Assembly: GCA_041736305.1 (NCBI GenBank)
Contig: JBGSTX010000333.1
Coordinates: forward strand, 1-31,843
DNA: 31,843 nucleotides
Direction of reading: 5' to 3'
From: Oligoflexus sp.
GTDB taxonomy: Bacteria; Bdellovibrionota_B; Oligoflexia; Oligoflexales; Oligoflexaceae
A model generated the notes under the pieces. The model was not told the DNA's origin. It saw only the letters and a list, made by a program, of their open reading frames with translations, and made no database searches. The stretch's first letter is position 1; every line of letters begins with the position of its first letter. The translations under genes and the position numbers were made by a program. This document shows positions 1-31,843 of this stretch, piece by piece.

Positions 1-778
1 GCAGCTGCTTATCGATAGTCATCTCGAGATCTGAGCCTGGAACTGCCGCAACACTTGGGAACTTCCAGCCTTTTTCTTCAAAGCCTTCGGTTTGACGTCC
101 GAATGCATCGACCTGAATCAGCCGATAGCCGCGCTTGCCCCGCAGATAAGGTTCCCAGCGCGCTTCGAGTCCTTGTTTTCCCACCAGGTCGCCGATCTGA
201 TAAGGATTGTCTTCCGAATTTTTGGAGATGGCCTTCAGGCTTTTCGGATCAATCTCTTTCAGATAGCCGATGAGGTGAGGCGGTATGTCGGCAGTATAGT
301 CGCGGCGAGGCGCAACACGCACTTCGATCCCTGGGAGAAAGAGTTTGTTGGCCTCGATAATCGAGACCTCGTGCTGTGAAAGGTTGCGCTTGAGAGCTAT
401 GGGCAAGAATTTAGGTTGTCCTTGGACCATCTCTAGGCGCGATTCAAAGCGTCTGGTAGGGACGTGCAGGAGACGCGAGAGGATTTTAAAGGTCGTATCG
501 CGGTCTTTCACGTACTGAGGGATGTAAACGAGGTCAAAGAAAGGGCTGTTGCCGAGAATGACTTCGCCGTTCCGATCATAAATAATTCCTCGCGGAGCTG
601 GAATCTCGATCTTCCTGACCCGATTTCGCTCTGAGATGTCGACGTAATAGGCCCCTTTATAGATCTGTATGTACCAGAGGCGGAAGAGAAGTCCGCTGAG
701 CACCAACAGCACTGCGAGACTCGCCCAGAGGAAGCGCGATTCAACCAGCAGACTCTCTTGTTTATGAATGCGAGTCAT
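1..778 (-). CDS. mrdA: Penicillin-binding protein 2 (5' portion; runs off the window edge)
   Basis: Not in the ORF track. Read by hand from ATG at 778, which overlaps the mreD stop (ATGA): MTRIHKQESLLVESRFLWASLAVLLVLSGLLFRLWYIQIYKG...ERNRVRKIEIPAPRGIIYDRNG. This is a TM helix plus the PBP dimerisation motif RGxIxDRNG, in canonical position after mreBCD. Confidence 0.93.
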   Translation of the reverse strand, partial: MTRIHKQESLLVESRFLWASLAVLLVLSGLLFRLWYIQIYKGAYYVDISERNRVRKIEIPAPRGIIYDRNGEVILGNSPFFDLVYIPQYVKDRDTTFKILSRLLHVPTRRFESRLEMVQGQPKFLPIALKRNLSQHEVSIIEANKLFLPGIEVRVAPRRDYTADIPPHLIGYLKEIDPKSLKAISKNSEDNPYQIGDLVGKQGLEARWEPYLRGKRGYRLIQVDAFGRQTEGFEEKGWKFPSVAAVPGSDLEMTIDKQL

Positions 779-1344
779 TGGGGAACTGGCTCCTCGGCGT
801 CGATATTCATCCATTCCCGCGACAGGTACATCCCAAATCCCGTGGCCACCCCGAGTCGGAGCAGGGCTTGCAGATAGTAATGGGGTTTGAGAAGGAGATC
901 GGCCTGCAGAAAATTAATAACAAAACTTTCGAAAAGTAGCACCCAGAGAGTTGCTCCCAGGTAGCATACAAGCCAGGGTAAGCGATAACGCCACGATAGG
1001 GCAGGCCTGATTTGGATGAGAAAACTGCAGAGGATCCAATAGGTACAGATATATATTCCCGCGGGCACGGCTAGTCTAGTTTCAAGAACCAGGGCACCAC
1101 AGCTCGCGAGGAGCATAGCTTGCAAGGGCTTTTGTCGGATGCAGGTGACGACGAGCCAGGGAGTCATCAGATCCACATAGCCATTGACTCCAAACAGACT
1201 AGGAAAGATCGTCGTTTGAATAAAGGCAATCCAAAGCACGAAAAGCACGTCTTTGAGAATTTGGCCGGTGTTGGGCCGCGGTCGCCAGTCGAGGAGAGCT
1301 AGCCGAACCTGAGATACAAAATCTTTGCGATCAAGCAAATCCAT
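775..1344 (-). CDS. mreD: Rod shape-determining protein MreD (divergent)
   Basis: Multi-pass hydrophobic protein between mreC and mrdA. Start placed at ATG 1344, 1 nt after the mreC stop; the track's 1389 start overlaps mreC. Confidence 0.75.
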   Translation of the reverse strand: MDLLDRKDFVSQVRLALLDWRPRPNTGQILKDVLFVLWIAFIQTTIFPSLFGVNGYVDLMTPWLVVTCIRQKPLQAMLLASCGALVLETRLAVPAGIYICTYWILCSFLIQIRPALSWRYRLPWLVCYLGATLWVLLFESFVINFLQADLLLKPHYYLQALLRLGVATGFGMYLSREWMNIDAEEPVPQ

Positions 1345-1345
1345 A

Positions 1346-2233
1346 TTAGCCACCCTTTTCCTCCTCAAAGGGTTTGTTGAGCCAGGCATCGCCGGCCGTT
1401 TCCATTATTTTCTGGAGTTCCTGATCATGATTTTCCAGGACTATGACTTCTTCTATGCTATCGAAGTCAGTCCACGGCTCAACTGTGATGGTCTGAGATA
1501 TGTTGTCTGACTCGTAGCTGATCCTCACCACCCGTCCGATTGGAAGTCCCTTGCTGAAACCACCGATGATACCTGAAGTGACGAGCGTATCACCGATACG
1601 CACTTCAGCGCGTCGGTTGAGTTTGAGGACGCAGTGGCTATCGGCTCCTTTGAGTACGCCCCGGACCCGTGTGCGTTGGAGGAGCACGTCGAGGTTAAAG
1701 TTGGAATCGATCAGGAGATGAACATCGGCGAATTTCTGACCAGTCCGTATCACACGACCGACAACGCCTTCAGCCGTAACCGCCGGCATGCCTATTTTCA
1801 CGCCATCGCTCTTGCCTTTGCTGATCCTGATCGTTTTGAAGCTGGGATAAGAGCGAGTGCCAATCACTTCACCGACTATGTGTGTGCCCTGAAAGTGCTG
1901 GGCGAAGCCCACCAGCTTCCGGAGCCGAACGATCTCCTGCTGTTTTTCTTCGTAGTCGAGCAGCTTGGTCTTGAGGAGGTTGAGCTTAGTATGCAGGTCG
2001 GTATTTTCTTTGGAGACTTCAGTAAGGGCAACGTAATGTGACCAAACGCCTACCACTAGTCCCGAGCCCGCGTTCCACAGATATTCGAAGGGGTAGAGAA
2101 TTTCCTGGGCAATGAGGGAAAGCTGCGACGAGCTGGTCCAGGGGCGAAGAGTCGAAGAGAAAAATACAAAAGGCGATAGCAGCGATACGACCAGCATCAC
2201 TCGCCACAGCACACGCGTCTTGCTCCTAACCAT
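1346..2233 (-). CDS. mreC: Rod shape-determining protein MreC
   Basis: N-terminal TM, coiled coil, then ISKGKSDGVKIGMPAV..GVVGRV and GDTLVTSG..GGFSKGLPIG motifs; lies downstream of mreB. Confidence 0.95.
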   Translation of the reverse strand: MVRSKTRVLWRVMLVVSLLSPFVFFSSTLRPWTSSSQLSLIAQEILYPFEYLWNAGSGLVVGVWSHYVALTEVSKENTDLHTKLNLLKTKLLDYEEKQQEIVRLRKLVGFAQHFQGTHIVGEVIGTRSYPSFKTIRISKGKSDGVKIGMPAVTAEGVVGRVIRTGQKFADVHLLIDSNFNLDVLLQRTRVRGVLKGADSHCVLKLNRRAEVRIGDTLVTSGIIGGFSKGLPIGRVVRISYESDNISQTITVEPWTDFDSIEEVIVLENHDQELQKIMETAGDAWLNKPFEEEKGG

Positions 2234-2392
2234 TTATTCTCCGCTGAAGGCAGCCCGTAAGCAGCTTCCCGAAACTGTCGTATTACTTGATGGGAACAGG
2301 CTTGCGCCTTGATATCCCCTTTCGAGGCTGCTTCTAGGCAGAGGGTTGGAGCCTAAAGCCTGAAAAGGCTATCAGGCTCCACGTGACGGCTA

Positions 2393-3430
<1,038 letters not shown>

Positions 3431-3706
3431 CTATCTCCTGTTTCCAATATACGTGTTTCGGTTTGCAGCTTATTATTAAAGCACGTTCTCTGGCATCCTC
3501 CAAATAAAGAGTGCGCGGCATTCCAAAATACTGCCGTGCCTCACTGCTGCGACTTCGCCTCAGGGATTTCTGCGCGCGTAAGTCTGGAATCCAACTTAAC
3601 GCTTCGTTTGGAGTTGTGATAAACATGAAAGCCTAGTTTATAATCAAGCTTGTCTGCGTCATTAAGATAGAAAAGCGGGCTGGGATGGCCATGAAAGGGT
3701 TGAGGG

Positions 3707-5296
3707 ATGTTTAAGTGGAAAAAATCGGCGGATCTGGACTCCAATACTTTTTTCAAATCATGGCAGGCCTATACGGTACTCGTGCTTGCCATGGGCGCCA
3801 TGATGTTTTTTGGGGTCTGTCAACCTGATGGGGGAACTCAATGGGTTCCTGGGGGCTCGGCCGCGGCTGTCGACGGCGTCGAAGTAGGAGCTATGGAGTT
3901 CCGCCGCGCGCATATCGCGCTCTCCAATCAGATGCAGCAACAGTATCGCGATAAATTCGATCCAGTTGCCATGCGCGTAGCCGAGCAGACTCTCAATAGC
4001 ATCGTCGATAATTTGACTCTCTTCGTCGAAGCGAGTCGCAACGGTTTCTACGCTTCGGATGAGGAGCTCGACAAGGTCATCCTGGAAGGCGATTATTTTA
4101 AAGGGCAAAACGGCCAGTTCGATCCCGAATTGTTTCAGCGTTTTCTCAAATCGCAGGGCCACACCGAAAGATCGTTTACCGATGAGCTGCGGCGGAACAT
4201 TGTTTCGAGCAAGCTGCGCACCTTCGTGACCAGTACTTACCGGGGTTCTGAGAAAGTCGCTGAGGTCAATTACATGATCGATCAAACCAAACTCAACATC
4301 GATTTCCTGCGTCTTGATCCCAACTTGGTACCCATCAAGATCGAAAGCGCTGAGATTGAAAAATTTCTGAAAGACGGTGGCGAGGCCAAGGTCAAAGACT
4401 ACTACGAAAAAAATAAGTCTGAATTTGTCCAGGAACAGAAGGTCAAGGCGCGGCACATCCTGATTGCCTACAAGGACGCGCGAGCAGCATCTGGAGACGC
4501 TGTGAAGCGGAGCAAGGAAGAGGCTAAGGCCCTCGCAAGCAAAGTCGAGGCTGAAGCTAAAGCCCCTGCTGCCAATTTCGCGAAGCTGGCGGAGAAATAC
4601 ACTGATGAGGCCGCAGGCAAGGCGAAAGGTGGGGACTTGGGTTTTTTCCGGAAGGATCAGATGGTCAAGGAATTCGCAGACGTCGCGTTTAGCCTACAGC
4701 CTGGTCAAGTCAGTAACGTGGTCGAGACTCCTTTCGGCTTTCACATCATCCGCGTCGATGGCTTACAAGAACCTAAATCTGTGAGCCTCGAGCAAGCCAA
4801 GAACGAAATCGCTGAGAAGTTGATTGCCAAGGATAAAAAGCCGAAGCTTCTCGAGGAGAAAGCCACTGCGCTCTTGGCCGCTCTCAAAGAAGGCAAAGGT
4901 CAAGGAGAGCTCGCGGCACTAGGTATCGCCTGGAAGGAGACCGGTGACTTCAATATGGGCGCGCGCGTGATTCCAGGCGGTTTAGGACCTGATCCGGAGC
5001 TTCGCCAGGCTGTGCTTGCTCTGAAAAAGCCGGGTGAAATAAGCCCGAAGGCTTTGGCTGTCAATGGCTCTCACTACATCCTTCGCTTGAAAAGCCGAAC
5101 TGATGCCGACCTGTCGAAGATGGATGCTAAGGAGAAGGAGCAGATGCTCAGTTCCAGTCGCTTCATGGAAGCCTATAGCCTCTATACGTCTCTCACGGGT
5201 GGTTTAAGGTCTCGCTACGAGCAAGCGAAGAAAATCTACCGAAACCCTGAATATCTGCAGTACGACGCCAAGATGCGAGGACCGGGCGAAAGCTGA
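3707..5296 (+). CDS. ppiD: Membrane-anchored periplasmic chaperone/parvulin PPIase (PpiD/SurA N-terminal domain family)
   Basis: N-terminal TM, SurA_N-like helical region, parvulin motifs ARHILI, KGGDLGFF, MVKEF and VETPFGFHII. Confidence 0.8.
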   Translation: MFKWKKSADLDSNTFFKSWQAYTVLVLAMGAMMFFGVCQPDGGTQWVPGGSAAAVDGVEVGAMEFRRAHIALSNQMQQQYRDKFDPVAMRVAEQTLNSIVDNLTLFVEASRNGFYASDEELDKVILEGDYFKGQNGQFDPELFQRFLKSQGHTERSFTDELRRNIVSSKLRTFVTSTYRGSEKVAEVNYMIDQTKLNIDFLRLDPNLVPIKIESAEIEKFLKDGGEAKVKDYYEKNKSEFVQEQKVKARHILIAYKDARAASGDAVKRSKEEAKALASKVEAEAKAPAANFAKLAEKYTDEAAGKAKGGDLGFFRKDQMVKEFADVAFSLQPGQVSNVVETPFGFHIIRVDGLQEPKSVSLEQAKNEIAEKLIAKDKKPKLLEEKATALLAALKEGKGQGELAALGIAWKETGDFNMGARVIPGGLGPDPELRQAVLALKKPGEISPKALAVNGSHYILRLKSRTDADLSKMDAKEKEQMLSSSRFMEAYSLYTSLTGGLRSRYEQAKKIYRNPEYLQYDAKMRGPGES

Positions 5297-5313
5297 AGGA
5301 AAAAGACCTTTCA

Positions 5314-5337
5314 GAGGATGGCTCCTAAGCCATCCTC
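5314..5337. terminator. Stem-loop downstream of ppiD
   Basis: GAGGATGGCT-CCTA-AGCCATCCTC, a perfect 10-bp stem 18 nt after the stop. The U-tract on the + strand is weak. Confidence 0.5.
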
Positions 5338-5476
5338 GAAGCCGTTTGTGGCGTTCGCTATTCTCAGCTTAATAGCCGCCCCGTCTGCGGCACGAAACAA
5401 TCGATAAAATAAGCGGCATTGCCTCGCCGGGAAGCAAGGAATGCCAAAAGTCTCTGGATCCTGGAATGAGGTCACT

Positions 5477-6367
5477 ATGGTGTCGGCGCTGATTTTACGC
5501 AAGCCCACGAATCTCGAGCAGCATTTGGCGCTTCAGGCTCAAAGCTTGCTGCCTCAGGCGATCGAGCCTTCCTACCTCGCCTTCATCACGCAGGCGGATC
5601 AGGAGCATTATTCCTGTTTGGACGTACTGAAGCAAAGTCTGAAGTTGCTTAACGTGGACTTCGACGAGGCTCAACGCGGCGAACCCTGGCCGAAGAAAGA
5701 TTTTGACTTCATCATAGCCTTGGGTGGCGATGGAACTCTTATTACAGCTAGCTACGGTGTGCATGGTGATACCCCCATTATCGGTATTAAATCGTCTTCG
5801 GCGAGCGTCGGCTATCTCTGTGCTGCGGATCAGAGTTCAGTCGATACCGTGATGAAGATGCTGCTCGGTGGGCAGCTCGAATTTCTACCTCGGCATCGCC
5901 TCCGGGCTGTGATTGCGCGGACCGACGGTTCTATCGAAAAATCACCTTATTTCGCCTTGAATGATTTCCTCTTTGCTGCGGCAAACCCGGCAGCTACCAC
6001 GCGCTACCGTATTGCAAACCAAGAGCGTATGGAAGTCCACAAGTCGAGTGGTATCTGGATTTCGACAGCTACTGGGAGTACGGCAGCAATCTCAGCGGCT
6101 GGTGGACTTCCCATGGTAGCAGACGATTATCGCTTTCAGTTCCGCGTACGGGAACTCTATCGTGCGCAGGGAGATGGCTTGATGATCAACGGTGGCTTTT
6201 CGAATCCAGCCGACAAATTCTTTTGGATAGAAAATCATTGTCCCGCAGCGATTCTTGCGCTTGATGGTGAGAAGTGGGAGATAAAAATCGGCTTCGGCGA
6301 TGTGCTTTCATTTGAAGCGGGGCCACCAGTCCGTGTCGCCTTGCGACCTCAGGATCTAAGCTTCTAA
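5477..6367 (+). CDS. nadK: NAD(+)/NADH kinase
   Basis: GGDGTL, LND and STATGSTA motifs. Start placed at ATG 5477, which follows GAGG. Confidence 0.88.
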   Translation: MVSALILRKPTNLEQHLALQAQSLLPQAIEPSYLAFITQADQEHYSCLDVLKQSLKLLNVDFDEAQRGEPWPKKDFDFIIALGGDGTLITASYGVHGDTPIIGIKSSSASVGYLCAADQSSVDTVMKMLLGGQLEFLPRHRLRAVIARTDGSIEKSPYFALNDFLFAAANPAATTRYRIANQERMEVHKSSGIWISTATGSTAAISAAGGLPMVADDYRFQFRVRELYRAQGDGLMINGGFSNPADKFFWIENHCPAAILALDGEKWEIKIGFGDVLSFEAGPPVRVALRPQDLSF

Positions 6368-6385
6368 TGCCAGCTCTTTTTTCGA

Positions 6386-7567
6386 CTAAAAGACGCCTTT
6401 TTCTCGCCAGATCTCCCCTCGGATGGTTTCTAAAATAAGGTCGTCGCCATCGTGCCCGAGCATATAATTATGCTGAATGGGTACCTTTCCGGAAGGGGTG
6501 TCGAGTGCATAAGTCGGGATACCCAGACCCGTGATGTTCCCGCGTAGCGACTTCATTATTTCCAGTCCACGGCGAACTGAGATTCTAAGATGCTCGGTGC
6601 CTTCGACCGCGTGCGGGTGAAACACGTAATAAGGCCTCGCTCGTATTTGGAGCAGGCGGCGACAGAGCGCCATCATTTTTTCGGGACTATCGTTGACGCC
6701 TCTGAGAAGTACAGCCTGGTTACCTACCGGTATCCCGCGATTCACCAGATTAGCTACGGCTTGGGCTGCCTCGGGACTTATTTCTTCAGCGCAGTTAAAG
6801 TGGGTGTTGACGTAGACGGGGTGATAGCGAGCCAGAGTTTCGGCCAGCTGCGTGGTCACACGATAAGGCAAGGTCACAGGAGTTCTGGTTCCAAAGCGAA
6901 TAATCTCCACGTGCGGAATCGCGCGCAGACGTTGCAAGAGATTTTCGAGGGCTTGGTCAGAGGCCATGAAGGCGTCGCCGCCGGTTATCAGCACATCGCG
7001 AATAGCCGGATTACTGGCAATGTAGGCAATGCCATTGTCGATAATCGTTCGATTGAAATGCAGTCCAACCTCCTCGTCCCGCCTTTTTCTGAAACAGTAG
7101 CGGCAGTAAACGGGACAGAGTTGAGCTACGCAGAAGGCGACCCGATCGGGATAGACATGAACGACTTCACGAACGGGTGAATGCGGAACTTCGGATAAAG
7201 GATCTTTAACGCCCAACCTGTCGACCATCTCTTCAGCCCGTGGTAGGGCTTGCAGTCGGATTGGGCATTCTTCACTTTCATCGTCTAGTCGAGGTGCCAT
7301 CAGCCCCATGTAGTAGGGCGTAATACCAGCATTGAAGAGGTGTCCGAGTTTTTCAAAACCGGTTTTTTCACGCGGTGTCAGCACTAAGATGGCAGAGGCC
7401 TGCTCGTAGCTGGCTACCTGGTGTTTCATTTGCCAGCGCCAGTTGACGAAGTTCTGAGGGGTGGTCGCAAATTTCTCAGCCGTACGAGCGGTGATGGAGG
7501 CAGGCTGCTCAGCAAATTGTAAAAACTCTTCAGGGATCAAATGCATTGCGGTATCCTTGCCTGCCAT
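6386..7567 (-). CDS. KamA-family radical SAM protein (lysine 2,3-aminomutase-like)
   Basis: CPVYCRYCFR (CxxxCxxC), LITGGD, IRFGTR, NQAVLLRGVND and GKVP (PLP lysine). Start could be 7546. Confidence 0.9.
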   Translation of the reverse strand: MAGKDTAMHLIPEEFLQFAEQPASITARTAEKFATTPQNFVNWRWQMKHQVASYEQASAILVLTPREKTGFEKLGHLFNAGITPYYMGLMAPRLDDESEECPIRLQALPRAEEMVDRLGVKDPLSEVPHSPVREVVHVYPDRVAFCVAQLCPVYCRYCFRKRRDEEVGLHFNRTIIDNGIAYIASNPAIRDVLITGGDAFMASDQALENLLQRLRAIPHVEIIRFGTRTPVTLPYRVTTQLAETLARYHPVYVNTHFNCAEEISPEAAQAVANLVNRGIPVGNQAVLLRGVNDSPEKMMALCRRLLQIRARPYYVFHPHAVEGTEHLRISVRRGLEIMKSLRGNITGLGIPTYALDTPSGKVPIQHNYMLGHDGDDLILETIRGEIWREKGVF

Positions 7568-7630
7568 TTTCTGTGCCTAATATGTCTTAGTGACCTTCCC
7601 CTGTCCCGCCGCATTGTAGAGGAGCTTCTG

Positions 7631-8278
7631 ATGAAGATCAATCGCCTGGTTCTAGCTTCCACTTCGATTTATCGGCGGCAGCTCCTCGAGCAGGTCGGTA
7701 TACGAGTCGATAGTGGACAGCCTCTTTGCGACGAGTCCGCCATAGGCGGAAAAAATCCCGAGGAAATCGCTAGAAACCGTAGCGAGGCCAAAGGCCTTTC
7801 CCTCAAATCTCTCGCCAATCAGGCCCCTTTTCTGGCTTTGGCGGCCGACCAAGTTCTCGACTTTCAGAACCAGGCCTACGGGAAGGCCTATAGTCGCCAA
7901 GAAGCAGCAGAGCGTCTGGCTCTCTTCCAAGGTAAAACTCATCTCCTTCACAGTGCCTATTGCCTCGTATACTACGACGGTCTCAGCCAAGCACGCATTC
8001 TCAAGAGTCGCGTAGTCTCTGCAAAAATGCACATGCGCAGATTAATGGATGATGAGATTGAAGCTTACCTGGATATCGGCGAGTGGCAAGGCTGTGCAGG
8101 TTCCTATCAGTACGAAAATCGGGGCATGCAGCTCTTCGATCGTTTGGAGGGTGATATGTCAACCGTTGTAGGTCTACCGCTGCCCCATCTTTTAGCTGAT
8201 TTGAGGGCTTTGGGTATCAACCCCCTTTTGCAAGCTGCGGGGCCTTGGGAGTGCGTAACAGCCCCGTCTTTTTCTTGA
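7631..8278 (+). CDS. maf: Maf-family nucleotide pyrophosphatase (YceF-like)
   Basis: LVLASTSIYRRQLL, AADQV, CAGSY and VVGLPL motifs. ATG 7631 follows GAGGAG. Confidence 0.9.
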   Translation: MKINRLVLASTSIYRRQLLEQVGIRVDSGQPLCDESAIGGKNPEEIARNRSEAKGLSLKSLANQAPFLALAADQVLDFQNQAYGKAYSRQEAAERLALFQGKTHLLHSAYCLVYYDGLSQARILKSRVVSAKMHMRRLMDDEIEAYLDIGEWQGCAGSYQYENRGMQLFDRLEGDMSTVVGLPLPHLLADLRALGINPLLQAAGPWECVTAPSFS

Positions 8279-8951
8279 GGCCAGAGGCTGTTTTGAGGGT
8301 TGGGAGTTGAGCGCTCGGACAGAGTTCATTCAGAACGCAGGTCGCACATGCAGGACTAATGGCTTTGCAAACGTAGCGTCCGTGCAAGAGAAGATAGTGG
8401 TGTGCTCCCGGTAGAAAGCTGGGGTCGATGATGGCGAGTAGCTGACGTTCAGCTTTTTCAGGCGTCGAAGCGTCCTGCAGACCAAGGCGCTTGCTCACGC
8501 GAAAGACATGCGTGTCGACGGCGAGAGTCGGTTCGTTGAAGAGTTCTCCTAGTATAACATTAGCCGTTTTACGACCAACGCCGGGCAGTTCCTCGAGTTC
8601 CTCGCGCGTCTTCGGAACACTTCCTGGGTAGCGATCCTGAATAATCTGACTCAATTTATGAACATTTTTAGCTTTGGTTGGTGCCAGTCCAATCGAGCGA
8701 ATGCGTTCCAAAAATCCAGCCTCGCCCCATTCCAAAACGTTCTCGGGCCCAAAGCCAGCATCATAAAGCGGCTGCATGACTCGATTGACCATCTTGTCGG
8801 TATTTTTCGCCGATAGAACGACGGAAACGAGGAGCTGAAAAGGAGTGAGGTAATAGAGCTCACAACGGGCATCCGGAATTGAGAGTCGGAGCCGTTCGAG
8901 GATAAGGTGGGCCCGAGTCCGCCTCTGATTTTTAGGGAGAAGGATGGGCAC
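8217..8951 (-). CDS. nth: Endonuclease III
   Basis: HhH motif LPGVGRKTANV, VDTHVFR and [4Fe-4S] motif C-x6-C-x2-C-x5-C (CKAISPACATCVLNELC). GTG start. Confidence 0.95.
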   Translation of the reverse strand: MPILLPKNQRRTRAHLILERLRLSIPDARCELYYLTPFQLLVSVVLSAKNTDKMVNRVMQPLYDAGFGPENVLEWGEAGFLERIRSIGLAPTKAKNVHKLSQIIQDRYPGSVPKTREELEELPGVGRKTANVILGELFNEPTLAVDTHVFRVSKRLGLQDASTPEKAERQLLAIIDPSFLPGAHHYLLLHGRYVCKAISPACATCVLNELCPSAQLPTLKTASGLKKKTGLLRTPKAPQLAKGG

Positions 8952-8957
8952 CTGTAT

Positions 8958-9239
8958 TTACTCCGAAACTTCCAGAGTCACGTCACCGTAAACTTTGCAC
9001 TGGCAAGCCAAACGTTCGTTGGGTTCGGCCGCCATGGTTTCCAGAAAATCACGCTCGTCATCTTGCATCGGGCTGATATGCTCAGCGCCACCGATAACGC
9101 GGACCATGCAAGCGCCGCAGGCTCCGTCACGACAACCGAAAAGGATGGATGTATCGTGCTCTTCGCACATATCGATCAGGGCATAACCGTCTTTCACGTC
9201 TAGCGTCAAATTGTCGGTTTTGATGTTCACCTTTGGCAT
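8958..9239 (-). CDS. [2Fe-2S] ferredoxin
   Basis: FGCRDGACGAC...RLACQ; RBS AGGAG upstream; 6 nt ahead of nth. Confidence 0.92.
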   Translation of the reverse strand: MPKVNIKTDNLTLDVKDGYALIDMCEEHDTSILFGCRDGACGACMVRVIGGAEHISPMQDDERDFLETMAAEPNERLACQCKVYGDVTLEVSE

Positions 9240-9601
9240 ATATTCTCCTGTGCACAGCGGGTGCTGCTCCTATCGAGAGCGGATCCAAATATAGAGACGC
9301 GGGCTATTTTGTCCAGCTCTATTCCAGATATTGACTGATAAAAGGCCCCAATTGGAATCATTGAATCCAGGTTCATCAAGCTTCCTCGAAGGAAACCGTG
9401 TCCGCTAGAGTAAGATCCGCAGCAAGGCACGCTCTTATGGCTGACAATGCCTGCCGAAGCCATTTGATCTCATGACCAACTCAAGGACTTCGTTTATCCT
9501 AAAAAAGTTCAAAACGGAATTTCTGTCCAAGCTAGGACTGAGCTGTTAATCTCAGTGCCTTTCACTTGAGAGATGCTGCTTATAGCGTTTCGGGGGTCAA
9601 A

Positions 9602-11134
9602 ATGAGTCAGGAGAAGTCGGGTCACGAAGTCAAACTCTTTGGATGGAACCTTAGGTCTTGGCTTGAAGTAAGCAAAAGCAGTAGCCAGAACGCCAGCGGA
9701 AACACGGAGGCGGAAATCGTTTACTGTGCTTCAAGCAGCGGCGCCCAGACTCAGCTTGCGAAGTACAAATCTCTCCTGCCTGATTGGCAGACACAAAATA
9801 TCAATATTGAAGAAGGTGATCTCTGGGTCTTCCACGGACGAGAAGGACCCTTAGTTCTCTTGAAGCCGCGGCCTCTTTCTGAAGCACAGAAGAGAGACGG
9901 TGGACAGCTCGCTCCCAGCAGCTATGCAGCCGCGCGCGATCTCTTTGGGCGGGCATTTGCCGAATTGAAAAAGATGAAGCCTGCTGGCTTGCGGCTTCGT
10001 TTTGAAGGTGCCACTCGCAGCGAAATTCTCGGTGCGCTGGTAGGTCTCGAACTGGCCGCTTATTCCTACAAGGCAGCACTGAATCCTGAGCTAATGGTCC
10101 TTCCCGCGTTGAAGCTCGAAGTCGATCAGGCTCTGCTGCAGGAAGCGAGTCGTCTGGGGCAGGGTATCAATATCGCTCGTCACCTCGTCAACACTCCACC
10201 GAACATTCTTTATCCTGAAGCTTTCGCTCATGCCATCGCTCAGCTTTTCGAGGCTCATCCCGAGGTCGCCGTTGAAATTTGGGACATGGAGCGACTCAAG
10301 CGCGAGCAAATGGGTCTTCTTTTAGCTGTAGGTCAGGCCTCCGAGCATCGTCCCTGTCTCGTGCGTCTGCGCTATCGACCGCGTGGGGTAGCAGCTGTAA
10401 ATCCTATAGCTCTGGTTGGGAAGGGTATTACTTTCGATTCCGGGGGCCTCGACATTAAAGATGCCGGTGGCATGCGTCTAATGAAGAAAGATATGGGGGG
10501 TGCCGCCGCAGTAGTCGGAGCTATCTTCACTCTGGTGAAGAATCAGGTACAGACCCCTGTCGACGTTTATGTGCCGCTCGCAGAAAATGCTATTTCAGGG
10601 CGCGCGTTTCGTCCCGGCGACATCATCAAGTCTCGCAAAGGCATAACGGTAGAAATTCACAACACCGATGCAGAAGGTCGCCTTATTCTCGCTGATGCGA
10701 TGGCGCTGGCCACGGCTGCTGAGGGCGACGATAAGCCGGCGGCTGTGGTGGTTGCTGCCACCCTCACGGGGGCGATCAAGGTTGGGCTTGGTTCTGATGT
10801 GGCAGGCTTTTTTTCCAGTGACGACGAACTGGCTTCACGGCTAAGTCGTGAAGCTCAAACGTTTGGCGATCTCATGTGGCGAATGCCTCTCTTTGAGGGC
10901 TATCGGCCCAAGCTTGAGACCCCTGTAGCTGATATCGTACACTGTGCGACTGGTTCCTATGGTGGGGCTATCACTGCGGCGCTCTTTCTCGCTGAATTTG
11001 CCAAGGGATTTCCGCTCGTACACATGGATATCTACGCCTGGACCGACGGCGAAAAGGGCGCTCTGCGCGAGGCGGGTGGCAACGGTCAAGCGGTACAGGC
11101 TATCGTCGGACTCGTGCAGAGTTACCAGCGTTAA
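9602..11134 (+). CDS. Leucyl aminopeptidase family protein (M17)
   Basis: GKGITFDSGG, MKKDMGG, ENA and NTDAEGRL motifs. Start placed at ATG 9602. Confidence 0.93.
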   Translation: MSQEKSGHEVKLFGWNLRSWLEVSKSSSQNASGNTEAEIVYCASSSGAQTQLAKYKSLLPDWQTQNINIEEGDLWVFHGREGPLVLLKPRPLSEAQKRDGGQLAPSSYAAARDLFGRAFAELKKMKPAGLRLRFEGATRSEILGALVGLELAAYSYKAALNPELMVLPALKLEVDQALLQEASRLGQGINIARHLVNTPPNILYPEAFAHAIAQLFEAHPEVAVEIWDMERLKREQMGLLLAVGQASEHRPCLVRLRYRPRGVAAVNPIALVGKGITFDSGGLDIKDAGGMRLMKKDMGGAAAVVGAIFTLVKNQVQTPVDVYVPLAENAISGRAFRPGDIIKSRKGITVEIHNTDAEGRLILADAMALATAAEGDDKPAAVVVAATLTGAIKVGLGSDVAGFFSSDDELASRLSREAQTFGDLMWRMPLFEGYRPKLETPVADIVHCATGSYGGAITAALFLAEFAKGFPLVHMDIYAWTDGEKGALREAGGNGQAVQAIVGLVQSYQR

Positions 11135-11160
11135 GCAGTTCACTAAAAAGGGAGATTTAG

Positions 11161-12498
11161 GTGGAGTCGATTGCGTTCGAGGTCGTCATTATTTTGGTCT
11201 TGATCGTTATCAATGGATTTCTTTCGCTCTCTGAAATGGCTATCGTCTCTTCAAACAAGGTTCGTCTGCAATCTTTCGCCAATCAAGGTAAGCCGGGGGC
11301 GCGTACAGCCCTCAATCTTATCGAGTCCCCGTCTGATCTCCTGGCCTCGGTACAGGTAGGAATAACTTTGGTCGGAGTTTTAGTCGGAGCTTTCGGTGGC
11401 TCGACGATTTCCAAGAAGGTAGCGGGTGGGATCACTGAAAACCTGCCTTTTCTCGCCGAATACGCTAATGGAATCGGTCTCGGAATGGTCGTTATCATAT
11501 CGTCCTATCTTTCGCTCATTCTCGGTGAGCTTGTTCCCAAACGTTTGGCTCTTACCAATCCCGAGCTGATGGCGACCAGGGTCGCGCCTCCTATTCGCGT
11601 CCTTTCCATGATTTCTCGCCCTTTCGTGCGCTTTCTCTCATTTTCGACTGAGTTTTTTTTAAAGATTCTCAATCTCGATAAAGTGAGTGAAAATCAGGTT
11701 ACGGAAGATGAGGTCAAGCTCCTGGTCGAACAAGGCACGGAGGCGGGAGTTTTCGAGCAGGGTGAGGAGACGATCATCAAGCGAACTCTGCGCCTTGGCA
11801 GTCTCTCAGCAGGCGATATCATGACGCCACGGACCAAAATCATCAGCTTCGATATCAACGATTCTTTCGATTTGATCCTAGAAAGAGTCAAGGGTACGAA
11901 GCACACCTACTTTCCGGTTTACGATGGGCAGGTCGATAATCTCATCGGCCTTTTATCTGCTAAGCGCATGCTTTATTTCATGGCTCAACCTGAAGGCCAG
12001 TGGGACATTAGGCAATCTATGATCGAGCCCTTGATGATACCTGAGTCAGGCTCGGTGCTCGACGTGTTGGAAAGCTTCAAAGAAAAAGGCGCTCACGTCG
12101 CCATCGTGATCGATGAGTACGGTGGTCTCGCTGGTCTGGTCACGATCATCGATATGATGGAAGCGCTCGTCGGTGCTCTGCCACACGATGCCGGAAGCCA
12201 GAGCCACAAGTTGGTTAGGCGTGATGACGGCAGCATACTCATGGATGGTATGACCTCGGTCCATGAGTTCGAGGAGATCTTTGAAGTGGATTTCGCCACT
12301 TTTACGGAGGGGGAGGATATACAGACCATTGCTGGCCTGATTATGAAGCAGATGGGCCGCATTCCTCGCGAAGGCGACGTAATCCTACTCGATCACCTGC
12401 GCATTGAGGTTGTAGATATGGATGGAAGGCGCGTTGACAAGATCCTGGTCCATCAGGCCCCTGCCGATAGTCGGGGCCACGAGCCCGATGATGGATGA
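11161..12498 (+). CDS. Hemolysin-family/CNNM protein (DUF21-CBS pair-CorC_HlyC)
   Basis: NGFLSLSEMAIVS, GELVPK, IMTPR, IDEYGG and C-terminal transporter-associated domain. Confidence 0.92.
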   Translation: MESIAFEVVIILVLIVINGFLSLSEMAIVSSNKVRLQSFANQGKPGARTALNLIESPSDLLASVQVGITLVGVLVGAFGGSTISKKVAGGITENLPFLAEYANGIGLGMVVIISSYLSLILGELVPKRLALTNPELMATRVAPPIRVLSMISRPFVRFLSFSTEFFLKILNLDKVSENQVTEDEVKLLVEQGTEAGVFEQGEETIIKRTLRLGSLSAGDIMTPRTKIISFDINDSFDLILERVKGTKHTYFPVYDGQVDNLIGLLSAKRMLYFMAQPEGQWDIRQSMIEPLMIPESGSVLDVLESFKEKGAHVAIVIDEYGGLAGLVTIIDMMEALVGALPHDAGSQSHKLVRRDDGSILMDGMTSVHEFEEIFEVDFATFTEGEDIQTIAGLIMKQMGRIPREGDVILLDHLRIEVVDMDGRRVDKILVHQAPADSRGHEPDDG

Positions 12499-12509
12499 AG
12501 GACGCTGGT

Positions 12510-12875
12510 TTAAGCCTGCTTCTGCTTCTGCTTCTGCTTCTGTGTCTTCGTTTTTGCTTTATTTTGCTTCTTTTCTAGCCTTTTCTGCTTGAACTTCTGG
12601 CGCCATTCCTCGAGCAGGCAGATTCCGAAAAGAAGGGGTGCTCCGATCAGGAGTATCCATACCAGGGCTTTATCGTCGAGAAAGACTTCGGCGATCGCGA
12701 GGGATCCGAAAAAAGGTATGAAGAGACAGCTAGCAAAACGGTTCATGTGGTACCAGTTGCTGGGGCTCTTCCTGGCAAAGCTTGTAACATAGCCGAATAT
12801 CGGATTGGGACCTATTCTGCCCAAGAAGAGCGGAACGCATAAGACGGCAAAGACGAACATGATAGTGCCGATCAT
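12510..12875 (-). CDS. SdpI-family membrane protein
   Basis: TM-(GRIGPNPIFGY..S.SNWYHMNRFAS)-TM-TM resembles the SdpI PN..G.R...W..AN motif. Start placed at ATG 12875 (AGAGG upstream). Confidence 0.65.
   Translation of the reverse strand: MIGTIMFVFAVLCVPLFLGRIGPNPIFGYVTSFARKSPSNWYHMNRFASCLFIPFFGSLAIAEVFLDDKALVWILLIGAPLLFGICLLEEWRQKFKQKRLEKKQNKAKTKTQKQKQKQKQA
12516..12542. repeat. Hexamer tandem repeat (CTGCTT)x4.5 encoding a QKQKQKQKQ tail
   Basis: Read directly in the sequence. Confidence 0.85.
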
Positions 12876-13088
12876 CCTGGGATACCTCTTAGGTGTGAAG
12901 GAGTAGCTTCCAGTATGCACAGCGTCCGGCCCGCGGTCTAGAGTATCGGCGCCAAAGTCCATTAATTGCTGCTACTTATATGCAGGGAGCTCGAGCTAAC
13001 CAAAGCTTCCGCAGCCCTTCGGAGCTAAAAGGCATGAGGAGAAGGGATATGGCTCAGGGCCGGCATTTGCGAAATACTCCGCGCAGAT

Positions 13089-14582
13089 TCACGCACTCAC
13101 CATCTCAATAAGCCAAGCCAAGGTTTTCTTGATTTGAAATCTATCGAGGCTAGTCCATCGATCCGAACAGCCCCGACGTTCTTCAACCCATGTGGCAAAA
13201 GATTGGCGAGGATGCATGCGGGGGACCTCGTCCTCTATTATGACTAGCTTGTCTGGTTTTCCAGCCCAGCTTATGAATTGGGTGACCTCTGGCTTATAGC
13301 CGATTATCGAGTACGTCCAACGTGAGGCCTCGTCGCTATATTCTGTTTGAGCTAGCAGAAGCCCGCCGATTGCTGCTGGCCAATCGCTTAATTCAGAAAA
13401 ATCATCAGAACATCGCTCAGACGAAAAAAGCGCCATGTTCTTATGCGAAGCCCGCGTTCCCATGAAGCTCGCGATGATGCTTTCTTGCGGACAGCGGCCT
13501 ATACTCGCGATTCGGCCGTTTACGATGAAGGTCAACCCGCAAAGATTTAAAAAACTTAGCAATTTATCTCTTGCAGGGTTCGCAATCTGAAGCCCATCGC
13601 TCTTCCAGTGAATATGGCGGGCAAGATCAGTGAACACCTCGTCGGCTTTGGTGCGCCAGTGGTTCTCCTCGAGTATCTGAATCGTTCGCAAGGTGATGGA
13701 GAAATTTTGAACGGATTCGATCGCTAGCATCCGCTGCTGAAAAGAAGGGACCAGATGGGTATAGTTGTGGCAGGCAATAAGTCCCCAAAGGCGATCATCA
13801 GCCATAATAGGAAGCGACAGGGAAGACGTGACTCCCATATTGCGCAAGTATTCCAAATGAACTGGAGACACGCTCCGTAAATAAGAATGCGTGAGGTCGA
13901 GAGTGTGCCCTGGATCTGATAGGATGCGGACTGGCGTCTCGTCACTCCGCCCTACCAAGCGGCAGAGAGTCTTCGCGTAAAGATCGCGCGCATTTCTCGG
14001 GATGTCAGATGCAGGAAACCGGTGACCGAGATAGCGAGGGCCCTGGCCACCCTGGAACTCAGTGACAACCTCCCCACTGAAATCCTCGAGGAATTGGTAG
14101 ACCATAATATGATCAAAATTTATGATCCTTTTTAAGGATCTAAGTAGCTCGGCATAAGCACTTTCCAGATTTCTCGGCTGATCCCCGGAGTGCGCGTGGG
14201 ATGGGTCGCGTGGAAGGATAAGGGGACGCAGGGAAGGCGGATTCGGCTCGAACTCGACAAAGGCACCTTCAGCATGCACGATCACGGTCGCGGTCCAAAC
14301 TTCGTCTCCTCGTCTCCAAGTACCGAGAAGCGTGGGAACTAGCATGAAGGCATTTTTTAGAATGTATTCAAAGTCCTGTAGATTCTGAAAGATGCTTATA
14401 AAACGCTTCTTAAGGAGGCTTCGAGGATCGAAACCGAGACGAGTCACATTTTCGCTGAAAGCCACAATTATCTGAGCGGCATCGATGGCTACCAAAACGC
14501 CATGCGACTGAATAGAAGCGGTGTAGCGGAGTTCTTCCTGCTCGCAAGAGGCAAAAGGATCGTTAGTCTCTGGCCTTGTCAT
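13089..14582 (-). CDS. Bacteriophytochrome photosensory core (PAS-GAF-PHY) without output domain
   Basis: N-terminal chromophore Cys (SCEQEE..SIQSHG), FPASDIP, LRSVSPVHLEYLRNMGV, LWGLIACH, tongue motifs WAG, PRQSF and WxE. The protein ends about 35 aa after PRQSF. Confidence 0.9.
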   Translation of the reverse strand: MTRPETNDPFASCEQEELRYTASIQSHGVLVAIDAAQIIVAFSENVTRLGFDPRSLLKKRFISIFQNLQDFEYILKNAFMLVPTLLGTWRRGDEVWTATVIVHAEGAFVEFEPNPPSLRPLILPRDPSHAHSGDQPRNLESAYAELLRSLKRIINFDHIMVYQFLEDFSGEVVTEFQGGQGPRYLGHRFPASDIPRNARDLYAKTLCRLVGRSDETPVRILSDPGHTLDLTHSYLRSVSPVHLEYLRNMGVTSSLSLPIMADDRLWGLIACHNYTHLVPSFQQRMLAIESVQNFSITLRTIQILEENHWRTKADEVFTDLARHIHWKSDGLQIANPARDKLLSFLNLCGLTFIVNGRIASIGRCPQESIIASFMGTRASHKNMALFSSERCSDDFSELSDWPAAIGGLLLAQTEYSDEASRWTYSIIGYKPEVTQFISWAGKPDKLVIIEDEVPRMHPRQSFATWVEERRGCSDRWTSLDRFQIKKTLAWLIEMVSA

Positions 14583-14809
14583 AACGTACCCAGCAAACTT
14601 TTAAGTTAAACGCGCTGATGCTCTTGAGCTTTGCAAACTTCCATTCGTCCTATTAATGGAAGCGTTTACATCGCAGTACATCAGACTGTCTAGCGAATAA
14701 GACTGAGACCGGAATTTTTGTCGATCGAGACACCTCGCTCTTTTTTCGAAATAAACTTATATAATGCCTGTTGATTGAGATACAAAGTTTCTCCTTTTTG
14801 GAGAGCTGC

Positions 14810-16759
14810 ATGACAAACAAGCATGCCCTCGTAAAAATTGAGCTGGATCAAAACCAAATAGATGATTTTGTAAGCCAAATGACTAAAGCCTTTCCCGATT
14901 TAAAGCTTAATTTAGCCATCTCTGAAGTCCAAGAAGTGGCGCAACTGCATTCCCCATCTTGCCAGAGAATTTTTTCCGCAGTCGGGTCGGAAAGCTCATG
15001 CCGCTTAGGATTATTGAAAGGTACGGGCCCCCTAACAATTTGTAGGTCGAATAGTTTGGATACGAGGAAGTCAAGCTTGCCCTGTGCTCTGCATTCACAG
15101 GATGACGGAGGCCGAAAGGCGACGATAGATAAATTGCAAAAGGATAATCGTGAACTGATGACGCAACTGGTCATACAGTCCGATTTCAATCGCTGCCTTC
15201 TGGACATGAGTAACGATGCAATTTTGTCATGCGCTAGCGATTTTATGATAGAAGCTGCTAACCGCGCAGCCTATCGCCTGTTCGAAATGCATGAAGATGA
15301 ACTGATTGGACATAACTTGACAGAATTTCTGGCAGGTAAAGAAGAGCTTGCGCGATTTATGAGAGTCTGTCAGAAAGCGGCCTTGTCGGAATCTAACATT
15401 GTTGCGAGTGAACGTACGTTCCCGTTTGAGACACCCAATAGCGCTTTGAAATACGTAGAAATTGGTTTTAAACAGTATTTTAAGTACCAAAGGCCCTATT
15501 ACGTTCTAGTGCTGAAAGATTGCACAATAGAAAAGCGCAGGGAGTCCGAGCTTTTTGCCAATATCGCAGCCAAGCAAATCGCCGAGAATGCCAATCAGTC
15601 AAAGAGCCTTTTTTTAGCGAATATGAGTCACGAAATTCGCACCCCGCTGAACGCAATTCTCGGATTTATGGAGCTTTTACTCGAAAATCGTCAGGATGCA
15701 GGTCGTTGCGAAAATTACGCAAAGACCATTCGTCAAAACTCGCGTCTCCTCTTGCAGATCGTTAACGATATACTTGATCTGTCGAAAGTCGAAGCTGGCA
15801 AGCTCGATATATGCTTGGCTCCTTGTTCCCTGCCCAGAGTGCTTTCGGATATCCGAGAGATTTTCCTAGCCAAGTCGATAGAAAAAGGCATCCGTTTTCG
15901 CATTGAAGTGAATGAAAACGTGCCTGAGTTTTTTGAAATAGATGAAATGCGGCTTGAACAGATACTCATTAATCTCATCAGTAATAGTATGAAGTTCACG
16001 AGCCGGGGGTCGATCCTCTTGGGGGTTAATAGTGGCTCCGATCAAGAGACTTCTCAGCCTGTCCTGCGTTTCGAAGTGAAAGATACGGGGAGGGGTATAA
16101 GCACGGAGGCCAAAAGCACGCTTTTTCAGGCTTTTGCGCAGGGCGATATATCCCCTGTTCGGAAAGGCTTGGGGGGAACCGGCTTGGGTCTCTTGCTGTC
16201 TCGAAGATTGGCGGAGGCCCTGCACGGTAGCTTGGATTTGCTGTGGAGCGAAGTCGACCGGGGATCTATCTTTGAACTTAAGATAAGAGCTGAAAAGATG
16301 AGTGGTCGCTACCACAAGGCTCATAGCCCGGAGGAAGCAGTAGAACCCCACTATTTTGCGAAAAAGCTCACAGATGCGCCCTTCCATGGGCTTAGATTTC
16401 TCGTGGTCGACGACTCTGAAGACAACCGCGAATTGCTAGGTTTTTTTCTTAGCTGCAACGGTGGAGAAGTTACTTTTGCTGTTAATGGACAGGAGGCCAT
16501 TGAACAGGTGCGAAATTCACCTGTTGATTTTATATTTATGGATCTGCAAATGCCTGTGATGGACGGCCTCGTCGCGACCCGAAAGCTTAGAGAATCTGGC
16601 TATAGACGTACTATCTTCGCTCTATCGGCTGCGACTATGCAAGAGCAGAGGCAGGCAGCCATTGATGCAGGTTTTGACGAGCACCTGTCGAAGCCGATTG
16701 ATATGGGACGCATCATCCAAATGGTTCAGCTTTTTGAAGCAGATCGTATAGCGCCATGA
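14810..16759 (+). CDS. Hybrid sensor histidine kinase (PAS-HisKA-HATPase-REC)
   Basis: FLANMSHEIRTPLN, QILINLISNSMKFT, DTGRG and GGTGLGL; receiver LVVDD, MDLQMPVMDG and KP. Start placed at ATG 14810. Confidence 0.93.
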   Translation: MTNKHALVKIELDQNQIDDFVSQMTKAFPDLKLNLAISEVQEVAQLHSPSCQRIFSAVGSESSCRLGLLKGTGPLTICRSNSLDTRKSSLPCALHSQDDGGRKATIDKLQKDNRELMTQLVIQSDFNRCLLDMSNDAILSCASDFMIEAANRAAYRLFEMHEDELIGHNLTEFLAGKEELARFMRVCQKAALSESNIVASERTFPFETPNSALKYVEIGFKQYFKYQRPYYVLVLKDCTIEKRRESELFANIAAKQIAENANQSKSLFLANMSHEIRTPLNAILGFMELLLENRQDAGRCENYAKTIRQNSRLLLQIVNDILDLSKVEAGKLDICLAPCSLPRVLSDIREIFLAKSIEKGIRFRIEVNENVPEFFEIDEMRLEQILINLISNSMKFTSRGSILLGVNSGSDQETSQPVLRFEVKDTGRGISTEAKSTLFQAFAQGDISPVRKGLGGTGLGLLLSRRLAEALHGSLDLLWSEVDRGSIFELKIRAEKMSGRYHKAHSPEEAVEPHYFAKKLTDAPFHGLRFLVVDDSEDNRELLGFFLSCNGGEVTFAVNGQEAIEQVRNSPVDFIFMDLQMPVMDGLVATRKLRESGYRRTIFALSAATMQEQRQAAIDAGFDEHLSKPIDMGRIIQMVQLFEADRIAP

Positions 16760-17007
16760 TGGCGCCTTTAGCGCTCTCGCTCGCTATGTTGCCACTCTGA
16801 GCTAGCGCCCGGCAGTATTTCACCTTCCTTCCTCTGTCATGCAAGTCCTTGCGTCCGACTTCCATAGTGCGTCCCCGTTCTGAAGCAGGTAAACTAGGGC
16901 GCATCGCGTCCAGGCTCTTTGACCGCCTGTTATCCGCTGCTGACGTGGCCCTGATTCAAGAGATAGAAGCGGCCCCTAAGCTTTACGAGCAAGGAATATT
17001 TTGTCGT

Positions 17008-19686
17008 ATGAAAGTTGCAGAGATTCGCACCCGCTTTTTGAAATTTTTCGAGAGTCACTCCCATACGATAGTCGAGAGTTCGACCCTCGTTCCTCATAAC
17101 GACCCCACGCTCCTTTTCACCAATGCGGGCATGGTTCAATTCAAAGACGTTTTTCTGGGCAAGGATCAACGTTCTTATAAAAGGGCGGTATCCGTCCAGA
17201 AGTGCGTTCGCGCAGGCGGCAAGCACAACGACTTAGAAAACGTCGGATTCACGGCGCGGCATCATACGTTTTTCGAAATGCTCGGTAACTTTTCCTTCGG
17301 CGACTACTTCAAGGAGGAGGCCATTCGCCTCGCCTGGGCCTTTATCACCCAAGAGCTGAAGTTGCCCAAGGACCTGCTCTATGTAACGACCTACAAAGAC
17401 GACGATGAAGCGGCTGCGATCTGGCGGGACAAAGTCGGCGTCGCTCCCGAGCGGATTTTTCGCTTCGGCGAAAAGGATAACTTCTGGTCGATGGGTGATA
17501 CGGGTCCTTGCGGACCTTGCACTGAGATTTTTGTCGATAGGGGCCTCAAATACAGCTGCGGCAAACCTGACTGTAAGGTCGGCTGCGACTGCGATCGCTT
17601 TATGGAAATCTGGAACCTTGTTTTCATGCAGTACGATCGCAGCGCCGACGGCACTATGAAAGCTCTGCCGAAACCCTCGGTCGATACCGGGATGGGGCTT
17701 GAGCGCGTCGCGTCCTTTCTACAAGGAACGGCGACCAACTATGAGATTGACACCTTCCTCAGCATTTTACGCAGTACAGCAGAGCTCGTCGGTAGAAGCT
17801 ATGAACCTGAGGCCAAGGATAATTTCCCTTATCGGGTGATTGCCGACCATGCGCGAGCAACGACCTTTCTGATTGGGGATGGCGTGCTGCCATCCAATGA
17901 AGGCCGCGGCTATGTTCTACGCCGCATCATTCGTCGGGCTATTCGCTTTGGCAAAAAGATTGGCCTCGATAAGCCCTTTCTCTACAAAGTCTGTGGCTTT
18001 GTTATTGAGCAGATGGGGGATGCCTACCCGGATATCAGAGGCAAGGCTGCTTTCATCGCCCGTGCCGTGCAAGCCGAGGAAGAGCAATTTTTCAAGACGC
18101 TCGAACGCGGCCTGAGTCTGCTCGATGAGGAGCTGGCTCGAGTGCGGTCGACTAAGGTCCTCTCCGGAGACGTTGCCTTTAAGCTTTACGATACTTTCGG
18201 CTTTCCCCTGGATCTGACGCGCATCATCGCCAACGAAGAAGGTATATCGGTAGACGAAGCGGCCTTTGAAAAAGCGATGGAAAAGCAGAAAACCCAGTCG
18301 CGGCAGAGCTGGAAAGGCTCCGGCGAAGCCGCGGTCGATCATCTTTTCCACGAAATAGCTTCTGAGCTGCGTGAAAAAGGTCAGTCCGTAAGCTTCACGG
18401 GCTACAACGACATGCATACCACGGGACGCTGCCTGGCGATCATTCAGGACAACGCCGGTGAAAAAGTCCGCTGTGAATCGGCTCTAGCTCACCCCGAGGC
18501 AAAGCTGCTCGCGGTCTTTGATTCGACGCCCTTTTACGGTGAAAGTGGGGGCCAGGTCGGTGACCAGGGTCGAATTCACAGCCCCGATTTCGAAGGTGAA
18601 GTGATCGATGTACAAAAGCCTATCGACTCGCTGATCGTTTTGCACATTAAGCCCCTCAAAGGCGCCCTTCGCGTCGGTGAATCCTATTCCCAGGAAACCA
18701 ATCTCTACATGCGCCAGCTCACGGCTCGCAACCACACGGCTACGCACATGCTGCACTGGGCACTCCGCGAAGTCCTCGGTGAGCACGTGAAGCAAGCGGG
18801 TTCGCTGGTCAATCCCGACCTGCTCCGCTTCGACTTTAGCCATTTTCAAGCCCTTACAGAAGAAGAGCTGGACAAAATCGAGCTCCTGATCAACGAGCGT
18901 ATCTTCAACAATCAGACGATTACCAAAGTAGAAATGCCGAAAGAAGAAGCCGTCGCCGCCGGAGCTATTGCATTCTTCGGTGAAAAATACGGTGATCGGG
19001 TCAGGGTCGTGAAGGTCGGCGATTTCTCGACTGAACTCTGCGGTGGTACCCACATCGATACAACTGCTGAAATCAGCCTCTTCAAGATAGTCGGCGAAGC
19101 TTCCATTGCGGCCGGAGTCAGGCGTATCGTTGCCTATACTTCCCAAGCGGCTTTCGACTACCTCAAAGCGCGTGAGCACGAATCTCGGCAAGTCAGAGCG
19201 CGGCTGAAGGCTGTTTCAGCTGAGGACGTCACAAGCAAGATCGATAAATTGATGCAGAGTGAGCGAGATTTGAAGAAACAAATAGAAAAGTTTCGTTCTC
19301 AGCAGCTCGCCCTGCAGATTGATTCGATCATCAACAAAGCACCGCTCGTCAAAGAGATCCGCGTGATCACTTTCCTCTGTCCCGAGGACGATCAGGGCAT
19401 CAAGACGCTGCGAGAGCTCAGCGATCAGATTCTGGGAAAATCCCCCTCGAGCGTCGTCGTTCTTGGCATGAGTCAGAGTGAAGCTAAGAAGGCCTATGTA
19501 CTAGTGGCGAAGGGTAAGCAAGCTCCCAAGAGCTTCGAGTCTCACACCCTAGTGCAGTCCCTGGCCACGCTGATCAACGGTAAAGGAGGCGGGAAGGCTG
19601 AATCTGCTCAGGCCGGCGGAGATCGTGTGGACGGCGTGCAAGCCGCTCTCGATAAGGCACGCCAGCTCGTGCCGACAATGCTTTAA
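17008..19686 (+). CDS. alaS: Alanine--tRNA ligase
   Basis: DPTLLFTNAGMVQFK, RHHTFFEMLGNFSFGDYFK, editing motifs HTATH and ELCGGTH, C-Ala GGG. Start at ATG 17008 (MKVAEIR). Confidence 0.98.
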   Translation: MKVAEIRTRFLKFFESHSHTIVESSTLVPHNDPTLLFTNAGMVQFKDVFLGKDQRSYKRAVSVQKCVRAGGKHNDLENVGFTARHHTFFEMLGNFSFGDYFKEEAIRLAWAFITQELKLPKDLLYVTTYKDDDEAAAIWRDKVGVAPERIFRFGEKDNFWSMGDTGPCGPCTEIFVDRGLKYSCGKPDCKVGCDCDRFMEIWNLVFMQYDRSADGTMKALPKPSVDTGMGLERVASFLQGTATNYEIDTFLSILRSTAELVGRSYEPEAKDNFPYRVIADHARATTFLIGDGVLPSNEGRGYVLRRIIRRAIRFGKKIGLDKPFLYKVCGFVIEQMGDAYPDIRGKAAFIARAVQAEEEQFFKTLERGLSLLDEELARVRSTKVLSGDVAFKLYDTFGFPLDLTRIIANEEGISVDEAAFEKAMEKQKTQSRQSWKGSGEAAVDHLFHEIASELREKGQSVSFTGYNDMHTTGRCLAIIQDNAGEKVRCESALAHPEAKLLAVFDSTPFYGESGGQVGDQGRIHSPDFEGEVIDVQKPIDSLIVLHIKPLKGALRVGESYSQETNLYMRQLTARNHTATHMLHWALREVLGEHVKQAGSLVNPDLLRFDFSHFQALTEEELDKIELLINERIFNNQTITKVEMPKEEAVAAGAIAFFGEKYGDRVRVVKVGDFSTELCGGTHIDTTAEISLFKIVGEASIAAGVRRIVAYTSQAAFDYLKAREHESRQVRARLKAVSAEDVTSKIDKLMQSERDLKKQIEKFRSQQLALQIDSIINKAPLVKEIRVITFLCPEDDQGIKTLRELSDQILGKSPSSVVVLGMSQSEAKKAYVLVAKGKQAPKSFESHTLVQSLATLINGKGGGKAESAQAGGDRVDGVQAALDKARQLVPTML

Positions 19687-19698
19687 GGTGCCTATCAG

Positions 19699-20475
19699 AT
19701 GGAAGACACCGCAAAGTTGATATCGTGGAACGTTAACGGTATACGCGCCGTACTAAAGAAAAACTTTATTGAATTTTTTGAAGCAGAGATGCCCGATATC
19801 CTCTGTCTTCAAGAAACCAAGGCCCTGCCCGAGCAAGTCGATATTGACTTGCCTGGCTATCATTTTTTTTGGAATAGCGCCGTAAAGAAGGGTTATTCAG
19901 GGACCGCAATTTTTACGCGTTTTGCTCCTCAGGCTGCAAGCATTGGCATTGGGATAGATAAGCACGATCAGGAAGGGCGCGTGCTAACGCTAGAGTTTGC
20001 CAAGTTCTTTCTGGTCAACGTCTATACCCCCAATTCGCAGGATGACCTCAGACGACTGAGCTACCGGACCGGCGAGTGGGATATGGAGTTTCTTACTTAT
20101 GTCCAGAAGCTGGAGAAAAGTAAGCCGGTCATCTTCTGCGGTGATCTCAACGTGGCCCACAAGGAAATCGACCTCGCGAATCCTAAGACCAACACCAAGT
20201 CGGCGGGTTTCACTTTGGAAGAACGTGCCAGCTTCGACGCAATCGTTGCCGCAGGTTTTATAGATACTTTCCGGCACTTCAATAAAGAGCCTGAAAACTA
20301 TACCTGGTGGAGCTACAGAACAGCGGCGCGTGAGCGCAATAAGGGTTGGAGGATCGACTATTTCTGTGCTTCCCAGAGCCTGCTGCCCCATCTCAAGAGC
20401 GCCAGCATTCTTCCCCATGTGATGGGTTCCGATCATTGTCCGGTTGCTCTCGAAGTGTCGGGGCTCTTGCCATAG
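19699..20475 (+). CDS. xth: Exodeoxyribonuclease III
   Basis: [26 protein letters not shown] and GSDHCP motifs. Confidence 0.96.
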
Positions 20476-20481
20476 AGAATC

Positions 20482-20838
20482 TCACTCGTCGATGTTCTCA
20501 CCCTCCAGAAAAGGCAGCTTCCGCTGCCGCCACGCTTCCATTCCACCCTCTACGTTGTAGAGCTTTTTGTAACCGGCTTCGTGAAGAATCTCACAGGCAG
20601 TGAGCGAGCGCCGACCCGATCGACAGATGACGTAGACAGCCTCGTCGGTATCAGCGTCGATGCGATCGAGCCCTTGTCTCTGCGACAAAATGCTAAGCGG
20701 TAGCAGATGACTGATTGTCGCGTGCAGAGTTCTGTATTCATCGATCTCACGAACGTCGAGAAGATAAGGTTTGCGGTTTTGCTGATGGAGTTCCACTATT
20801 TCTTCGGGGCTTATTCGCCCGCATATGGCTTCATGCAT
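20482..20838 (-). CDS. Rhodanese-like domain protein
   Basis: LLDVRE..EY, ICRSGRRS and NVEGGMEAW motifs. Start ATG 20838 follows AGGAG. Confidence 0.9.
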   Translation of the reverse strand: MHEAICGRISPEEIVELHQQNRKPYLLDVREIDEYRTLHATISHLLPLSILSQRQGLDRIDADTDEAVYVICRSGRRSLTACEILHEAGYKKLYNVEGGMEAWRQRKLPFLEGENIDE

Positions 20839-21106
20839 GATTGTTCTCCTTTTCCTCCCCTTCTTCATAACATGAAGCACAGAGCTAGCTCAAAGCAAGA
20901 ATTTCCCAGCTGGCGCCCAAGTCTCGCAAGCTTTACAGGGTGCGCAGAACCCGTCTATACTGGAAATAAGGCCATAACGCGAGGTTCCTCGCCCATAAAA
21001 GCTGGGCTGACAGCCCAGCTGACGCTGAATCTTTCGAGCTATTCCTAGACGCGATCACACCGCAGCTAGCGGTGGGAATTTATCGTTAACGCACGAGGGA
21101 ACTAAG

Positions 21107-22435
21107 ATGTGCAGTAGGAAAGCTGCGCACTCAGCGAGGCTGCTCGTCAGCCTTATCGCGCTGAGTGCCTGTGCCAAGAGTAAAGTTCGCATTGATCTCG
21201 ACACGCCCCACAGGGCCAACCAACTTCTCATCAGCTTCCATGGAGACGTCAAAGATTTCACTCAGATTCTCGACATGCATGACAAGAGCATTCAGGTCGA
21301 GAGTTTGAACGAAGATACCCTGCTGCTGAAGCTACCTGAAGGGAGCGATTTGGCGGCAGAAGCAGAGAAGTGGGCTGAACACAAAGCCGTCGAGGCAGTC
21401 GAAGCGAACAGCCTCTATCAGCTTGAAGAGCGGACGCCCAATGATCCTTATTTTTCTAGGCTATGGGGTCTTGAAAACAGGGGACAGCAGCAAGGAATCG
21501 AAGGTGCCGACATTGGCGCTCCGGGAGCATGGGAGTTCAGTCAGGGAAGTCGTCGCATTTTGGTAGGCATAATCGATTCAGGCATCGATTATAAGCACCC
21601 TGACCTAGCCCAGAATATATGGAAGAACCCAGGGGAAAGCGGTCTCGATGCAGCAGGTCGCGATAAGAGCAGCAACCAGATTGACGACGATGGGAACGGC
21701 TTAGTCGATGACTGGCGTGGATGGGATTTTCGGGATAACGACAATGATCCCATGGATGCGCGCAATCATGGGACTCATGTTGCGGGCATCATGGGTGCGG
21801 TCGGTAACAACGGCCTCGGCATCGCTGGAGTCAGCTGGCGTATCAGTATGGTTCCCATCAAGGTTTTTGACGCGGAGGGCGAATCGAGCACGGACGTCAT
21901 CATTCGCGGTCTCGATTATGCGACCAAACTCGGTGTGCTGGCGACTAACAACAGCTGGGGTGGTAAAACCGCTTCAACGGCCATGTTAGCAGCGATCAAA
22001 CGTGCTGAAATGAAGGGTATCCTCTTCGTTACATCGGCGGGCAATGACGGTCTTGATAATGACAGTTCGCCTCATTATCCTTCCAACTACGGCCTGCCCA
22101 ATATGATAGCGGTGGCAGCCACCGATCGTCAGGATGGGTTGGCGGCATTCTCCAATTTCGGAGCACGTTCGGTGCAAATTGCAGCCCCTGGCGATTCAAT
22201 CTATTCGACTTTACCTGACAACACTTATGGTCTCAAAAACGGCACTTCGATGGCAACTCCTCATGTCACGGGTCTGCTCGCAGTTCTCGCCGCCCGTTAT
22301 CCGAGCAAGCTGCCCTCTGAACTGAGACAAATCCTCCTTGAATCTGCAGCCCCACTCGCCAGGCTGCGGCTGCAGGTGCAGTACGGTAGGCTCGATGCGA
22401 GGGCCGCTGTTAGCGGCGAGAGGCCGACTCCGTAG
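21107..22435 (+). CDS. S8 subtilisin-like serine peptidase, probable lipoprotein
   Basis: Catalytic motifs IIDSG, HGTHVAG and GTSMATP; oxyanion AGN; lipobox-like LSAC after a hydrophobic stretch. Confidence 0.92.
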   Translation: MCSRKAAHSARLLVSLIALSACAKSKVRIDLDTPHRANQLLISFHGDVKDFTQILDMHDKSIQVESLNEDTLLLKLPEGSDLAAEAEKWAEHKAVEAVEANSLYQLEERTPNDPYFSRLWGLENRGQQQGIEGADIGAPGAWEFSQGSRRILVGIIDSGIDYKHPDLAQNIWKNPGESGLDAAGRDKSSNQIDDDGNGLVDDWRGWDFRDNDNDPMDARNHGTHVAGIMGAVGNNGLGIAGVSWRISMVPIKVFDAEGESSTDVIIRGLDYATKLGVLATNNSWGGKTASTAMLAAIKRAEMKGILFVTSAGNDGLDNDSSPHYPSNYGLPNMIAVAATDRQDGLAAFSNFGARSVQIAAPGDSIYSTLPDNTYGLKNGTSMATPHVTGLLAVLAARYPSKLPSELRQILLESAAPLARLRLQVQYGRLDARAAVSGERPTP

Positions 22436-22500
22436 GAATAAAGGAGTTTTCTGGGCCTCCTAGCTTGGCATCTGCTAAGATGAACAAGGGGGGCACTGGA

Positions 22501-23133
22501 ATGTTAGATCGAGCACTTTTTGCGATCCCAAGACTGATCCTTGCCTATTTCCTAGCGGGAGACGGGCTGCAACTCAGGGCCGACGAGGTCAAGCTTAACG
22601 TGCGCGAACTCTGCCGGCTTGAAGTCGCCTCCAAACTACTGCAGAGCTATAATGATATTGCTATTCTCCGCGATCAGGTGCAGCTCGGTGAACAGAAAAT
22701 CAAGGATTTTGCAGCCCATATCCGGCTCCTAGAAAACGAGTACAAAAAGCTCGAAGCGAGTCCTCGAGGCAGCATTCCGGTTTTTGAGCTCGACGAGAAA
22801 GTCGTGGTTCTGAAGTATCAGCTGCAGACTCTCCGCGCTCAGCAGCTCGAAACCGAGCAGCACCTGACGAGCAACAAGAAGCGCTACGAGGAAGAGGAGA
22901 CGAAGCGCATAGCCTTCGCTAAGCTCTTGATCCCGGTATTTGCCTTCGATTTTTCTTCGGACGATGGCAAGAGTGGTCTTCCCCAAAAAATTCGCTATCA
23001 TCACGTCTGCAGTGCCTACCAGCTGCTTTGCCCCTTGCCGCCGCTGCAGATAAAAAGTCTGCGAAAGATCGCAGCCTCGCTCGACAACAAGACCCCCTGC
23101 GAACGTTACGGCTCGATTGCTGCCCTACGCTAA
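22501..23133 (+). CDS. Hypothetical coiled-coil protein, possibly exported
   Basis: Long ORF with hydrophobic N-terminus, heptad-rich core and four Cys. No family recognised; start uncertain. Confidence 0.6.
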   Translation: MLDRALFAIPRLILAYFLAGDGLQLRADEVKLNVRELCRLEVASKLLQSYNDIAILRDQVQLGEQKIKDFAAHIRLLENEYKKLEASPRGSIPVFELDEKVVVLKYQLQTLRAQQLETEQHLTSNKKRYEEEETKRIAFAKLLIPVFAFDFSSDDGKSGLPQKIRYHHVCSAYQLLCPLPPLQIKSLRKIAASLDNKTPCERYGSIAALR

Positions 23134-23221
23134 AACCTCTAATGCGGACAGGGCGCAGCTTTGCAAGTGTCTCAGCGAGACATAACGTCTAAAATTTGCC
23201 CAAAAAAAAGAGTATTTTTTC

Positions 23222-23249
23222 TTGTATTGATTGCAGAGTTCTTTATGAT
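23222..23249 (+). promoter_or_regulatory. Putative sigma70 promoter
   Basis: TTGTAT-N16-TATGAT with A/T tracts upstream, in front of the AGGAG RBS of the 23288 gene. Confidence 0.45.
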
Positions 23250-23287
23250 GCGTCCTGTGTTCAGAACTTTGCACTAGGAGATACAAA

Positions 23288-23605
23288 ATGAAATCTTTTC
23301 TTCTCGCTCTAACTGCTTCGACCGCTCTATCCGCTTCTGCAATGGCTGCCAGCAATGTCGAGTGCGGCAATGCTGAAGGTTTCCAAGTCAGCCTCAACGT
23401 TGCTGATGGATCGGCTCTCGGTACCCTGACTTACGGTCAAGCCGATGATTTAACTTCAGTCTCTGGAGTTGAAACCGCCTTGATAAACGGCGTCGGCGCG
23501 GCTGTTAAAGGCGGCGAAGTTCTCTTCGTTGTTACAGCAGCTCAACCTGCAAACCTTGGCCAGCTTGTGGTTGAAGGAACTACCTACAATCTGACTTGCA
23601 AGTAA
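23288..23605 (+). CDS. Small secreted hypothetical protein
   Basis: Sec signal MKSFLLALTASTALSASAMA, AGGAG RBS, one Cys near each end of the mature chain. Confidence 0.8.
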   Translation: MKSFLLALTASTALSASAMAASNVECGNAEGFQVSLNVADGSALGTLTYGQADDLTSVSGVETALINGVGAAVKGGEVLFVVTAAQPANLGQLVVEGTTYNLTCK

Positions 23606-23629
23606 GAACTCAGTTCTGTTTTTAGACGC

Positions 23630-23662
23630 AAAAAAGGGCCACCTCCGCAAGGAGATGGCCCT
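23630..23662 (-). terminator. Rho-independent terminator of the lipoxygenase operon
   Basis: On the - strand AGGGCCATCTCC-TTGC-GGAGGTGGCCCT then a U-tract (12-bp stem with one G-U), just after the 23674 stop. Confidence 0.8.
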
Positions 23663-23673
23663 CCTGACTATGT

Positions 23674-24111
23674 TCAACTTAGCAAAGAGGAGGAAATACC
23701 ACTTCTCTGATGCTTCTTAGAGGCAGGAACTGCCTTCAAAATCTGCAGATTTGTCTCGTAGCCTGCTGCAAAAGCAAGGTAGTTCGTCGAGACGACAAAT
23801 TCTTCGATCACATAAGTAGCAAGGTCATTTTCTTGCTGTTTCCGACTCCGCTTTCCAGCCATTTTTAACTTATCTTCAAAAGCTTGGGCAGAAAGATGAT
23901 GGCGCGACGAAGTTTGCAGACTTCTAGTGTACTCTAGAACTAGAGGCTTATGCTGCGCCGTGAGTCCCAGGTGCTTTTCAAGTATGCTGAAGACCTGCAC
24001 GTTAGCGTCTGGAGCTGAAAGCAAGTTAATTAAAATTTCCGGACCCGCGAATGCGGCACCAGCGATAACTGTAGTTCTAAGAAAATTGCGTCTATTGCAT
24101 ATAGTTTTCAT
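23674..24111 (-). CDS. Hypothetical protein with twin-arginine (Tat) signal motif
   Basis: N-terminal NRRNFLR followed by hydrophobic TTVIAGAAFA; starts 14 nt after the lipoxygenase stop, with a GAGG RBS. Confidence 0.75.
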   Translation of the reverse strand: MKTICNRRNFLRTTVIAGAAFAGPEILINLLSAPDANVQVFSILEKHLGLTAQHKPLVLEYTRSLQTSSRHHLSAQAFEDKLKMAGKRSRKQQENDLATYVIEEFVVSTNYLAFAAGYETNLQILKAVPASKKHQRSGISSSLLS

Positions 24112-24125
24112 CGATGGTCCCTCGA

Positions 24126-25934
24126 TTATATGTTGATGCTTTGCGGAATCCGCGACGGCAAAAGGTGGATGTAGGGGACATAGCGCGTCTGGTTCCGGCG
24201 CTCGATTTCCGCTTCAGCTGCTGCAAGGCGAGCCTTATGACGTGCGAGTGCTTCGCTAATCGGACCATCCGTAAAGTCTTTTAGAATGCCGTTTGGATGC
24301 TGATCATAATTGCCGTAGCTTGTGTAATTGATCCCAGCTAATACTGCGAGGATGCCCGCAGTAGTGACTCCAACTTCCAGAGGAGGAAGATTCTGCAACC
24401 AATCTTCTTCGGTATGGCCTAGACCTTTTGGTTCTGGAGTGAATCCCGCGAGAGGGTTGGCAGGCATAAAGGCCATGTCAGTCCCTTGGGTAAAGTTCAC
24501 TGCGGCGTGCTGAGGGCCTGCCGTAAACAAAACCATGGTCAAAATACCGACGAGGTCTTCGCGGCTTAGAACTTGACCAGGGGTATCGCCAAAGTCCTTA
24601 ACCATTCCACCTTCAGGAGACGCGAGTTCCGCTGCCCAAGCCTGGAGTTCCGTGTCGCTTGCGACTTCGGAATCGTTCTTGTAGAAAGTCGAAACAAATT
24701 CTTCGATCCATTTTTGAGTGAGATTCCAAATGAGCAGACCATCATCACGATAGGGGTAATGACGGAGGATGCTGGAATCCATTGTCCCGAGCCGGCGCAT
24801 ACGATCTGGTAGATAGTTAGAGCGGAACGAGTAGCCAAGGCGCGTATTTTTAACGAACTCGTAGGCTGAGGGCAGATCAGCTCCGATAAGCCGATCAACC
24901 GCTTTTTCCGGTTTGATAAGGACATTAGTAGCTGCAAAGTTGATCAGGATCGTGCCTTCGAAGTGGTGCGTGAGCAGCGCGCCTACGGGATGCCGCGTCG
25001 ATAGATTGCGGCGTGTAGACACTACAAAAGCATCCATAAGGTAATGCGTGAGGCCTAGGTGACTAGCCAATTCATGATGGGTGTTGTGAGCTGCCAAAAC
25101 GCAGTTCTTTGCGATCTTCCAGCTATAGCCATCAAGCGGTGTATAGATGATGCGATCTTCGGGGGTCGGCCCGGTTTGAATCGCGAAAGGACAGAGGCGT
25201 CCACCCCCACGCGGCACTGCGAAGGCAGCCCAGGGTGCATAGATGTACTTGGGAGTCTGGCCATAGTGCAGACCGTTCTTGAGTACGCTGAGGCCTGAGT
25301 GATCGACGACATAGATGCGACCTTCGCCTAGTGCGGTCTCAAGATCATCATCAGCAAACTCAGGAACGGTATGCAACTGCTGGTTGCTGATCGGAAAGTT
25401 AGCAGGGACTTCGTTCAGTCGTTTAATGACGTTGGGATTTGGGCCGGCAACGAAATTATTTGCGAAGCTTTCGTCGGTCTGGAAGCGAAGCGCGATCTCT
25501 GGCAAAGGCATGGTGGCGAAGATATCATTAAAATCTTTGAGGCTCTTGGCGGAGCCGAGGGTTGGTCCAAGATCGGGGAGGACACCGCGACCTAGGGTAG
25601 AGCCTATATCTCTGAAAGCTTGCAATGCTTTCGCTATATCTTTGCTATTGGCGCCTTTGAGAAATTGAGTCAACTCTTCAGGAGCAACGCTTTCTGGAAT
25701 GGCGTCTGAGTTGGAAGTATTATTCAGATACTTCGTAACGTTGGCGCTGACACGGAAGAGGACATCAACCAGTTGCCTTACCCACTCTGGTCCGTTTAGG
25801 TCAGCAGTTACTTGGGGAATTTGGTTGAGGGGAATGCCAACCGAGCGTTCGTAGCGATAAGCTTGTTGACGAGCAGCCAAGCGAGGCCACCTCAGGGCTG
25901 GAAGGTCTTTCTGGGGAATTTTGTACTGCGCCAT
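24126..25934 (-). CDS. Lipoxygenase
   Basis: WKIAK, HHELASHLGLTH, HAAVN and C-terminal IPQSINI give the full set of LOX iron ligands; also AGPNP and YPYRDDG. Confidence 0.95.
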   Translation of the reverse strand: MAQYKIPQKDLPALRWPRLAARQQAYRYERSVGIPLNQIPQVTADLNGPEWVRQLVDVLFRVSANVTKYLNNTSNSDAIPESVAPEELTQFLKGANSKDIAKALQAFRDIGSTLGRGVLPDLGPTLGSAKSLKDFNDIFATMPLPEIALRFQTDESFANNFVAGPNPNVIKRLNEVPANFPISNQQLHTVPEFADDDLETALGEGRIYVVDHSGLSVLKNGLHYGQTPKYIYAPWAAFAVPRGGGRLCPFAIQTGPTPEDRIIYTPLDGYSWKIAKNCVLAAHNTHHELASHLGLTHYLMDAFVVSTRRNLSTRHPVGALLTHHFEGTILINFAATNVLIKPEKAVDRLIGADLPSAYEFVKNTRLGYSFRSNYLPDRMRRLGTMDSSILRHYPYRDDGLLIWNLTQKWIEEFVSTFYKNDSEVASDTELQAWAAELASPEGGMVKDFGDTPGQVLSREDLVGILTMVLFTAGPQHAAVNFTQGTDMAFMPANPLAGFTPEPKGLGHTEEDWLQNLPPLEVGVTTAGILAVLAGINYTSYGNYDQHPNGILKDFTDGPISEALARHKARLAAAEAEIERRNQTRYVPYIHLLPSRIPQSINI

Positions 25935-25962
25935 GCCTTGTCCTTTTTTCGATAGAGTCTTG

Positions 25963-25986
25963 ATAAGTGTGTGAGCACTAACTTAT
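25963..25986. promoter_or_regulatory. Imperfect palindrome upstream of the lipoxygenase (candidate operator)
   Basis: ATAAGT-gt-GTG-ag-CAC-ta-ACTTAT, about 30 nt upstream of the LOX start codon. Confidence 0.4.
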
Positions 25987-26312
25987 TTAGAACTAGCGCG
26001 GCAGCGGGCGGACTGAGCGCTAAGCTTTCCCTTGAGCATCACCTGCTTCCAGGCTTGCGGAGAATAAGCGATTCTGAGGTCAGAGCGGATTTACACCCCA
26101 CCCTGTAAAGTCTCAAGGCGCATCTAGTTACATTGTAAGGGCTTATAAATTAGCTATTTTAATAGGCAAAATGTTGATCAAGAGTAAACGGAGGAGACGG
26201 CAAAATAGCAGAAGATTTGATAAGGACGGCTAGACTAACGAGGGAATCTAATCACTCTGATTAAACTTGCTGGGTTTCAGCGGCAGAGATTTTCGCCAGC
26301 AAGTCTCGACTA

Positions 26313-26486
26313 TTAATCAATAGGTAATTTCTTGGTTTTGTCGTCACCCATCGATTCCAGTTCTTTTTCGATACGCTTTAAATGATTTTCAGGAATTACA
26401 TTAGCTTCACGGCGCGCTGCTTCAATCATTTTCTGGGCGTCACCAATATCGCGATTTTTGTTGAACTCGAGGCAAATGATGCACAT
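26313..26486 (-). CDS. 57-aa hypothetical protein with N-terminal CxxC
   Basis: Read by hand (below the track cut-off): MCIICLEFNKNRDIGDAQKMIEAARREANVIPENHLKRIEKELESMGDDKTKKLPID. RBS AGGTGG just upstream. Confidence 0.7.
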   Translation of the reverse strand: MCIICLEFNKNRDIGDAQKMIEAARREANVIPENHLKRIEKELESMGDDKTKKLPID

Positions 26487-26642
26487 AAATCCACCTATTT
26501 CTGGCTTATAGGAAGAAGTTTAGCACGTAGTCTTTAAGCTAGGTTAGTCTGCAAAAATGTCGTGACTGCAGGTAGGTGGCTTGTACCGATCAAAAGCCTC
26601 TGCTATCGTCGGCAGCTCGAAGATTGATGGAGGAGATCTTGA

Positions 26643-26960
26643 ATGGAAACATGGACACCTGACGAATTGAAGCAGCATCTAGGCGAGGGCGAACGGGTCT
26701 TTCTCAAGCTCTGGAAGAAAGGCTGCGGAATCTGCAAGCTATCGACGCCAGCGACCGATAAGCTTGAAAAAGACAATGAACATCAGCTGACTTTCGCGAA
26801 AATTAGCATCGACGAATACCCGGAAATGCTCGAAGTCGCTGGAACTGAAGTTCTACCGGTGTTTTTCGTGTTTGATCAAAAGAAGAAGAAAGGCATGTAC
26901 ACAGGATTCAAAGGCTACGACAAGCTTCAAGAGTTTGTCGTAAGCTCTCTGCAGTCCTAG
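26643..26960 (+). CDS. Thioredoxin-family protein
   Basis: WKKGCGIC active-site motif, cis-Pro motif VLPVF, GGAGGAG RBS. Confidence 0.85.
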   Translation: METWTPDELKQHLGEGERVFLKLWKKGCGICKLSTPATDKLEKDNEHQLTFAKISIDEYPEMLEVAGTEVLPVFFVFDQKKKKGMYTGFKGYDKLQEFVVSSLQS

Positions 26961-26969
26961 AGTGAGCTA

Positions 26970-27941
26970 TCAATGCAGAGACGGGTCGGGTAGCAGCGGG
27001 CCGATGATCTGCAGAGCCTGGTGTTCAACTTTGAAGCGAAAATCTCCCTGAGCAATTTTCTCTCCATCGCCCATAACGCAGATCTGCGCGGGCGAGGAGA
27101 TGCTAGCCTCTGATTTCACACACAAGGTTTCTTGCAGATGGGGGTGTTCCCTAGCTGTCAGGTAGGAAATGAAGAGCTTCAGATAGTGACTAAAGGTCTT
27201 TGCTCTGATGACGACTATCTCAATTTGACCATCATCCGGTTTAGCTTCAACGGTCCAGCGCATATTGCCGGCACCCATACTACCCACATTTGTAATCATG
27301 AGAGTTGAAGCACGTCTGACGTGAGGCTTGCCGTCGATCCTTAGCTGGAAGGTCCAGTGCTTCTTTTTGGCAATCAAGCGTGCGCCATTCCAAACATAGG
27401 CGAGACGGCCAAACATTTTCTTAGCTGGTGGTTCGGTATTCGATGCAATCCAAGAATAAGCACCAACGCTTACATGACAGAGGTAAACTTTGTTATCGAT
27501 GAGCATGAAATCGACCCAACGTAGGGAATGCGGCTGAAACAGCAGCTCGAGAGCTTCATCTAGATTAAGGGGAATGCCGAGTTCTCGGGCGAAAAGATTG
27601 GCGGTTCCGCTAGGAATCACGGCGAGGGGAAGTCCACGTCGCCAGGCCTCTGTGGCCACGGCTGCCACTGTGCCATCTCCTCCCGCAGCCACCAAGGCCT
27701 GAGCACCTGAACGGAGCCCTTCTTCGATGGCTTTGTCTAGAGGCTGGTCTTTCTCAACATAGGCAAAATCAATCTTTTTTCCATGCTCTCCGGCTTTTGC
27801 CAGGGCCAGGCTCTTGAGTTCCTCGCAGCGGCTGCTCCCGGAATTAGGATTGAGTACGAGGAGATAATGCTGAAACCCTGACGTATTGTCTTTCCCTTTA
27901 CTCTCGGGCTTGGCTTGACTATCTGTATAAAATGGAGTCAT
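26970..27941 (-). CDS. Diacylglycerol-kinase family lipid kinase (YegS/BmrU-like)
   Basis: LNPNSG, AAGGDGTV, IPSGTANLFAREL, DDG and DGE motifs. Start uncertain; ATG 27941 avoids overlap with the divergent gene. Confidence 0.9.
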   Translation of the reverse strand: MTPFYTDSQAKPESKGKDNTSGFQHYLLVLNPNSGSSRCEELKSLALAKAGEHGKKIDFAYVEKDQPLDKAIEEGLRSGAQALVAAGGDGTVAAVATEAWRRGLPLAVIPSGTANLFARELGIPLNLDEALELLFQPHSLRWVDFMLIDNKVYLCHVSVGAYSWIASNTEPPAKKMFGRLAYVWNGARLIAKKKHWTFQLRIDGKPHVRRASTLMITNVGSMGAGNMRWTVEAKPDDGQIEIVVIRAKTFSHYLKLFISYLTAREHPHLQETLCVKSEASISSPAQICVMGDGEKIAQGDFRFKVEHQALQIIGPLLPDPSLH

Positions 27942-27998
27942 CTTGGGGATGTTAGGGGAAGCTTCGAGAGAATTTCTATTTAGCTCCGAAGGAGCCTG

Positions 27999-28796
27999 AT
28001 GCGTTTCGTCCATATCTCTGACCTCCACTTCGGCCCCCATTATAGACCAGCCGTTGGTGAAAGTCTGCTTGACTACCTGGCGCAGGGGGCCTTTGATGCC
28101 GTCGTAATAACAGGTGATTTTACGCAGCGCGCAACGCGAGAACAGTTTGTTCAGGCTGGGTCTTTCCTCGAACGCTTGCGGAGCTTAGTACCCGAGGTCG
28201 TCGTCTGCCCTGGGAATCACGATATACCATTGTTTCGTATTTGGGAGCGGGTTTTTTATCCTTTTCGTCTCTATAAGAAATTCATTCATCCTCACTTAAA
28301 TCAAATTGTGGATATCCATGATGCCAGGATTATAGCGCTCAACAGTGTGCGTCCGCTGAAAAGGCTAGTAGAGGGCAGACTTAGCCGGCAGCAACTACGA
28401 CTCGTTCAGAGCAGCCTCTCCCAAAACCCACAGAAAATGTTTCGGATCCTAGCGCTGCACCATCCTCCCGATGTTTCGCATGATAGGCCGGTCATATCGT
28501 CGCGAGAAAGGGAGTTCGTCCGACTTTGCATCGAACAGAAAGTCGATATTGTACTGAGTGGTCACGTACATGTGTCACGAGTTTTGCCGCTGACGAGCTC
28601 TCCAGGAGGGGCTCCGCTCCTCGTAGGCTGCGGGACGACTACTTCTGGTCGCGGTCGGCAGGCTGAAAAGGACCGCAATACCTTCAGACTTATCGAAGGC
28701 GATGCGCAGGGGCTAACTATCAGCACCTTTGCACTTGAGCCGGGTACTAAGATTTTCGTAATCCTCGCCCGAGAAGATTATCCAAAACCGTTCTAG
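27999..28796 (+). CDS. Metallophosphoesterase (CpdA/Icc-like)
   Basis: HISDLHFG, TGD, PGNHD, HHP and GHVH motifs; GGAG RBS. Confidence 0.92.
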   Translation: MRFVHISDLHFGPHYRPAVGESLLDYLAQGAFDAVVITGDFTQRATREQFVQAGSFLERLRSLVPEVVVCPGNHDIPLFRIWERVFYPFRLYKKFIHPHLNQIVDIHDARIIALNSVRPLKRLVEGRLSRQQLRLVQSSLSQNPQKMFRILALHHPPDVSHDRPVISSREREFVRLCIEQKVDIVLSGHVHVSRVLPLTSSPGGAPLLVGCGTTTSGRGRQAEKDRNTFRLIEGDAQGLTISTFALEPGTKIFVILAREDYPKPF

Positions 28797-29013
28797 CTGG
28801 ACTCTGACAGTACGGCAAAGTTCTGATTTTTTCTTAGCTCGCCAGGGCCGCATCTGCATTCAATGAGAATATCCTTGGAAGTAATAATTAGAAAGCTCAC
28901 TAGTATCAAGAGATTAAGTGCATGCTTTGCAGTTAAGGATTTTTAACTCAGCAAACCCCCCCTCCCTCACGAAAAGTTTAATAGGCGACTGATCGCACTT
29001 AGGGGAAAATGAA

Positions 29014-29685
29014 ATGGCTGCTTCATCGGCAAAAAAATTGTCTCATGCCAATTCCCCGACATCCCTCACCGAGCAGATTTGGGGAATCAGTTGGAACCAA
29101 CACTTCCCCAAGCCGCTGACGGCGACGATAAGAGTTGAAATGCGGAGCTACGAGGAGGCTTCTCCCCTCATAGCCCAGCTTTTTCCCGAAGTTTACCTGA
29201 TGGATGGCAAGTCACCGTTCGGGGAAAACAACAGTAAAGAATTCAAGAAAAAATACTATGAGATGGCAGGGGATTTCTTCGTCTTCCTTGATGCATCGAA
29301 GGGTGACAAGGTCGCTGGCATGGCGATAGGCACAGTACTCGACTGGTCTAGCTACAATTTTAGAAATATCTCGATCGCAGATGAATATCAGGAAAGCGGA
29401 CTCTATCTGAGCTTTTTTGAAGCCCTCTGCGATGTGATGAGGGAGCACGGCGTCAGTCGCATCGAAGGTGATGTAGCTCCTTCCAACCGCCACCATATTC
29501 ATGTGCTCAATAAGATGGGCTACATGGTGACAGCGATGAGTTACTCCGAGCGATGGGGCGTACTGCTGCACATAGCAAAGTACCTGAATCCGGACGATGA
29601 AGAGCGTTTTACTAAGCTTTTCTCAATGTCAGCCAACAGCGATCTCAAAGCGAATTCGCGGGCGAAAAAGCCCAAGAATTCATGA
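29014..29685 (+). CDS. GNAT-fold acyltransferase
   Basis: Motif-A-like NISIADEYQESGLY, motif-B-like DVAPSN...LNKMGY; AGGGG RBS. Confidence 0.7.
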   Translation: MAASSAKKLSHANSPTSLTEQIWGISWNQHFPKPLTATIRVEMRSYEEASPLIAQLFPEVYLMDGKSPFGENNSKEFKKKYYEMAGDFFVFLDASKGDKVAGMAIGTVLDWSSYNFRNISIADEYQESGLYLSFFEALCDVMREHGVSRIEGDVAPSNRHHIHVLNKMGYMVTAMSYSERWGVLLHIAKYLNPDDEERFTKLFSMSANSDLKANSRAKKPKNS

Positions 29686-29698
29686 AAAAACTCACTAG

Positions 29699-29725
29699 CC
29701 TTAAGCGATAGGCGCTTAAGGTTTT
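29699..29725 (+). terminator. Stem-loop/terminator after the GNAT gene
   Basis: CCTTAAGCG-ATAGG-CGCTTAAGG followed by TTTT. Confidence 0.6.
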
Positions 29726-29752
29726 ATATGCAACAAGTTTTAGGAGTCTGCC

Positions 29753-29785
29753 ATGAAAAAGAAATACGCGTTGATTTCGTTCTAA
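29753..29785 (+). CDS. 10-aa micro-ORF MKKKYALISF, candidate RiPP precursor
   Basis: AGGAG at 29742-29746, 6 nt before the ATG; TAA followed by a GC-rich hairpin; sits inside a GNAT-oxidase-YcaO cluster. Confidence 0.55.
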   Translation: MKKKYALISF

Positions 29786-29791
29786 TTTAAA

Positions 29792-29822
29792 GGCGGGTCG
29801 AAAGACCCGCCCCCTCTTCTTT
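29792..29822 (+). terminator. GC-rich hairpin after the micro-ORF (leaky terminator or stabilising stem)
   Basis: GGCGGGTC-GAAA-GACCCGCC (GNRA tetraloop) followed by the pyrimidine tract CCCTCTTCTTT. Confidence 0.65.
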
Positions 29823-29860
29823 CCCTGTACCACTTCCCGCAGTATACTTTGGAGGCGACT

Positions 29861-30541
29861 ATGGCTAACTCACTCTATGATCAGTTGACCAAGCGTATCG
29901 CGCAGCACTTCGAACAGATGAAAACAAAGAACACATTCTACCAGAGAATTTTCACCGGTAAGCTCACCGTCGATGAACTCGTTTTATTTATCAAAAATGT
30001 CAGCTATCTGACTTCCTATACGCCTGTTCATCTCAAGATGGCCCATGACGTGGCGCAGTCAAAGTCCTTGCATCAGCTAGCCGCCTATTTCAAATCCAAG
30101 CAGAAAGAAGAACAGGGCCACGACGAGTGGGGCAAGCAAGATATCCAAGGGATAGCGAGCCAGTTCGCTGTTTCTATCCAGAATGTACCTGTCCTCTCTG
30201 AAATGAAATCCTACGTGCTGGCCAATGAGAGCATGATCAAAAAAGATCCCTTTCTCTACTTTGTCTATATTCTCTATGCAGAATACTACACAGTTATCGC
30301 GGGCCCTGAGTCCCTTGCTGCAATTGAGAAGCACTGCAAGGTGCCCCAAGATCTGGTAAGCATCATTTCGAACCATGCGGAACTTGACAAGTATCACGTC
30401 GAAGATTGGGCACAAGAAGCTCGCGATGTTGGCCTTGATCCTAAATCGCTCCCGATCTACCTGACGAATCTCGATGAAATTCTGCAGCGCTACGATAACT
30501 TCTGCCAAGCCTTGAGTAGACGCCATGCAAACGTCGCCTAA
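29861..30541 (+). CDS. Heme-oxygenase-like di-iron oxidase (iron-containing redox enzyme; TenA/PqqC/CADD fold)
   Basis: Helical protein of about 226 aa with EEQGH (EExxH), a mid-sequence Glu (YAE) and HAELDKYH (HxxxDxxH) ligand motifs; GGAGG RBS. Confidence 0.8.
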   Translation: MANSLYDQLTKRIAQHFEQMKTKNTFYQRIFTGKLTVDELVLFIKNVSYLTSYTPVHLKMAHDVAQSKSLHQLAAYFKSKQKEEQGHDEWGKQDIQGIASQFAVSIQNVPVLSEMKSYVLANESMIKKDPFLYFVYILYAEYYTVIAGPESLAAIEKHCKVPQDLVSIISNHAELDKYHVEDWAQEARDVGLDPKSLPIYLTNLDEILQRYDNFCQALSRRHANVA

Positions 30542-31565
30542 AGATAAGCTACATGCAACTCAAATGCCTGCCGGTTGGAAATTGATCGACGAGCTGAATG
30601 AGAACGTCGATCTCTTCACAGCCAAAATTCAAATTGCGGGTAAGGCAGCGCAGCATGAGTTGCTCGGGACCAGCGTGACCGGCAGTTCGGCGAGCTGGAC
30701 GCAAAACCCCGAGGCTTTTGCCTACTTCGAACTTCTGGAACGGATGGCAATAGTTGAAGCCTTAGACAGGCACAAGTCTAATGAAGGCCAAGTTTGGCGA
30801 CTCATCGATCCTCATCGGGGCGGAAGTCGAGGCGAGGCAGTCGAGATTTTTCAGAATTCTTCCAAACCTGATATTTGGCAGCCATCGAAATCCAACGGCG
30901 TAGCCCTCGGTAGCAGCTGGCAGCACGCAAGCCAAAACGCAGTTTGCGAAGCGGTTGAGCGGCACCTGGTGCTGGCCTCTTGGTATGGTGCTTTGATACC
31001 TCAAAAGCTTGAAGCCGGGGCCCTGCCTCTCGCCCTCGCCCCACTTGCACGTCACTACAATGTTATGCATTATTCTTTCGGAGAATTGCCGACAGCCGCT
31101 ACACGGACTCCCGTCGCTGTCACAGGGACGTTCTTCTGGCCTCGGAAGCCGAATGCGCCGTTGATATATGGCTTTGGAGCCGGTCTTTCATCCAACGAAG
31201 CCCTGCAAAAGAGCCTGAAGGAAGCTGTCCAGCGCCTCAGTTTTCTAGATGGTGAAGAGGTTCCGGAAATCGAGCCTCTTTTCAGTCCCACTCCGGATTA
31301 TCATCAAGAATACTTCCTGCATCCGGAACGCCAAGAGGTTTTGAGCAAATGGCTGAGGGGTGAGTTTTTCAAAGGGAGCGAGAGCACTCAGCTTCTGGAT
31401 ACGCGGAACCCTGTGCAATTTGTAGATCTCACTCCGTCGACTCTCGAGACGCTAGTCGTCGTGAAGGCCCTTACACCGAGCCTTCTGCCTTTGTGCTTCG
31501 GGCGTTTCATCGATGAACGTTGTCCCGAGATCGAAGCCGATAGACTCATTCATCCGGTGGTTTAG
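30525..31565 (+). CDS. YcaO-family protein
   Basis: ATP/Mg motifs FELLER, SKSNGVALG and CEAVERH, plus GFGAG...EAVQ and a Pro-containing C-terminus IHPVV. Overlaps the oxidase gene by 17 nt. Confidence 0.85.
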   Translation: MQTSPKDKLHATQMPAGWKLIDELNENVDLFTAKIQIAGKAAQHELLGTSVTGSSASWTQNPEAFAYFELLERMAIVEALDRHKSNEGQVWRLIDPHRGGSRGEAVEIFQNSSKPDIWQPSKSNGVALGSSWQHASQNAVCEAVERHLVLASWYGALIPQKLEAGALPLALAPLARHYNVMHYSFGELPTAATRTPVAVTGTFFWPRKPNAPLIYGFGAGLSSNEALQKSLKEAVQRLSFLDGEEVPEIEPLFSPTPDYHQEYFLHPERQEVLSKWLRGEFFKGSESTQLLDTRNPVQFVDLTPSTLETLVVVKALTPSLLPLCFGRFIDERCPEIEADRLIHPVV

Positions 31566-31594
31566 ACCTGCTATCTTTATTCTTAGTTTTCTGC

Positions 31595-31621
31595 GCCGGC
31601 CGACTGCCGGCTTTCGCTTTT
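31595..31621 (+). terminator. Terminator after the YcaO gene
   Basis: GCCGGC-CGACT-GCCGGC followed by TTTCGCTTTT. Confidence 0.6.
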
Positions 31622-31843
31622 AGGCTTTTTCAGATTCAGCAAGAACTGGGTTCCACGAGCTTCTTGATGAGCATCCCTTAGGAAAAGATTACCTCGGTAA
31701 ACCGTAAGCAGTTCACCTGCGCATAGAGACTAAGTCCACATTCCCAGCTAGGTTTAATTCCATCGAGAGAAACCGCGATGGAGACCGACTCAAATGAAAG
31801 CTTCCTTCAATCACGATTCCTGCCTTAAGTCCCTGGCTGCTGA

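Follow-up and report, generated by a model that had tools for sequence, protein, structure and literature searches.

A ten-codon gene beside a heme-oxygenase-like protein and a stand-alone YcaO: a candidate minimal RiPP-type locus in Oligoflexus

The locus described here raises the question of what a ten-codon open reading frame (the micro-ORF) is doing among genes for a GNAT acyltransferase, a protein with the fold of the heme-oxygenase-like diiron oxidases (HDO), and a stand-alone YcaO, and whether the encoded peptide is the substrate of these enzymes. We think, with a probability of roughly 70%, that the locus is a minimal RiPP-type system whose substrate is the 10-residue micro-ORF product; we infer its chemistry from the families to which the enzymes belong.

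The locus and its parts

The locus lies in a window of 31,843 nt, the whole stretch of DNA that was analyzed, and its host genome measures 5.02 Mb and is 92.7% complete. The first-pass annotation had described a unit of GNAT, 10-codon ORF, HDO-fold protein, overlapping YcaO, and terminator, and all of these were recovered at the positions given in Table 1; its statement that TfuA, an E1-like protein, a flavin dehydrogenase, a protease, and a transporter are all missing from the unit also holds. The micro-ORF reads ATG AAA AAG AAA TAC GCG TTG ATT TCG TTC TAA. The HDO and YcaO genes overlap by 17 nt, with the YcaO start inside the HDO end. No site was returned by a scan of the plus strand for sigma-70-like promoters. 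No RNA sequencing runs matching the locus are listed, only a single DNA-type run with 0.34 of the words.

Table 1. Features of the locus, in window coordinates
Feature	Position	Strand	Description	Basis
GNAT acyltransferase	29014-29685	+	223 aa	Pfam PF00583
Stem-loop, 11-bp stem	29697-29723	+	between GNAT stop and micro-ORF; U-rich stretch after	RNA fold
Shine-Dalgarno (SD) AGGAG	29742-29746	+	6 nt 5' of micro-ORF start	sequence
Micro-ORF, MKKKYALISF	29753-29785	+	10 codons; proposed precursor peptide gene	
GC-rich stem-loop, 8 bp, GAAA loop	29792-29811	+	directly 3' of micro-ORF	RNA fold
GGAGG	29851-29855	+	ahead of HDO start	sequence
HDO-fold putative diiron oxidase	29861-30541	+	226 aa	heme-oxygenase-like fold model
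Stand-alone YcaO, short	30525-31565	+	346 aa	Pfam PF02624
Intrinsic-terminator-like hairpin (31595-31611) and T-tract	31595-31621	+	closes unit	

The micro-ORF across genomes

Beside HDO the peptide follows the pattern M-K-K-(K/R)-F/Y-A-x-x-[S/T/C]-[hydrophobic]-stop, with F, L, I, and the like as the final residue and a length of 9 to 10 codons across loci. It is found at 20 of the 21 loci of an HDO-profile scan, the exception (L030) beginning at a contig edge, at 15 of the 19 strong Oligoflexia loci, and at 22 of the 23 strong myxobacterial loci, or at all 23 once any last residue is allowed; the carriers, Oligoflexia and Polyangiaceae-type Myxococcota, belong to two phyla. The motif has one match in the six frames of the whole 5.02-Mb genome and yet recurs beside HDO in dozens of genomes, which is more than chance would give. 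When a regular expression that put no constraint on the tail was used, all 52 HDO-adjacent copies had a four-residue tail with Ser, Thr, or Cys in the penultimate position, and the remaining five matches lay away from HDO, within unrelated genes. The penultimate residue of 44 distinct peptides is Thr in 22, Cys in 14, and Ser in 8. Codon swaps (AAA/AAG, TTC/TTT, GCN, ACN, and TCN/AGC) leave the peptide unchanged, in genomes of low and of high G+C content, and SD-like purine runs stand ahead of the micro-ORF in nearly all loci. Judged by these comparisons, the micro-ORF is a real protein-coding gene under selection at the amino acid level, and it is genetically locked to the HDO-fold protein, to YcaO, and in many cases also to a GNAT of a dedicated kind. 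A search for a conserved short ORF at such loci had been proposed, and the micro-ORF, conserved as amino acids, is what that search found.

Four strong Oligoflexia HDO loci, L040, L047 (contig edge), L048, and L049, had no micro-ORF with the patterns used, and for L048 and L049 the SD-filtered lists of tiny ORFs near the locus gave none as well. The same lists, taken at the locus only, held no micro-ORF for the YcaO-only loci L064 to L066, which belong to the same subfamily.

A short conserved peptide might also be a cis-acting leader that tunes HDO and YcaO through attenuation or translational control, with the enzymes using some other substrate. In most loci the micro-ORF does stand directly ahead of HDO, on its strand, with a strong hairpin after it, and the Lys-rich start could merely favor translation. 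A stem of at least 8 pairs occurs within 60 nt past the last micro-ORF copy in 27 of 44 loci, compared to 99 of 880 random windows, and L014, the locus of Oligoflexus tunisiensis Shr3, and L005 have compensatory hairpins at this position, together with a hairpin of different sequence at the position of the upstream stem-loop (29697-29723). The 3' hairpin would also fit an attenuator. An attenuator, however, would be a single cis ORF directly upstream on the same strand, and this is not what the loci have in common. There are five tandem copies of the micro-ORF in L015, with only synonymous differences, and two in L050, each copy with its own SD; in L016, L045, and L057 it lies on the opposite strand or on the other side of the enzymes, downstream of YcaO; in L063 it precedes YcaO with HDO absent; and in genome G007 it stands directly ahead of YcaO on one contig while GNAT and HDO are on another. 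Several myxobacterial loci leave no separate leader region, the GNAT frame reaching or overlapping the HDO start and the micro-ORF abutting the 3' end of GNAT or lying inside it. The exchange of Ser, Thr, and Cys at a fixed position fits the need for a nucleophile and no known stalling motif, and an Rfam scan of positions 28700 to 31843 found no leader or riboswitch (no match at E ≤ 1). We consider a leader peptide very unlikely. If the peptide is a precursor, the flanking hairpins may keep its message stable and abundant while letting part of the transcription run on into HDO and YcaO.

Other sources of a substrate were considered as well. Small ORFs of 15 to 130 aa at 21 loci and in the window yielded no candidate for a second, longer precursor; the ORF families present in at least three loci proved to be antisense or off-frame readings of the large kinase gene or were confined to L021, L022, and L034, which are closely related loci. 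In the window the micro-ORF and HDO are in frame with each other, and the stretch from 29786 to 29860 contains no stop, but read-through of the micro-ORF stop codon into HDO was rejected because the two frames differ in L014. The conserved C-terminal ...A-A of HDO was also weighed as a YcaO substrate, and the micro-ORF fits the data better; part of that conservation arises because the YcaO start codon overlaps it (CAT-G/TAT-G).

The enzymes and their linkage

The YcaO matches Pfam PF02624 with 62.0 bits (cut-off, 25.7; E = 8e-17) and is the only YcaO of the genome. Its AF2 model has a pLDDT of 92.2, and the top Foldseek matches are all YcaO structures, the list also holding McbD and MusD. Residues E69, E72, E142, E145, and R146, which we take to be the putative ATP and Mg ligands, are invariant in 37 YcaO sequences, as are S123-N124-G125 and a C-terminal HP motif. 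By profile the closest enzymes are the azoline-forming TruD, MusD, and LynD (1e-9), whereas the nearest structures are archaeal (methanogen) thioamide-forming enzymes at a TM score of only ~0.58, so that the fold leaves the reaction type undecided. The SagD/TOMM family of NCBIfam (TIGR03604) gave 56.9 bits, far under its cut-off of 219.25. No E1-like or RRE partner is present among the window ORFs, and neither a SagB-type FMN dehydrogenase (TIGR03605) nor TfuA (PF07812) was found in the 92.7%-complete genome; the TfuA search did give a match in a control genome. A prediction of the YcaO-HDO complex, run without controls, scored 0.00 and has no bearing on binding.

The HDO-fold protein of the window carries the motifs EEQGH (E83-H87) and HAELDKYH (H172-H179), and E84, H87, E141, H172, D176, and H179 are invariant across 32 sequences of its family. 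A search of 1.84 billion representatives puts 324 clusters (50% identity) in this family at E ≤ 1e-30. With its AF2 model (pLDDT, 94.9), Foldseek returned heme-oxygenase-like folds, including 3dde (TM, 0.81) and Chlamydia CADD (TM, 0.75). The protein has a predicted seven-helix fold of this type and an intact putative metal site of three His and three carboxylates. Support from HMMs for YcaO and HDO, which the first-pass annotation had made a test, came for YcaO, as it did for GNAT, but not for the window HDO itself, which has no Pfam match of its own at E ≤ 1; that assignment is backed by the fold, by the motif, and by relatives that pass PF14518 (cut-off, 28.9), namely, P0008, P0038, and P0111 with 37.0, 32.4, and 30.4 bits. 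P0008 has a weak TENA_THI-4/PQQC match besides. The fold and the family-invariant 3-His/3-carboxylate pattern are like those of CADD, UndA, BesC, SznF, and PolF. Those enzymes act on free amino acids, fatty acids, or their own residues, whereas the partners here are a gene-encoded decapeptide and a YcaO.

These results bear on the possibility that the peptide is the substrate of a YcaO that does not form azolines and acts by thioamidation with free sulfide, by amidine formation, or by ATP-dependent cleavage, or that it is only a scaffold that gives up a small molecule, such as a cofactor or signal, cut from its C-terminal residues. Such chemistry would agree with the best structural neighbors being TfuA-independent or TfuA-assisted methanogen thioamide YcaOs, with the presence of MusD, a YcaO with peptidase activity, among the structural matches, and with a fold common to TenA/PqqC-type proteins; in addition, the unit has no exporter, and in Polyangiaceae-type loci a giant Ser/Thr-kinase-AAA-GAF-histidine-kinase-receiver protein is encoded directly downstream. 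A thioamide or amidine, however, would not need the invariant Ser, Thr, or Cys, TfuA is missing from the genome as searched, and the sequence profile is nearer to the cyanobactin heterocyclases; on balance we regard these alternatives as unlikely.

The GNAT matches Pfam PF00583 (Acetyltransf_1) with 29.3 bits (cut-off, 20.7; E = 1.1e-6). In NCBIfam and the PDB it comes closest to RimI-type N-alpha-acetyltransferases, with matches that are weak or under the cut-off throughout, and it is not RimI itself, since the score is far under the RimI equivalog cut-offs. An alignment of 20 sequences, in which the motifs DWS[ST]Y, P-x-N, and ERWG are kept, identifies it as a dedicated subfamily. At E ≤ 1e-5 this family was not found in G018 (96% complete), G031 (97%), or G001 (80%), and acylation therefore cannot be essential.

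The expectation that GNAT, HDO, and YcaO co-occur elsewhere proved correct at 14 of the 21 loci found with the HDO profile, and GNAT and HDO are together at all 23 strong myxobacterial loci. Fusion proteins join HDO to YcaO (P0038, P0111, and P0106) and HDO to GNAT (P0110), and where YcaO does not adjoin HDO, a YcaO of the family is still encoded elsewhere in the genome (five of five genomes). The three-gene set thus stands as to co-occurrence and fusions but not as a fixed unit, as the GNAT is optional in Oligoflexia and the gene order varies.

Tight linkage alone is no proof of modification, and the peptide could act unmodified, binding HDO, YcaO, or a nearby sensor kinase as a small subunit with a regulatory or structural role; sensor kinases do recur beside the module. 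The complete catalytic motifs kept in both YcaO and HDO argue against this, and tandem gene copies, like two variable residues ahead of a fixed nucleophile, are what one expects of precursor peptides. We consider an unmodified subunit very unlikely.

A proposed pathway and its relation to known systems

What the loci share is a conserved gene-encoded peptide beside modifying enzymes, as in a RiPP cluster. In the pathway that we propose, YcaO would spend ATP on activating the carbonyl of the peptide backbone at residue 8, and the side chain of the invariant penultimate Ser, Thr, or Cys would attack it to give an oxazoline or thiazoline. The diiron HDO may then use O2 to oxidize the product; most likely it would take over from the missing flavin dehydrogenase and turn the azoline into an azole, or, alternatively, it may oxidize or decarboxylate the C-terminal hydrophobic residue. 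The GNAT would acylate an amine, at the N terminus or on Lys, for tailoring or self-protection. The peptide could be recognized by its conserved MKK(K)FA head, a very short element, with no need of an RRE or E1 partner. A leaderless precursor of 9 to 10 residues is, to our knowledge, unusual for a YcaO and counts against the RiPP reading, as do the low SagD/TOMM score, the structural proximity to thioamide YcaOs, and the lack of a transporter or protease in the unit. The computational tests that the first-pass annotation had set came out in favor of its reading of the locus, for HDO through fold, motif, and relatives and not through an HMM match of its own, and that reading is thereby supported, the chemistry still being drawn from enzyme families.

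Compared with azol(in)e-forming LAP/TOMM systems (microcin B17, goadsporin, and the cyanobactin heterocyclases), the YcaO here has the same conserved acidic motifs, and the proposed attack of a Ser, Thr, or Cys side chain on the preceding carbonyl is alike. The present locus differs in lacking an E1-like or RRE partner within the window and, by the genome search, an FMN dehydrogenase; in a precursor far shorter than a leader plus core; and in an HDO where the flavin oxidase would be. The goadsporin system also has an N-acetyltransferase. Precursor genes of about ten codons or fewer beside a modifying enzyme are known from microcin C7 (MccA, 7 codons) and the biarylitides (BytA, 5 codons), where the enzymes are an adenylyltransferase or a P450 and neither system is known to have a YcaO or an HDO; the microcin C cluster includes a GNAT that serves self-immunity.

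The nearest precedent is thiovarsolin (var) of Streptomyces varsoviensis, for which published work describes a YcaO, a heme-oxygenase-like VarO needed for a dehydrogenation, and very small, N-acetylated products. The actinobacterial var system needs TfuA, which was not found here, and makes a thioamide; its long precursor carries a leader and APR repeats, compared to 9 to 10 residues with a fixed Ser, Thr, or Cys; and a host enzyme is credited with the acetylation, in contrast to the dedicated GNAT here. A 2026 review of HDOs gives thiovarsolin as its one reference for HDO modification of a ribosomal peptide. Our literature search, which covered the main text of accessible articles, found no paper on this module, with thiovarsolin a partial precedent only, and the module would appear to be a pathway, not yet described, to a modified peptide of very small size.

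A bolder proposal, which we offer tentatively as possible rather than probable, is that the module represents a new RiPP class with the shortest YcaO substrate yet, leaderless and of 9 to 10 residues, in which YcaO has a diiron HDO for its partner and not a flavoprotein. Such an HDO might, for example, oxidize the azoline with O2 or decarboxylate the C terminus. The end product might then be an intracellular peptide-derived signal or cofactor, not an exported antibiotic, read in the Polyangiaceae-type loci by the kinase encoded downstream.

If the RiPP reading is true, a YcaO would recognize a ten-residue substrate with no leader or RRE partner, and a diiron HDO might carry out a new reaction on a ribosomal peptide, in two fields of chemistry that are both active. 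The module is compact and widespread, consisting of one 33-nt gene and two or three enzymes, and suggests that genes of some 30 nt that gene callers overlook can form the center of a pathway. It is directly testable, with a peptide accessible by synthesis and a named strain, not a MAG, among the carriers: Oligoflexus tunisiensis Shr3.

The unit and its enzymes

The unit comprises four same-direction reading frames, recognized from the ORF list and the sequence, that encode a GNAT acyltransferase, a 10-codon micro-ORF, a heme-oxygenase-like putative diiron oxidase (HDO) and a short stand-alone YcaO. It contains no exporter or protease gene, and the contig ends at 31843, shortly downstream of the terminator-like hairpin. 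The micro-ORF and the HDO gene share a frame in the window, stop-free over 29786-29860; this is probably a coincidence of sequence, since it is not so in the related locus L014.

Features of the GNAT-micro-ORF-HDO-YcaO unit in the window
Feature	Coordinates	Strand	Basis or remark
GNAT, 223 aa	29014-29685	+	ORF list
Stem-loop	29697-29723	+	5' of micro-ORF; RNA fold
AGGAG (SD)	29742-29746	+	precedes micro-ORF
Micro-ORF, 10 codons, MKKKYALISF	29753-29785	+	sequence
Stem-loop	29792-29811	+	3' of micro-ORF
GGAGG	29851-29855	+	precedes HDO gene
HDO, 226 aa	29861-30541	+	ORF list
YcaO, 346 aa	30525-31565	+	ATG 17 nt inside HDO gene
Terminator-like hairpin and T-tract	31595-31621	+	ends unit

The GNAT exceeds the Pfam Acetyltransf_1 cut-off (29.3 versus 20.7 bits), and its closest NCBIfam and PDB relatives are RimI-type N-alpha-acetyltransferases, all far under equivalog cut-offs or weak. 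The YcaO, the only one in the window genome, exceeds the Pfam YcaO cut-off (62 versus 25.7 bits); its score is far under the NCBIfam cut-off for the SagD family. Its sequence profile best matches TruD, MusD and LynD (~1e-9). A Foldseek search with its AF2 model (pLDDT 92.2) placed only YcaO structures at the top, those of M. kandleri and M. jannaschii (TM ~0.58), followed by LynD, McbD, E. coli YcaO and MusD, and these neighbors leave the reaction type undecided.

The HDO-fold protein of the window has neither a Pfam or NCBIfam match of its own nor a significant PDB sequence match; more distant members of its family pass the PF14518 cut-off. Its AF2 model (pLDDT 94.9) superposes on heme-oxygenase-like folds, matching 3dde (TM 0.81), Chlamydia CADD (TM 0.75) and then heme oxygenases and PolF. 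The EExxH and HxxxDxxH motifs read here by the first-pass annotation are real and conserved, since E84, H87, E141, H172, D176 and H179 do not vary across 32 family members. Of 1.84 billion cluster representatives, 324 belong to this family at E<=1e-30. Among 22 HDO C-termini (window 30500-30541 and loci L014-L034), 11 end in Ala-Ala, 6 in a single Ala and 5 in another residue. The terminal Ala is partly due to the overlapping YcaO start codon, and such endings resemble an ssrA-like C-terminal degron.

Co-occurrence of GNAT, HDO and YcaO

A YcaO of this subfamily was found in 15 of the 40 relatives of the window genome that were searched (41 genomes with G000), and among 11 fetched loci from these relatives the HDO lies directly 5' of YcaO in seven, with the GNAT as well in three. 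Scanning species-representative genomes with an HDO profile yielded 21 loci. Their titles name Oligoflexus (O. tunisiensis Shr3 among them), Polyangiaceae, Myxococcota and unclassified (delta)proteobacteria. Fourteen of these loci carry GNAT, HDO and YcaO in that order and one carries GNAT and HDO without YcaO; HDO and YcaO without a visible GNAT make up the other six, although L018 and L030 start too near a contig end to judge. The HDO occurs in 20/131 genomes of the window's phylum (E<=1e-10) and in 28/301 genomes of the order of one Polyangiaceae-type genome (E<=1e-15), sets that share genomes with the HDO scan, so that the counts are not additive. Thirty loci were fetched from that order; GNAT and HDO both have tblastn matches in 23, of which 17 also have YcaO inside the 1.5-kb flank.

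All five tested genomes whose HDO locus had no adjacent YcaO nevertheless encode a family YcaO: upstream of GNAT (G248), ~1.5 kb upstream of HDO (G238), divergently (G365) or on another contig (G377 and G020). Fused proteins also occur, joining HDO to YcaO (P0038, 559 aa; P0111, 558 aa; P0106) or HDO to GNAT (P0110, 414 aa). The GNAT is, judged from these genomes, accessory in Oligoflexia, because at E<=1e-5 the family was not found in G018 (96% complete), G031 (97%) or G001 (80%), and G003 and G010 gave only weak matches (38-42 bits).

Two loci appear degraded. In L067 (G007:C355:10000-20000, ~4889-5974), GNAT query residues 3-180 run straight into YcaO query residues 149-346, which looks like a deletion remnant of the unit. 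The HDO copy of L034/L087 (G407:C7:612820-613413) has in-frame stops (one TGA, one TAG) and its YcaO match is partial, probably a decaying module, with the micro-ORF (VKKKFAHTCI) intact.

The micro-ORF as a candidate precursor peptide

When the GNAT-HDO spacer of the window was aligned with those of two other Oligoflexus loci, the SD and ATGAAAAAGAAATACGCNTTG proved invariant, and the peptide tail varied (ISF, TTL, STF). A motif-free list of SD-preceded tiny ORFs 5' of HDO yielded a peptide of this kind at almost all loci, and from its first matches we built the motif M-K-K-(K/R)-(F/Y)-A-x-x-(S/T/C)-hydrophobic-stop. Across 358 kb of loci plus the window, all 38 matches adjoin HDO or YcaO genes (rows include same-place duplicates). 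The motif is present in 20 of the 21 HDO-scan loci, the exception (L030) starting at a contig edge, and in 22 of the 23 myxobacterial loci, where the remaining peptide ends in Ser rather than a hydrophobic residue. It is also present in 15 of 19 strong Oligoflexia loci and was not found in L040, L047 (contig edge), L048 or L049. In genome G007, the micro-ORF MKKKYALITY directly precedes YcaO on contig C282, and GNAT and HDO abut on C95. A six-frame scan of the 5.02-Mb window genome matched the motif once, at 29753.

Because the motif was data-derived, we rescanned with a free tail of 2-8 residues of any kind, a pattern with 65 matches in the whole genome. In all 52 HDO-adjacent copies the tail is exactly four residues long and its penultimate residue is Ser, Thr or Cys; the five remaining matches lie elsewhere, within unrelated genes. 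The 44 distinct peptides have T (22), C (14) or S (8) at the penultimate position, F (24), L (10), I (5), V (2), Y (1), M (1) or S (1) at the end, and lengths of 10 (25) or 9 (19) residues, classes partly imposed by the search pattern. Codons vary freely with the peptide kept; among the changes, serine codons switch between TCN and AGC, and AAA gives way to AAG in G+C-rich genomes. Locus L015 (7448-7958; also L011 and L038, genome G003) has five tandem copies, all MKKKFATVTF with synonymous differences only; an N stretch inside the array may hide more.

The hairpin after the micro-ORF could instead be an attenuator, with the short ORF as a cis-acting leader. Hairpins take the same positions in the three aligned Oligoflexus loci, with different sequences, and stems of >=8 contiguous pairs occur within 60 nt 3' of the last micro-ORF copy in 27 of 44 loci, hand-picked so that no genome place counts twice, compared to 99 of 880 random 60-nt windows of those loci. 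The lack of a recognizable micro-ORF in some related loci also counts against a precursor, and the missing exporter and protease genes count against the pathway proposed below. We nonetheless favor a precursor-peptide role for the micro-ORF, because it appears to be translated, is under selection at the amino-acid level and keeps Ser, Thr or Cys at one fixed position; moreover, it can be multi-copy and its place relative to the enzymes, in side and in strand, can differ.

YcaO cyclodehydratases convert exactly Ser, Thr and Cys to azolines. Neither TfuA nor a SagB-type (flavin/FMN) dehydrogenase was found in the window genome (92.7% complete), and no E1-like partner lies within the window. With the fixed Ser/Thr/Cys position, this leads us to propose an order of reactions, which we infer for a gene set that is conserved and has intact catalytic motifs: a YcaO-dependent azoline would form at residue 9, the HDO would carry out an O2-dependent oxidation, and the GNAT would acylate the product.

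A precedent is known from work on the thiovarsolin pathway, a YcaO RiPP pathway in which VarO is a heme-oxygenase-like dehydrogenase; that work is the one reference for ribosomal peptide modification in a March 2026 HDO review. A full-text literature search, with supplementary files and some journals outside its scope, found no description of YcaO with an HDO or iron-containing redox enzyme and a micro-ORF, returning only thiovarsolin papers and papers citing them. Publicly, these proteins are listed as "YcaO-like family protein" or "hypothetical protein," or under a generic YcaO name (S12 accessory factor or cyclodehydratase). RiPPs made with a YcaO are already known; the precursor type and the partner enzyme proposed here are new.

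Neighboring kinases and other genes

Ten of the 15 non-Oligoflexus HDO-scan loci, all Polyangiaceae-type (L019, L021, L022 and L024-L030; e.g., L021:9681-15266), have an uninterrupted ~1,730-2,000-aa ORF starting ~20-150 nt after YcaO (after HDO in L028). It is in two pieces in L033 and displaced in L034, and three loci end too early. The three large proteins scanned contain Pkinase (Ser/Thr kinase), AAA_16, GAF, HisKA, HATPase_c and receiver domains; this protein might sense the product, or its position could be inherited synteny. Two Oligoflexia loci have 7TMR-DISM histidine kinases adjoining the HDO-YcaO module (L023, 9814-11736; L031, 5489-7504), and these neighboring kinases may likewise reflect a signaling role or inherited synteny.

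Elsewhere in the window, a 602-aa protein (24126-25934, - strand) has a full-length Pfam Lipoxygenase match (E 9.4e-48); lipoxygenases are uncommon in bacteria. A bacteriophytochrome-like photosensor with PAS_2-GAF-PHY architecture (13089-14582, - strand) and a PAS hybrid histidine kinase that has a receiver domain (14771-16759, + strand) are encoded divergently.

Follow-up and report, generated by a model that had tools for sequence, protein, structure and literature searches.

A short conserved peptide gene beside oxidase and YcaO genes in Oligoflexus is very probably a precursor-type gene of an undescribed family

Gene organization of the Oligoflexus locus

The window analyzed here is a 31,843-nucleotide stretch of DNA from Oligoflexus sp. 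(GCA_041736305.1 JBGSTX010000333.1:1-31843). It encodes a plus-strand set composed of a GNAT-family acetyltransferase, a 10-residue peptide, a heme-oxygenase-like di-metal oxidase (HDO) and a YcaO protein. The features of the locus are as follows, with coordinates counted from the first letter of the window.

29014..29685, plus strand: GNAT-family acetyltransferase gene, 223 aa, first of the conserved set (PF00583 at 1.1e-06)
29698..29725, plus strand: hairpin 1, arms 29699-29707 / 29713-29721 (9 nt each, 100% complementary), loop ATAGG (5 nt), followed by the T-run TTTTATAT
29742..29746, plus strand: Shine-Dalgarno sequence AGGAG of the small ORF, 6 nt 5' of the ATG, spacer TCTGCC
29753..29785, plus strand: candidate precursor ORF, 10 codons and TAA, encoding MKKKYALISF; motif, position and codon pattern kept in 34 of 38 loci
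29792..29821, plus strand: hairpin 2, GGCGGGTC GAAA GACCCGCC, arms 29792-29799 / 29804-29811 (8 nt each, 100% complementary), pyrimidine-rich tail CCCTCTTCTT
29851..29855, plus strand: Shine-Dalgarno sequence GGAGG of the HDO gene, paired in the minimum-energy fold with CCCUCU at 29812-29817
29861..30541, plus strand: predicted HDO gene, 226 aa (family profile, AF2 model, invariant residues)
30525..31565, plus strand: YcaO gene, 346 aa (PF02624 at 8e-17), overlapping the HDO stop by 17 nt
31595..31611, plus strand: terminator-like hairpin 30 nt past the YcaO stop, the probable operon end

The small ORF is 33 nt long, with its ATG at 29753. An earlier note on this DNA had described AGGAG, six nucleotides and an ATG opening a 10-codon MKKKYALISF frame closed by TAA, flanked by a 9-bp hairpin upstream and, 6 nt past its stop, by a GC-rich stem of 8 bp closed by a GAAA loop. 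All of these elements are present as described, with slightly corrected coordinates. A converging minus-strand ORF ends at 31713, and the cassette sits among ordinary chromosomal genes. The metallophosphoesterase gene upstream (27999-28796) was considered as a member of the conserved set and rejected because it has no homologue in any of the 38 related loci described below.

Taken within the window alone, the signals around the ORF are weak and do not exceed chance. Ten instances of the pattern AGGAG-N5-9-ATG are present in the window, where 6.14 +/- 2.43 are expected, and a count of 10 is reached in 10 of 100 shuffled sequences. Folding of the 180-nt spacer gives z = -2.12, a stability equalled or exceeded by 4 of 200 shuffles. 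At gathering scores, Rfam gave no match anywhere in the window, and thus the locus falls into no known family of riboswitches or leaders. Between hairpin 1 and the ORF, no promoter-like sites were found, and the regional counts equal the shuffle expectation.

Occurrence of the peptide ORF in related loci

One genome per species was scanned with the HDO alignment, which yielded 38 loci. These come from Oligoflexus and Oligoflexales, Polyangiaceae, Labilithrix, Sorangium, Bdellovibrionota and one Sulfitobacter MAG. The same-strand DNA up to 600 nt upstream of each HDO gene was searched for the motif [K/R][K/R/N]0-3-[F/Y/W]-[A/S]-x-x-[S/T/C]-x-stop. A motif ORF lies there in 34 of the 38 loci and, with the window included, in 35 of 39 sources. 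Elsewhere, 446,201 bases read in six frames hold just 14 matches, which corresponds to ~0.01 expected per locus interval. By this count, the motif ORF recurs upstream of the HDO gene far more often than chance would allow. The earlier note had proposed looking for a ribosome-binding site and an MKK-type ORF at the same position in orthologous clusters, and such an ORF, of the form MKK...[S/T/C]-hydrophobic-stop, is found in these 34 loci, joined by two variants.

The remaining four loci comprise the two variants, one locus cut by a contig end and one true absence. The first variant, MKKYGFVTV, lies at the same place (L038). The second, in Sorangium sp. So ce1128 (L025), begins MKKYATLC and runs without a stop, in frame, into the HDO gene. 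One contig is cut 51 nt before the HDO gene (L021). The true absence is a locus with GNAT and HDO only, lacking both the peptide ORF and YcaO (L001); it is the closest genome relative of the window GNAT (55%) and HDO (46%).

The enzyme genes recur with similar frequency. YcaO follows HDO in 34 of the 38 loci, 33 by blastp and one as a partial gene at a contig end. A GNAT homologue adjoins HDO in 30 of 38 and is missing beside HDO in seven assessable loci. Three loci (L005, L034 and L035) have GNAT, peptide and HDO with no YcaO detected by tblastn, where L034 offers only 569 nt after HDO. Since these three keep the peptide with HDO and no YcaO, the peptide is tied to HDO at least as tightly as to YcaO. 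As YcaO is missing from the compared DNA of these loci, it is either not obligatory or encoded elsewhere in their genomes.

No further gene family conserved around the set was found in the 38 loci. In the flanks, where ORFs of 70 aa and above were clustered, no conserved RRE, E1-like partner, protease or exporter was found. The 155 flanking ORFs and the conserved clusters contain no FMN azoline dehydrogenase, E1-like/Ocin-ThiF partner or fused RRE; TfuA was not found among the same 155 ORFs, and no ThiF/E1 domain of the MccB type occurs in the window genes or the locus flanks. The missing RRE/E1-like partner, protease and exporter are unusual for a RiPP system, and they leave recognition and export unexplained. 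Five flanking clusters, present in 27, 23, 14, 13 and 11 loci, consist of minus-strand ORFs only, and two scanned examples have no Pfam match. These clusters were taken for shadow ORFs of GC-rich DNA and set aside.

Signaling genes lie within 3 kb of the set in 17 of the 38 loci, and one histidine-kinase family adjoins it in 7. A link of this kind was considered for the window and rejected: the 42-residue 3' fragment at 31713-31841 on the minus strand does not match the kinase family.

Sequence and selection of the peptide family

The family signature is M-K-K-(K/R)-[F/Y]-A-x-x-[S/T/C]-hydrophobic-stop. At 9 or 10 residues, the peptides are too short to include a classical leader. The copies represent 33 distinct peptides, such as MKKFATLSF, MKKFARSTL, MKKKFAQHCL, MKKRFALSTF and MKKFALISL, and the lengths are 9 residues (18 copies), 10 residues (15), 12 (one) and 16 (one). 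The fixed K, F/Y, A and S/T/C positions are partly imposed by the search pattern. Independent of that pattern are the finding of a match at one place in nearly every locus and the codon pattern.

The penultimate (-2) position is Thr in 14, Cys in 12 and Ser in 9 of the 35 copies, a distribution set in part by the search pattern; the two variants, which are independent of it, have Thr (L038) and Cys (L025). The earlier note had singled out Ser9 as the only residue that a YcaO could cyclize, and the residues found at this position are in keeping with that: on sequence grounds, Thr, Cys or Ser at -2 fits a YcaO-cyclizable residue. The same note had named Tyr5 as a possible oxidase target. That proposal fares less well because the position is Phe in 30 of 35 copies, which makes a phenol-specific reaction unlikely. 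Just ahead of the S/T/C position, two residues vary widely between fixed flanks, with 11 and 9 different residues observed.

Codon usage bears on whether the peptide itself is under selection. The near-invariant Ala is encoded by GCA (14), GCT (8), GCC (6) and GCG (6), and its codon entropy is 1.92 bits at the third position against 0-0.19 at positions 1 and 2. Across the conserved codons, most variation falls at third positions. Ser at -2 is encoded by both AGY and TCN codons, and all three stop codons are used (TGA 19, TAA 13, TAG 3). Judged on codon usage, this pattern shows selection at the level of the peptide.

The translation signals are conserved as well. All 35 copies have an SD-like word, placed 5-18 nt before the start. 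Of 24 sources with an upstream GNAT gene, 11 have an ORF start that overlaps the GNAT stop (ATGA/GTGA), and in another 9 the start follows that stop by 0-40 nt; five loci in which the GNAT frame runs through the ORF are excluded from these 24. One locus, L002, carries at least five tandem copies of the ORF. They encode one peptide with synonymous differences only and are separated by ~70-nt repeats that are partly N-masked, and a classical terminator hairpin follows the last copy. Together with its place among the enzyme genes, these features make the small ORF very probably a precursor-type peptide gene of an undescribed family.

Enzymes encoded beside the peptide ORF

The AF2 model of the GNAT protein has a pLDDT of 86.4. 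Its nearest folds in the PDB are PaiA/SpeG polyamine acetyltransferases and N-alpha acetyltransferases.

The 226-aa protein encoded after the peptide ORF is recognizable through its family. By itself, the window protein has no match in Pfam or NCBIfam, and a single-sequence search of the PDB returned chance-level matches only. The family profile matches 3dde in the PDB at 9.8e-18, followed by CADD/4-aminobenzoate synthase and UndA. The AF2 model has a pLDDT of 96.1, and Foldseek superposes it on 3dde with a TM of 0.81 and on CADD with a TM of 0.75. Residues E83, E84, H87, E141, H172, D176 and H179 are invariant across 44 sequences and are presumably the metal ligands, which in HDO enzymes are three His and three or four carboxylates set in a seven-helix fold; the motifs EExGH and HxxxDxxH align with 3dde and CADD. 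PF14518 matches 34 of the 44 family members (best 8.3e-10), with no match to the window protein. Because of the profile matches, the confident superposition of the model and the invariant E/H/D residues, the protein is assigned, on sequence and model, as a heme-oxygenase-like di-metal oxidase. A word-indexed search of 5.8 billion proteins found just 7 relatives of the window HDO. The four closest HDO relatives (P0002-P0005) are 54-75% identical to it and come from metagenome collections. The family profile at E <= 1e-30 collects 345 clusters at 50% identity.

The YcaO protein, at 346 residues, is a bare YcaO domain. Among solved structures, its family profile matches TruD best (3.8e-10), then MusD and LynD, and then archaeal thioamide-type YcaO proteins. 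The motifs ELxER, SNG and ELxERD, which align with TruD, show little or no variation, and the C-terminus HP(I/V)x is conserved too. These motifs correspond to the ATP/Mg-binding motifs of the YcaO superfamily. The NCBIfam model TOMM_cyclo_SagD scores 56.9 bits on this protein against a cut-off of 219.

Natural fusions join these enzymes. Among the best 150 HDO family representatives, P0024, P0107 and the partial P0040 are HDO-YcaO fusions, and P0038 is an HDO-GNAT fusion. As evidence from gene fusion, these proteins show that GNAT, HDO and YcaO belong together.

Hairpins flanking the ORF

Folded alone, hairpin 1 has an energy of -14.0 kcal/mol. It resembles an intrinsic terminator belonging to the GNAT gene, and no second copy of it occurs in the window. 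A terminator scan of the window listed hairpin 2 and did not list hairpin 1, despite the T-run that follows the latter. Within the comparison of 38 loci, hairpin 1 is confined to the window: the other loci lack a spacer of this kind (67 nt in the window), and their ORFs begin on or right beside the GNAT stop.

Hairpin 2 is terminator-like and folds alone at -17.0 kcal/mol. Its counterparts are common in the family. A stem of at least 7 uninterrupted base pairs lies within 60 nt of the ORF stop in 22 of 33 assessable loci, and 15 of these 22 have at least 4 T in the 10 nt after the stem. For 16 of the 33, the sequence after the stop folds with an energy among the lowest 5% of 200 windows drawn at random from that locus. 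The sequences of the post-ORF stems differ among loci with the stem itself retained, and in 11 of 33 loci the hairpin is weak or missing. Because a stem is found in 22 of the 33 assessable loci, the downstream hairpin is, as far as sequence comparison can tell, a family feature that is frequent but not universal. The GC-rich stem-loop after the stop, which the earlier note had likened to those following RiPP precursor genes, therefore recurs in most assessable relatives. Of the proposed bracketing by two hairpins, the downstream element stands, and the upstream one is not a feature of the family.

The position of hairpin 2 invites another reading, in which the ORF would be a cis-regulatory leader peptide. 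Its translation, or stalling upon it, would set termination or the masking of the HDO ribosome-binding site, and the true HDO/YcaO substrate would be something else. Conserved arrest peptides exist. The terminator-like hairpin lies 6 nt past the stop in the window and 1-26 nt past it in other loci, and a ribosome at the stop would cover its 5' arm. The minimum-energy fold pairs CCCUCU behind hairpin 2 with the GGAGG of the HDO gene. In the window, the 5' arm can also pair with the SD-ATG spacer, but this alternative is weak, at -9.2 kcal/mol against -17.0 kcal/mol for the hairpin. The typical RiPP leader, RRE, protease and exporter, which a precursor gene might be expected to have or to adjoin, were not found. 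This reading is weakened by the tandem copies in L002, at least five where a regulatory leader would be single, by the mid-operon position of the ORF, which in 20 of 24 sources overlaps the GNAT stop or follows it by no more than 40 nt and so is not a 5' leader, and by the variable residue pair, which beside fixed flanks resembles a RiPP core and not an arrest motif. The S/T/C residue encoded beside a YcaO is a feature of a substrate, and the hairpin itself is weak or absent in 11 of 33 loci. The attenuator that the earlier note had offered as its alternative is for these reasons disfavored, and a purely regulatory role is considered unlikely.

Proposed function of the cassette

The best explanation is that the small ORF is a real translated gene, that MKKKYALISF is the substrate of the adjoining enzymes, and that GNAT, peptide, HDO and YcaO form an undescribed RiPP-like cassette. 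Resting on comparative sequence evidence, this reading is given a probability of roughly three in four. Speaking against it are the three loci that lack YcaO, the closest genome relative with neither peptide nor YcaO, the seven loci with no GNAT beside HDO, the missing recognition, protease and export genes, a residue invariance that the search pattern partly imposes, the weak or missing hairpin in 11 of 33 loci and, in the window, the terminator-like hairpin 1 that stands between the GNAT gene and the ORF, a stretch in which no promoter-like site was found.

The steps of such a pathway can be proposed from the enzyme families. Within MKKKYALISF, the earlier note had proposed MKKK as a minimal leader and YALISF as the putative core. 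The peptide would be translated from its own strong Shine-Dalgarno sequence, and in most relatives its start would be coupled to the GNAT stop. YcaO with ATP may activate the Ile8-Ser9 backbone amide, upon which ring closure by Ser9 would yield an oxazoline; the Thr or Cys of relatives would lead instead to a methyloxazoline or a thiazoline. Cyclodehydration at Ile8-Ser9 is proposed because an S/T/C residue lies near the C-terminus and the nearest relatives of this YcaO form azolines. The O2-dependent HDO could then oxidize the C-terminal part, either from azoline to azole or, by analogy with VarO, by desaturation or decarboxylation of the last residue. GNAT may acetylate a free amine of the Lys-rich peptide, at the N-terminus or a Lys, as tailoring or as self-protection. 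The GC-rich hairpin might act as a partial terminator and 3' stabilizer, so that peptide mRNA would exceed enzyme mRNA, as at mccA.

The peptide could also be real and enzyme-bound without being the final product. It would then be a reusable scaffold whose C-terminal residue is modified and set free as a small molecule, or the precursor of a retained cofactor or signal, in place of a secreted RiPP of the antibiotic type. PQQ and mycofactocin are examples of peptide-derived cofactors. The lack of a conserved exporter or protease would suit such a role, as would conservation focused on the N-terminal MKK(K/R)[F/Y]A handle and the last two residues, the signaling genes within 3 kb in 17 of 38 loci with their adjoining histidine-kinase family in 7, and the position of the window cassette among ordinary chromosomal genes. 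None of these points is direct evidence for it, however. The signaling neighborhood, for which no control was run, may be due to chance because myxobacteria and their relatives are rich in signaling genes, and the window sequence has no such kinase. The two variable residues suggest a diversified product and not one cofactor, and a scaffold or cofactor role is held to be quite unlikely. A chance reading frame between two terminators, for which the non-significant SD-ATG pattern and fold within the window might speak, is refuted by the motif at the same place in 35 of 39 sources against ~0.01 expected per locus, and by a codon pattern that points to selection on the peptide.

The reading of MKKKYALISF as a substrate of its neighboring enzymes can be extended. 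The cassette may found an undescribed class, in which a leaderless peptide of 9-10 residues is read directly by a bare YcaO and an HDO to give a C-terminally heterocyclized, oxidized mini-peptide across Oligoflexia, Bdellovibrionota and Polyangiaceae. The product may be a diffusible signal for the histidine kinases that often adjoin the cassette. This fuller proposal is tentative, and its chances are put at somewhat below even.

Comparison with known systems

The closest relative in print is the thiovarsolin cluster. The varA/varY/varT/varO cluster of Streptomyces varsoviensis combines a YcaO and the heme-oxygenase-like VarO, acting on a ribosomal peptide (PMC6511847). Thiovarsolins are described there as N-acetylated tripeptides in which the backbone amide beside the last residue is modified and a side-chain desaturation of that C-terminal residue is attributed to VarO (PMC6511847). 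The cassette shares with this cluster the association of YcaO and a heme-oxygenase-like protein with a ribosomal peptide; VarA also has several copies of its core, comparable to the tandem ORFs of L002 (PMC6511847). The systems differ in that, according to the same source, var needs TfuA and makes a thioamide, whereas no TfuA occurs among the 155 flanking ORFs here; VarA is long, with a leader and internal repeats, in contrast to a 9-10-residue ORF; and acetylation is ascribed there to a host enzyme, where the present cassette encodes a GNAT (PMC6511847). The var cluster is from Actinobacteria (PMC6511847), and the present cassettes are from Oligoflexia/Myxococcota.

The MccE GNAT domain gives self-immunity to microcin C. 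The microcin C operon also offers a model for the short gene and its hairpin. By one account, mccA is a 7-codon gene, one of the shortest known, whose intergenic terminator leads to an abundant, stable short transcript and minor read-through (PMC4231749). The likeness lies in a very short gene, a hairpin directly 3' of it and enzyme genes next, and the mccA peptide is modified, by that account, at its C-terminal residue (PMC4231749). The cassette differs from microcin C in its enzymes: MccB, a ThiF/E1-type adenylyltransferase, is absent here, and YcaO and HDO take its place.

Biarylitides are a second case of very small precursors. Two reports describe 5-residue precursors cross-linked by a P450, which also occur in myxobacteria (myxarylin), and which share with the present ORF an ultra-short, leaderless frame missed by gene calling and located directly before a modifying enzyme (PMC12951456, PMC13417212). 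They differ in that, as described there, a cytochrome P450 makes an aryl cross-link (PMC12951456, PMC13417212), whereas 30 of the 35 copies here have Phe at the aromatic position and the neighboring enzymes are of unrelated kinds.

Among characterized YcaO proteins, the core motifs SNG, ELxERD and E..Q align with TruD, LynD and MusD at E = 3.8e-10 to 9.8e-08. TruD, LynD and MusD are cyanobactin heterocyclases that cyclodehydrate Cys, Ser and Thr to azolines. They are fusions of ~780 residues in which an E1-like/RRE part reads the leader, in contrast to a bare 346-residue YcaO and a leaderless peptide here. YcaO proteins without a partner are known from bottromycin. Since it has no E1-like partner and no FMN dehydrogenase, the cassette does not count as a linear azole peptide system as usually understood. 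The Tiarin/trifolitoxin family was considered for its combination of YcaO and GNAT, where TfxH serves as protection for trifolitoxin; it was rejected because the TfxB/TfxC dehydrogenase pair that defines the family is absent here.

The HDO resembles CADD/4-aminobenzoate synthase, UndA and 3dde in fold (TM 0.75-0.81) and in the aligned EExGH and HxxxDxxH motifs, but sequence identity to CADD, UndA and 3dde is 13-17%. The substrates of known HDO members are free small molecules or residues of the enzyme itself. In the full-text literature searched, VarO is the only HDO found to act on a ribosomal peptide, and it does so on genetic evidence only. A YcaO-HDO-GNAT cassette with a 9-10-residue ORF was not found described in that literature, a search whose scope was full text outside subscription journals and supplements.

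Significance

YcaO-associated ribosomal peptides are a known theme. What is unusual here is the combination of a putative leaderless precursor, a bare YcaO and a predicted di-metal oxidase. If the peptide is the substrate, the cassette would represent a new RiPP family with one of the shortest precursors known, of a size (9-10 residues) that gene callers miss. It would follow that a YcaO can select its substrate unaided by a leader peptide or a partner protein, and the HDO family would gain a peptide substrate. Elsewhere, the pairing of YcaO with an HDO is known from thiovarsolins, on genetic evidence only. With 345 HDO clusters, the family is far from rare, and its hosts are bacteria of predatory and social habit, of interest for their chemistry. 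As a substrate panel, the 33 natural variants of the peptide stand ready for use.

Organization of the enzyme genes

The cassette enzymes are found joined in some members of the family of heme-oxygenase-like di-metal oxidases (HDO). Natural HDO-YcaO fusions occur in the family representatives P0024 (559 aa), P0107 (558 aa), and P0040 (416 aa, truncated), and representative P0038 (414 aa) is a natural fusion of HDO and the GNAT acetyltransferase.

The cassette is also found divided or incomplete among the 38 related loci (L001-L038, with coordinates given within each fetched locus). At L001 (5329-6675), GNAT and HDO lie 3 nt apart, without the small ORF and without YcaO. Among genome relatives, this pair of proteins comes closest to its counterparts in the window (55% for GNAT and 46% for HDO). 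Another contig of the same MAG, L004 (557-2333), carries the small ORF, HDO, and YcaO without GNAT, and the two half-sets of this MAG may act jointly in trans. Three loci, L005, L034, and L035, encode GNAT, the small ORF, and HDO, and tblastn of the fetched DNA found no YcaO, though at L034 this DNA extends only 569 nt 3' of HDO. In L005 and L035, a histidine kinase gene occupies the usual place of YcaO.

Predicted RNA pairing upstream of HDO

In the minimum-energy fold, the CCCUCU sequence just 3' of hairpin 2, the stem-loop that follows the small ORF, base-pairs with GGAGG, the HDO ribosome-binding site (window positions 29812-29855). A similar pairing is found at L017. As modeled, this pairing could lower translation of the enzyme genes.

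Repeated and altered copies of the small ORF

At L002 (5448-5958), the small ORF is present in at least five tandem copies with a repeat unit of ~70 nt; all encode a single peptide and differ only by synonymous changes, and N-masked stretches between the copies may conceal further ones. A methyltransferase gene lies 3' of YcaO in this locus (7732-8490). At L019 (5742-6000), a 52-nt hairpin-containing element occurs twice in the spacer that separates the small ORF from HDO, once on each side of an N gap, and what looks like the decayed end of another ORF copy lies before the second element.

L025 (5851-6672), from the complete genome of Sorangium sp. So ce1128, has a peptide-like start, MKKYATLC, without a stop codon. 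The frame stays open for 45 codons and continues into the HDO gene, and this stopless ORF may reflect a sequencing error, decay of the copy, or a natural fusion. The genes of L025 are arranged HDO-YcaO-GNAT, with an integrase gene 1 kb further on.

The peptide pattern used to search for the small ORF, which ends in [S/T/C]-x-stop, also matched within the HDO genes themselves, on the minus strand, in L006, L016, L018, L022, and L027 (ending ...KYSxxSx-stop). These matches correspond to the conserved HDO block AEY[FY]TV read as its reverse complement; they are artefacts of the pattern and not genes.

Flanking genes

The window also carries the three genes listed below, none of which is kept beside the cassette in the other loci.

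Other genes of the window
24126-25934, minus strand: bacterial lipoxygenase (PF00305, 9.4e-48)
26970-28040, minus strand: DAGK/YegS-type lipid kinase
27999-28796, plus strand: calcineurin-like phosphoesterase (NCBIfam anti-phage model matches far under cut-offs)

Signalling genes lie within 3 kb of the cassette in 17 of the 38 loci (L005-L007, L010, L012, L016-L019, L022-L024, L032, L033, and L035-L037), a raw count, uncorrected for how rich these genomes are in such genes generally. They encode histidine kinases, response regulators, Ser/Thr kinases with AAA_16, EAL-REC proteins, and cyclases. In seven loci of different lineages, a gene adjoining the cassette encodes a member of one homologous kinase family (~540-600 aa), and six of these loci have a homologous response regulator nearby. 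In the Polyangiaceae/Myxococcales loci L003, L008, and L011, two genes lie 5' of the cassette GNAT on the same strand: one for an Xaa-Pro aminopeptidase (M24 with AMP_N) and one for another GNAT, distinct from that of the cassette.
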